A stretch of 64,000 nucleotides of DNA from Ascoidea asiatica JCM 7603 (Eukaryota > Fungi > Ascomycota), in assembly GCA_001600695.1 (NCBI GenBank), contig BCKQ01000002.1, positions 2,360,151 through 2,424,150 on the forward strand. The letters are read 5' to 3'. How positions within the stretch are numbered: position 1 is the stretch's first letter; each line of letters begins with the position of its first letter. The notes under the pieces are model-generated. The model was not told the origin of the DNA and made no database searches. It worked only from the letters and a program-made list of their open reading frames with translations. The position numbers and the translations under genes were made by a program. Below are positions 1 through 64,000 of this stretch, piece by piece.

Positions 1-81
1 TTTTAGAATCGATTTTAATAGGTGATGAAATAGGAGCAATTCAAGGCAAAATCAGAAAATATTTATAAAAAAAGTAAAAAT

Positions 82-2421
82 TCACTCTTCAATTTCACCA
101 AAAAATAATCCAGAAATTATTTGTTCCGCATCATTTTGTTTTAAAATTATTTCAGCAATTTCATTTCCTACTCTATTTTGAAGTTTTAGTATAGTTTTTT
201 CACTAAATTTGAAATCTTTTTCAGGTTTAGATTCTATTATATCCATTTTTTCATCTCCATCAATATCAATATTAGAATCAGTATTAGAAGTGGAATCAGT
301 ATTATTATTAGGACTAATACTATTATTATTTGAAACTTGAGAAGATTTATCATTTATACCAATTTCTAAATTTAAAGATCTTAAAGAAAGTAAAATTGCA
401 TCAATTAGAATTTTTTTCTCTTTTAAAAATTTTTGAATTTTTAGTTCTTTTTCAGTTGAAGAAGCATTAAAATTAAGTGAAGAATTTTCAGAAATATCTA
501 AATTTTCTATTATATCTAAATTTTTTTGTTTTTGATCAGTATTATAATTAAAAAAAATTAATTTTGACCAATTTTTTAAATTTCCAATTATTAAAATTCT
601 AACAGAATCAGGACCTAATTTTGTTATACCTTTAATAGAACCATAATATGAGCCGAAATTTTTTGAGAAATTTAATTGTAAAGCTTCATTCTCATTCTCA
701 TTCTCATTATCATCTTCATTATCAATACTAATGCTATTTTTATTGCTATTGTTTATAATTAGATTATTTAGATTATTTACATCATTATTTGCATTATCAT
801 TTATATTATTTAATAGATCTTTATTATCTTTATTATCTTTATTATCTTTATTATCTTTATTATCTTTATTATCCTTAGAATCTTTAGAATCCTTATCTTC
901 TTTATCTTCTTTATCTTTTTTATTTTCTTCATTATTACTATTATTGACAATAATATTATTATCATTATCTTTATCATCATTATTTGAGATAGTTGAAGGA
1001 GATTGTATACTTGTAGTTAAAAAAGCTTTTAATAAAGTTCTTGCAACTTTTGGTTTTAAATATTTATAAGATTTTGAATATTTTTTCATTACATGTTCTA
1101 ATAAACTTGCAGCAAAATCTCTAATATTAATATGATGATATAAAGTATGTAAATTATCATTAGAAATTAGAATTTTTTCATTTTCATTATTTAAATTTTG
1201 ATTTTGATTTTGATTGTTTTGTTTAATTAAATTTTTTAAAGATGGACCAATTCTTTTTGCTAATAATAAAGTTAAAATTGAAGGCATTAAACCATGAATA
1301 TAAGGATCGAGAAATATAGTTTCATTTGAGATTAAAGAATATATAACTTCTAAGATTACAGTTAATAAATTAATATTTTTTAAATTATGAGTAATTTGTT
1401 CTTTAATAAATTCAATAAAATAAGGTACTAATTGATGTAAACCAGGATCAGATTTTATTGAATTTAAAGCAGCTTGTTTAAGATTTAAATTATTATCATT
1501 ATTTTGTAAGTTAATTGAATTTGAATTTGAATTTGAATTTTGAATTTCTGTATTATTATTTATAATATCATCAGGTTGAATTAAAATTTCAACAACTTTA
1601 TTAAAATATACTTGTAATTCTTTTGATAATACATGTTTAACTAAAGGTCTAATTTCTATATCTTTTGATATAGATAAAGAACTATTTATATTATTTATAT
1701 TGTTAATGTTATTTATATTATTGATTGATTTATTTTTTGAATTACCATTTAAAATAGGTTGATCATTTTGATTTTGATTTTGATCAATAACTGTTGATTG
1801 AGATTGTGGAATTAATTGTGATTGTGATTGAGATTGAGATTGAGTAAGTGATTGAGTAAGTGGTTGAGATTGAGATTGAGATTGAGTGGATAAACCTATT
1901 GAATTTGAATTTAAGATATTATTTATAATTGAACCTCTTTTTGAAGGTAATTGAGATTTAATTTCTGAAATTAAAGGATTTTGAGGAATTATTGGTTGAA
2001 CACCTTCAATTGCTAACCAATGAGAAGTAAAAGTAGTAATTCTAGAAACAGAAGGTAATGGTTTATTAATTAATCTTTCAAATTCAATTTCATTATCATT
2101 AATATAATATAAAGTTTGACCAGGACCAACTAAAGCTTCTTTAAAATTTAAAGATTTACTTGAATTATAACCATATAAAGGTTCAATATTTAAAACAGAT
2201 AAAGATTTTTGAATATCTGAATTTTTTAAAATATTTCTTTTTGAATGTTTCATAAATTTTAAAGATTGTTCAATAATTTCATGAATTCTATATTCAACAT
2301 CCATTGAGAGTGCTTTTGCAACATCATCAGATAAATTTGAAATACCTAAAGATTCAGAAGCATCTTTTACTGTATCTGCTGGAGACCAAAGAGTATGAGA
2401 AGTTGGTATTTTAGAATTCAT
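82..2421 (-). CDS. TAF6: TFIID/SAGA subunit Taf6, with long low-complexity insertions
   Basis: N-terminal histone fold (LWSPADTVKDASESLGI...DVEYRIHEIIEQSLKFMKHSKR), HWLAIEGVQPIIPQNP, KHVLSKELQVYF and DPGLHQLVPYF are Taf6 signatures. Confidence 0.96.
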   Translation of the reverse strand: MNSKIPTSHTLWSPADTVKDASESLGISNLSDDVAKALSMDVEYRIHEIIEQSLKFMKHSKRNILKNSDIQKSLSVLNIEPLYGYNSSKSLNFKEALVGPGQTLYYINDNEIEFERLINKPLPSVSRITTFTSHWLAIEGVQPIIPQNPLISEIKSQLPSKRGSIINNILNSNSIGLSTQSQSQSQPLTQSLTQSQSQSQSQLIPQSQSTVIDQNQNQNDQPILNGNSKNKSINNINNINNINNINSSLSISKDIEIRPLVKHVLSKELQVYFNKVVEILIQPDDIINNNTEIQNSNSNSNSINLQNNDNNLNLKQAALNSIKSDPGLHQLVPYFIEFIKEQITHNLKNINLLTVILEVIYSLISNETIFLDPYIHGLMPSILTLLLAKRIGPSLKNLIKQNNQNQNQNLNNENEKILISNDNLHTLYHHINIRDFAASLLEHVMKKYSKSYKYLKPKVARTLLKAFLTTSIQSPSTISNNDDKDNDNNIIVNNSNNEENKKDKEDKEDKDSKDSKDNKDNKDNKDNKDNKDNKDLLNNINDNANNDVNNLNNLIINNSNKNSISIDNEDDNENENENEALQLNFSKNFGSYYGSIKGITKLGPDSVRILIIGNLKNWSKLIFFNYNTDQKQKNLDIIENLDISENSSLNFNASSTEKELKIQKFLKEKKILIDAILLSLRSLNLEIGINDKSSQVSNNNSISPNNNTDSTSNTDSNIDIDGDEKMDIIESKPEKDFKFSEKTILKLQNRVGNEIAEIILKQNDAEQIISGLFFGEIEE
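820..915 (-). repeat. 9-bp coding tandem repeat (KDN/KDS/KDE)n in TAF6
   Basis: (ttattatct)n on + strand, encoding DKEDKEDKDSKDSKDNKDNKDN... Confidence 0.85.
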
Positions 2422-2812
2422 GAATGAATGAGTTGTATATTATTTGATTGAGTTGTAAGTTGTATTTTATCAATTATGTTTATTATTTATTTTTGTTTAT
2501 TTATCTATTTATCGATCATTATTCATTATTCATTATTCATTATTCATTATTTATTATTCATTATTTATTATTCAATATTATTCAAATTATGAATTTAGCC
2601 ATGGAAGAGAAAGTAAAAACTATAGCACGTGATTTGGAGAAATAGAAGAACATCCGTGGTAAACCATTATCCGCGTAAATCCGGGATAGATTTTGTTTTT
2701 ATGATTTTGAAGTGAGTAAACACAAAAAGAAGAAGAAAGAGAAGAAAGAGAAGACAATTGATATTCTTCAGTGGCACTTCATTGCTTTATTGCTTTATTG
2801 CTTTATTGACTG

Positions 2813-3196
2813 ATGGCGCCACCGATACCCGTGCTCACCAGGGACCAAGTGGAGTTGGTCTGCAACACCAGAGGCATCAGAGACCCCTTCAGCAGTGTCG
2901 GCAACAAGAACAACAACAACAACAGCCAGGAAGAGTGTGAGTTGAAGAGTCTTGTTCAGTTTGAATGCTCCTATAACACTCAACTCGACAATGTGAGCTG
3001 TTTCCCCTTCAAAAGAATCTTTAAGAAGTGCAAAGTCCAGGAATTAAGAAATGCAAAAACTGTTGGTGAACCTGTAGAAAATGAACCTGTTTATCAGTTG
3101 ATTGAAGTGACAAATGAAAGAACAAATAACATTTTCAAGAACATGGAATTAAATCAAATTGAAAAAGAAGTTAAACAATTCAATTATCCCAATTGA
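2813..3196 (+). CDS. SOM1: Mitochondrial inner membrane peptidase (IMP) subunit Som1
   Basis: MAPPIPVLTRDQ start and CELKSLVQFEC...CFPFKRIFKKC...IEVT match the Som1 pattern (MAPPT..TRDQ / CxLKxLVQxEC / CxPFKRxF). Confidence 0.85.
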   Translation: MAPPIPVLTRDQVELVCNTRGIRDPFSSVGNKNNNNNSQEECELKSLVQFECSYNTQLDNVSCFPFKRIFKKCKVQELRNAKTVGEPVENEPVYQLIEVTNERTNNIFKNMELNQIEKEVKQFNYPN

Positions 3197-3558
3197 AACT
3201 TATATTCAATATATTTTTAATATATTTTTAATAACCATTATATAATTATTGTAATACAATAGAATCTATGTAACTATTTGAGTTAAATACTTCTTTTACA
3301 AGGTCTGAGATGACTGATAACTGAGAAAATGATTCGCATTCGCTGGCCAATCATTTCCTCAGTGCTTTTTTCACCTGAGCTCGACTGAAAACTTCGCAAC
3401 ATTCGCTCATCTCCCATTCACATACAAATTGTTTATTTCAGTTACTAATCATAATCATTATCAGATTTGTAATTGCAATCATTATCATATCTCGTATCTC
3501 ATACAATATAAATATATAGTATATTATACCTTTTTTATTATCTTAAATTCAAATAGAA

Positions 3559-4014
3559 ATGTTTACATCTTTAAGTAAAAAACAATTATTTTCAATTTCT
3601 TCAAATACTTTTTTAAATATTTCAAAAAGATCAATGACTTCACTTATACCAATTAATCCAAAAGGTGCACCACCACCAGCTGCACCATATTCACCAGCAA
3701 TGAAAGTTGGTAATTTAATTTTTTTATCTGGTCAAATTCCAATAAATTCAAATGGTGAAATTTTAAATGGTTCAATTGGTGAAAAAACTTCATTAATTTT
3801 AAATAATATTAAATTAATTTTAAATAATGCAAATTCAGATTTAAATAAAATTGCAAAAGTTAATATTTTTTTAACTGATATGAAAAATTTTAATGATGTT
3901 AATTTAGTTTATGGTAAATATTTTAATATTCATAAACCTGCAAGATCTTGTGTTGCTGTTAAAGAATTACCACTTGGTGTTGATATTGAAATTGAGTGTA
4001 TAGCCGTTGAATAA
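3559..4014 (+). CDS. MMF1: RidA/YjgF/YER057c-family imine deaminase with a probable mitochondrial presequence
   Basis: APYSPA, IFLSGQIP, VNIFLTDM, KPARSCVAVKELPLGVDIEIECIA; S/K/R-rich acid-free N-terminal extension. Confidence 0.92.
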   Translation: MFTSLSKKQLFSISSNTFLNISKRSMTSLIPINPKGAPPPAAPYSPAMKVGNLIFLSGQIPINSNGEILNGSIGEKTSLILNNIKLILNNANSDLNKIAKVNIFLTDMKNFNDVNLVYGKYFNIHKPARSCVAVKELPLGVDIEIECIAVE

Positions 4015-4095
4015 TTAACTTACTTACTTACATACTTATATAATACAATATATAATACAATATACAATTAATATATAATTAATATATAATTATAA

Positions 4096-4845
4096 TTATA
4101 ATGACTTCTTTAATGGAATATTTGTATTAATATTATTCTTATTACCAAAGTTCTTAGTCATATTATTTAAATTATTTCTATTAACATTACCGCCAACACC
4201 TGAAAGACTTGAAATACCTGAAGAACCTGAAGAACCTGAAACACCTGAAACACCTGAAGTACCGCCAATGTTAGAAGTAGTAGAAGTAGAAGGAGCATTA
4301 ACATTGTCACCACCAATATTTCTATTAATATTCATATTACTACCTATATTACTATTACTATTCATATTCATATTAATATTATTACCATAATTACTTTTGA
4401 AAATAAATTTTTCACTAAATGGTTTAATTAAATTTAAATAAATAATTCTTGCACCTCCATAACTTGGTAATGATAAATATAATAAAAATAAAGTTTTGAA
4501 AAAAAAATAAAATGGAATCCAATATAATATAGCTTTTAAAAAAAATTCAAAAACATTAAAAAATCCAAAAACAACCCAATAAATTAATAATTCTGAATCA
4601 TCTTCTTTATTTGAACTTCTTAAAGCATTTAATGATAAATATGCTGGAATTATATATCCTGCAATATTTGATAATAATTGTCCAATTCCTCCTGTATTTA
4701 AAATTATACTTAAAAAATAAACAAAAATAATTCCAACAATTGCATATGATCTTGGTAATTTTGTTTTTTGTTCAAAATTATCTAAATGTTTATTACCTGC
4801 AAATCTTTGATCGATTTGAAGTAATAGTTTTTTAACAGAATCCAT
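4096..4845 (-). CDS. YOP1: ER-shaping DP1/Yop1 (REEP) protein
   Basis: LPRSY, GGIGQLLSNIAGYIIPAYLS, DD.ELLIYWVVFGFF, LYWIPFYFFFKTLFLLYL; low-complexity tail. Confidence 0.93.
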   Translation of the reverse strand: MDSVKKLLLQIDQRFAGNKHLDNFEQKTKLPRSYAIVGIIFVYFLSIILNTGGIGQLLSNIAGYIIPAYLSLNALRSSNKEDDSELLIYWVVFGFFNVFEFFLKAILYWIPFYFFFKTLFLLYLSLPSYGGARIIYLNLIKPFSEKFIFKSNYGNNINMNMNSNSNIGSNMNINRNIGGDNVNAPSTSTTSNIGGTSGVSGVSGSSGSSGISSLSGVGGNVNRNNLNNMTKNFGNKNNINTNIPLKKSL

Positions 4846-5499
4846 TTTATTTTAAAAATCTTATTACACAACACAAATTCAACTCAATTATTACTCAATT
4901 AATTAATAAAATAAAGTAATATTTATTGATTTTAATAATTATCAATTATCAAATATGAATCTCTTCTTCAGTTGGAATTGATTAAATATTTATATATCTT
5001 TCTGAGATTCTACATCTTGTTAGTAATATCAATCTAAAATCAGATTGCTTGCTTGTTTATCTTTTGTTAGCGCTGCGAATCTGAAATGAAACTCGAAGCT
5101 TGCGCAATTTTCTGAGCCCAGAGCTAAAAGTCCTGGTTCTTAACTACGGTAAGAGCTGGAAGCGAAGTGCTCGTCTGCAGCAAGCTCTGCTCTGGAATAA
5201 ATCTCAGTTTCGAAACTACGTAATAATTATTGAATATTATTATAGATTCTATTAGATATTGGATATTGGATATTAAATAAAAGAAAGAAGAGAACAGTGT
5301 TTATTGCTATGTCGAAGAGATATGGAGGTTAAGATCTGAATGTGATGAGAATGTGTATAATATACTCGGTGACAAAGATATATCAGTAATACATTAGTTA
5401 TATTAGATATGATAAAGATAAAGAAAGATAAAGATAAAAAAAAGTTATAATGTGGAGAGAGAACTCATTTATGTAACATGAAATTGCAAACTTCTTCAA

Positions 5500-6072
5500 T
5501 CAGTTAATTACTTTTGGTACTTCACTGGATTGATTACTTTCACCAAGAAATTCAGAAAGTGAATTGTTAATCTTTTCAGAAGTGATTAAAAATCTTACAC
5601 CCAAATTATCAACAGTATCAATTACAACTTTACCAGAAATTCCAGCATATCCTCTAATATAAGTATAAATTGGATTACTATATGAATGTATTCTTTTTAC
5701 ATAATCTCCAATTCTTTCATAAGATTCTAATCTTTTTAAAGTTACTGATCTTTCATTAATATAATAAAATTTTGTAAGGTATGGACTATTTTCATCTTCA
5801 ATACCATCTTTAGTTCCTGTTAAACAATTATATGGTGATAATGATGGAAAATAATAAAATGGATTTGATCTTGATCTTGAGCTTGAATTAAAATTAGAAT
5901 TATTAATTTGTTGTTGTTTTTGTTTTTTTTCATTAATTTCCTTTTCATTTTTTATTTGAAATTCATAAAGTTTTCTTCTTTGTTCCATTTCTTCTTCAAT
6001 TGATATTGGTTCCATATTTAATATATCCATATTTTTATTCATATTTTTATTTCTATTATTTATAAAATTCAT
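5500..6072 (-). CDS. Hypothetical protein, paralogue of 37184-37978
   Basis: First ATG at 6072 (ORF track starts at TTG 6084); shares YYxPxLSPYN, FYYxNxRSVTLxxLESY and DNLGxRxLITxE blocks with 37184-37978. Confidence 0.7.
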   Translation of the reverse strand: MNFINNRNKNMNKNMDILNMEPISIEEEMEQRRKLYEFQIKNEKEINEKKQKQQQINNSNFNSSSRSRSNPFYYFPSLSPYNCLTGTKDGIEDENSPYLTKFYYINERSVTLKRLESYERIGDYVKRIHSYSNPIYTYIRGYAGISGKVVIDTVDNLGVRFLITSEKINNSLSEFLGESNQSSEVPKVIN

Positions 6073-6470
6073 TTTAAATAGCAATATTATATATTTATTA
6101 AATTTTTAGCAACTTCTTGGATAATATTATTCTTTATCACACTCAATATTTGATTTTGAATTGAATTTAAATATAAATCAAACATAAATAAATAAATAAA
6201 TATAAATAAATAAAAATCAAAAGATTTCTTCATTTCAATTCTTTTATTCCAAATTCAACTGATTTCTTTTGAAGTACCAAAAAAAAAAAAGAATCACAAA
6301 CGGAAAAAACCCTTACAATTTTCATTTTCACCAAAACCGCCAAATTCTGCTGCTTTTACAACCTCGACAACTTTTAACTATGGCAGTTTTTGACTACGGC
6401 TGAAAAATATTACTGAAGTGAAACAAAAACGTTAGCAAAGAATGTTATATTATTATATTATATAACTAAA

Positions 6471-6541
6471 ATATAAAGAGAATATAACTAGAATATAAAG
6501 AGAATATAAAGAGAATATAGAGAGAATATAGAGAGAATATA
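6471..6541. repeat. 11-bp tandem repeat (AATATA[A/G]AGAG) x ~6
   Basis: atataaagaga atataactaga atataaagaga atataaagaga atatagagaga atatagagaga, just past the stop codon of the P450-like gene. Confidence 0.8.
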
Positions 6542-6554
6542 TGTAGAATAATTA

Positions 6555-7721
6555 TTAATTTAAATGCTGACTTGTTCTTAAATTTAATGTAATTGAAAAA
6601 TAATCTTCTAAAGGAATTGAATCAAAATCACATAATCCAAATATATCAATTAATTCACAATATTTTGTAAAACATGAATTTTTTTTATCATTTGTACAAT
6701 TATTTAATTTAATCTCATATTTTTTAATAAATTTTGTAATAAATATATAAGTAAATTTAAAAAGAAAAGAATCTTCAGATGTTGAAGATTCTAATCCCAT
6801 AAGTTCTAAAGATGATAAACTTTGAAAATCTTTCAATAATGATTCATTTTGATTATTATTGTACTTGTTATTATTAAAACTATAATTGAAATAGATTAAT
6901 GATTTCTCAGGTATTATAAATTTATTATTTTCATCTTTTGTACTTAATTGAATTTCATTTTGATTTTGATATGGAAAACTTAAAGGAATTGGTGACAAAA
7001 TTAAAATAATTTCTTTTATTTTTTTAATAATTTCTTTATTATAATCTTCAACATTATTTTCAGTAGAATTTTGATTAATATTGAAATTTAAATTAATTAT
7101 ATTTAAAATTTCATTTTGAATTGATGGTTTTTCACCTAAATATTTTATTATTGAAATTAAAAATGGAATTAAAACAGAGACTAAATCATTGAATAATTCT
7201 AAAGTTAAACATTTTATTTCATCATTTGATAAATTAGTTTCATTATTTTTAATTAATGAATCAACTATACAAATATTATAATCTTTATATAATTGTGTTT
7301 GTTCAATTCTTTGTTTTATAATTTCAAAAACAAAAAAATTTCTTTCATTGATTATTGATTGAATATAAGATAATTGTGAATGAAGCAAAGGAGAATTTTG
7401 AAATGATCCTCTAAAATTGGACCATGTTTTAAAAGGAAATTTAAAATCTTTTAAAAGGTTTTTATTTTTTTTATTTCTAATCTCAAAAAATTGTTTAAAA
7501 AAATTTTTATTATTATTAGATTCTTTTATAGAATAATTAAATAATAAAATTAATGAAAATTCAATTATATCTTCATATAATAACTGAAATAATTCGATTG
7601 AATCTATTACATTTTTTTTCTTTTCTGTTTCTTTTTCTTTTTCTTTTTCATTATAATTAATTGATAAATTTTCAATAATTTTAGATATTTCTTCATGAAG
7701 GTTGAAATTTGAATTATTTAA

Positions 7722-7795
<74 letters not shown>

Positions 7796-8237
7796 CGACA
7801 TCTATAACTTTTAAAGATTCAATTAATGAATTTTTCATTCTTTTGGTTTTATAAACATTTAATCGATTTCTTAATTTCATTCCAAAACAAGCATCAGTAA
7901 CACAATATATTGGATTTTTAATGAAATCAATAATTTTAGATCCATTGGATTTAATTTCTTTTATTAAACATGGATCATTGATAATGATTGCATCTATTGA
8001 ACCTAATTTAATTTGAAATAAAGGTAAATTTTCTTTGATTTTGATTAAATCTTTAACAGTTTTAATTTGAGTTAAATTACCAAATATAAAATATCTTTTA
8101 AAGGGAAATTTTGGTATTCCATCTATTGAATTCTTTGAAAATAAACTCTTAAGTGTTAATAAAGAAAATAACAATACTAAAAAACTTATAATTGGAGAAT
8201 TTGAAATACTCCTAAACACCTGAGATAAAAGAAACAT
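6555..8237 (-). CDS. Highly degenerate cytochrome P450-like membrane protein with no heme-binding motif
   Basis: N-terminal TM anchor then GIPKFP...IFGNLTQI, LFQIKLGSIDAIIIND; K-helix-like IKEIILILSPIPLSFPY; FIIPEKSLIYFN; no PERF or FxxGxxxCxG. First ATG at 8237. Confidence 0.6.
7723..7794. repeat. (AAT)n microsatellite encoding poly-Asn
   Basis: ~24 perfect TTA/ATT units. Confidence 0.95.
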
Positions 8238-9085
8238 GAATGAGAACAATTCAATTCAAACCGAAAAAATGTTTTTCTAAATCTGGAAGAAGATCAATGA
8301 GCAAAGAAATTTGGAAGATATTGCTGAAGTTTCTTCTTTTTTTACTTCTTCTTCTTTGTTTACTTCTTCTTTTTCTTTTTTGTTTACTTCTTCTTCTTCT
8401 TTTTATTGGGGTTTGAATAATTTACCATAAAAGCAAAAACAAAAACACCGCAGCACATTCATATAGTATCATGCATAGTAAAATAAAATGTAAAAGAACT
8501 ATATGCCTCTAGCCCATAGTAAACTAATTTGATATTTTGTGAAGACTGGTAAAATAACACAAAGAATAATATAATTTTATTCACAATTCGACTTGCAATT
8601 TTCACTTGAAAGATTAAAAAAATTACAAATCATCATTAAGGGAATTAATATCATGATCTGTCTGTCAAATAGTAAGCATTCAAAAAATATATCCTTTGAT
8701 ACAAGTGAAAGCTTTTAAATTTTACAACACTCTTCTTATAATATAGTTTGAAACTTTTTGAATTTCTTACATTCTGAATGGTTAACCCTTTCGGCTAAAA
8801 TAATTAAACAAGAAAGACTAATAAAGCTCGGTATTAAAAAGTAATTGTTTTGATTTATTCTAGCAAAATAAAACAAAAGAAAACGAAAGTTTAGAAAAAG
8901 CTTACTTTTACTTAAAAAAAAAGGGTTTCATGTAAAAAAGTTTATAAAAACTACAAAGTCTTCTTTATTACAAGTAATATTTTAGCTTTAGGAATGATTT
9001 TGAATATATATCCGTACTTTTTAAGGTACTTGTACTATTTTATGGAACAGTTTATTATTAAAATAACATAATAGACCCTTTAGAG

Positions 9086-9903
9086 TTTTCCGGGGAAGCA
9101 AAATTATTTGAAACTTGTCATGATAGTTGTCAGTTTATATATCAAGAAGAGCATACATTTTGTGATAGATTCAATAGTGAATTTTCTGAAAGCTTTTGAG
9201 GCCGAGTCCTAAATTTTAGAACCGGATTTTTAGGCCAGTCCAAATCAGGCCGAGATTTGTATGCAGGTCCGTTTGAGTCTAAAACGGCAGAGGACCTAAA
9301 CCTTAAATTGTTCCATTTAAGTTATTCCACTTACAATAGCCACAATAGTGGCTGTTGCATTGATCCAACCAAACTTTTTATTTCCAGATCAGAAAAACCT
9401 TGAAACTTTTCAAATGACCACTGTTATTTTGTTTCACTTTTTTTTGTTCAAAAATACTTTGGAGGTATTCAATCAATATTTTTTGCAAAATCCACGAGTT
9501 TTCAACCGTTGGATTTCAAACCTTCAAAAAAATTAACTAATGAATCATAGAAAACGCACAAATAATATTGCTACTATTTTTCAATGGTTTAAAGAAAAAT
9601 GGAATGTACTATTTTTGTGCTTTTTATACTATTGTTATTTAAGTTTGGTTATAATAAAAATAGAATTGATAATGGAAACAATAATGGAAATATATTTATT
9701 TAAATTCATTTTTAGTATATAGCTAAAAAAACTGAAATATTATAAATATCCTAGAAATGTAGAAATAATTATCGTTTTGAAATTATAGAATTCTAGGACA
9801 TCAAGTTAATTATTTTATGAATATAGTCATTTATAGATATACCTTAGTTATTTAAAATGTCTTTTTCAAATAATAATGAACCATTTGATGAATATTCAAA
9901 GAA
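9086..9903 (+). repeat. Left arm of long inverted repeat (near-identical core 9201-9903, diverged extension 9086-9200)
   Basis: Reverse complement of 21810-22650; the ORF track gives identical 62-aa and 60-aa translations and the same MSFSNNNEPFDEYSK start in both arms; about 5 mismatches seen in the core. Confidence 0.97.
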
Positions 9904-12205
9904 TCAATCAGATCCAAATTTTTTTGCATTAGATGATTTTGAGCTTGATCATCTCTTTGACAATGAAAACAACGATCATAACCCTGTTGACAATATTGAA
10001 CCTAATATAAATGATGAGAACACACCAGTTATTACCGAGGATATGCTTGAAATAGTAAATAATAGGCCAAGTTCAGCGGATCAAGAATTAGAAGTAGGAA
10101 ATAATGAAAATACAGGAAGTGGAGATGATCTAGTTGAAGATTTTTCATTTTCATTATTAGATTTATTTGAGGTCAAAGAAACGTTAGAACAACTATCAGA
10201 TATTCCCAATACTCCACAAAGTAATCAATCAAACAGAAATTCATCTGCCAATAATAGTAGTGAAGGATCAAGCGGGGCTCCATTAGATAATGAACAAGCA
10301 TTTCCAATCCACGATTCAAATAACCAAATAAAAAATCAAATACCAGACTTTCCTGGTAGTTTCCAGAATAACCAATCAAACAGAAATTTATCTGCCAATA
10401 ATAGTAGTGATGGATCAGGTGGTGCTCCATTAGATAATGAACAAGCATTTCCAATCCACCATCTAAATAACCAACTAGAAATTAATCAACCTAATCAAAC
10501 GATGAATGTTGTTTTAAACAATACTTCAGTTCAACAACAAACAAATCAAGGGATTAGTTATAGTATTCAATTATCCAGAATAGATTCATTGGATAATGAT
10601 GCAGATGATGAATCAAACATGGTTGCATTAAATGAAGAACATCTTGATTATCGCAACACAAATAACCAACAAAACAATAATTTAGCTATCAATAATCCTG
10701 TTTCTAATAATCAATTTAATATAAATCCATTTGATCAAGGAACAATAAGTCAATCAGCTAATGATCAAACTGGTTATCAAACAGTGACAACCCAATTGGT
10801 TTATAATTCAATAGATAATATTAATATAATGAATACTAGTCAATCAAACAATAATCCAATAGGAACTAATTTTGCAGGAAACAATTTTGCAGGAAACAAT
10901 TTTGCAGGAAACAATTTCGCAGGAACTAGTTTAACAGGAAATACTTCAGCAGGAACTAATTTTGCAGGAAATAGTTTAACAGGAAATAATCTAGCAGGAA
11001 ATAATCTAACAGGAAATAGTTCAGCAGGAAATAATTTATCAGGAACCAATTTTGCAGGAGCTAATTTAGCAGGAATTAATTTTGTAGGAACTAGTTTAGC
11101 AGGAAATAGTTCAGCAGGAACTAATTTTGCAGGAAATAGTTCAGCAGGAGCTAATTTAGTAGGAAATAATTTAACAGGAAATAATTTTGCAGGAAACAAT
11201 TTTGCAGGAGCTAATTTTGCAGGAACTAATCTAATAAGAAATAGTTTAGCAGGAACTAATTTAACAGGAACTAATTTAACAGGAACTAATTTAACAGGAA
11301 TTAATTTAACAGGAACTAACTTCGTAGGAACTAGTTTAACAGGAAATACTTCAGCAGGAACTAATTTAACAGGAAATAATTTTGCAGGAGCTAGTTTAAC
11401 AGGAAATAACTTAATAGGAAATAATTTAACAGGAATTAATTTGGTAGGAAGTAATTTAACAGGGAATAATTTTGCAGGAAGTAATTTAACAGGAAATAGT
11501 TCAGCAGGAACTAATGTTGCAGGAAATAATCCCCCGGGTTATAATTCACTTAACTCAACAACATTTGGAAACTTTTATCAGATATCTGGTAATATATTAC
11601 CCAGTAGTATAATACGCAGTGGTAATACGAACTTTCAAAGACAAATAAATCCAATTCCAACTATTCCTCTTGTTAATTTTTATACAGCAGCTGAAATTTT
11701 ACGGTTAGAAAACATAAAGAAAGAAGAAGAATTAAGAAAAAAATTAGAGATAATAACAAAAAAAAGTAGTAAACCTTATAGATGTTGTCCTGACTCTGGA
11801 GATATTCAAGATGAATTAGAATTACTTCTCCATTTAGATAAATGTATTTATAAAAGAAATCACAGATATTTTTGTTCAGATAAAACATGTTTTAGAAGCT
11901 TGTTTGGATTTACTCAATCATCAGATACTACCAGACATAAAAATGAAGTTCATATTATTCGTGCAAACAAAATGGCAGAAAAAGCTAAAAGAGAAGCACA
12001 TCAAAGAAATCTTCAAAATCAAGAAGGTCAGAGTAAAAACTTACGTAATAGAATTAATGAAAATGACTTTCTAGAATGTGAATATTGTGGTATTATGTTG
12101 AGTAGAATATATTCACTTACTAGACATTACGCAAAATGCAAAAAAAAAAAAGAAGCTGATAAAGATAATTCTCAAGCTGATAAAGATAATTCTCATGTTG
12201 ACTGA
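9857..12205 (+). CDS. Rme1-like zinc-finger protein with an acidic/Asn-rich N-terminus and a 44-unit pentapeptide repeat
   Basis: C-terminal fingers YRCC...LLHLDKC, YFCSDKTCFRSLFGFTQSSDTTRHKNEVH, LECEYCGIMLSRIYSLTRHYAKC; the HLD...YxCx4C...GF...RH...H layout resembles Rme1 as recalled. Confidence 0.75.
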   Translation: MSFSNNNEPFDEYSKNQSDPNFFALDDFELDHLFDNENNDHNPVDNIEPNINDENTPVITEDMLEIVNNRPSSADQELEVGNNENTGSGDDLVEDFSFSLLDLFEVKETLEQLSDIPNTPQSNQSNRNSSANNSSEGSSGAPLDNEQAFPIHDSNNQIKNQIPDFPGSFQNNQSNRNLSANNSSDGSGGAPLDNEQAFPIHHLNNQLEINQPNQTMNVVLNNTSVQQQTNQGISYSIQLSRIDSLDNDADDESNMVALNEEHLDYRNTNNQQNNNLAINNPVSNNQFNINPFDQGTISQSANDQTGYQTVTTQLVYNSIDNINIMNTSQSNNNPIGTNFAGNNFAGNNFAGNNFAGTSLTGNTSAGTNFAGNSLTGNNLAGNNLTGNSSAGNNLSGTNFAGANLAGINFVGTSLAGNSSAGTNFAGNSSAGANLVGNNLTGNNFAGNNFAGANFAGTNLIRNSLAGTNLTGTNLTGTNLTGINLTGTNFVGTSLTGNTSAGTNLTGNNFAGASLTGNNLIGNNLTGINLVGSNLTGNNFAGSNLTGNSSAGTNVAGNNPPGYNSLNSTTFGNFYQISGNILPSSIIRSGNTNFQRQINPIPTIPLVNFYTAAEILRLENIKKEEELRKKLEIITKKSSKPYRCCPDSGDIQDELELLLHLDKCIYKRNHRYFCSDKTCFRSLFGFTQSSDTTRHKNEVHIIRANKMAEKAKREAHQRNLQNQEGQSKNLRNRINENDFLECEYCGIMLSRIYSLTRHYAKCKKKKEADKDNSQADKDNSHVD
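10222..10475 (+). repeat. 150-bp-period internal duplication (NQSNRNxSANNSSxGSxGAPLDNEQAFPIH x2)
   Basis: Two near-identical ~100 bp blocks starting ~10222 and ~10372. Confidence 0.9.
10865..11524 (+). repeat. 15-bp coding minisatellite, 44 units, consensus [NTA]-N-[LF]-[AT]-G
   Basis: e.g. act aat ttt gca gga / aac aat ttt gca gga / act aat tta aca gga; register unbroken over 660 bp. Confidence 0.97.
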
Positions 12206-13068
12206 GTGAAATGAATAATCTAACACCTTTTGTCTGTTCTTTGAAACCTGTTGATTAATTGCTTGCTGAGTTTTAATCTATTCACTACTAAATAGTTGAT
12301 GCAGGAGAAGCTCCTTAGGTTCCTTAGCTTCCCTAACCATGAACCCCATTAATAGTTTTTTGATTCCTTCTCTAAATAGTCTTTTTTTTATTAGTTTTCT
12401 AAATAGATTTGTAATTGTAACTTTAATATAAAAAAACATTAAAAATTTTGAGTAACTGCTATTGTAATAACTGTAATTGTAGAATGTAATTCTCAAGGTT
12501 TATTGTTATTGTTTATTTCGGTTTTTATTCCCCAACCAGCAGCATGGATTCATTGCAATCAGAGACCAATTATATGGAACATGTTTCCATGCATACATAC
12601 TTTATTTAATGTGCTTGGATGTATATTGATGTTTAAAAGCGTTAGGTGTCACACCCCTGCATATATTGCTTTTGAAAAAATGCACGTGCGTATTTTATTG
12701 ATTATGTAACAATTCTCCGGTGCTGACTCATCTTTTCTGGCTTTTGGTTTGTGGTGAGCATGTGAAAGAAAAGAAGGAAAAGAAGGAAGAGAAAAGAAAA
12801 AGGACCCAACGCCGCCAGAGCCCAATGAATTCAAACTCCAGCAATAAAAGTAAAAGTACCTTTATTTCACTTTAATCAATTAAATAATTCAATCAAATAT
12901 CCAATATCAAATATCAAATATTAATAATATAACTGAATATATTCTTATAAAAGGTTTCAATTCATTCATAATCTTGATTCAGAATCTTTTCTTTTCAATT
13001 CTGTTTTAATATATTATTTACTGCTTTTATTATATCCATGATAATGCTCAATCAATTTTAATCTAAGA

Positions 13069-13132
13069 ATGATTAATTCAACAATAAGTAAATCATCTTC
13101 AAATATATCCCTTAATACATCTCATATAATCA

Positions 13133-13213
<81 letters not shown>

Positions 13214-15606
13214 GTATTTTCAATTCAGAAAATCAATTTCAAAATAAATATCAATATGATTATTCTTATGAATTTAATTGTAATTATAAATTAAATTCAA
13301 ATTTAACATTAGATTCAAAAAGAATCTCAATTTTAAATTTACCAAATGAATTAATTATAAAAATTTTATTAAATTTGAATAAAAATATATTAATTAAAAA
13401 AATTCAATTTTTAAATAAATTCTTCAATGATTTATCAAATGATTTAATTTATAATAAAATTTATATTAATGATTATAAAATTAAAAAATTTTCTTTAAAT
13501 AATATTTATAATAACCCATTTAATAATATTCATAATAATTGGACTTGTTTAAAAAATGATTATCAATTTTCTGATACTTATTTTTTTACTTCTTTTTTAC
13601 CTTTAAAATCTGATATAATCTCAACTTTAAAAAAAATTGAAAATAATAATAATAATATAACAACAACATCAAATTCTTCAATATTATCAAAATCATTATC
13701 AAATAAAAATAAATTGTACTTTTATAATATTAAAAGAATCTTAAATTTCATAAATTCATTAAATAAATTAATCAAATCAATTAATAATTTAAAAAATTTA
13801 AATAGAATCAATTATATATTCTTAGATTGGAATTTTAATTCATTATCTGATGAATCTGATTTATATATTATGAATTTAATTTATAATAATTTCATAAAAC
13901 CATTAAATAAATCAAATTTCAAATCTATTTTTAAATCAAATAATTCTCATTACATTCATTTTAAATTTAAAAATTCAATTATTCAAAAATCATTTATAAA
14001 ATTCTTATCAACAAAAAAATTGAATAATTTTGATTATTATAATAATTTCTTAGAATTAAAATATACTAATGATTATTATATTTGGGATGTTAATTTCAAT
14101 TCTTTAAATTTAAAAAAACTATTATCAAATTCAAAAATGATCAATGATAATAATGATAATAATAATAATAATAATAATAATATTAGTAATAATTCTTATA
14201 ATAAAAATGATTACTCAGGCTTATATTTCAATAAGTTTAAAAAAAAAATATTATCAAATTCAAATAATATAAATAAAATTGATTTACATTTTTTTAATTC
14301 TAAAAATTTCATGCCAAATATTTCATTTTTGATTAAAGTTTTATCTTTTTTAATTCCCTCTAATAATGTTAATGATACAGATTATAATAATAATAATGTT
14401 ATTTTTCCAAATTTAATTGAATTAAATATTTCTATAGATTTTGATAATCCTTTAGATTTTATAAATAATTCAATTTCAATAAAATTCTTTAAAATGTTTA
14501 TAAATTTAAATAATTTAAAAAATTTAAATATTAGCCAATGGTGTTATCATTATGTCAATTGTAATTGTACTCAAAATTGGTTAAATTTTATAAAAAATTT
14601 GAAATTAAATTATAATATAAATTTTTCAAATTTAGAAAAAATTTCCTTAATAAATTTACCAATTTCAAATTTTAATATTTTATCAGAAGTTTATGAATTT
14701 TTATTTAATTTAAAAAATTTAAAGATTTTAAAATTAAATTATAAAGATTTGAATAATCATTATACAAATTTAAATTCATTCAATTCAAATTTAAATTTAA
14801 ATAAAGAATTGCTATTTCAACAGTTTCAAACAGTTTCAAATATTTCAAATAATTTAAATATCTCAAATTTAATTTATATTGACTTAACATTTGATTTCTA
14901 TAAAATTTTATTAAAAGAATTATTTTCTTATCATAAAGTTTCTAATGAGGAAAATAATAATTTAATTAATCTAAATAATAATAGTTTCAATCAAATGAAA
15001 TGTAATTGTAAATATTGTTCATATTTCAATAATGGTTTTTTGAAAATATTAAATTCATTATTAAGAAGAAATAGATCATTATTACCTAATTTATGCACAT
15101 TTATTTTGGGAGTATTAAGTAACTTAAAAAATAACTTTAGAACAAATAATTTATCAAACTTATCAAATTTCTTAGAATTTCCAACTGTCGATTTGACTTT
15201 GGATGTAATTAGTTTCAAGAAAGCCAATTTAAGTAATTTTTATAAAAATAATAATTCCAATATCAATAGAAATAGAAATTTTCTCAAAGAAGAAATTTTG
15301 ATTAAAGAATTGAATAGAAAACTTGATGTGAATTTAATTTTAAAATGTTATTCTCATTCAATTTCTTATAAACCAATTATAAATAAATTAATAAGTAAAG
15401 CACCAAATTTAATGATTTTAGTTATTGATGATTTACCATTAATTATTGATAGAAAGAAACAAATTAATGAATTTAACTTTGATGTTTTATTTAAATTCAA
15501 AAATTATGATGAATGGGAGACTTTAGATTTATCTGATATTCATTCTGATGATTTCAAAAATCAAATTGAATCCTTATACTCCAATATAAAGCCTAACTCT
15601 CTTTGA
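13069..15606 (+). CDS. Divergent F-box protein with LRR-like C-terminal repeats
   Basis: F-box motif ILNLPNELIIKILLNL...NKFFNDLSNDLIYNKIYI; FPNLIELNI, NLKNLNIS, NLKNLKILKL, APNLMILVI repeats. Confidence 0.7.
13134..13210. repeat. (AAT)n microsatellite encoding poly-Asn
   Basis: ~25 perfect AAT units. Confidence 0.95.
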
Positions 15607-16688
15607 TCAATTTTCAAATTGATTTTTATGTTACCTTTTTTTTTACATTTTTTTTTATTGATTTCATATGATTTCAATCCTCATTTTTTCATTTTTTATT
15701 AATTTCATTTACTTCAAATCAAAACCCGTACATTTTCTTGTTTTTCAATTTCAATTTCATTAAACTTTTCAACTTTATTTTACATTTTCATTTTCATTTA
15801 CTTTTTTTTTTATCTTTATGGTTGGTCAAGCAAAGGTCTTTTTTTATCAAGTTTTTCAAATTCACCTTTTGGAAGTAGCATATTTCGATGGATATTTTAA
15901 CTTTCACTTTAATACTATAAAAACAATTTTTTATGTTTTATGAATACATTTTATATGATTTATATTTGACTTGCATCGTGAATTTTATTTGTTTAAGCCC
16001 ACAGAAAGCTTATCTTTGTGGTCAAACTCCAGTTGCTGTTCCGTGACGCAGGGCCGCGCATAAGGAAAAGCTGGATCAGAACCCTGAAGATTCTTTTGAA
16101 GTGTCAATTTTTTGTTTTATTCAATTCACTGAGTAATTATTTACTTTCCAGTTTCCTGATTTCAATTGAGGTTTGGTTTGAAAACTCACAATTACAATAA
16201 TGGAAATTTAAATCATAAGCTTGACGTTAATATTTTACAATTTTGTTTTTATAAAATCTAGATTATTTTTGAGGTATATAACAAACAATCAGAGAATAAG
16301 CTTGAATATATCTCATCAGGTATTCTGAGACATATATAGATCTAACTAGTGTTTAGACGTTCTCAGCTCTTGTTTAATTCGTTTATCTCTAATATTGTTT
16401 TCCTGTTAGTCAAAAGGTTGTATTTAGATTGGTACATTTAGTAATACTTTTCAACTTTTCAACGAAATGCCAACTTTTTTTCTAAAATTCATCAAGCTTC
16501 CAGTTTACTCGCAACAAAAAAATGCAGTTTATCGGTAATTATTTCTTTTAATAATTTGATCATCTTTTTCTAAAATGAATTAAAAGTACTAGTACTTTAT
16601 CTTAAAAACAATTGGAATTTTCATTAATTAACTATTTATAATTAATTATGAAAAAATATAATATACTTTGTTGAAAGGAGAATTTGAA

Positions 16689-18200
16689 TCATCGTTTCAT
16701 ATTACGTAATTGATCATAATTTTCATTTAATAAGATTTGATTTCTTGTAACATAAGTTGCTTCTCTGATTTTAGTTGAATTTGATTTTTTTAAATCTATT
16801 ACACCCATTTCTAAATTTAAATTATTACCTAAACTATTTCTTAATTTATATTTACTTATATGATGATTTGTTGATGGAATTAATAATGAATCTCTTATAG
16901 TTGAATCCAATAAACTATCATTACTCTTCATAGGTTGTAAATCATTAGAATTATTTGAATATGACGTAGATATATTATCTAATTGGAATATATTATTATT
17001 AATCTCATTATTGTTATTATTATTGATAGTATTAGAACTATTATTATTAAGTTTAAATATTGAATTTTTATTTGGATTTGTTATTGGAGAATATGAAGGT
17101 TGTTTTGAAGAATTATAACCGGTATATATTGCAGATAAAGCAGATTGAGGAGGTTGAATTGGATCGTTGAAAGAATGAGATGAAAGATTCAAACTTGAAT
17201 TATTATAAAAATCAGAATTTGTATCAAATGAATTAATACTTTTATTACCGGAATATTCTTTTGAAATTAAATTATTTTGACTATTATAATTATTATTATT
17301 ATCGAAATTCAAAATTGGTAAAGTTGGAGCCATACCTAATCTTGAATTTTCTAATTGAACTTGAATTAAAGATTTATTATGATAATCTCTTGATAATTGA
17401 TTAACTTTATCATTAACATTAACACATATAAATTGTTTTAAAGAATATGTTTTACCATTATCTTTAAATACTTTTAATCTATTATAAACATAAAAAAGAA
17501 ATAATAAACAAGCTATGATAAATTCAGTTATAAAATAAATCCAAATTAAAATTGAAAGACACATTACAGTTAAAACAAAAGCATATTTTTCATTTTCTTT
17601 TAAACCTGATTTAATTAAATTTTTAAAAGTATCAATAAAAGTTCTACCATTATCAGATTTTAAAATTGAAATTAAAGTTAAAGTATTTATAATTTGTCTT
17701 GGAGTATCAGCAAAAATTAATTTTATTGAACCTTTAAAAGTAAAATAACAAAAAAAAGCAGATTTATCGAAAAAACCTTTTTTGGGATAAATTTCATTAT
17801 AAACGCAAAAATATTTATAAGATTTTAAAGACCAAATAAATCTTGAGATTGAATTAATATAAGTTAAAGAAATATTTCTTGTATGATAAGTTTTTATACC
17901 AATAATCCATTCATAAATTAATAAAATTATTGAAAGTAAAATACAACCAGAAAATAACCATCTTGAAACTTGAAAAGGTATTGAAGGTTGAATTTGATCA
18001 TTTGTCCATTTATTAAAGCCTAATAATTGAATACAAGTATAAATATCAGAAGCAAATAAAGCAGTTTTCATAATATATACAAGCCAAGTATATAATAAAG
18101 AAAGCAATGTTGATAATTTATAATTTTTAAATTGATTCAAATCTATTAAATCAAAAGTATTATTATCGATTTTCCATTCCCATGAATCTCTTCCAAACAT
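16689..18200 (-). CDS. KCH1: Kch1/Prm6-family low-affinity K+ transporter
   Basis: ALFASDIYTCIQLLGFNKW, SRWLFSGCILLSIILL, NISLTYIN, YFCVYN, LIFADTPRQIINTLTL match Kch1. Confidence 0.9.
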   Translation of the reverse strand: MFGRDSWEWKIDNNTFDLIDLNQFKNYKLSTLLSLLYTWLVYIMKTALFASDIYTCIQLLGFNKWTNDQIQPSIPFQVSRWLFSGCILLSIILLIYEWIIGIKTYHTRNISLTYINSISRFIWSLKSYKYFCVYNEIYPKKGFFDKSAFFCYFTFKGSIKLIFADTPRQIINTLTLISILKSDNGRTFIDTFKNLIKSGLKENEKYAFVLTVMCLSILIWIYFITEFIIACLLFLFYVYNRLKVFKDNGKTYSLKQFICVNVNDKVNQLSRDYHNKSLIQVQLENSRLGMAPTLPILNFDNNNNYNSQNNLISKEYSGNKSINSFDTNSDFYNNSSLNLSSHSFNDPIQPPQSALSAIYTGYNSSKQPSYSPITNPNKNSIFKLNNNSSNTINNNNNNEINNNIFQLDNISTSYSNNSNDLQPMKSNDSLLDSTIRDSLLIPSTNHHISKYKLRNSLGNNLNLEMGVIDLKKSNSTKIREATYVTRNQILLNENYDQLRNMKR

Positions 18201-19202
18201 CTTTATTGAGTATTATTGTTTTTTTATTATATGAATGTGAATTTGAACGTGAATAAAAATATGAATAAGAACGTATATAAGAATTTGGATAAGAATAAGA
18301 AGAATATAAAAAGGAGGATAAAATATTAAATGAAGAGTAGTGAAATCCTATAATATTCTTATTATATTACTATTGTGTTAATATGATGATTTGTATAAAT
18401 AAAGAAAATATACATAAAAGTTTTCGAATACAAATATATGACTTGTGGGTTATTATTTATAATATCATTTCATTCATTAACACAACTAAAAATGGAATAT
18501 TATTTAATTTCTAATTGATTGAAAAAATATCAAAAATATGATGAATACGTTTTTGTTCATTTGTCGATCTGAACTTTTGAAATAAATTATTTAAGACTCG
18601 AGTAAGTAAATGAGAAGAAGAAAATGATTTGGGAGATATAAATACTTTAGACAAAATTTGAATAATTATCCATTTAATAGGATTGAGAGAAGCAGTGCCA
18701 TTTTGTCAAATACTGTATTTTTTTTTTGCTAAATGTTACTGTTACTGTACTTTGTGGGTGGTGTTCCAGCTCCGTTTCAGAGGCCAAAACGTTACCAATC
18801 TCGAGGAAAGTCCCAAAAGGTTTTTTTCTGGTTTTCGGTGGTTTTTCGCCTGTCACTTGATCCACAAACCAGCCACAGATTGGGGGCCTGTACAAGATGG
18901 CAGCAGCATTGAGAAACTGGTAATGGCTGGTAGGGGCTGATGAGACTATTAATAGACTTTGTCAGCCTTTTTTTTTTACGACTGAGCTGCGCATCTGCTG
19001 TTTGATGCTGCACCGTTGAAGTCTATTTATTTTTAAACAACTACGCATTTTGCGCGTGTTACTTTACAATAAGAAATAAAAATACTATTAGTTAATAACA
19101 AGAATATTTCAATATTTATTCACTAGGTTTTAGCTATTTACTATGTATGCTAACTACAAATAATAATAGATTACTTGAAAGATTGGGATTTTATGATAGT
19201 TT

Positions 19203-19622
19203 TTATTTATGAATATTGGCTTGATTTGGGTGAAATGAAGAACATTTTGCACAAGAATCATAATTATAAAGAGGAGCCTTGAAAGAGTAAACTTGATATG
19301 GGTAATATTTATCTTGATTGAAATGTTTTGGAATATATCTTGGAGGAATAGAATATGCTGAAATATAACAGGCTGGGATAAATCTTTCTGGAATGTATTT
19401 GTTCTGCTTTGGTAAAAAAAAAGCTGGAATATAATGTGATGGTGCATATGCAGCTTTAAAATGTTTTTCTGGAATAAATTCAGATAAACTAATATGATGT
19501 GGGATAAATTTAGGAAAAACCTCTTGTTTAATTAAAACTGTTTTTTTTTGGTAAGGGTTTCTCATTGAAGAAGCATTAGAATAGTTTGGAATATATTCAA
19601 ATCTAACATTTGGAGAAGTCAT
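19203..19622 (-). CDS. Orphan 139-aa protein with [YF]IPxx repeats
   Basis: ATG in AAAAATG context; YIPNY, FIPHH, FIPEK, YAPSH, YIPAF, YIPER, FIPAC, SIPPR, YIPKH. Confidence 0.55.
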   Translation of the reverse strand: MTSPNVRFEYIPNYSNASSMRNPYQKKTVLIKQEVFPKFIPHHISLSEFIPEKHFKAAYAPSHYIPAFFLPKQNKYIPERFIPACYISAYSIPPRYIPKHFNQDKYYPYQVYSFKAPLYNYDSCAKCSSFHPNQANIHK

Positions 19623-20306
19623 TTTTAAATGAATTGTAATTTTTTTAATTGGTTAATTGTTTTGGTTTTAATAATTGTGATATTTTGGATAATAATTATA
19701 ATAATTGTAATAATTAGAATAATTGGAATAAAATAATCAAAAAATTCACTTAACCATCCCATTTATATATTATTTTCCAAATCATATAAATTCTTATATT
19801 TCTAATTATTCTAAAATTTTAAAAGACAATAAAATTTCAAAAAAATTTGGATATTCAGAATTTTTGGAAAAGAATATTATTCTTTCCCCTGAAAATATGC
19901 TTTCTATCATATATCTAAATTAATATTTCTGGTTGAGTATATATATAAATGTGTGGATCTAAATTAAGGTTTAGGTCTTGGTGACAGGTTCAAACAAAAT
20001 TAAAAATAGCCAATAACCCGCAATACTGGCGTCAAGGCCGGATTCGCGGGTTTTCTTTCAGAAATTTTTACTGCCTCAACGCTTGCGAACCGTATTACGC
20101 AGGGTAACCTGAATTAGACTCTCATACAAAATTAATCAACTTTTTCAGTTATTGCCAGGACTGAAACCCAAATAAATAAAGTAACTTCAAATTTAGACTC
20201 AAGTGATTGAAAGAATCTTATAGATTATATATTTTAAATGAAAGCTAGTGATATTATATTAGTTTAAAACATTCAATTTAAAAATAGAAATTAAAATAAA
20301 AAAAAA

Positions 20307-20774
20307 ATGGAATCTATTCAATCTGGATTCACTTCTTTTTTTCAAAGAGATGTTCTAAAAGATGCCTCCCAAGAATATAAACAAAGAAGAAGAAAACAAA
20401 TGATGTTATTTTATGGTGCAACTACTGTAACAATTCTATGTTCAAGACTTGTTGTTCGAGGAATAAATTCAAGAAGATATATACCTAATTTATTTCAAGC
20501 TAATCATTTACCTCCTTCATTTTCTCCTTATAAAGAAGCTATATCTGCTGTTTCCTATGCATCTTTTTTAGCCACAAGTTCATTTTCAATGGCTATTTTT
20601 GGTGGATTTTGGATGTGGGATGTATCGAATTTAAAAGAATTTAGTATAAAAATGAAAAAGTTTGCTGGAGGTGAACTAAAAGAACAAAAATTAGCTATGG
20701 AACCGCTTGATGATATGACAAAACAGATTGAATCGTCAATTAATAGTCTATTAGAAGATGATAAAGCTGAATAA
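20307..20774 (+). CDS. AIM11: Altered inheritance of mitochondria protein 11
   Basis: RRRKQMMLFYGAT, RRYIPNLFQANH.PP.F, EAISAVSYAS, FSMAIFGGFWMWDVS..KEF match Aim11. Confidence 0.88.
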   Translation: MESIQSGFTSFFQRDVLKDASQEYKQRRRKQMMLFYGATTVTILCSRLVVRGINSRRYIPNLFQANHLPPSFSPYKEAISAVSYASFLATSSFSMAIFGGFWMWDVSNLKEFSIKMKKFAGGELKEQKLAMEPLDDMTKQIESSINSLLEDDKAE

Positions 20775-21061
20775 TATATCATTCCAGAAAACTAATAAAT
20801 TAGTCCATATACTGTATATAAATAAAATATATTCATGTACATAAAATACAGCATAATTTCCTGAATCACTTATCTTTTCTAGCTGTAAACCTCCAAATGA
20901 TTGTTTGCAAGTTTTTAGTTTTTAATTCCTTACTACAATAAAATTGAGTTTAGTTCTACAAAGTAATTTCCATCTTTTATTAATTTCTAAACTGATATTT
21001 ATTATTTATATCTATATTTAAACTTATGTCTGTTTTTTTCTTTAATATTTCAATATTCATT

Positions 21062-21856
21062 TCAATATTCATCATCATCAGATATATAGTCATTGTCATA
21101 TTCAAGTTCATCTTCAGTTTCAGTTTCACTTCCACTTTGTATTTCACCTTCAGTTACTTGAAATCCATGAATATTTTCTAAATGTCTTTTAAGACTTTTT
21201 TTAGATTTAAATTTAGCTATTTTTCTAAAACAATTGTCTTGACTACAGCCATATATTCTTTGATTAGATTTTGGACATTTTCTTAAATGATAAAGAAATA
21301 AATATGCTTCTTCAAAATTTTTATCGCAACATATATAACTACGATTATCTTTAAATTCAAGATTTTCAACCAATTTTTTACATTCTTTAATCTCTTTTGG
21401 ATTTCCTACAAAAGTACTACTTGATAGAATAATAGGTGCAGCTGGTATATTTTTAAAATTATCATTTCTAGATTGACTATTTTTAGAAGCTTTAATATCA
21501 TTATTACTTGTAGTATCAATATAATAATTACTACTCTTCAAGGTGGAACTTCTTGGGGTATTTAAATGTCGAGAAACAACTTCTTTAGAATTTATCATAT
21601 TATAGTTATTCAAATTTTTATTCAAATTATTATTCAAACCAATAAAAGTTTGACTTGGCGAATCATCCACACTAGAATCACTAGAATTACTTCCAGGCAA
21701 ATCATCGCTATTCAAATTGTTTTTTTTTACAATGCTATTTTCATTTAATTGACGTTTTTTAGAAAAATCTTTATTCTTTAACTCTTTTAATTTTCTTTTA
21801 GCTTTTTTTTTCTTTGAATATTCATCAAATGGTTCATTATTATTTGAAAAAGACAT
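21062..21856 (-). CDS. Rme1-like zinc-finger protein, short paralogue of 9857-12205
   Basis: Same first 15 aa as 9857; YICC...FLYHLRKC and YGCSQDNCFRKIAKFKSKKSLKRHLENIH fingers; basic NLS-like KKKKAKRKLK; acidic tail. Confidence 0.72.
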   Translation of the reverse strand: MSFSNNNEPFDEYSKKKKAKRKLKELKNKDFSKKRQLNENSIVKKNNLNSDDLPGSNSSDSSVDDSPSQTFIGLNNNLNKNLNNYNMINSKEVVSRHLNTPRSSTLKSSNYYIDTTSNNDIKASKNSQSRNDNFKNIPAAPIILSSSTFVGNPKEIKECKKLVENLEFKDNRSYICCDKNFEEAYLFLYHLRKCPKSNQRIYGCSQDNCFRKIAKFKSKKSLKRHLENIHGFQVTEGEIQSGSETETEDELEYDNDYISDDDEY

Positions 21857-22650
21857 TTTAAATAACTAAGGTATATCTATAAATGACTATATTCATAAAA
21901 TAGTTGACTTGATGTCCTAGAATTCTATAATTTCAAAACAATAATTATTTCTACATTTCTAGGATATTTATAATATTTCAGTTTTTTTAGCTATATACTA
22001 AAAATGAATTTAAATAAATATATTTCCATTATTGTTTCCATTATCAATTCTATTTTTATTATAACCAAACTTAAATAACAATAGTATAAAAAGCACAAAA
22101 ATAGTACATTCCATTTTTCTTTAAACCATTGAAAAATAGTAGCAATATTATTTGTGCGTTTTCTATGATTCATTAGTTAATTTTTTTGAAGGTTTGAAAT
22201 CCAACGGTTGAAAACTCGTGGATTTTGCAAAAAATATTGATTGAATACCTCCAAAGTATTTTTGAACAAAAAAAAGTGAAACAAAATAACAGTGGTCATT
22301 TGAAAAGTTTCAAGGTTTTTCTGATCTGGAAATAAAAAGTTTGGTTGGATCAATGCAACAGCCACTATTGTGGCTATTGTAAGTGGAATAACTTAAATGG
22401 AACAATTTAAGGTTTAGGTCCTCTGCCGTTTTAGACTCAAACGGACCTGCATACAAATCTCGGCCTGATTTGGACTGGCCTAAAAATCCGGTTCTGAAAT
22501 TTAGGATTCGGCTGGCTTTCTGTCACTCAAATCTCCAAAAATGCATCTCTCAAAAACTTTCAAAAATCTATCATAAAATGCATATTTTTCTTAATAAAAA
22601 AACTGACGACTATCATTGCAAGTTTCAAATAAATATGCTTCCCCAGAAAA
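21810..22650 (-). repeat. Right arm of long inverted repeat (core 21810-22512)
   Basis: Reverse complement of 9086-9903. Confidence 0.97.
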
Positions 22651-22744
22651 GATGAAAGAGTTCTTCCAATATTAGTTACTTTCAGAGAAAAGAGTCATAA
22701 AATGCAAAATATCCGCCCGAAGAATAATTTTGGTTCCGGAGATG

Positions 22745-23234
22745 TGATTGTAGTTCGAACGAAATATCTAATTATTACTAAGAAGATATCTAACTCAAAT
22801 TATAAACAATTGTTAATTGAAATATAAAACATATACAAATTATATAAAAAATATGGGAGGTAAGTGCCCTATTTATATTAGTGGAAAATAGGAGCGGGTA
22901 ACCCATCATAAGAATAAATTTGTAAATTTAGTATGTGAAAGTTCACTTCCCATACTTAAGAAAAGAAATAGAATAAAGTATTGTTCTAGAAGACACTACG
23001 TCATTCTAAGAACAAACACGAAAATTCCAGTACATTTGAGATGCACACAGAACTTCGATGAAAGAATAAATAATGCAGACCCAGAACGTTCTAGTACATT
23101 TAAAATGCACACGGAAGTTCTGAGAACGCAATAGAATGTAGTCGTAGAACAATCTATGCAATCGTAGAAAGTCTATGAATAGCCTAAAATATTCGAAGAC
23201 AATTCTAATAAAACAATAAAATGATTAACAATCA
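22745..23234 (-). mobile_element. Solo LTR of a retrotransposon (490 bp)
   Basis: TGATTGT...ACAATCA termini (TG..CA, 7-bp inverted ends); GATG directly on both flanks (4-bp TSD); TATAAATAG on - strand; second copy at 42408-42731. Confidence 0.85.
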
Positions 23235-23551
23235 GATGCCTTTTTCCATAAAAAATGCTCGAAAATCCGCCCCTCGAGAATTCCGGTTTTCCCATGCCAA
23301 TCTTTAATTTAGTACATCTTTTAGAAAGAACTAGAAAAAGGGAAAAAAGAGAAAAAAGAGAAAAAAGAAAAAATTTGAATTGGAGTGATAATCGTAGATT
23401 TGTTATTTAATACTTATAAGGCTTTAATATACAGCAAGTAATAACTTTCAGATTAAATTTAACTCTTAGAATATCTGAAAGGGCACTCCAACTCATCAAA
23501 TTCAAGCATTTAAGGGCTTTTTAAATTTTGTGACAGGAAATATTCTTTTAA

Positions 23552-25141
23552 ATGGAAAATTCAATTCAGCTAGAAAATTTGAATCAAAATTCAATAACAG
23601 CTTCTTTTCAAAATGAATTTGCATCTAGGAGAAAAATAAATGACTTCAGTATTGGAGCTTTTGATGATATAAATGATTTGAATGAAAACTATTCAAATGA
23701 TATAAATAATACAAATAATACAAATAAAGCAATTAATGTAACTGATCAAAATATTGTCAACCATGAAGGAGATATAAATGATCCTCAAGATGAAACTAAT
23801 CAAGCTTTATTCCAAGATTATCCTGAGGGTGGTTTACAGGCATGGCTTGTTGTTTTTGGTTCTTTTCTTGGATTAATTGTAGTTTTTGGTTTAGTTAATT
23901 CATTAAGTGCAGTTGAAGCATATATTTCCAAACATCAATTAAAAAATGTCAATACATCGACTATTGGATGGGTTTTTAGTATACATTTATTCATAACATT
24001 TATTGGAAGTGTTCTTACTGGTGAATTATTTGATATTAAGGGACCAAAATTACCAATGATTGTAGGAACAATTTTGGTTGGTTTAGGATTATTTATTACA
24101 GGAAATTGTAAAAATGTAATTCAATTTATAATTGCATTTAGTATTATTACACCATTAGGTATTGCAATTGCAATGGCTCCATTAGTTGGTATTATACCAC
24201 ATTATTTTGATAAAAAAAGAGGTTTTGCAACTTCTTTAGCAACTATTGGAGGTTCTGTTGGAGGTTGTATATTTCCAATAATGTTAAGAAATTTATATTC
24301 CAAAGTAGGTTTCACTTGGGCATTAAGAATATTTTCTTTAACTTGTGTATTTTGTTTAATTCTTTCTACTATCTTATTAAAACCCAGAATTTCATATAAA
24401 GAATTAAATAAATTAAAAATTTCAAGTAATAACAATAATATTATCAATAATAATAATATTGTTGAAAATGAAGGGGATAAAAAAAATATTATGAATAAAT
24501 ATTTTTCAATATTTTTTGAATATATTAAAGGATCATTTGATTTTAGATCAGCATTCAAAGATGCAAGATTTATTACATGTGTTTTAGCAATTTTATTTTC
24601 TGAATCATCTTTAACTACAGCTTCAACATATTTTGCATCATATACAATATTTCAAGGAATTAATGAAAATACATCATATTTTTTAATTACATTAATTAAT
24701 TTATCTGGAATTCCAGGTAGATTAGTTTGTGGATATTTAGCAGATAAATTTGGTACATTTAATGTTATGACAATAATGATTTTTTTATCAGCAATAATTT
24801 GTTTATCAATTTGGTTACCATTTGGACAAAATTTAATTGGATTATATTTATTTTCAATATTTTATGGATTTACAAGTGCTTCAGTTTTAAGTCTTACACC
24901 AGTTTGTGTTGGAAAAATTTCAAGAGTTGAAGAATTTGGTAAAAGATATAGTACAATGTATTTTTTTGTTTCTTTTGGTAGTTTAGTTGCAATTCCATTA
25001 GCAGGATTAGTTATTGGAAATGAATCTAAAAGACAATATAATTATTTTGTTGTTTTTATAAGTATTTTAATGAGTATTGGTGTTATATTTTGGTTAATTT
25101 CAAGATATGTTGCAGTTAAACTTAGAATTTGTAAATATTAA
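23552..25141 (+). CDS. MFS monocarboxylate-porter-family transporter (Mch4/Mch5-like)
   Basis: YPEGGLQAWLVVFGSF, HYFDKKRGFATSLATIGGSVGG, IPGRLVCGYLADKFG, EFGKRYSTMY; ~12 TM segments. Confidence 0.9.
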   Translation: MENSIQLENLNQNSITASFQNEFASRRKINDFSIGAFDDINDLNENYSNDINNTNNTNKAINVTDQNIVNHEGDINDPQDETNQALFQDYPEGGLQAWLVVFGSFLGLIVVFGLVNSLSAVEAYISKHQLKNVNTSTIGWVFSIHLFITFIGSVLTGELFDIKGPKLPMIVGTILVGLGLFITGNCKNVIQFIIAFSIITPLGIAIAMAPLVGIIPHYFDKKRGFATSLATIGGSVGGCIFPIMLRNLYSKVGFTWALRIFSLTCVFCLILSTILLKPRISYKELNKLKISSNNNNIINNNNIVENEGDKKNIMNKYFSIFFEYIKGSFDFRSAFKDARFITCVLAILFSESSLTTASTYFASYTIFQGINENTSYFLITLINLSGIPGRLVCGYLADKFGTFNVMTIMIFLSAIICLSIWLPFGQNLIGLYLFSIFYGFTSASVLSLTPVCVGKISRVEEFGKRYSTMYFFVSFGSLVAIPLAGLVIGNESKRQYNYFVVFISILMSIGVIFWLISRYVAVKLRICKY

Positions 25142-25159
25142 ATAAACTAATTATATAGT

Positions 25160-26218
25160 CTATAGAGCAAAATAAGCTTTTGGTTTATAACATTCATCAA
25201 GATAATTAATATCAGAATCAGATAATTTTAAAGTAGAAGCAATAATTAAATCATCAACTCTTTTTAAAGAAGAAACTCCAACTATTGGAGAAGTACCTTT
25301 ATGAATATTCCAAGCTATGGCAATTGTAGCCATTGAAACATTTAATTTTTTTGATAAAATTTCAACTCTTTTTATAGTTTCAAAATCAGAATCGTTAAGA
25401 GTACTTTTAATATATTTATAAATTGTACTTTCTTGTCTAAGGGTTTTATTTTCTGATTTTGAGTTATTATTATCAGAATTATTCAATGGACGAGTTAATA
25501 AACCTTGAGCTAATGGAGACCAAGGTATAATACCAATACCATTTTCATTACAGTATGGAATCATTTCTCTTTCTTCTTCTTTATATAATAAATTATAATA
25601 ATTTTGCATTGAAATAAATTTATGATAATTATATTTCTCAGCAATATTTTGATAATTAATAAATTGATAAGCTTTCATTGAAGAAGCACCAATATATCTT
25701 ACTAAACCTTTATCAATAATATCATTTAAAGCTTTCATAGTTTCTTTTTGAGGAGTATTTGGATCAAATCTTGCAATTTGTAAAACATCAATATAAGTAC
25801 CTAATCTTTTAACTGAATTTTCAACAGAATCAAATAAAAATTTTCTTGATAAACCCATTTGATTGATTAATTCAGATTGAGGTAAATCATGTAAATTTGT
25901 AAAATTTACAGACATATTATCTATATCAATTTTTAAAAATAATTTATCTAAAATTACAATTGTATCTCTTTTAATTTTAAATTTTTTCAAAAATTTACCA
26001 ATTAAAGATTCTGAAATACCATTTGAATAAAAATCAGCAGTATCAAAAGTTCTAATACCATTATCATAACATTTTTTAAAAATATCCATAATTTCATCTT
26101 CATCTTCTAAAGCCCAATTTTGCCATTCTTTTTTACCAAAACCCATACAACCTAATATAACATTTGAAATTTTTAAACCTGAGTTACCAAGATTTTTATA
26201 AATAATTTTTGAAGACAT
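25160..26218 (-). CDS. Aldo-keto reductase (YPL088W / aryl-alcohol dehydrogenase-like)
   Basis: LGNSGLKIS.VILGCM, FDTADFYSNG.SE, GLSRK, VRYIGASSM, ISMQNYYNLLY, IPWSPLAQGLL. Confidence 0.93.
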   Translation of the reverse strand: MSSKIIYKNLGNSGLKISNVILGCMGFGKKEWQNWALEDEDEIMDIFKKCYDNGIRTFDTADFYSNGISESLIGKFLKKFKIKRDTIVILDKLFLKIDIDNMSVNFTNLHDLPQSELINQMGLSRKFLFDSVENSVKRLGTYIDVLQIARFDPNTPQKETMKALNDIIDKGLVRYIGASSMKAYQFINYQNIAEKYNYHKFISMQNYYNLLYKEEEREMIPYCNENGIGIIPWSPLAQGLLTRPLNNSDNNNSKSENKTLRQESTIYKYIKSTLNDSDFETIKRVEILSKKLNVSMATIAIAWNIHKGTSPIVGVSSLKRVDDLIIASTLKLSDSDINYLDECYKPKAYFAL

Positions 26219-27544
26219 TTTGAGAATATATTATATAATTAATTGATGAATTGATATATAGTAGTATACTTAATTGAATTGAGATGAGATGAAAAGTTAA
26301 TTATTTAATCAATTGATTTATTTATATAAAATTTTATGGAATCATGAGTCTTTTTATATAATTTGATTATAATAGTAATTTTTTTTAAAACAGACACGTT
26401 AAAACTAAGTTTGTTCAATACTTCATTTGAAGAATCTGATTAAATCTCAAATCTAAATAAAAAGAAGTGGATGTTTTAGAGCTTTAATGCTTCAATGGTT
26501 TTAGACTTTTAGGATTTAAGGGCTTTAAGCAAGAAAACCTCGAAAGAAATACAACAGAATTCTCTAATAAAAGATCACATGGTTTCATGATTTAAACCTT
26601 CTTTTGTTTCACTGCCAACAATTTGACTGTTCTTTCTTCTCCAAGAAGATAAATTTAATAGAATAACAGTAGAATAACTAAAAGTAGCTTAGTAATACAG
26701 AGTTAATTTGGAATATATTCAGTAGATATTCAATGGATAAATCAAAAATGATTCAAAAAAAGACGCATTTTACGGTTTTACAACTCGAGAACAGTGATAA
26801 ATATACAGTATCTTTTAAATACTTCCATTGAATGCTTCTATTAAGTATTTTGCTGTTAATATATTTATAATGCATTCGGATCAAGACCGGATGTTGTTCG
26901 GGTATTTTTTGTACTTGGCCACAGAAAGCCACTAAAGAGGCTAGTGTCGCCAAATATTTGGGAGTTATTATTTGTCGCCATATGCATGGATTTTCTTTTT
27001 GAGGCCAGTTCTTTGGGAGAGATGAGTGTGGCTGTGCTGCTTTATTTTATGGTTTGAATACTTTTAAGCATTTGCCGAATTGTAAGCCCCCAAAGGCTTA
27101 TTTTATTCAAATATTTGTTTCATTACTCAGTACTGAAGTTAAGTAAAGTTCTTTTATTATTGTTATTTGTATTGGCTTTTTCTTACTCCTGCATCATTTT
27201 TCAGTAATTACAATAAAATGAATAATTGTTCAGAATAACGAGTCTGGTAATAATAGTAAAAGTAGTAATTAAAAAGAGAAAATTACAATGATTTGTTTGA
27301 TTTTAAATTGATTTTGATTTTTGATTTGATTAGAATTTGATTAAATTTTGATTAGATTTTGATATTAATATTAAGATTATTATTCTTATTGATATCGAAA
27401 ATTTATGTGTAATTCCATATTTGTTTAAATTTCTAGATTAAGAAGATATGATATAATAATATTATTTGACGTTTTTCATTACTATTACTATTACTATTAC
27501 TATTATTATTATTATTATTATTAATATCATTATTCTCAGTTATA

Positions 27545-28912
27545 ATGTTTTATAATTTAATAACGTGGATAATATTTCTTTTAAATTTTATTCATTATTC
27601 AAATGCAATTGATTTAGATATAACTTCAACTGAATCAATTTGTGATGCTGCTTCTTTAATTCAAGATGGTTTATTAGATTATTATCAAGGTACAACTTAT
27701 GGTGGAACTGTTGGAATGTTTGTTGATCCTTATTATTGGTGGGAAGCTGGGGAAGCTTTTGGTGGTTTAATTGATATGTGGTATTTTTGTCAAAATGATA
27801 CTTATGAAGATTTAATTTATGATGCTTTAATGCATCAAAGAGGTGATGATGATGATTATATACCTTCAAATCAATCAACAACTGAAGGTAATGATGATCA
27901 AGGATTTTGGGGTTTAACTGTACTTGAAGCAACTGAAAGAAATTTTACAAATCCACCTTCTTCTGATCCTGGTTGGTTAGCTTTATCACAAGCTGTTTTT
28001 AATACTATGTATGCAAGATGGGATTCTGATAATTGTGGTGGTGGTTTAAGATGGCAAATATTTACTTGGAATAATGGTTATTCATATAAAAATACTGTTG
28101 CAAATGGTTGTTTATTTAATATAGCTGCAAGATTAGCAAGATATACAAAAAATGATACTTATTCTGATGTTGCTGAAAAAGTTTGGGATTGGGTTGTTGA
28201 TATTGGTTTTATAAATATTACAAATAATTCAACTTTTTATATTAATGATGGTGGTAATATTGATGAAAATTGTACTGATTATACTAAAACTGAATATACT
28301 TATAATTATGGTTTATTTATCTCAGGTTTAGCTTATTTATATAATTATACTGAAGATTCAGTTTGGTTAACACATTTAGAAGGTTTAGTTTCAACTGCAA
28401 AAACTAAATTTTTTAATGATAGTATAATGTATGAAGCTTCTTGTCAAGCTGCTGGTACTTGTGATAATGATCAAAGATCTTTTAAATCTGTATTTTCAAG
28501 ATTTTTATCTCATGCTTCAATTTTAGCTCCAACAACTTATGATACTATAAGACCATTACTTGAAGCTTCTGCTGAAGCTGCTGCAAAATCTTGTGATGGT
28601 GGTACTGATGGTCATACCTGTGGTACAAATTGGAATGATGAAACTTATGATGGTAATTATGGTCTTGGTGAACAAATGTCTGCTTTAGAAGTTATTATAA
28701 ATTTATTAGCTCCAAATTTTGATTCTGCTTTAACTAATGATACCGGTGGAACTTCAACTGGTGATTCAACTGCAGGTTTAGACTCAACTTCTGATGAATA
28801 TCTTGATGAAAATGATCTTGAAATTTCTACAAAAGATAAAATTGGTGCTGCAATTTCAACTGCTTTTATTTTAGGGGGTCTTATAGTTTTAGCTGTTTGG
28901 ATGGTCTTATAA
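27545..28912 (+). CDS. DFG5: GPI-anchored GH76 mannan endo-1,6-alpha-mannosidase
   Basis: Signal peptide; SICDA..LIQ.G.LDYY.GT.YGGTVGMF..PYYWWEAGEAFGG; EGNDDQ catalytic motif; CGGGLRWQIF; hydrophobic C-terminus. Confidence 0.93.
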   Translation: MFYNLITWIIFLLNFIHYSNAIDLDITSTESICDAASLIQDGLLDYYQGTTYGGTVGMFVDPYYWWEAGEAFGGLIDMWYFCQNDTYEDLIYDALMHQRGDDDDYIPSNQSTTEGNDDQGFWGLTVLEATERNFTNPPSSDPGWLALSQAVFNTMYARWDSDNCGGGLRWQIFTWNNGYSYKNTVANGCLFNIAARLARYTKNDTYSDVAEKVWDWVVDIGFINITNNSTFYINDGGNIDENCTDYTKTEYTYNYGLFISGLAYLYNYTEDSVWLTHLEGLVSTAKTKFFNDSIMYEASCQAAGTCDNDQRSFKSVFSRFLSHASILAPTTYDTIRPLLEASAEAAAKSCDGGTDGHTCGTNWNDETYDGNYGLGEQMSALEVIINLLAPNFDSALTNDTGGTSTGDSTAGLDSTSDEYLDENDLEISTKDKIGAAISTAFILGGLIVLAVWMVL

Positions 28913-29950
28913 TCTCCATTCTATTATTACTTCATACTTCATACTTCATACTTCCTATTTCCTATTTCTTATTTCTTATTTCTTATTTCTCACTTGTATT
29001 CTATAAATAAATATAAAAATAAAAAATAATCAAATGGTTATTCACTAAAATGTCTCTAAATTATAATTACTTTCCTCTTCATTTCTTTTTTAAATTATTT
29101 TTCGATCCGGCTATCGGCCATACTCTCGGGGTTAGCTTTTAACTCCCGCAATTTTGGCTCGATTTCCAAAGAGGAATCAAAACAAGCGAATTTCAATAAT
29201 TTCTTAACAAATTTCAAAAAACCTTTAATTTGAAGCCTTTCAATAACTATTTTTACAATTTTATAAAATATTTTCATCAACAATGAGTTCATCAAGCATA
29301 TTTATATCAACAAACAATTATCTTAATTATATTGATTATCATATTTGGTACCTTTTTAATAAAAATTCTAATAAATTTCTAAATTTACTTCATATTAACC
29401 TTACATTTTTTTAACTAAAGGGTCTTTTTTTAGCTTATTTTATATTAATTTCTTAATATAGAAAAGTAAGTAATCTAAATAAATTTAAAATTAAAATCAA
29501 ACATCTTTAAATATTGAAAAAAGGATTATTTGGTTACTCCCTTAAATAAAATTAAATAAACAAAGTATTTCATGGGCTCAAAATGGCTTAAAAATTCCCT
29601 TTTTTATGGTTCAATTTATTACATTCTTTCAACAAATGATTTTTTTTTTTATTTTCATAAGCTCTACTTTAAAGAATATTCGATGTAATCCATGTAATGT
29701 TTATTTTGAAATAAAAAAAAGAAACATTTCCATAACATGTGCCTTTAAAATATTATTATTACCTATTAAATATTTTTTTGCTTAATTTTTTTTTATTTCG
29801 AATAATCAACAAATTCTTCGAAAATACTTAAAAATATGGGTTAAATTCATTTTTCTGAATTCATTATTAAACAATTCTATTTAATTAAAAAAATAATTTT
29901 AAACAATTGAATAGTTTTAGATACATAATTTTTTTTGTTTAAAAGATAAA

Positions 29951-31654
29951 ATGCATGCTCTGATTCCTAATAGATATCAAAGAAATATATCATTTAATAA
30001 AATTTTAATTCCTTTATTTTCAGTATTGTTTTTTATCACCTTAACTTCTCTTTTAATATTAACAAAACATTTGAGCGTAGGTTTGAAATCTTTTCCTGAC
30101 TATTCTTATGATGATTCAAATTATTTTTCCAAAGGTTTCAATTCAAATCTAAATAATGAATTATCTTATTCTTTAAATTTTTTAAATCAGTTTAATAGTT
30201 ATAAAGATATAACTGATATAAGATATATTCCACCAATGGCAATACAACATCTTCATAATATATCTTTAAATTATCAAAATCAAGATAATATAAATTGGTC
30301 AAATTTTGCTTATGTTCAATATGCAACAAATAATGATTATTTATGTAATGCATTAATGAATTTTGCAGATTTAAGATTAAAATATAATGTTCAAGCAGAT
30401 TTAGTTTTACTTTTCAATCAAACATCTTCAATTTCAAAAGATTCAGAAGATTTTAAAATTACTGAAAATTTATTAAAGAAAATTTCGGATGATTATAATG
30501 TTAAGATTATTAAAATAAATTTATTTCAAATTAATGAAAATGATATTGAAAATAATAGATGGATTGATTCCTTTGCAAAATTTGAGGTATTTAATTTAAT
30601 TCAATATGATAAAATTATTTATTTTGATAGTGATTCAAAATTAATTGGAAATTTAAATGAATTATTTTTTTTACCTGATGTAGATTTAGCTTTACCATTA
30701 GCGCCAAATTTCGCTTATAAAAATCTTAAAAATGAAAATAAAAAAATATTATTTATGAATGAATTGAATGAATTATCAAATGATCAATTTTTGAATAAAT
30801 TTTCTGATTATTTAGATATAAATCAAAGGGATTTAAATTTCAAAAAAAATATAATTGATAAATCTATTTTTGAATTTCAAAATTTAAAAATTATTTCAAA
30901 TAAATTTCAAATTGGAAATGAAAATAATTTCAAATATTCAACTATTTTTTATAATAATTTACCAAAATTCCAATATTTAGATAATGATTATGAGATGTTA
31001 TTAGGTGATCAATTTATGGTTATAAAACCTTCAAATAAAATATTTAAAGATTTGATGGAATTAACTAAAAATAGAAAATCAAATGAATATGATATGGATA
31101 TTTTAAATAAATATTTCAAAGCAACAAGTATTAAAGAAAGAAAATATTTGAATAATTTAAATAATAATCAATTTAATAATGATAATGAACAGATCCCAGA
31201 ATTATTAATATTACCAAGTAAAAGATATGGAACTTATTCAGGAGAATTTAGAAGAAATAAAGATGAAATTGGTCATCAATATCTTGTTTGTGATCCAATG
31301 GATTTACCTTTGCTTTACGCATCTAGAAATAAAAGAATATATTACAATAATGAGAAATATAAAGATTATCAGTTTTATTGGTTTAAAGAATGGAATACAA
31401 GATCTTTATTACAAAATGAAATTAAATTTATTCATTTTTCGGATGCACCAATTCCTAAACCTTGGATAAAACAAAACTTAGATGAAGAATATAATTCTCA
31501 AAAAGCAATTTGCCAAAATGATAATACGAGAAAAGATATATTTAATGGGAAACCGCATCAACCCAAATTTATTGACGATTGTGAAGCAAGCGATTTTTGG
31601 TTCAACTTATACGATAACTTTTTTGAATCCAGGAAATATCTTTGTGAATTATAA
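29951..31654 (+). CDS. GNT1: GT8 glucose N-acetylglucosaminyltransferase
   Basis: Type II TM anchor; FAYVQYATNNDYLCNALM, YDKIIYFDSD (DxD), YDMDILN, IHFSDAPIPKPW. Confidence 0.85.
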   Translation: MHALIPNRYQRNISFNKILIPLFSVLFFITLTSLLILTKHLSVGLKSFPDYSYDDSNYFSKGFNSNLNNELSYSLNFLNQFNSYKDITDIRYIPPMAIQHLHNISLNYQNQDNINWSNFAYVQYATNNDYLCNALMNFADLRLKYNVQADLVLLFNQTSSISKDSEDFKITENLLKKISDDYNVKIIKINLFQINENDIENNRWIDSFAKFEVFNLIQYDKIIYFDSDSKLIGNLNELFFLPDVDLALPLAPNFAYKNLKNENKKILFMNELNELSNDQFLNKFSDYLDINQRDLNFKKNIIDKSIFEFQNLKIISNKFQIGNENNFKYSTIFYNNLPKFQYLDNDYEMLLGDQFMVIKPSNKIFKDLMELTKNRKSNEYDMDILNKYFKATSIKERKYLNNLNNNQFNNDNEQIPELLILPSKRYGTYSGEFRRNKDEIGHQYLVCDPMDLPLLYASRNKRIYYNNEKYKDYQFYWFKEWNTRSLLQNEIKFIHFSDAPIPKPWIKQNLDEEYNSQKAICQNDNTRKDIFNGKPHQPKFIDDCEASDFWFNLYDNFFESRKYLCEL

Positions 31655-32277
31655 ACTAAAGTTAATTTTATATAGAAAAATACATAGCAAAATACAAACC
31701 AATTTTTTTTTTCTCAAATCTATAGTGTCAAGTATTTACAGTATCAAAAAATGGATTTTTTATGAATTTCATTTTCGTTTTGTAAACCGAAATTTAAGGT
31801 TTAGGCTAAAAAATTTTGAAATTCTAATCTCTGTACACGGCAGTTAGTTGGTGCACGTATTGTACTTAAAACATTATAGTACCTAGAAATGCATATTTTG
31901 GGTTTTGCGCGCGATTCAATTTTTATGGTCCAGTTTGGAGTTCCGCGCGCAATGATTCCAATGCACGGTTCCGCCAATTTCTGTCTGGCCCAAATGTGAT
32001 CGTTTTCTTGATGAAAAGAAAACAAAAACAAAACAGAAACCCAAAATACAGAAGCCTGAAAGAGCAAGTTTTAATTTTATTTCTTTATTGCAAAATTTCC
32101 ATTTAGAAGAGCACTGCTTTTATGAAAGAAAAGGAGAAATATTATATCTCAATTGAATTTTATAAGCATATTTTTCTTTCAAAGTCTCGCTCTTTATAAT
32201 TTGTTGTTCTGTAGATAAAAGAGAAAAAGGTGCTTTAATAAACAGTGGTCACCCAGAAAGGTTTTCATAAAATAAAA

Positions 32278-33786
32278 ATGGATTCAAAAATAGCCAAGCC
32301 TGCAAAAGCCAATTTCATCACTGATTTTATCAAAGAAAGTAATTCTATCAAAGTCGTTGATCTTGATAATGAGATTGAAGTTATTGATTTAACTGATTTT
32401 GAAGAAATTGCTGCTGTTAATAAGAAAAGAAAAAGATCAAATTTAGAAAAAATAAAAGAACGAAAAACAATACCAAAAAAGTCAAGGAGAGAAACTGATA
32501 AAAAAAAGAGAGACCCTGTAATTTTAGTTCCAAATACTCCATTGGAAAAATATAGAAAATTAACAAAATATGATCTATTGAATGAAATCAATGTAAAAAC
32601 TCATTCCTTAGATGATATTATAAAATTAGGAGATATAAATTTAACTGAATTGTTATTGATATACTTTAATTTCAATGTGAAGTCTGCTGCTGAAAAATAT
32701 AATAATTACAAAAAACGTTGGAAAAATAGTGATATAATTGATCTTAATTCATTTCTAGTAAAATATGGATTAGTCTCCAAAAATTCTGATATAAATAAAG
32801 AAAAAAATTCAATTACTAATAATAATATAACTAATAATAAGCTAATTAGTAGTATTGATGATGTAAGTTGTTTAGGCGAACTAAACCGGTGCACACTTTG
32901 CTGGGAAACATATGATAATTATAATGAAGAATTTGTTTCTCTTTCTTGTGGTCATAAATATTGTTTTATTTGCTATTCAACTTATATTATAACTCAATTT
33001 AGTAGTAATATGAATCCTATTACTAATAAAAAATTAGTATGTATTGACCCAAATTGTAAATTAAACTTTAATAAATCTCAAATCATTCAATTACTCAAAA
33101 AACAAAAAAATAGATTGACTAAAAGACTCAGAGAAATTATTAATGAAACTTTTGATGATAAATTAATTGAAGCATATATTTCATCTTTGGATAGAGATAT
33201 AAAACCATGTCCATCTCCAGATTGTGAATTATTCATAGAATATTATGATTATAAATCAATAATAGCGAAAGATGATGCAAAGCAACGTGAGAAAATAAAG
33301 GAAAATACAATAACCTCAAATGATGTAGAAAAAACTACTGCCACTACAATTGATAAAATAAATGATAAGAGTAATACTAATATTCCTGATAAATCAAATG
33401 AGATAATGAATAATACTAATAATTCAGAAGAAAATAAGTATATTGTCAAATGTTTAAATCATCATCAATTTTGTTTTAACTGTGGAGAATTATCAACAAT
33501 TTCAAATAAAGAAAATTCAATATGTTGTTCTTTAGGTCTTTTAGATTACTTAAAATCAATACATTATAAACTATCAAAATGTAAAGTATGTCCATCTTGT
33601 AAAAAAACTATTGAAAAAAATTTGGGTTGTGATCATATGAGGTGTGTATGTGGTAAAGATTTTTCATGGTCAATGGCAAAATCTTTTGAAATTCCTGAGG
33701 AAATGAAAATAATTTACAAAGAAAAATTGAAAGATATCATTGGAGCTGATTATTTAGATCATACAGCTGATTTTATTCCTTTTTAA
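32278..33786 (+). CDS. RBR (RING1-IBR-RING2) E3 ubiquitin ligase, Ariadne/Hel1-like, divergent
   Basis: CTLC..CGHKYCFIC..CIDPNC; CPSPDC..CLNHHQFCFNC; CPSCKKTIEKNLGCDHMRCVC. First ATG at 32278. Confidence 0.85.
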   Translation: MDSKIAKPAKANFITDFIKESNSIKVVDLDNEIEVIDLTDFEEIAAVNKKRKRSNLEKIKERKTIPKKSRRETDKKKRDPVILVPNTPLEKYRKLTKYDLLNEINVKTHSLDDIIKLGDINLTELLLIYFNFNVKSAAEKYNNYKKRWKNSDIIDLNSFLVKYGLVSKNSDINKEKNSITNNNITNNKLISSIDDVSCLGELNRCTLCWETYDNYNEEFVSLSCGHKYCFICYSTYIITQFSSNMNPITNKKLVCIDPNCKLNFNKSQIIQLLKKQKNRLTKRLREIINETFDDKLIEAYISSLDRDIKPCPSPDCELFIEYYDYKSIIAKDDAKQREKIKENTITSNDVEKTTATTIDKINDKSNTNIPDKSNEIMNNTNNSEENKYIVKCLNHHQFCFNCGELSTISNKENSICCSLGLLDYLKSIHYKLSKCKVCPSCKKTIEKNLGCDHMRCVCGKDFSWSMAKSFEIPEEMKIIYKEKLKDIIGADYLDHTADFIPF

Positions 33787-34181
33787 TCTTCTATTTATTG
33801 AAATTTAAGAATGGAACAGGAAATATTTGTATGTGGTTGCCTTATTTTATTTAAGAGTGAAATAATATAATATAAAGTAAAGGTTGAAAGATCAAAAGAA
33901 TAAAGTGGAAATTATGGAGAATATCATAATTGGGGATAAAACTTTATTAATTGTTACTTTCTGCGATTTTTTTTTTGAATCTTATTAAAAAAGTAATTGG
34001 ATTAATTTGATAAGAGGGTGAATTAATTGAGTAGGTGAATAGAGATATTATTGAATATGGTGTAGAATATAGATAAAAGTTGAAAAAACAGGAGAAAAAT
34101 AGAATTAAAAAATGCAAAAATTGAAAGAAAAAAAGAAAAGTTTTGAATATTATTAAGTAGGAAGAAGGAAAAAATGGTTAT

Positions 34182-35927
34182 TTATTTTTTCTCTAAATCA
34201 ACTTCATTTGAAGATTTAATTTCTTTTTTATGAATAAAAGTTTCAATAATTAAGATTATTGAAGTTATTACACCTAAAGAGGCTAAACCAACACCTGAAT
34301 ACATTCCAGCTCTATAACCATCTAATTGAGATTTATTTTTATTATTTTTTAAATAGTAAGTTTCTGCAGTACCTGCAACACCTAAAAATAATGAAGTTGA
34401 ATAACTTACAATTGTAGAAACTAAAGAACCAGCCATACCTTGATGTTTTTTTGGTAATTTATTTGAAAGAAAAATTGCACAAGATGGAAAACTCATATCC
34501 ATACCAAAAGAAATTATAATTAATTGTGGAAACATCATTTTCCAATATGATTGATGAACTGGAGTCCAAGCTAATAAAGTAATACCAATTAAAAAAGCGC
34601 ACATTGAGATAAAAATTAAAATTGAAGGATCAAAAATTCCAATTAAGAAACCGACTAAAATTGCAGCAAGAATTCCAAAAAATATAAATGGTAAACAACT
34701 AAAACCACCTTGAATTGGAGTAAAATGTTTTTCATTTAAAACAAAAGACCAATAATAATAAAGATAAATACCAAAAGAACCCCAACCAAAAGCTACACAA
34801 AATAAAATTAAAGAAGTTTTTAAATTTAAAATATCATTTGGTATTAAAGGATAAATTGAATATTTAATTTCATAAATGAAAAAAGAAATTAAAGATAATA
34901 AAGAAATTATTAATAAAATTATAATATATGGATTATCCCAACCTGCAACAGGAGCTTGATTCCAAGAAAAATTTAATAAAAGTAAACCAATTACACCTAA
35001 AAGTGAACCAATTAAATCTAATTTTTGAAAATCAGATAAGATTATTGAGACAGCATTTGAAGCTCTTGTTGAAACTCTTGATAAAGTTTTTAATAATTGA
35101 TTATCATTGTTGTTGGTATTTGTATCGGTATTAGTATTGGTTGGATTAGTATTATCATTATCATTATCAATATCATTATCATCTATAGGAGGAGTATAAT
35201 GGTGAATATCGTTTGAAATTGAAGAATCTTGATCATTATTGTTATTTTGTTCTAATGGAGAATTATTTTTTGATTGAATGATAGAAGAATTTGAATTAAT
35301 ATTTGGTAAGAAAAAAATGGAAAGAATTGCGACAATAAAAGCAATAATTGAAAAAATATAAAAAGCTAAAGACCATTTATATAATTGACCAATTACTGGA
35401 GACATAAGAAAACCCATATAAGCACCAATTGGAGCAAATAAAGCAAAAATTGCAAAAATTAAATTTTTTCTTAAAGTACCATTTTTATAAATTAAACCTA
35501 ATAAACCTAAACCACATGGCATTGATAATGAACAACCAATACCTTGAAAAGATCTTGAGACTATGAAAAAAATAGAATTTTTTGAATAAAATGATAAACC
35601 TGTAATTAAAGACCATAAAGAAGATAAAAAACAACCGATGATAAAAATTTTTTTAAGACCAAAAATATCACCAAATCTTCCAGATATTAATATAAAAGTA
35701 CCAACAGTTAATGGATATGAAGCCATAAACCAAACTTTTTCACCAGAACTTACATTTGAAAAAGAATTAGAATTATTATTAAAAGAATCAGAAATTATAT
35801 TCATTATTGGTAAAGTTTGAGTTGTACCAGATTGAGTTAATAATTGACTCATACATATTAATATAACAACTAAAATTTCATGAATTGTTGAATTGAATAC
35901 TTTTGGTCTTTCACCAAAATCTACCAT
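34182..35927 (-). CDS. DHA2-family MFS drug/H+ antiporter (Atr1-like)
   Basis: WFMASYPLTVGTFILISGRFGDIFGLKK, WNQAPVAGW, FGWGSFGI, FGMDMSFP, HQGMAGSLVST. Confidence 0.9.
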   Translation of the reverse strand: MVDFGERPKVFNSTIHEILVVILICMSQLLTQSGTTQTLPIMNIISDSFNNNSNSFSNVSSGEKVWFMASYPLTVGTFILISGRFGDIFGLKKIFIIGCFLSSLWSLITGLSFYSKNSIFFIVSRSFQGIGCSLSMPCGLGLLGLIYKNGTLRKNLIFAIFALFAPIGAYMGFLMSPVIGQLYKWSLAFYIFSIIAFIVAILSIFFLPNINSNSSIIQSKNNSPLEQNNNNDQDSSISNDIHHYTPPIDDNDIDNDNDNTNPTNTNTDTNTNNNDNQLLKTLSRVSTRASNAVSIILSDFQKLDLIGSLLGVIGLLLLNFSWNQAPVAGWDNPYIIILLIISLLSLISFFIYEIKYSIYPLIPNDILNLKTSLILFCVAFGWGSFGIYLYYYWSFVLNEKHFTPIQGGFSCLPFIFFGILAAILVGFLIGIFDPSILIFISMCAFLIGITLLAWTPVHQSYWKMMFPQLIIISFGMDMSFPSCAIFLSNKLPKKHQGMAGSLVSTIVSYSTSLFLGVAGTAETYYLKNNKNKSQLDGYRAGMYSGVGLASLGVITSIILIIETFIHKKEIKSSNEVDLEKK

Positions 35928-35939
35928 TTTTGTTTAAAG

Positions 35940-35941
<2 letters not shown>

Positions 35942-35982
<41 letters not shown>
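35942..35982. repeat. (AT)20 microsatellite 15 bp upstream of the ATR1-like start codon
   Basis: atatatata... run. Confidence 0.95.
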
Positions 35983-35986
<4 letters not shown>

Positions 35987-37183
35987 ACCAGAAATGATAA
36001 TAATTACTAATAATTATTGATTATTATAATATTAAATTATGATATAATATAGTATAGTATAGAATATTATAGTATAAGAGAGAAAGAAAGTGAAATGAAT
36101 TCAAATTAAATCATTTTTTTGATTAAATTGAATAGATATCTACTATAATAAATATTTAAACGCCGAAGAAGTTAAGCACTGATTGATTGAATATTAGTAA
36201 AGATTTGTAAAAGAATTAAAAGAAAATAAAAAACAGACAAATCTTTGAAGGGTTTAAAAATTACTTTTCAATCGATTTCAAATCCAATTTTTATTTTTAT
36301 TTTTGAATCACCGACTGAAAGTGAATTTGAAAGTGAATTTGAAAAATAAAACAAAAATTTGAGATGCAAAAAAAAGACACTCGGGTAAATCAAACCCCAA
36401 AGGAAAAAAGAAGAGACAAAGGCCTAGTTTCTCAAGGGATTTAACGTGGTTTAAACTAACTATTAAAAGTAGTATAATATACAGATAATCTACTTTTAGT
36501 TATACAATATATCTTATATTCACAGGGAAAGCAGCAGACAAAAGTCATTTAACCGGAGTGTGGGAGGAATTCCGGGAAAGTAGCATCGGAATGTGGGGAT
36601 TCTATGTCTTTATTGGGTAATTAAAGCTAAGTTTAAATATGCAAATGCACGTGGAAATTTAGCAGCCCTCGTATTTTGTGTTAGGTTTTTATTTCCTTTT
36701 ATGGAAACTGTTAGCGGACCGTTACCCTGCTTGATGTATGTGGCTGTGTGGCAAAGTAAATAATGGCGGGTGCAATGGCTAGTGATCTTTGTTGTGGCTG
36801 GTTATTATTTGTGGCTTGTGCTGCATTTAGTGTTTGTGTTTCCAGTGAATTTTTAAGAAATCAGCAAAAAAAAAACGTTTTTCTTTCTGCAGCAGAAACC
36901 ACCAAAAACAGTTTCAATTAAATCTTGGTTGCTGATGGGAATTTTGGTTCTTTGTTTATAACAAGAGAGATTCTAAAAAAATGAATTTAAAAATGAATTA
37001 TAAATTATCTTCATTCACTCTTTATAATAAATATCAATATCAATATCCATATCAATATCAATATATTTGCAAATTCAAATATATTAGTTCAAATTGCTTT
37101 CAATATTAAATTAAATTTATTCAAATATCTAGGTTATCCAATATATTCAAATAAATTATTCACATAAGTAATATTATAAAAAA

Positions 37184-37978
37184 ATGAATTTCTCATTTTC
37201 AAATATGCCTTCTATGCCTTCTATGCGCTCAATGCCATCAATGCCATCGATACCTTCAATGCCTTCAATGCCACGAATATCTGCTTCATCATCATCACCA
37301 CCAAATATCTATAGAATGCCACGCTTACAGCCAAATTATTATTCTGCTTATGGTTATCCAAGAAGAGATAATGATTCAAATTTATCTGAAACTCAAATTA
37401 ATAAAATTCGTTCTGCTTATCCTGATTTTGATCCAAGTTTATTACATTTAGGTACTTCTTTTTTTTTTGAAATGGAAACTTATTTAAATAAAGAAGATAA
37501 TTTTATTAATAATGAAACAAATTATAAAAATTTACCTCCACCAAAAAGAACCAAATTAAATTTTTTTTATTATTATCCAAATTTATCTCCATATAATTTA
37601 ATTCCATTAAAAGATAAAAAATATAATGAAGAATTTATTAATAATTTTTATTATAATAATAAAAGATCTGTAACATTAAATCATTTAGAATCTTATAGAA
37701 TTATTGGTAATGTAATTAAAGTTGTTTATCCTTTTAATAATCTTATTTATACAATTTTTAGATCAAGTAATCCAGTTCCAATTAAAGTAACCCTTGATTT
37801 ATTTGATAATTTAGGTTTAAGAGCTTTAATTACTACTGAAAATTTAATTGAATCTTCAAATAATTTTATATTTAATCAACTTTTAAACTTATCTTCAACT
37901 GAAGCTAAAACTGAAACTAAAACAGAAACCAAAATGGAAACTCCAACTGAAACTTCAAAAACAAATGAAAGCAAATAA
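37184..37978 (+). CDS. Hypothetical protein with N-terminal (MPS)n repeat, paralogue of 5500-6072
   Basis: AAAAATG start; blocks shared with 5500-6072; C-terminal (TETK)n repeat. Confidence 0.72.
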   Translation: MNFSFSNMPSMPSMRSMPSMPSIPSMPSMPRISASSSSPPNIYRMPRLQPNYYSAYGYPRRDNDSNLSETQINKIRSAYPDFDPSLLHLGTSFFFEMETYLNKEDNFINNETNYKNLPPPKRTKLNFFYYYPNLSPYNLIPLKDKKYNEEFINNFYYNNKRSVTLNHLESYRIIGNVIKVVYPFNNLIYTIFRSSNPVPIKVTLDLFDNLGLRALITTENLIESSNNFIFNQLLNLSSTEAKTETKTETKMETPTETSKTNESK

Positions 37979-38429
37979 TTCACAATTAATTTAGTATTCT
38001 TTTATATTAGTAGTCTAATATAAAAGTCATTTTAATCTCTTTATATCTTTAGTTTCTTCTATAATACACATTTAATTACTTATATGAATAATCACAATAT
38101 TAATTTATATTTTATATCCGATTTAAAATAACCGATAGCCTATCATAATTTAGTTTGTCCGACACCCGAAACTTTAAAATAAAAAGTACCAAATAAGTGG
38201 TCTCTTTATAGTCACGAAACATTACGTAATAACAACATTCTTTATATTCTGGACCATTTTTTTGTTTATTTTCAAATGGCAAAAAAAGGTTTAAATTTAT
38301 TTTAAAAATTCCAATTCAAAAGATCAGTCAATCAATTACTTTAATTCATTCATTCATTTTATTTGTAATTCAATTCAATTCAATTCAATTGCAATATATT
38401 ATAACATTTTGTACATTCTTCTTCTTAAT

Positions 38430-41312
38430 ATGTATGAAGATGATGAAGTCATTTATATAAGTGAAGATTCCGATTTGGAATCTAAATCTGATTCTCCAAT
38501 GGATTCAAATTCAAATGACATAAATAATGAAATAAATGATGAAAGTCATATATTATTGAAATTAATCAATAATTCATCAATTTCAAATGATATTATCATA
38601 AATTCAATCTTAAATCAATTACCCTTTCAAACTTTATTACAATTTTCTTTATCAAATAATTTAAATTTATCTAAATTTTCTTCAAATTTATTATTTAATC
38701 AAATTTTTATAAGTAATGAATTTAATAATTCATTTAAATCTAATTCAATTTATAATTCAATTTATAATAAAATTAATCAATTAGATTATTTTATAAAATT
38801 TAATCTTTTTGATATTATTAATTTATATGAAAAAAGTATTTCCAATACTAATAATAAAAATATTCTACTAAACTTAATATTTAATAATTGTTATAATTTA
38901 TTTTTTTTCTTAAATTCTCAATCTTTATTAAATAATAATATTATTGATGATAATTTGAATCTTAATTCTAATTTTAACTTTAAATATGGTTTCAAAAATT
39001 TATATTCTCTACAATTTATTTTTGTCTCAAATATAAATGAAAATTATATAGAAAATGAAAATGATGATAATAATGACAATGACAACAATATTCAAAATGA
39101 CAATGAGATTGATAATGAAGAAATAAAACTAGATCTAAATGAAGACATAGATGAAGATGAAGAAGAAAATGAAAATGAAAATGAAGTGGAATATAATAAT
39201 GATAAACCTGAAAATCATTTAGATCAATTCATTTTATCTAATTTCTTTGATATCTCAAAAGATAAAAACAAAAACATATTTGAAAACTTAAATTACTTAC
39301 AAATTGATAATATTGATAAAAATTATTTAAAATTATCAATTATAGATTTCTCATTTTTAAATAATTTAAATTCAAATAAAATTACAATTTTATTAATAAA
39401 TAATACAAATATTTATAAATTCAATTTAAATTTTGAAAATTTCATAAATTTATCTTTTCTAGATCTATCAAATAATTTAATTAAAAAAATTCCAAAAGAT
39501 TTAAACACTTTAATAAATTTAAATCAATTAAATCTCTCATTTAATAAAATTCATAATTTCAACAATTTTAATAATTTAATTAATCTAAACTCTTTATATC
39601 TCAATAATCAAAAAATTTTAAAAAATCAGAATTTTTTTATAAATGAAATTGAATTTAATAACTTAAAAAATTTAAATTCAATTTATATTAATAATAATTA
39701 TTCAGAGAAAGTTCAAAATACTTTTATAAATTTTGATAATGAATTGAATAAAAATTTAGATTTATTAAATTTATCAAATTCAAATTTCTTTAAAATTATT
39801 CAATTCTATGATTTGTTGAATTTAAAAAATTTATATTTAACAGATTGTAAATTTATCGAATTTCCAATAATTTTCAAAATTAATGAAATTAATAATTTGA
39901 AATTATTAGATTTATCTTGGAATAAGATTATTTCAATTGATAATATAATTAAAAATAATTTCTTATCTTTAGAAAATTTAAATCTATTAAATAATGATAT
40001 TAGAACTTTAAAGAATTCAAGTGAGGATAATGACGAAAATGAAAGTAATTTTGCTAATTTAAGTAATTTAAAAGTTTTGGATTTATCATATAATGAATTA
40101 AATAATATTGAAGAAATATTCATAAATAGAATAAGTTTAGATTCTAACATAAAAACCTCAAAAAATAATAAAAATTTACCTGAATTAAGTTCATTAGAAG
40201 TTTTGAAATTAGATAATAATAAAATCAGTTATGTCAATGGAAATTTCAATAAATTTTTAAAATTAAAAGAAATTGATTTAAGTAAAAATTACATTGAAAA
40301 GATTAATTTTTTTTTAAGTGATGATGAAAATGAAAATGATAATTATTTTAAAATCATTAAGAAATTTCCAAAAATATTTAAATCATGTTTTAAAGAAATT
40401 AATTTATCATTTAATAAATTAGGTAAAAAATTTGAAATTAATCAAAGTTTTTTAAATTTTAATAAATTGAATTTATCAAATAATTTTATAACATCATTTA
40501 ATATAATTATAAATAAAAAAGATTTATCATTGAATATTGAAGAAATTGATTTAAGTAATAACAATATAAAATTTGTTGAAGGTTTAAAAAATTTATCAAA
40601 TTGCTTAAAAGATTTAAATTTAAATTATAATCCATTAACAAGATTACCATATTTTGGAGATAATAAAATCAAAGATAATTATAAAAAATTAGATAAAATT
40701 TCTATAAAATTCAATAGAATTAAAGTTATAAATAAATTACCATTTTTTGGAAAAAATTTATTGAAAATTGAATTGAATTCAAATCCTATTGAATATTTTG
40801 ATTTTGAAGAAAATGAAAGTTTAATAAATGATATCAATGAATATAATGAATATAATGAAGTTAATGAATTCGGTGAAAAGAAAGTAATTGATATGGAAAT
40901 ACTTACGGCAAATTGGAATTTTTTAGAAAGTAATTTATATGGAGATATATTATATAGAATTGAGAATTTTTTCACATTGGATAGAAGTTTTGATGAATAT
41001 AATAAGAAGAAAAAGAAGAATAAGAAATGGAAGAATAAGAATAATGGTCATAGTCATGATCATGGTAGTGATATTGGAAATGAAAATGATATTGGAAATG
41101 ATGATGGAAATGATAATGGAGAAGAGAAAGATGAAATTCTTGAAAAGTACTTTAAGATTCAAAATAAGATAAAGAAAAATAATGAGAATAAAAAACGAAG
41201 GTTGAATGAGATTAGTGAGACAAGTGAGATAAATAAGATTAATGGGAATGAAGAAGAGAATGGTGAAATTGATATTAATATTAATGATAATGAGATTGAT
41301 CTTGAGATTTAA
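38430..41312 (+). CDS. Leucine-rich-repeat protein (SDS22-like repeats), possibly with a degenerate F-box
   Basis: Many LxxLxLSxNxI repeats (LSFLDLSNNLI, LNQLNLSFNKI, LKVLDLSYNEL, LKEIDLSKNYI); first ATG at 38430. Confidence 0.8.
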   Translation: MYEDDEVIYISEDSDLESKSDSPMDSNSNDINNEINDESHILLKLINNSSISNDIIINSILNQLPFQTLLQFSLSNNLNLSKFSSNLLFNQIFISNEFNNSFKSNSIYNSIYNKINQLDYFIKFNLFDIINLYEKSISNTNNKNILLNLIFNNCYNLFFFLNSQSLLNNNIIDDNLNLNSNFNFKYGFKNLYSLQFIFVSNINENYIENENDDNNDNDNNIQNDNEIDNEEIKLDLNEDIDEDEEENENENEVEYNNDKPENHLDQFILSNFFDISKDKNKNIFENLNYLQIDNIDKNYLKLSIIDFSFLNNLNSNKITILLINNTNIYKFNLNFENFINLSFLDLSNNLIKKIPKDLNTLINLNQLNLSFNKIHNFNNFNNLINLNSLYLNNQKILKNQNFFINEIEFNNLKNLNSIYINNNYSEKVQNTFINFDNELNKNLDLLNLSNSNFFKIIQFYDLLNLKNLYLTDCKFIEFPIIFKINEINNLKLLDLSWNKIISIDNIIKNNFLSLENLNLLNNDIRTLKNSSEDNDENESNFANLSNLKVLDLSYNELNNIEEIFINRISLDSNIKTSKNNKNLPELSSLEVLKLDNNKISYVNGNFNKFLKLKEIDLSKNYIEKINFFLSDDENENDNYFKIIKKFPKIFKSCFKEINLSFNKLGKKFEINQSFLNFNKLNLSNNFITSFNIIINKKDLSLNIEEIDLSNNNIKFVEGLKNLSNCLKDLNLNYNPLTRLPYFGDNKIKDNYKKLDKISIKFNRIKVINKLPFFGKNLLKIELNSNPIEYFDFEENESLINDINEYNEYNEVNEFGEKKVIDMEILTANWNFLESNLYGDILYRIENFFTLDRSFDEYNKKKKKNKKWKNKNNGHSHDHGSDIGNENDIGNDDGNDNGEEKDEILEKYFKIQNKIKKNNENKKRRLNEISETSEINKINGNEEENGEIDININDNEIDLEI

Positions 41313-41364
41313 TGATATAATATGTATTCAATGTATATAATGTATAAGAGGTATATATACTGTA

Positions 41365-42201
41365 TTAGTATTTTATTGGATAATCTAAGTTATTATTGGA
41401 TATAATATCATTTATAATCAATTGAATATCATTGAAATTATTAAATTGAATAAAATTAGTAAATTTTTGTAAAATACAATATCTAATTAAATCATTTTTT
41501 GATTTTGCAAATAATAAATTAGTTTCCTTTGCAGCACTTACATCAGATACACCATCACCACAATAAAAATAAAAGAATTTATCATTATTTGATTTAGATA
41601 GATTTTTATCAACTTCAGAAATTATTTCTTTAATACAAATTGATTTATCATGACCAAAAGAAGAAGAATCTCTATAACTAATAGACCAAAATGGAGGATT
41701 AGAACCAAGGATATTTACATTATTTGAAATTATTGGAATTTTATAATTATTTAAATTTAAAAAAGATTTAATTTCATTTGATAAGTTTGTTGAAATTAAA
41801 TTTTCAATTATTGGTTTCATTCCAGAACTTACAATAATTAATAAAATTTTATTATTAATTAAGAATTTTAAAAAATTTTCAAAATAATTATCAAATTTAA
41901 TATTTTGTTTGAGATAATCTATACAATAATTATAATTTTTTAAAATTGCAACTGAATCCATTTCTTTTTTAAAACCATCTCTGAAAGATACTTTTTCAAA
42001 TAAAATTTCTTCACCAATTTCCTTACGTAATTTTTGACCCATACCTAAATTATCAGTAAGATAATCATTTGAATCTAATTGAGTGATAGTACCATCGAAA
42101 TCAGAAAATACAATTGAATTATAAGATTTAATGAAATCTGGAGATGATAAATTAATATCATATTCTGATTTTATCTCTTGAATAATATTTGTATAAGTCA
42201 T
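41365..42201 (-). CDS. HAD-superfamily phosphatase (YNL010W/Pyp1, MtnX-like)
   Basis: VFSDFDGTITQLDSNDYLTDNLGMG, VSSGM, SSFGHDKS, YCGDGVSDVSAAKETNLLFAK. Confidence 0.9.
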   Translation of the reverse strand: MTYTNIIQEIKSEYDINLSSPDFIKSYNSIVFSDFDGTITQLDSNDYLTDNLGMGQKLRKEIGEEILFEKVSFRDGFKKEMDSVAILKNYNYCIDYLKQNIKFDNYFENFLKFLINNKILLIIVSSGMKPIIENLISTNLSNEIKSFLNLNNYKIPIISNNVNILGSNPPFWSISYRDSSSFGHDKSICIKEIISEVDKNLSKSNNDKFFYFYCGDGVSDVSAAKETNLLFAKSKNDLIRYCILQKFTNFIQFNNFNDIQLIINDIISNNNLDYPIKY

Positions 42202-42407
42202 TTTAGATCAGTAGTTAATTCTTTGTTCTTTGAAGGAATTAAATTATCTAAGGAGGATAAGATTAGTGATTTATAAGTTATTTATCAATTACCAAATCAA
42301 TTATCTATAAATCATTTACAAATCAATCAATCAATCAATCAGCAATTATCAACTATTCACCAGTGTTATTCATTAACCATTAATCATTTATTCATAAACC
42401 ATAAAAC

Positions 42408-42731
42408 TATTCTTTCATCGAAGTTCTGTGTGCATCTCGAATGTACTGGAATTTTCGTGTTTGTTCTTAAAATGACGTAGTGTCTTCTAGAACAATACTT
42501 TATTTTATTTCTTTTCTTAAGTATGGGAAGTGAACTTTCACATACTAAATATACAAATTTATTCTTAAGATGGGTTACCCGCTCCTATTTTCCACTAATA
42601 TAAATAGGGCACTTACCTCCCATATTTTTTATATAATTTTTATATATTTTATATTTTAATTAACAATTGTTTATAATTTGAATTAGATATCTTCTTAGTA
42701 ATAATTAGATATTTCGTTCGAACTACAATCA
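42408..42731 (+). mobile_element. Truncated copy of the same LTR (324 bp)
   Basis: Reverse complement of 22745-23068 with roughly 10 differences; ends ...ACAATCA; lies in the PYP1-like/FRS1 divergent promoter. Confidence 0.88.
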
Positions 42732-43346
42732 TCGACGTCATTCCGGGCACGGAAATTAAAAGTAAATACAAAATTTTAGAAACAAACTGCGGATTATGTC
42801 ATCCGTTTATATAACCATCATAACGGGTCTAATGTATAGTGATGTATTTTTTACCTTCAAATACGTTCCGTGATCTTTACCATGGATTTGTTTCCATATT
42901 ACGTAACACGGACTATAAGATCCATACCTATGGGACTAATGCAAGTGGACTTTGGTCCTACAGCTTTGAACAGTAACTCGATTTCTTGTATTTCCGCTAA
43001 AAACCGCGTTCAAAACCCAGTTGCTTGCTCACGTGCCTCTGACTAATAATCTGAATAATTTTTCAGTTGCCAGGCCCAGTCCAAACAAATTCGCTTGTTC
43101 TTAATTTATTTACTCATTTATTTATTCTTTGATTATTTTATGAACTGAAAAATATACACCTGCCAGACAAACAGATAGATATATTTCAAAAAAAAAAAGA
43201 CATTTATTCATTGTCATTACTATCTTCAGTGATAAATATTTCAGAAATATAAATACAAATCAATTCAGTTATTATACATATCCTTTTACTTCTCATTAAT
43301 TTCATTTTCAATTTCACTTTCACTTTCAATTTCTTTATATTAAAAA

Positions 43347-45253
43347 ATGCCTACCGTAGCTGTTGATAAAGAAGATTTATTTGAACTTCTTGGGTATGTA
43401 TGACTCACAATTTTCATTTACATCTATTTTTATATTTTTATATATATATAATCAGAATTAAGAATACTAACAATATCTTATATTTCATTAGTCATGTATA
43501 TACCACTGAGGAATTTGATAATTTATGTTTTGAATTTGGTATTGAATTAGATGATGATACAACAAACGATTGTTTACCAGATGAAAGACCTCAATTTAAA
43601 ATTGATATTCCTGCAAATAGATATGATTTATTATGTATTGAAGGTATTGCTCAATCTTTAAATGAATTCTTAGGTAATTCAAATTCTCCAATTTATAAAT
43701 ATTCAATTGAAAAACCAATTTATTCTTTAACAATTGATGAAAATACTTCAATTCAAAGACCTTATGCATGTGGTGCAATTTTAAGAAATATTAATTTTAC
43801 TGAAAGATCTTATAAATCTTTTATTTCTTTACAAGATAAATTACATTCAAATTTATGTAGAAATAGAACTTTAGTTGCAATAGGTACTCATGATTTAGAT
43901 AAAATTAATCCGAATTTTATTTATAAATTATCAAATAAAGATGAAATTAATTTTATACCTTTAAATCAAAATAATTATGTTAATGGTGAAAATTTTATTA
44001 ATTTTTATAAAAATGATAAAAATTTAAATAAATTTTTAAATATTATTGAAAATTTTAATCAATATCCAACTATTTTTGATTCAAATTCAAATCTTTGTTC
44101 TTTACCACCAATTATTAATTCTGAAAAATCTAAAATTACTTTAAATACAAAAAATGTTTTTATTGAATGTACTGCAACTGATAAAACTAAATTAGATATT
44201 GTTATAAATCAATTAGTTGCAATGTTTTCAAGATATTGTGAAATTCCATTTACAATTGAACCAATTAATATTATCTCAAATCATAATAATCAATCAAGAA
44301 TTTCTCCAATTTTAAAAAAAAGAAAAATGACTGCTGAAATTGATTATATAAATAGATGTCTTGGTTTAAATTTATCTTCATCTCAAATTTGTAAATTATT
44401 AATTAAAATGTCTTTATTTGCAACTCAAAATGATTCTGATTCAAATTTAATTGATGTTTCAATTCCAATCACAAGACCAGATATTTTACATCAATGTGAT
44501 ATAATGGAAGATGTTGGTATTGCTTATGGTTATAATAATTTAATCAAATCAAGTAATAATATTAATTTCTCTTCTTCAAATAATAATAATAAAAATAATA
44601 GCTTAAATGGTTCTTTATTACCGATCACAAAAGTTTCAGATATCATCAGATCTGCTTCTGCTCAATCTACTTGGTCTGAAATTATGGCTTTAACTTTATG
44701 TTCTCATGATGAAAATTTTAAATTTTTAAATAGAATTGATGATAATCAAAAAGCTGTTAAATTAGCAAATCCAAAAACTGCTGAATATCAAGTTGTTAGA
44801 ACTTCTTTAATTCCAGGAATTTTAAAAACTATAAGAGAAAATCAAAAACATTCATTACCAATAAAAATTTTTGAATGTGGTGATATTGTAATTAAAGATC
44901 TTTCAAAAGAAAGAAATGCTAAAAATCAAACAAATTGGTCTGCTTTTTATGCTGGTAAAACTTCTGGTTTTGAAATTATTCAAGGTTTATTAGATAAAAT
45001 TATGGAAACAATGAGATCTCCGTGGATTGAAAATCCAATTACTGATAAAAGAAGAGGTTATTGGATTGAAGGCAGTGATGACGATAAAGTTTTTTTCCCT
45101 GGTAGAGGTTCAATAGTTTATTGGAGATCAAAAGATAATTCAGATCCAATAATTATTGGTAATTTAGGTGTTATTCATCCTGAAGTTACTAAAAACTTTG
45201 ATATTCCATTTGCTGTTTCTGCTGTTGAATTAAATATTGAATATTTCCTTTAA
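43347..45253 (+). CDS. FRS1: Cytoplasmic phenylalanyl-tRNA synthetase beta subunit; spliced, exon 1 43347-43393, exon 2 43492-45253
   Basis: Spliced N-terminus [36 protein letters not shown]; [34 protein letters not shown]. Confidence 0.96.
43394..43491 (+). other. Spliceosomal intron (98 nt, phase 2) in FRS1
   Basis: GTATGT donor at 43394, TACTAAC branch point 43465-43471, TAG acceptor 43489-43491; splicing restores the frame. Confidence 0.95.
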
Positions 45254-45456
45254 ATTATTTCACTAATCTTTTTTATTTTATTCTCTAAATTCATTTATTC
45301 AATTATATAAATAATAAAATATATTAATATTAAATATATAGATTTATATTATAATAAAGCTTATATCAAAACACATTACAATAATAACACATTCGAAAAT
45401 TTAATCTATTTAGCTAAAATTCTAATATTTATTATAATACTCAAAAAAATTTATCA

Positions 45457-47676
45457 TTACTTTTTATCTGAATTTACAGATAATAAACTATATTGATTTA
45501 ATAAAATACAATCACCTCCTCTAATTGGATCTAAACCATAGTTATAAAATATTCCTTCAGAAGTAATTACCATAACATTTAATAAACCATTTGTTGATTT
45601 ATTTAGAAATTTATTTTTATTTTTAATTTTTGTATTTGTTGGATTAACTGTTAAAAAATCATCAGGAATTAAATCTTTTGTAATTTCGTTACCTATTGAA
45701 ACTACAGATCTTGTACCTGTTGAAGCTGGAATCTTTAATGAAGCAAAATGTCTTGTTGGTCTCAAAACAGATTTAACTCTTCTTGGTAAATATATACCCA
45801 TTTTTTCTGCAGCTTTTCTACCTAAAGATTGAGAAGATTGTCTAATTAATCTACCTACAGTTCTTCTTGAGGAATCAATTAATGGTTTTGCAGTTGAAAC
45901 TAAAGAAGAAGCTGTTATTGAAGATTGATTTGTTACAGATATTGAATCTGAAGGTAAATCGGATTGATCAATAACATCCATTGAACCTAAAGAACCAAAA
46001 GATGATGAAGATAAACGACGATGATTTGAATTAAGATCATTATTATTGATATTATTATTATTATTACTATTTGAGGTTGAATTTGGAGTAGTATTAGTAG
46101 AGTTGTTATTACTAGGGTTATTTAAACTTGAAGTTGGAGTTAAATTTGAAGATTGAATTTGACTTGATTGATTAGTTTGATTGGATTTAATTGAAGATGA
46201 AGTTGAAGTATTTTGATTACCTGATAAAGGTTCTAGAGAAGTATAATCATTTGAAAGATATTTAGTATTATTTAATTCTTCTTCACCTAATCTAAAAATA
46301 TGAACAGTTTCAGTAGCACTTGAAGCAGTTAAGAATTTATTATCATTTGAAAAATTTAAAGAATAAATTTTAGTACCATAAGTACCTCTTCTAAACTGAT
46401 ATAATTTTTGACCAGATTCTATTGAAAATACTCTTACTATAGTACCTTTAATTGAAGCAGTTGCTAATAATGATCCATCTTTTGATATTGCAATTGCTGC
46501 CAATGAAGCTTTATGAGCTTCAATTACACATATTGGTTGTAATGAAGTTATATCAAATATTGTCACATCTCCTGATCTATTTAGGTTATTTTGATTTAAG
46601 TTATTTGAATTATTATTATTACTATTGCTATTATTTGTATTGTTATTATTATTTGAATTTGAATTACTATTTGGATCTAAAGAGAATGAATTTGATAGTA
46701 AATTATTATTGTTATTACTATTATTATTGTTAGAAGTAGAATTTAAGTTTAAATTGACATGATTTGATAAGGGACTAAAATGATGGTCAAAGAAAGAATT
46801 TGAATTTGAGTTTGAGTTTGAATTCGAATTCAAGTTTGAATTAGTAGTAATATTATTAGACATTGAACTATTTGATTGATTATTATTCGATTGATTATTA
46901 ATTGATTGATTATTATTTGAATTTGATAAAGGATTAATTGAAGATAAAGTTCTTGGAGGAGAAGGATAAGCTAAAAAATTATAATTTATTGAATCATTTG
47001 GAGATAAAGCTAAAATACCATTAAAATTAGGTACAGTTTCAATAATATGTAATAATTTCATTAATTTTATATCATAAATATAAATTTGATCAATCAAAAG
47101 TACTATTAAATTTGATTTATTTAATTTAATATTTAAAATAGTTGATGGAAAAGTTAATTCACAAATTATCAAATTTTTTTTACAATTTATTAATTTTAAC
47201 CTTCTTGGAGACATATTTGGTTGGTCACCTAAACCAACAATTGCAATCAAAGAAGATGAATAAAGCATTTCAATTAAACTTATTGAACCTAACTTTTTAT
47301 GAAAAAATTTCCCAAATGGATTACAGCTAAAAATCTTATAACCAGTTTTTGTACCAATTGTAAAACAAGAAGAATCTTGATTAAAATTTATATAATTTAT
47401 TAAGTCTATTGAATCATTGGTATTATTATTGGAATTGTTATTTTTATTTTTACCTTTATTTGTAGGATTGAAGTTATGATCGTTTAAAGAAGTTGAATTT
47501 GAACGAGAGTGAGAATTACTTGAAGAACTATTACTATTGTTATTATTATTATGATCTTGACTATTGTTAGAATCATTAGAAGAATATTTATTATTCATAG
47601 GATGTAGTTCACTTGAAAATTTCAATTTTAAACTTGAATTCTGTTTGGATAGTGGTTTAATATTAATGGAAGACAT
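45457..47676 (-). CDS. ATG18: PROPPIN WD40 autophagy protein Atg18
   Basis: FNQDSSC, EMLYSSSLIAIVG, SPRRL, ICELTFP, IEAHK, LYQFRRGTY (FRRG lipid-binding motif), GGDCILLNQY. Confidence 0.94.
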   Translation of the reverse strand: MSSINIKPLSKQNSSLKLKFSSELHPMNNKYSSNDSNNSQDHNNNNNSNSSSSNSHSRSNSTSLNDHNFNPTNKGKNKNNNSNNNTNDSIDLINYINFNQDSSCFTIGTKTGYKIFSCNPFGKFFHKKLGSISLIEMLYSSSLIAIVGLGDQPNMSPRRLKLINCKKNLIICELTFPSTILNIKLNKSNLIVLLIDQIYIYDIKLMKLLHIIETVPNFNGILALSPNDSINYNFLAYPSPPRTLSSINPLSNSNNNQSINNQSNNNQSNSSMSNNITTNSNLNSNSNSNSNSNSFFDHHFSPLSNHVNLNLNSTSNNNNSNNNNNLLSNSFSLDPNSNSNSNNNNNTNNSNSNNNNSNNLNQNNLNRSGDVTIFDITSLQPICVIEAHKASLAAIAISKDGSLLATASIKGTIVRVFSIESGQKLYQFRRGTYGTKIYSLNFSNDNKFLTASSATETVHIFRLGEEELNNTKYLSNDYTSLEPLSGNQNTSTSSSIKSNQTNQSSQIQSSNLTPTSSLNNPSNNNSTNTTPNSTSNSNNNNNINNNDLNSNHRRLSSSSFGSLGSMDVIDQSDLPSDSISVTNQSSITASSLVSTAKPLIDSSRRTVGRLIRQSSQSLGRKAAEKMGIYLPRRVKSVLRPTRHFASLKIPASTGTRSVVSIGNEITKDLIPDDFLTVNPTNTKIKNKNKFLNKSTNGLLNVMVITSEGIFYNYGLDPIRGGDCILLNQYSLLSVNSDKK

Positions 47677-48481
47677 TTTAGATGGGTGAATTATTGATAA
47701 ATATGATTTTACTCAGTTTTGGCATTTATGTTTACCTATCTCTATATATGTATTTTTGTAAGTTTAAATCTGCCTCTAGGTTTATATCTATATCTATATA
47801 TTTATCAGTATTTTTATTTTAAATAGCCCGTGATAAACCTGTAGATAAGTGAGTAAATATAAAGATAATATATCAAATAGAAATATTTTGTTATATATTA
47901 ATTATGAGTTATTGGACATAAGATAATTTTTATATGCTTGATATATTCAATATATTTAGTATATTTGATATAGATTTGGTGTATTGATAGTGATATATTT
48001 GACTTTTGGTGTAACAAGCTTCTAGTTAAAGCTAACTCCATACAAAATTAGTCAAACCCATTCAAACCCATTCAAACCTTAGAAACCCAGGAAAATGAAA
48101 AGAAGTCAAAGAAAAAGGGGCGCACGTGAAAGTGATTAGGTAAGCAAGTTTTGCAATGACATAAGAAATGATGTCAGCAAAGCCATAAGTACGGATGTTT
48201 TATAATTCCGGAATCTGGTCATATGATACCCTCGAATGTCATTTGCAATATCCGATATCAGTTTTATTTAGCCTAAATTGACACCGATTTTGAGGAAATT
48301 CTCCCATTTCATATTCTTTCAGGCTTTAAACGTTGAATTTAAAGTTTAGGATCAAACTTTAGATTGGTGTTGAACCCTTTATTTTTTTATGAGGGTTGTA
48401 TTTGAATTTTATTTGGCATTGTAGAATTACATTATATTACAATTTCATGATTTCATAAGAGTATATACTAAATTTATATTA

Positions 48482-50482
48482 CTAAAAAAGTATTCCTATA
48501 AGAATACAAAAAGAGGATAGTATCAAAGTGAAAAAATTGAATTTTCTAATTTCATTTCCAGAATTAGAAGAAGATATTGAGCCTGTCTCATTTACTGCAG
48601 CTAATCCTTCATATCCTTTAGTTTTAATCCAAGATTTAAAAGATTCTACTTCACTCATTCCAGTTGAAAATGTGGTTGTAATTGTAGATGATATTAAAAA
48701 TTCAGTTTTTGTTGTAATATATGTTTCATAAACTGTTGGTGTTGAATATTTTATCACCCCAACATTTTTAGATACTGAGGTTGTGAAATCCTTTAAAGTT
48801 TCTGTGGTTAATGATTTTATTGTAGATGTACTAAGATATGATGTAACATAATTAAAATATGTATCATAATAATAATCTGCCTTTGTTGCATTTGGTACTA
48901 TTTCATTTGATGTAAATGTATAAATATTTGAACTTTTTGAATCTTCAAATGATGCCCAAGTTAAATTCTCTGTTGCATCTTGTACAACAAAATCATAATT
49001 TTTTGGTTTACCAATTAAAATTTCTTGATTATCATAATCATAAATTAGTGAACCAAATCCAAGCATAATATTACCTAAAACAATTCTATTTTCTCCAATT
49101 GAAGAATCTGATTTTGAAATTAATAATGTTCCAAATGTTTCATTGTTATCTTTTGTATAAAAATCCCCATTTAAATCTTCATAATAATCTAGTCCTGTAT
49201 AATCTGCAACAAAATATGATAACTGCATACTTAAAATATATCCAGATAAATTAAAATCAAAATAAATATCAAGAAGGTCAATTGAATTATATATATCTGT
49301 TATATTACTATTTGTTAAATTTAAATTGAACATACTTAAAATATTGTTATAAATATCTTCTGGAAAATATGTAGTTGCACCCTGATGTGAAAAAGAAAGT
49401 GGATTTTTACAATTGGAAAGTGTTAAAACTTCATCAGTTCCATTTGATGAATAAATTGTTAAATTTGAAATATTCATTTCATTGAGTTTTTCTTCTAAAA
49501 CATCTTCTACAGACTCATTATAATAATTTGGATATTCTATCATCAAACTTTTATAATATTCAGTACCAAATCTAATTGTTAATGAATTTAGTGTGATATC
49601 AATTGAAGATATATTTGGATTTATATTTTGATCATATCTATTAATCATTGGAATTATTGTTAAATTTGAATCAAGATTTTGTGATGGATCATAACCTCCA
49701 AAAATTAAATTTCCTGTAAATGAATATGAAATTTCCGTATCAAAAGCAGCATATTCAGCCATTATTCTTCTTTTAATAATTCCTTGATTTGATAAAAAAT
49801 CTAAAAATGAGACTTCAGCATCTTCCGTAGCTGTAGAATCTATATCTGATGTATCTGAAGTATCTGACGTTAAATTTGAAGATGAACTTCCAGTATCAAA
49901 AGAAGAGACTCCTAAAAAACCAAACCCATTTTGAGCAGATAAAGCTAAACCAAAAGTAAAATTCTCTAAAGAAAACCCATTATATAAATAAAAAATATCT
50001 TTACCTAATAAACCAGTGGCAGACACTAGAGTTAAACTATTATCAACAAATATTGTATTATTGAATTGAAAAGTCTGAGTTGTATCTAAAAATGAAAATG
50101 TGGAGCTATCAAAATTTTCAAAAGTTCCATCAGTACAATCATACGTATAACTTGACTCAGAAATAGACATTTGATTTGAATACATAAAAGAAGTATCATG
50201 ATATGAAGAATTACAATATGGATTTAAAGATGATATTAACCAAGCTTGAGAAGAATCATAATCTAAACCAACAGTTATATTTTGCGCAGGAGTTCCTACA
50301 GATATATTTGCACTTGGAAGATAATATGAGTCGCCAAAAAATTCAATCTGAACATAACCTTGAGTTCCATCATAAGTTGTTGATGCATTGATTATATTTG
50401 AGAACGAGAAAATAAAAATAAAAATAACAATATAAATGTTTGTATAAAAAAAATAAAAAGATTGAAAGAAATTTAAGTTCAT
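48482..50482 (-). CDS. Yapsin-like (pepsin A1 fold) GPI-anchored protein with degenerate active sites
   Basis: Signal peptide from ATG 50482 (upstream in-frame ATG 50527); NISVGTPAQNITVGLDYDSSQAW, NFTFGLA, GNLIFGGYD, IVLGNIML..LIYDYDNQEI; S/T stalk and GPI-type tail. Confidence 0.75.
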   Translation of the reverse strand: MNLNFFQSFYFFYTNIYIVIFIFIFSFSNIINASTTYDGTQGYVQIEFFGDSYYLPSANISVGTPAQNITVGLDYDSSQAWLISSLNPYCNSSYHDTSFMYSNQMSISESSYTYDCTDGTFENFDSSTFSFLDTTQTFQFNNTIFVDNSLTLVSATGLLGKDIFYLYNGFSLENFTFGLALSAQNGFGFLGVSSFDTGSSSSNLTSDTSDTSDIDSTATEDAEVSFLDFLSNQGIIKRRIMAEYAAFDTEISYSFTGNLIFGGYDPSQNLDSNLTIIPMINRYDQNINPNISSIDITLNSLTIRFGTEYYKSLMIEYPNYYNESVEDVLEEKLNEMNISNLTIYSSNGTDEVLTLSNCKNPLSFSHQGATTYFPEDIYNNILSMFNLNLTNSNITDIYNSIDLLDIYFDFNLSGYILSMQLSYFVADYTGLDYYEDLNGDFYTKDNNETFGTLLISKSDSSIGENRIVLGNIMLGFGSLIYDYDNQEILIGKPKNYDFVVQDATENLTWASFEDSKSSNIYTFTSNEIVPNATKADYYYDTYFNYVTSYLSTSTIKSLTTETLKDFTTSVSKNVGVIKYSTPTVYETYITTKTEFLISSTITTTFSTGMSEVESFKSWIKTKGYEGLAAVNETGSISSSNSGNEIRKFNFFTLILSSFCILIGILF

Positions 50483-51785
50483 CGGTATTTGAATAGAATT
50501 ATTATTTCTATTAATATTGAAATGCATAATACATAATATGAGGTATATGTATATTGGAAAGGTTATTATTTTATTAAAGTTATAAATGATATAATGAAAT
50601 AGAAAAATTATTAAATTTGAGAGTCTTTTTGAAATTATGAGATTAGATTTAGATTTAGTGAAATTAAATTGAATTTATAAAAGAAATACATATCCATTTA
50701 TATATTTTGGTATTTTTACAAAAAATTGTTACCTTTTTCAATAAAATTTTTCGATAAATGAAATTAACAAATAAAGGAAAAATAGGTAAGATTATTATCT
50801 AAAATTTTAGAAATATTTAGGTAATTAAGTAGAGAAGTCTTATCATAAATCAGAAGTTGAACAAATTTATTCTCTTTTTTTGGTGAAAATATTTAAATAC
50901 AATTGAAAACAAACAAAATCAACACAATGGTCTTAAATTAATGAAGGTTCCATACTTTAGGTAAGTTTCTAAGCAAATTTCCAATTAATTTTATCTTAAA
51001 ACTTTGATAAAAGATCAACATTTTGAAGTTGTTTAAGACATTTTAATTCTTCAATCAGTATGTTGAAATTACTCAGAACATTGAAGTTTTTTCATTTCTT
51101 AATTGAAAAATTTATCCCATTTCTTCAATTCAGCACCTTTCTTTGACGCGAGTTTTGAAAATTACCATAGAAACAGTTATCGGGAACTGCAAACCCTTAG
51201 AAAATACAACATGTTAGCCAACAGTCTTGGCAATCTAAAGTTTGCGATCGTTAACGGGTCTTTTATTGTTCCCGTTATCGAACCTACTGAAAAATGACCT
51301 GCAAAAAAATTAACCAAGAAGCGGGTACAAGTACATTCGCGAAACAATAAATTCCAATCCCTAAATACCAAACACCAGGTCACCGAGACCATTAGGACAG
51401 TATTGACTAAATACCGGTTCAGTCTGTCCGGAACACTTTTGTAAGTAAAAGGAAGAGACCCAGAAACATGGCGTTAATATGCACCCAGGCACCAACCACT
51501 TGAGCAACTTTAAAAAAACAGCCACGTTTTGGTTTTGTATTTCGAAGTATTGTGGCTAGGTATTTTTACACGTGTGCGTGCTTTATTTTAATGAAATTTG
51601 TCAACTTGGTTACCTCGTCGATTGATCCCAATTCTATTTCACATGAAGAAGAGGAAGAAGAAGAAGAAGAACTTGAAGAAGGTGAAATATTTCATTAGAG
51701 AATAATAGAATTAAAAATATTTTTCAGATAATATTGAGGAATATAAGCCATATCAACATTAGTGAAATATAATTCAATATTAAAA

Positions 51786-52646
51786 ATGAGTAATGTACAA
51801 GATCCAATAGCTTTAGGTGTAGCTAAATTGCTTAGAAATCATAAGGATTTAAAACAAAGAGAAGGTATATTTAATTCCAAAAAATATCAATTTTTCAGAT
51901 GTAAAAGAATGATTAGAGCAATGATGAGTGAGGAATATAAAAATAAAAGAGCGAAATTAAATTTACTAGAAATTAATAATGAACAAGAAGCAAAAATGGT
52001 GTTTGTACAATTAATTAAAAATTCAATGATTGTACCAATTCAAAAATTACATTCAAATGAATGTAAAGAAAAAAAAATTTCAATTGTTAAAGATTTTCCA
52101 AATTTAATAGTAAAACAAAAAGCAACATTATCAGCAGATGAATATTATATTTGGAATTATAATCCAACAAATCCAAAAGATATATTTTATGGAATTTTAT
52201 TAATTTTATCAATTTTTACATTAGTTTTATTTCCTTTATGGCCACCAAAAATGAGATTAGGTGTTTATTATTTATCAGTATTATTAATGATTTTAATTGG
52301 ATTATTTTTTGGTTTAGCAATAATAAGATTAATTATTTATATTATTTCATATTTAATTTTACCAACAGCATTTTGGTTATTTCCAAATTTATTTGCAGAT
52401 TGTGGATTTGTTGATAGTTTTATTCCATTATATGGTTGGGATGAATCTGAAAAGAAAGATAGTAAGAAAAGTAATAAAAAAGATAAGAAAATACCCAGTT
52501 CAAAATCAAATTCAAATTCAATAGAGAATTCCAAAAAAGATTCAAGTACATCAAAATCAACAGGTAATAAATCCAATAGTAATTCAAATAATGTTAGTTC
52601 TGTTAAAAAAAGAACTGTAGTTTTACAAGATGTTGAAGAAGAGTAA
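51786..52646 (+). CDS. SEC62: Translocon subunit Sec62
   Basis: VAKLLRNHKDLKQREG, FFRCKR, LVLFPLWP..MRLGVYYLS, FWLFPNLFADCGFVDSFIPLYGW; first ATG at 51786. Confidence 0.95.
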   Translation: MSNVQDPIALGVAKLLRNHKDLKQREGIFNSKKYQFFRCKRMIRAMMSEEYKNKRAKLNLLEINNEQEAKMVFVQLIKNSMIVPIQKLHSNECKEKKISIVKDFPNLIVKQKATLSADEYYIWNYNPTNPKDIFYGILLILSIFTLVLFPLWPPKMRLGVYYLSVLLMILIGLFFGLAIIRLIIYIISYLILPTAFWLFPNLFADCGFVDSFIPLYGWDESEKKDSKKSNKKDKKIPSSKSNSNSIENSKKDSSTSKSTGNKSNSNSNNVSSVKKRTVVLQDVEEE

Positions 52647-53159
52647 AAGGTATTTTAAAAAGTTATTCTAAAAAGTTTTTCATTATAGTTTAAATCTGTT
52701 GATATATTATAATTTTCCTATTGCATCTGTTTTTCTTCTCATCTTTATATATCCCAAAAGTAATATATGTTAATAATGTATTTCAATATTATATTTATTT
52801 TGTATTTATTCTGTAACTATTTCAATATTTCAATTAAATTCTTTGATAATTGAATAAATTGAATATAATTAAAATGAATTGTAAACAGTAGGGCTCTAAA
52901 ACTATTCAAAGCCCTGATTTGAAAAGGAGATCCATGCTTGTGGCTTCCCGCTTATTGTTTACGTAACACTTAACTTTCAATGAAACTTCGAAATAGTTCG
53001 AAATAATGTGAAATAATTGAATTAATTGAATTAATTGAATTAAATTGAAATAAATTGAATTAGATTAAAACATTTAATTGAAATCAAATTGAAATTGAAT
53101 TGAAATTAAATCAAAATTCAATTGAAACTTAATCTATAGAAGACATAGAATATATAAAG

Positions 53160-54290
53160 ATGAAATTATTTATATATTTTGGTATAATATTTTTTATTAT
53201 ATCAGTAATTTTAGCAAATGATTTAGATTATTATAAAATTTTAGGAGTTTCAAAAAATTCAAATGAAAAAGAAATTAAAAAAGCATATAGAAAATTAAGT
53301 AAAAAATATCATCCAGATAAAAATCCAAATGATGAAAGTGCACATAATAAATTTATTGAAATTGGAGAAGCATATGATGTTTTAAGTGATAAAGATAAAA
53401 AAAAGTTATATGATCAATATGGACATGATGGATTAAAAAATGGTGGACAACAACCACAACAAGATCCTTTTGATATTTTTGCACATATGTTTGGTGGTGG
53501 TGGTGGTGGTAATCAAAGACAACAAAGACAAGGTGGTGGTGGTAAACCAAAAGGTCAAGATTTAGAATTTATTATGGAAATTAATTTAAAAGAATTTTTT
53601 AATGGAGAAACTAAAGAATTTAATTTAAATTTACAAAATATTTGTGATAATTGTGATGGATCAGGATCCGAAGATGGTAAAGATCACATTTGTGATCAAT
53701 GTCAAGGTAGTGGAATTATTAGAATTAGAAGACAATTAGGACCTGGAATGGTACAAACATTTCAAACAACATGTGATAAATGTCAAGGTAAAGGTAAATT
53801 AATTACAAATTATTGTAAAAAATGTTCAGGACATGGAATTATTGAAAAAGAAAGAAATTATAATTTAGATATTGAACCTGGAATGAATAGAAATCAAAGA
53901 ATTAAATTTGAAGGTGAAGGTAATCAATCACCAGATATTATACCAGGAGATTTATATATAAAATTAAAAGAAAATTTTTCAAATAATAATTTAGGTTATA
54001 GAAGAAGAAAAAATGATTTATTTAGAACAGAAATTATAAGTTTAAAAGAATCATTATTTGGTAATTGGGAAAGAAAAATATTTACATTAAGTAATGATGA
54101 AGAAGATAATTATATAATTTTAAAAAGAAATAAGAATGAAATCATAAATAATGGTGATATTGAAATAATAAAGGATAAAGGTATGCCAATATTAGATACA
54201 GATGAATTTGGAGATTTGTATATTGAATATAAAGTTCTTATTCCAAAAGATTCCAAATCTTTAAATACCAATTTCAGATCAGAATTATGA
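53160..54290 (+). CDS. SCJ1: ER-lumenal type I DnaJ co-chaperone
   Basis: Signal peptide, J-domain with HPD, four CxxCxGxG zinc motifs, C-terminal RSEL (KDEL-like). Confidence 0.92.
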
Positions 54291-54527
54291 TATTATTGAT
54301 AATTCTTCTTTTATAATATATATTCTATAGAAACTTATAATTCTGGAATACTAAAAACATATTTCTACCATCAGGTAAAGTAATAAAAAGTGTCACTAAA
54401 ACTCACTCACTCACTCACTCACTTATTATATTCGTATTCGATGATTCTAGTAACTCACTAAAAGAAGGTCACAAAATAGAACAAGAAACATTCACAAATA
54501 CTTGTACAAAGCAGAATTTCAAGAATT

Positions 54528-54646
54528 GGTCTTGTGGCGCAGAGGTAAGCGCTTCGTGCTTATAACCGTTCATGACAAACGTTTGTGTTAACGACACGGT
54601 CGTGTGAGGAACGCGACGGTCGTGGGTTCGAACCCCTCCTGGACCA
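54528..54646 (+). tRNA. tRNA-Ile(UAU) with a 46-nt intron (54565-54610)
   Basis: GGTCTTG/CTGGACC acceptor, TGGCGCAGAGG A-box, TCGTG-CT-TAT-A anticodon arm, GGTTCGAACC B-box, TTTTTT Pol III terminator immediately downstream. Confidence 0.95.
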
Positions 54647-55014
54647 CTTCTTTTTTGCTCTTTTGTTTAACTTATTTTTTATTTATATTTTGAAAAAGAA
54701 GGTTTGTTTGCATTGATAAGGAGGAATAGTCTGAATAACTTAGAAATAAGGAATATAATAGATATGATTGAGTAATATGTATAATTATAAGTATAAGTAT
54801 AAGTATTTAAACCAAGAGATTATAGAGAGACTCTGAAATAATATAAAATTGTATGAAATATGAAAGATATGAAGAAAATAGAAAGAGAAATAGAAAAATT
54901 ATAATTAATAAAGACAAAAACAAGTATGAAAACAGGAATGAAGAAAACAAATAAAAAAATAATAAAGAAATAAAAAGATAAGGTGAAATCTATAAAACTT
55001 ATTTGATAGTATCT

Positions 55015-56739
55015 TTAGGTTGAAGCAGAATCAGCTACTTTCTTTTCAGTCACATTTTCTGTACTTTTTTCAACATCAATATTTAAATCTGAAACTGAAG
55101 GTGGTGCTTCAATTCCTTCAAATATAGCTAAACTATCATCAAATGGTTTCATTCCAAGTTTTTCCAATTCTTCTTTTTCAAATACATTGAAATAATCAAT
55201 ATCATCTTGTTCTCCACATCCTTCAATTGGAAATACTAAACATATTAAATAATATAATATTAATGGACAAACAAATGAAAATATTGTTGAATTTTGAAAA
55301 TAATGAATTAATCCAATTGGTACTGAAATACTTGTATCAACTGTAGCTGCTAATCCTGGCATTCCAGGTACTGTTGCTGCAAAAAAACATAACATTGAAC
55401 GCCAATTAACTCCATAATTAAAATAAAAATTCTTATTTTTATCTGTTGAAAATAAATGTGAAACTCTTACTCTTCTTTTTCTAACTAAATAAAAATCTGA
55501 AATTATTATACCCATAATTGGTGACATTACAACTCCAAATGATGCCATTGTATTATTAAATGCTGATGTTGTATTATAAAAATTCCATGGTTGACATGCT
55601 AATGATATTAATGCTGTTATTATTGCTCCTCTAAAAATATTAATATATTTTGGCATAACTCCAGATAAATCCATACCACCTGCAAATCCATTTGCTAAAA
55701 CATTAAATGTTAATTGTGATGATGCAAATGCTAATCCACAAAAAAATGCTGCACATCTTCTTTTTGAACTATAATTATCTGTTAACCATTGTAAACAAAC
55801 ATCTGTTGGTAACCACATTGCTGTACCATAATTTTCTTGAGTATTTGATGCTGTTACCATACCCATAATTGGTACTAAAGTACCTGATAAACAAATTGAA
55901 AGTACTATACCCCAATGCATTGGTTTGGTTTTTTTAGCAAATCTTGAATAATCACTCATATTTGTACAATTTGGTGAAACTGCTCCATAAAATACTGTTA
56001 TTGCTTGTAACCAAGCCCATCCAATTTCATTTTTTGGTAAACTAACAGATTCATACCACATTGCTCCAGGTCCACCTGTAAGTTTATAACAATTATGTAA
56101 TTCAAATCCAAATACACCAAGCATTGCAATTAATGTTATAAAACATGATCCATTAACTAATGGTCCCATTTTTTCTGGTTTAATAAAAAAGAAAAAATAT
56201 TCAATAATGTTAAATAAAACAAATCCAACAAAATCTCTTGCTGTCATTGCTAAACTATCTGGAAATGTATTTTTCATATTTAAATAATCTGGACTCCATG
56301 ATGATAACATTACAACTATACCTAAAGCACCTAACCAAGATTGTGAAGCAAAATAAACAATTGATAAAACAATTCTAATTATAATACCTAATCCAGATCC
56401 ATAAATTCCAAATATCATTCTTTGACAAACTGTATAACCAATTTTATATTTTGAACCTGGAGTTGAATTTAAACATGTATAAATTACAATTAATATATTA
56501 CCAATTGTTACAGCACCCATAGTATGTTGAATATTTAAACCTAAAGAAAGTAATGAAGAACCAATTGAATATGTGAAAATTGAAACATTTGGAACTGCCC
56601 AATAACCAAAATATGACCAAAATCCCCATAATCTTCTACTTGGAGGCATTGGTTCTAAATCTGGATTTTTAAGAACTGTTAATGTTCTTTTACCATGAGG
56701 AACCTCCATCCATTTAAGTTTTTCAGCCCAAGAACCCAT
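55015..56739 (-). CDS. NCS1 nucleobase-cation symporter, Thi7/Nrt1-like
   Basis: LKNPDLEP..WGFWSYFGYW, IGYTVCQRMIFGIYGS, TNMSDYSRF, NGFAGGMDLSG, QPWNFYN, GVNWR. Confidence 0.9.
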   Translation of the reverse strand: MGSWAEKLKWMEVPHGKRTLTVLKNPDLEPMPPSRRLWGFWSYFGYWAVPNVSIFTYSIGSSLLSLGLNIQHTMGAVTIGNILIVIYTCLNSTPGSKYKIGYTVCQRMIFGIYGSGLGIIIRIVLSIVYFASQSWLGALGIVVMLSSWSPDYLNMKNTFPDSLAMTARDFVGFVLFNIIEYFFFFIKPEKMGPLVNGSCFITLIAMLGVFGFELHNCYKLTGGPGAMWYESVSLPKNEIGWAWLQAITVFYGAVSPNCTNMSDYSRFAKKTKPMHWGIVLSICLSGTLVPIMGMVTASNTQENYGTAMWLPTDVCLQWLTDNYSSKRRCAAFFCGLAFASSQLTFNVLANGFAGGMDLSGVMPKYINIFRGAIITALISLACQPWNFYNTTSAFNNTMASFGVVMSPIMGIIISDFYLVRKRRVRVSHLFSTDKNKNFYFNYGVNWRSMLCFFAATVPGMPGLAATVDTSISVPIGLIHYFQNSTIFSFVCPLILYYLICLVFPIEGCGEQDDIDYFNVFEKEELEKLGMKPFDDSLAIFEGIEAPPSVSDLNIDVEKSTENVTEKKVADSAST

Positions 56740-59441
56740 TTTTATTTTTATTTTTATTCTTATTATACTAGTTTAAATATTTATTTATTTTATAATAACC
56801 AATTTTAAATGGATTGATTATTTAATAAATGTCTTAAGGTTTAAAACAAGTAAAAAAGATTTCAAAATTCAAAAATAAAAGATGATATAAAAAAATGTGA
56901 GTAATGTTTACTTTATTTATATAAATTATAAAAAATATTATTCATATTCATACTGAATCTTAAGTTTAGATAAAAAATTTTTTTTTTTCTTATATACTTT
57001 TGTTTCTTCTATTGAAATCAGTATCTTTTATTTAATACTAGGAGTAATAAATGCATAAGTTTATTTGACATAAAGGTTATTGCTATCTCGAAGTTAAGTT
57101 TGAAAAAAATTTTTTTTAGATAAAATGCCAATTGATTGTTTGTGCGTATTTGAAAAAATAATTTTATTAGTTTAAGTAAATCTTAAAGATTTTAGAAATT
57201 TTGTAAATTTAACAAATTTAGAAATTTAAATAAAAAATATTAGTACTATTTGAACTAATTCTTTTTTTTCTAATTACTTGACATACTCATTACTATGGAG
57301 AATTAAGTAAAAAATTGGAAGGAAATTAATACCACTGTCGTTGAAAATTTTTATCAATTGCAGTTGAGTTTATTAAGATTTGATAAAATGTTAGTAAATT
57401 TAGTATTGCTTAATGATACTTCTACCATCATACTCAAAGAAAAATAGTACAATTTTTATGAAATCCCATGGGAAAAAGACAATTTTTGTTTAAAGGATGA
57501 AAAGATATAAAAGTATTGATTATTTTTATCAAGACTTTAAAAATAAGGAGAGAAAATAAGATTACAATACTAATTAATCTTACAATTCGGTGTATTTTTT
57601 TAAATAAGTTTTAGTAGTTTACTATGTGAAACAAAAGAGAAAAATGCAAAGTGATAGAAATAAATGGCATTATGTTTTTAATAGGTGAAGATAGTGAAAT
57701 AATAGGGTGAGAATCTTATCTCTTATCGTGAAGCATTTACCTGTGTTCAGAATTATGTTTATTTAGATCCTTAGGGGATTCAAACAAAAATTCAAAATAA
57801 TTTCACACTATTTGAGTTTTTAGCTAAAGTTCTTTTTTTATGCATCCACCTAGGTTTAAAGCTCAGTGATTTCAGAAACTTTTTTTCACTAGCGAAACAC
57901 AATTAAGAAAAAAAAGTAATACAATAATGAAGGTTCTTATTTGAGGAATTATATTGATACGAACATGCCGAAAAAAAAGACTGGGATTTCAGGTTCATTT
58001 CGTCTTTTACTTACCTTTTTTGTGATTTTTCTGTGATTTTTCTCCTTTCTTTTTTTGTTTCTTTTTAAAATGAATTCTTTTTGCTAGTGATTTGTTAGTG
58101 CAAAAAACATTGCGTGGGAAAAATGTAAAAAAAAAATGTTTTTTGCGCGGGAAACGAGCAAAATGAACGGATAAATTATTTTGCTGTTTTTTCAACGGGC
58201 TTTAAAAATCCGAAGTTCATTCAAATTATTCGTAATTATTTACAAATAGTTTGCCTTTGAGCTTAAACTGACCTTAAGTTGAGTTTATTTGTTTCAATTT
58301 TGATTCGTATTTTTTTTTTTTTGTTTCTCTCTTGCTTATTTCAAGTCTTCTGACCTTTTTCATTGCACACTGTAATAGAAGAACGCCGTTCTTTAATGAT
58401 AATGGTATTATCCACCTACATTTCCATTCAAACCGGGCTACCACGATGATGACCAAGATCAGAAAAAAAAAAAAATGGAAGAGCTGCTCTTCAGTTTTTA
58501 GGACGCCATCGAATCAACTGAAATTACGAATTGAAATAAAAAAGAGAATGAAATACAAAGGACAAAAAAAAGCGAGCAATAAAAAAGAAACAAAATTTTA
58601 ATGTGTGTATGTCGTCAGCTTTTAAATCAGGCTTCAAGATGCCCGTACAAACGCATTCCAACGTACGACCGTTAACCTTATCTATTACCTGCATGGCGCA
58701 AAACCTTAGCTTAAAATGCACGCATAACACAAACGCAATTGTCAAAAGCTTTTGTTAACGTTACAAAAATAAAACTGAAACTCATTTTTATGACTACAGA
58801 AGAATAAGTAATTATGTTTAGAGATGAAGTGTTTGTTACTGAAAGGTATGCAATGAACGATTGGGAGTATGGAGAATGATGAACTATTATTGAAGACTGT
58901 CAATTGAGTTGTTCTTTAGAAATTTAACTTATCAAAAAGGAGTTTCCTTTCCTTTTCTTTTTTTCTTTTTCCTTTTCTTTTTTTTTCTTTGCTTTTCCAT
59001 TTCTCAAATAGAATTACCAATCATAAAATCAAAAACTTTCTTTTAACCCTCAAAAGTAAGAAGAATTGAATTCATAGAATAAAATGCAATAAAATTATAT
59101 ATAATAGTTTATTTCCAAACTTTAGAATCAATTCCACATATATCAATACAAGTAAATATATCATATTGAAAATAACTTCTGGAAGACAGCTAACTTAAAA
59201 TTTAAAAATACATCCTTCCAGCAACTGCAAAAAATAGAAACAGAAAAAAAAAAACTTAAAACATCTATAAAATAATATAAAAAAAAAGGTCACATATTTA
59301 GAAAATTAAAATATATAACAATCAAATGAGAAAAAAGAACAATAAAAAAACACATTATAATATGTGAGGAATATAAAATATAATAATTAAGAAACAAAGA
59401 ATATTGAAATGGGTCATATCTTCAAAAAATCAATGGTTGAT

Positions 59442-60998
59442 TTATGAATTTCTTTGTTTTGCTTGTTTAATAATCAAGTCCCAATCAGATTTAATAATAA
59501 AATATAATTCAGTAACTGCTAAAAAGAAAACACCTGATCCTAATCCAATCCATAATCCTTTAACATTCATTTCTAATTTAAATCCAAGATATAAAGCCAA
59601 GGGAATTGCAATAATATAATATGCAATTAAATTTAATCTACTTCCAATATGTTGTCTTGCTTGACCTCTTAAACATCCAGCTCCAATAACATTTGGACAA
59701 TCATATAATTGATTAATTGCTAAGATTGATAAGATTCCAATTGCAATTTTTATAACTTTTGAATCATTTGTAAATAAATTTGCAATTTGTTTTCTTAAGA
59801 AAAATAATAATGAAAAATTAAAAATTGATAAAATTATACAAATATAATAAGTTGCTTTAATTGCAATTATTGAATAATTTTTATAACCTGCACCAATTAA
59901 ATTTGCAATTCTTGTACTTGCAGCAACTGATGTACTAAATGGTATTTGAAAACTTAATGTTGCAATAGTTGAACAAATTGATTGTGCTGCTAAAGTTTCT
60001 GTACCAAATCTTGCTGATAATAATGTTAAAACTTCAAATGCAATAAATTCAGATAATAACATTGCTGTACCATTTAAAGCTAAATTCATCATTGGACCCC
60101 AATTTTGAAAACTTTCTTTAAATTTCAAACCTCCCCAACATTTTTTAAAAGCTTGTTTTTCAAAAATTATTGTATAAAGAAATAAAGAAATTGTCATAAT
60201 CCAATAACTTATTGTAGTTGCTAATGGAGCTCCTAAAAATCCAATACCAATATATTTATTCCAAACTAAAACTTGATTTAAAATTATATTAATTGGAGCT
60301 GCAAGAAATAAACAATATTGTCCAGCAACAAATATATTTTGAGCTTGTAAAAATCTTTTACCAGTTTCAAATAATATATAAGCAGGAGTTGAAAATGCCA
60401 TAACTCTTAAATAATTTTGTGCTAATAAAGCTAAATCTAAATCAGTTACAATAAATTTTAAGAAAAAATATGAATTCCACCATAATAAAATTAATGGAAT
60501 ATTTATTACACTAATCATTGCAGCACATCTTTGAAAATATAATCCAACTAAATGAAAATTTCCTGCACCATAAGCTTGTGAACAAAAAGTATCTAAACAT
60601 GTTGACATACCATTAAATATTGAAGAAGTTACATTAAAAGTCATTGTTGCTAAAGAAACAGCTGCTAATTCTTTTGAACCAATATGACCAACAGTAAATA
60701 TTGAAACAACTGTTAAAGAATATTGTAAAAAAAAAGTTACAGTCAAAGGTAATGAAGCTTTTGCAATTATTTTTATTTCATTTAATAAACTAGAATCTTT
60801 CATTATAGAATCATCATTTAAATCATCATTTAAGTCATTATTTGGATCATTATTCGAGTTTTTATTACTGTTTATTAATGATTGTTGAGAAGATGATTCA
60901 GTTGGAGAAGAAGTTAAAGCTTCAATCTCATTAATAGTTGCTAATGAACCGTAAGATTTTATATTCTTATCTATTAAAGTAGTATTTTCCTCGGACAT
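59442..60998 (-). CDS. MATE-family efflux transporter (Erc1/YDR338C-like)
   Basis: VGHIGSKELAAVSLA, LDTFCSQAYGA, LFETGKRFLQAQ, STRIANLIGA, GCLRGQARQHIG. Confidence 0.92.
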   Translation of the reverse strand: MSEENTTLIDKNIKSYGSLATINEIEALTSSPTESSSQQSLINSNKNSNNDPNNDLNDDLNDDSIMKDSSLLNEIKIIAKASLPLTVTFFLQYSLTVVSIFTVGHIGSKELAAVSLATMTFNVTSSIFNGMSTCLDTFCSQAYGAGNFHLVGLYFQRCAAMISVINIPLILLWWNSYFFLKFIVTDLDLALLAQNYLRVMAFSTPAYILFETGKRFLQAQNIFVAGQYCLFLAAPINIILNQVLVWNKYIGIGFLGAPLATTISYWIMTISLFLYTIIFEKQAFKKCWGGLKFKESFQNWGPMMNLALNGTAMLLSEFIAFEVLTLLSARFGTETLAAQSICSTIATLSFQIPFSTSVAASTRIANLIGAGYKNYSIIAIKATYYICIILSIFNFSLLFFLRKQIANLFTNDSKVIKIAIGILSILAINQLYDCPNVIGAGCLRGQARQHIGSRLNLIAYYIIAIPLALYLGFKLEMNVKGLWIGLGSGVFFLAVTELYFIIKSDWDLIIKQAKQRNS

Positions 60999-63461
60999 TC
61001 TAAAAATTAAAATTATTCAAGATTATTATGGGTAATAAGATTATTAAGAATGATAGAAACTAATGAATATAATAGAAAAAATACGTCTCTATTTATCCAT
61101 TTATTTGAATATGAAAGAAGCGAATAAATTTTTTATTTTATTTGATAAAATTTTTTTATTTTATTAATTATTACTTGAAAGCCAAGGGAAAATCAAAAGA
61201 AATGAAAAAGAAATCAATGAGATCAATGAGATCAATCAGATCAATATAAATGGATCTTATAAGTGGAAAATGAATGAAATTAAAATTAAAAAGCTCCCAA
61301 AAAGCATTGAAAAAAAAGTGGTGGAAAAGAAGTGTTCTCGGAAATTAAATCTTCATGAATTAAAAAGTAATAGTCGTTTATTGATGACCCAGGCAGGCAG
61401 ACAGACGACAGGCAGATTATTGTAAAATGACTGAAAATGGCCTTTGCCGACGGAAATAAGCATAATTTCGTCAAATCGACCAAAAAGGGCATTTTATTAT
61501 CGACACAAAACAACTGAAAACAACAGAAGAACTGAAGAACAGGAATAAATTTAATCAAGGTGTTTTTTTGCCTTGGGATTGTTGCAACCATTACAATAAT
61601 TCTATGATGTTTTATTTGATTGCAAGCAATTCCTCAAGAACAATATTTCTTTTTCATTCCTCGGTCAAGAAACAAAAAAAAATAAAGATTCTTATCTGTT
61701 TTCAAAGTCAGCTACTTCCTTTGATAGAGAGATGAATAAAGAAATTGACAACAATTCTTTACTTGAATATATTAGTCTTCCAACCATAATGGTACAAATT
61801 CCAACAAACTACAAAGGATACTCATATAAAATATTTTACTACAACAGTGATTGAAGTCAAAAAAAACTAAATTAGCTCCAGTTCTATTTATCTAATACCT
61901 GAAAATTGCCATGGAAATAATAGAGAAGATAAGACTAATTTTGGTATTGTTGATTCAGATTTGGAGGAGTAAAATGCAGATATAAATCAATAATTAACTA
62001 ATCAGATACAAAAAGGTCTATTTGAAAAAGAACTAAGACCAAGCTAACAAGAAATTAGAGGAATGAGAGGAACTAAAGGAACAAAAAAACAAAAAAGAAA
62101 AGAAACAGCAAATAAAATCAAGACCAGAGCAGAGATGAGTCTGCAGTCTTTGCGCAATTCCCACGGAAATAACGAAGAGCATCTTTCATCTCTTTTTTCC
62201 TCAGGAGTTTCTGGAATCGAAGTGTCTTAAGCTTCCTGCTGCTTTATGGAGGTCTTTACCCTCTAATTTCACCTCAGTCCTACTTTTATATCCCCTTCAA
62301 TTTCCACTTTTTCCACCTTTTTCATAGAAATTTCAATTTTTTTCATTTTTTGCCCTTGAAATTTTTTAAATTCGTCGAGATTTTCGAGTTCCCGCGCAAA
62401 TTCAGCTTGCAGCCGCCACGGTCACCCAACATCCATACTCTGCGGCTGTACTCCACTGTCCCCTACCGGTGATATAATGAATAAATAGAATACATAAATA
62501 TAAAGCACCTTTAATACTGCTTAATAAGTGACTAAATACTAAATAGATACCCAATAAACCACAAATAATCCAACAAACGAGTCAAAAAATACTACAATCG
62601 CAACAATAAATATCAATTGATTCATGTTCTAATTGCCTTTATCCAATAATCTTATAATTCATCAACTCAATTCAACTCAATTCAATTCAATTTAATCCAA
62701 TTCAATAGTTTTCACGCCTTTTTAAATTGTACGATAATTACGTTAACGTATATTTAGATTTATCTAATCTAATCCAGCCAGATAAATTTTGTAATTTCTA
62801 ATGATCTTATAATCCGATCCCAGAATAAATGAAATGATTTGAATGATTGGAATTAATATTTCCCAATTAAGTTCCTCATATTATGCTATAGTTACATAAT
62901 ATGATTTGATTAGATAATTGATTATTTAAATATTATAATACTATAGTTTTGAAATTTTGAAATTTTGACCAATAAAATCCTTTAACGAGTCTCTATCTGA
63001 TTATAATATGATAATAATATGATCTCATTAAGATTCTGAATATATTCTTTAATTTCACCTCAATTCAAAAAAAAATTCCATCGGAATTTTCATTATTCTT
63101 GTCTTGTTTATATTATTCTTAATAAGATAATAGTAATCAGATAGTATTACTTACTTATCAATGATATGATATGATATGATATGAAATGATATTGGGGTTT
63201 TCATTTTGACGATGATTATTTTCTAAAGTGAGTAAATTTCATCCATCTTAAGCATATATTATTCATTTTCATTAAGCAATTCTCCAATTTGTTTTCTTTC
63301 AAATAGGATAATATAAATTAAGCAAAATTCCCTTCAAAAAAAAGTAATCTAATAAGAATAATAATAATAATAATATTAAATATCAATTCAATAATTAATA
63401 ATTAATAATTAACAATTGATAATTATTTAATTTACTATCCTAATAATAATACCTATTCAAA

Positions 63462-64000
63462 ATGCGTTTTTCTTTAGCTATTCTTACATCAATTGTAACT
63501 GCTTTAACAATTCAAGCTGCTGCTGTACCAAAAGCTGATCCTTTACAAATTTCAATTTCTCTTAATGATGAGAAATCAAATGAAATTATTAATAGTGAAG
63601 AAATTTCTCCAATTAATAAATCATTTTTAGATCTTTTATATGGTTCATTATTAGATAAACCTGCAGATATGTCAGTTTCTGCAAATTCAAATAAAAAACA
63701 ACCATTACCTTTACCAAATGAATTACATCCAATGATGATTCAAGATGTTTATAAAGTTCCTGATAAAGATGACTTAAGAGATATTAATGGTACTTCTGTT
63801 TTATATAGAGGTGGTGAATTTGGTGGTATTGATACTTTTGCTCATTTACCTTATGCAAATTGTTATAATCCAGAATTATTTGATGATGAAAAATTTGATA
63901 TAGCTGTAGTTGGTGCACCATTTGATGCCGGTACTTCTTTTAGACCAGGTACAAGATTTGGTCCATCTGGTATTAGATTAGGTTCAAGAAGATTAGCTCC
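63462..64000 (+). CDS. Agmatinase/guanidinobutyrase (ureohydrolase family) with signal peptide; runs off the window end
   Basis: Not in the ORF track; my translation gives [23 protein letters not shown]...[11 protein letters not shown]...[33 protein letters not shown]. Confidence 0.9.

Follow-up and report, generated by a model that had tools for sequence, protein, structure and literature searches.

Near-identical inverted 5' modules of two diverged zinc-finger genes in Ascoidea asiatica, probably maintained by ectopic gene conversion

The window analysed here is a stretch of 64,000 nt from Ascoidea asiatica JCM 7603 (assembly GCA_001600695.1, contig BCKQ01000002.1, positions 2,360,151 to 2,424,150), the genome of which is AT-rich (24% GC) and comprises 20.3 Mb. 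Two zinc-finger genes, designated A and B, were identified on either side of a single-copy spacer, and the 5' end of each lies within one arm of an inverted repeat (Table 1).

Table 1. Features of the zinc-finger locus (positions in the window)
Feature	Position	Strand	Description	Basis
Older diverged flank, left	9086..9171	+	Homologous, outside left arm; 80-84% to 22565-22650; 23-nt indel before core	
GC-rich island	9171..9334	.	Distal end of module; up to 48% GC; mirrored at 22379-22561	
Left arm	9201..9903	+	656 nt upstream of ATG and first 47 coding nt of gene A	Repeat search, alignment
TATA-like sites	9716..9747	+	141 and 116 nt upstream of ATG, within identical core	Pattern only
Zinc-finger gene A	9857..12205	+	782 aa	ORF, Pfam, alignment
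Single-copy spacer	12206..21061	.		ORFs, Pfam
845-aa ORF	13069-15606	+	Weakly F-box-like (E=0.097)	Pfam
KCH gene	16689-18200	-	Potassium-channel family (Pfam E=8e-77)	
139-aa ORF	19203-19622	-	Orphan	
155-aa ORF	20307-20774	+	Earlier called AIM11; without Pfam support	
Zinc-finger gene B	21062..21856	-	264 aa	ORF, Pfam, alignment
Right arm	21810..22512	-	Same module ahead of gene B	Repeat search, alignment
Older diverged flank, right	22565..22650	-	Homologous, outside right arm	Alignment to left flank
Solo LTR	22745..23234	+	232 nt outside right arm, not part of repeat	TG..CA ends, GATG target duplication

The N-terminal region of the gene A product contains a 147-nt internal repeat present twice. 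In addition, about 44 in-frame repeats of 15 nt were identified in the gene (Pfam Pentapeptide, E=7e-20), and its three C-terminal fingers consist of two atypical ones followed by a C2HC finger. In the gene B product, a basic, lysine-rich stretch immediately follows the 15 common residues; two fingers are present, the third is absent, and the protein ends in an acidic tail. The two proteins are alike only in their first 14-15 residues and, with 27% identity over 113 aa, around the fingers, as had been proposed in the sequence-only reading that preceded this work. Pfam zf-C2H2 was matched by all five paralogues in the genome (best E=3e-8), the two genes of this locus matching weakly (E about 0.005), and the Cys and His ligands are invariant in all five. 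Since the ligand pattern was accompanied by matches of the family profile to Zif268, KLF4, WT1 and CTCF chains, A and B are assigned to the C2H2 zinc-finger proteins with a predicted role in DNA binding. Their finger domains are 25% identical to each other and 24-29% identical to those of the three dispersed paralogues. Judged by these values, A and B are ancient paralogues that point towards each other and belong to a fast-evolving C2H2 family. The genes had initially been described as Rme1-like. The zinc-finger part of this name holds, while the Rme1 part was not established: word-based protein searches with the zinc-finger genes gave no match, an exhaustive HMM search gave six weak generic C2H2 matches, none of them named Rme1, and an Atlas search returned generic C2H2 clusters only.

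A repeat search showed that the arms are reverse complements of 703 nt with 99.3% identity, lying 11,906 nt apart. By position-by-position comparison exactly five mismatches were identified, at 9206, 9217, 9773, 9807 and 9810, leaving an uninterrupted perfect run of 555 nt (9218-9772). On the inward side, the match ends after 47 coding nucleotides (15 codons and 2 nt) and identity then drops to 20-45%. On the outer side, a 23-nt indel directly adjoins the core and is followed by an older flank, the identity of which is 80% (9075-9171 against 22565-22661) or 84% (9086-9171 against 22650-22565), depending on the interval. Gapped alignment of arms and flanks extends over 9086-9903 and 22650-21810. 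The arm boundaries, the approximate mismatch count, the diverged outer part with its indel and the inward stop at 15 codons, all read by eye from the letters beforehand, were thus reproduced.

Arm identity is therefore arranged in tiers, with 100% in the centre, about 97% at the edges, about 80% in the outer flank and none beyond. The difference between flank and core is pronounced (Fisher p=2e-14), and mismatches are more frequent at the edges than in the centre (p=4e-4), the edge clustering of five mismatches being a post-hoc statistic. In a protein-level comparison, no relic homology was found beyond the arms, nor relic inverted homology inside the spacer. A 52-nt match between 8327-8378 and 23325-23376 was considered as a further relic and discarded as polypyrimidine low complexity. 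A search of the whole genome identified only two copies of the core, so that the match between the arms is not due to chance. No similarity to it was found upstream of the three dispersed paralogues. The core is thus not one of many dispersed copies, an outcome named beforehand as one that would speak against a specific relation between the arms.

Each arm carries 656 nt upstream of the start codon, with TATA-like sites in the identical core and a GC-rich island at the distal end. Most genes in the window have similar islands upstream. For the island of this module no Rfam match was obtained at E<=1, no tRNA was found as a sign of a small RNA or structured element, and its predicted fold is not unusual (z=-0.69).

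For the spacer, the earlier gene labels stood in part. The KCH assignment was confirmed by Pfam, the F-box label corresponds to a weak match, and the name AIM11 found no Pfam support. An exact-protein look-up of KCH gave no match; its best homologue is 42% identical and lies on a contig that is not syntenic and has no zinc-finger neighbours. Outside the repeat, the predicted LTR on the right was identified as a solo LTR, of which at least 40 copies occur in the genome. The gene to the left had been called P450-like, a description not borne out by any P450 match even at E<=10.

Repeats of this size are difficult for short reads, and it had been considered that the identity of the arms might reflect an assembly collapse. 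The locus was found as k=31 contigs in three public runs (X1, X2 and X3), of which X1 may underlie the assembly itself. In runs X2 and X3, the core forms a separate contig of 686 nt (9218-9903) which ends exactly at the repeat edges and has about twice the depth of the flanks, with 95 versus 51 and 119 versus 63 for core and flank in the contigs of two studies from 2016 and 2023. Both proximal variant sets were present in contigs, the right-arm set (T/C/C) in a contig of X3. A collapsed, duplicated or chimeric repeat is thus highly improbable, given the agreement of the 2016 run with the independent run of 2023, the presence of both variant sets, and the distinct unique flanks and gene bodies of the two arms. 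Contigs of k=31 break at the 555-nt perfect core and cannot be phased across it; a lone joint listed between 7244 and 9527 was tried as an orientation signal and rejected as noise, since one of its sides comprises 20 nt. An inverted repeat bracketing a block of genes may also recall the ends of a large mobile element carrying the spacer genes. However, only two copies exist in 20.3 Mb, the arms are 5' ends of host genes, and no transposase-like ORF or domain was identified in the spacer by Pfam and ORF survey, which makes an element of this kind extremely improbable.

The anatomy of the locus is probably best explained by ectopic gene conversion, which would keep the arms near-identical, leave both genes with the same promoter and be accompanied by occasional flips of the spacer. 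Each arm would represent one 5' regulatory module in which the distal GC island and the TATA-like sites are followed by the 5' UTR and the first 15 codons. If one arm were broken, the other would serve as the template for its repair by non-allelic homologous recombination (NAHR) and gene conversion. The borders would be sharp because conversion tracts end where homology ends, namely at the 23-nt indel on the outer side and, on the inner side, at coding bodies that cannot be aligned. As conversion between the arms would hold 656 upstream nucleotides in common, both genes should run off the same promoter. A minority of events would be resolved as crossovers, making inversion of the 11.9-kb spacer a plausible by-product. 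Since both arms contain the whole promoter, all genes would be left intact by a flip, and only sequence beyond -656 would be altered. The identity cannot be ascribed to purifying selection on non-coding DNA, because the gene bodies are as distant from each other as from dispersed members of the family. The tiers and the finger identities agree with the initial view, in which the paralogues are old, the core was homogenised recently and the diverged flanks are of greater age. The inverted pair is probably old, and its 5' module was probably homogenised later and more than once.

Continuing exchange need not be assumed if a single recent event transferred the 5' module from one paralogue to the other and the five mismatches have accumulated since. 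The divergence is only 0.7%, one strain cannot show recurrence, so that ongoing exchange is inseparable from one or two past events, and the fingers are no closer mutually than to those of the dispersed paralogues, which leaves room for a module of more recent origin than the genes. However, the flank of about 80% identity reveals one or more earlier layers of homology, the confinement of mismatches to the edges of the perfect centre suggests nested tracts, and homogenisation is also seen in other inverted pairs of this genome; a single event is accordingly regarded as the less likely history, although one with appreciable weight. Far less credit is given to a programmed, condition-induced flip/flop outside MAT, with orientation determining which of the two zinc-finger genes is expressed, as the sequence-only reading had envisaged. 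The geometry resembles that of the flip/flop MAT loci of Ogataea polymorpha and Ascoidea rubescens, and the solo LTR is present on one side only. These loci contain MAT genes, one arm being silenced by an adjoining centromere or telomere, and inversion is induced by starvation (PMC5720833, PMC6692504). In O. polymorpha, a 2-kb inverted repeat surrounds 19 kb (PMC5720833), and the 2-kb repeat of A. rubescens takes in the 5' end of a gene (PMC6692504). The present locus shares with both the identical inverted repeats around a block, which in those species spans some tens of kb, and with A. rubescens the inclusion of a gene's 5' end. In contrast to them, it has symmetric promoters, no known silencing landmark and, as had been noted at the outset, no MAT genes: the sole MATalpha1 match (PF04769) in the genome is on another contig, C50. 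The distance between the cassette and the end of its 2.50-Mb contig is about 121-134 kb, with only the solo LTR beside the right arm. After a flip each gene would retain the same upstream nucleotides, no obvious asymmetry on which a switch could act was seen at the locus, and the fact that comparable inverted pairs are common in this genome points to a general process. A programmed switch is thus very unlikely.

For gene conversion between the arms, the closest known case is the flip/flop region of Saccharomyces cerevisiae chromosome XIV, where a 24-kb non-MAT block lies between near-identical inverted repeats (Salzberg et al. 2022, PMC9731477). Its arms of 4.2 kb contain two whole gene pairs and a tRNA; both orientations and homogenisation within the species were demonstrated. 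The homogenisation was attributed to gene conversion by NAHR, inversion was regarded as its by-product, and no phenotype was linked to the orientation (PMC9731477). The 11.9-kb block described here is likewise a non-MAT block between near-identical inverted repeats of fast-evolving paralogues, and the similarity within the repeat greatly exceeds that of the paralogous sequence around it (99.3% in the core versus 80% in the flank), as is characteristic of the yeast region. However, the arms comprise 0.7 kb with the promoter and 15 codons only, the gene bodies have diverged beyond alignment, and the observation concerns one assembled orientation of one strain.

Two further inverted pairs were identified on the same contig. 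In one, arms of 1,893 nt are 100% identical around a 5.3-kb spacer, each containing a whole 299-aa ORF, of which a third, tandem copy exists; the arms described here differ from it in that a regulatory module is joined to gene bodies which have diverged. The other has arms of 1.4 kb with 96% identity and a spacer of 13.8 kb. Including the present locus, three homogenised inverted pairs thus occur in the 284 kb sampled, compared to one known common case in S. cerevisiae. Conversion limited to a segment of paralogous genes is also found in the human gamma-globin genes, where the repeat is direct and not inverted. A recurrent X-linked inversion in mammals is flanked by homogenised inverted repeats and recurs as the outcome of crossovers, according to the account of Caceres et al. 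given in PMC9731477, organism and scale being different from those here. As in these two systems, conversion would preserve identity over part of a duplication, and the tract borders would be sharp at heterologies.

On its own, the locus presents no new mechanism. It probably represents a clear-cut natural case of concerted evolution limited to a cis-regulatory module, in which two transcription factor genes that are mutually unrecognisable have the promoter, the 5' UTR and the first 15 residues in common. A more far-reaching interpretation, which is put forward tentatively and is rather unlikely to hold as a whole, would combine recurrent flipping of the 11.9-kb block, selection keeping the 5' module and a genome-wide homogenising habit. 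In that case, strains or cells would differ in the orientation of the block, the long protein with three fingers would always be made alongside the short one with two, which may be its antagonist, and the locus would be one instance of an unusual habit of this yeast, in which many inverted duplicates are kept homogenised. With this locus, it can be tested in a straightforward way whether diverged paralogues are forced into co-regulation by ectopic conversion. When the other pairs are included, the question arises of why so many homogenised inverted duplications are found in this genome and how often the intervening blocks flip.

Repeat finding in the window recovered the inverted repeat where the sequence-only reading had placed it. 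Its two arms, of 703 nt each, are 99% complementary with 11,906 nt between them, and a count by script gave five mismatches (9206, 9217, 9773, 9807 and 9810) and an uninterrupted match of 555 nt (9218-9772). Outward, ~90-125 nt more are homologous at 80-84% (9075/9086-9171 versus 22565-22650/22661), and directly next to the core the right copy is longer by a 23-nt insertion; the gapped alignment extends over 9086-9903 versus 22650-21810. Inward, identity stops 47 coding nt into the two inward-pointing zinc-finger genes, gene A (left arm) and gene B (right arm), and is 20-45% straight away. The two proteins have their first 14-15 residues in common; beyond these, only 113 aa around the fingers are alike, at 27% identity.

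In addition to the 47 nt of coding sequence, each arm contains 656 nt of upstream DNA, with TATA-like sites at -141 and -116 relative to the ATG and, at its distal end, a GC-rich island of up to 48% GC (window, 24%). Similar islands were found upstream of most genes across the window. These are short, with 42-59% GC (genome, 24%), and most precede an ORF start by 150-800 nt; one exception lies between two gene 3' ends. No tRNA was found in the arm, no Rfam match was obtained even at E<=1, and the island showed no unusual folding (z=-0.69). Judged by its sequence, the arm is a complete predicted promoter, 5' UTR and N-terminal tag, which we infer to be used as such.

Coordinates of the features (plain numbers, the window; C, contigs of the same genome; L, extracted stretches counted from their own starts)
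Feature	Location	Strand	Remark
Left arm	9201-9903
Right arm	21810-22512
Gene A ORF	9857-12205	+	782 aa
15-nt repeats of gene A	10715-11524		in frame
Gene B ORF	21062-21856	-	264 aa
Left-neighbour ORF	6555-8249	-	564 aa
GC island of arm	9171-9334
GC island	2739-3022
GC island	12712-12852
GC island	18715-19029
GC island	19949-20170
GC island	36498-36849
GC island	51181-51583
GC island	15957-16135		between 3' ends
Solo LTR	22745-23234		490 nt
Further LTR copy	42408-42731
LTR pair	C12:352801/358826
LTR pair	C14:44811/50753
LTR pair	C21:144223/150138
Zinc-finger paralogue	L005:1477-2742	-	421 aa
Zinc-finger paralogue	L006:727-1914	+	395 aa
Zinc-finger paralogue	L007:1516-2817	+	433 aa; fingers N-terminal, not C-terminal
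MATalpha1-box match	C50:5906-6133 (L015:1258-2019)		E=3e-13
1,893-nt inverted pair	C2:2046808-2048700 / 2053974-2055866 (L019:909-2801, 8075-9967)
1,893-nt third copy	C2:2055967-2057859
1.4-kb pair	C2:1965326-1966722 / 1980478-1981859 (L026:1645-3041, L027:6797-8178)

Genes A and B are both of the C2H2 type. Three further paralogues were identified, all on contig C4; the metal ligands are invariant in all five proteins, each of which matches Pfam zf-C2H2 (genes A and B weakly), and a profile of these five atypical-finger paralogues matches the Zif268, KLF4, WT1 and CTCF chains. The label Rme1-like is unconfirmed: word-based searches identified no relatives, the six matches of an exhaustive profile search were weak and to fungal C2H2 proteins with generic names, and an Atlas search gave generic clusters only. 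In the finger domains, A and B show 25% identity to each other and 24-29% to the dispersed C4 copies, and are thus no closer to one another than to those copies. In gene B, two fingers are accompanied by a Lys-rich stretch and an acidic tail. Gene A encodes three fingers, and its long N-terminal part is swollen by internal repeats, two of 147 nt and ~44 of 15 nt; the latter score as Pfam Pentapeptide (E=7e-20), an odd companion of a C2H2 DNA-binding domain.

Within the spacer, the KCH-family gene proposed as KCH1 is clear (E=8e-77), while for the supposed F-box gene, an 845-aa ORF, an F-box-like match was seen that stays below threshold (E=0.097). A 139-aa orphan and a 155-aa ORF without a family match are also present, and no relic of a further inverted duplication was found there. 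The left neighbour had been called P450-like; it gave neither a P450 match nor any other significant Pfam match, even at E<=10. On the right, the neighbouring gene codes for an MFS transporter. The expected LTR is a solo LTR (TG..CA ends, GATG duplication), separated from the outer end of the right arm by 232 nt and not belonging to the repeat; copies of its family number at least 40 in the genome, at 92-96% identity, and several same-strand pairs ~5.9 kb apart resemble full-length elements.

The 703-nt core occurs in exactly two copies in the genome (20.3 Mb, 71 contigs), and the locus is present in three public runs from two samples and two studies (2016 and 2023). An assembly artefact is disfavoured. 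In two of the runs, assembled as k=31 contigs, 9218-9903 forms a separate 686-nt contig that ends at the repeat edges, with about twice the word depth of the unique flanks (95 versus 51; 119 versus 63). At 9773, 9807 and 9810 one run has the left-arm letters and another the right-arm letters, so both variants are present in the reads. These contigs derive from a 31-mer graph that does not link the two sides of the 555-nt perfect repeat, and are therefore uninformative on orientation.

The mismatches fall into tiers, with 0/555 in the centre, 5/148 at the edges and ~19/97 in the outer flank (flank versus core, p=2e-14; edges versus centre, p=4e-4 in a post-hoc test). Purifying selection cannot hold 555 non-coding nt at 100% while the joined protein bodies diverge beyond alignment, which argues for copying of the core from arm to arm well after divergence of the genes. 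For the tiers, no fewer than two layers of exchange are needed, most simply read as nested conversion tracts. The favoured mechanism would be non-allelic homologous recombination with gene conversion, with tract borders where heteroduplex formation would be blocked, by the indel outside and by non-homology inside. The near-identical core between 80-84% flanks and diverged bodies thus supports the proposed concertedly evolving regulatory module.

The same conversion mechanism has been proposed for the flip/flop region of S. cerevisiae chromosome XIV, with 4.2-kb inverted repeats, where the block is inverted by the few percent of conversions that end in a crossover (PMC9731477). Inversion of the cassette is plausible, and by this analogy the 11.9-kb block has probably changed orientation now and then. 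All genes would stay intact in such an inversion, and with the whole promoter present in either arm, only sequence beyond -656 would be altered. The suggestion of a non-MAT switch was not supported: the cassette differs from the regulated switches of O. polymorpha (PMC5720833) and A. rubescens (PMC6692504) in having symmetric promoters, no MAT genes and no known silencing landmark. The single MATalpha1-box match in the genome is on a separate contig, C50, which would be consistent with diploidy and separate assembly of the MAT alleles. The cassette lies ~121-134 kb from the end of its 2,503,681-nt contig.

A homogenised inverted pair is of a known kind. On the same contig, ~305 kb upstream, there are three copies of a 1,893-nt sequence, 100% identical and each with a 299-aa ORF: two lie in tandem with 101 nt between, and the remaining one, across a 5.3-kb spacer, is inverted. 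A two-copy inverted pair of ~1.4 kb, 96% identical across a 13.8-kb spacer, was found in the same 200-kb sample of the contig; it is mostly without long ORFs, and more diverged fragments adjoin its right copy. Including the cassette, this gives three homogenised inverted pairs in 284 kb examined, a partly biased sample in which two regions were picked for a known pair. What is special to the cassette is that the homogenised tract comprises only a promoter and 15 codons, joining transcription-factor bodies that otherwise look unrelated.
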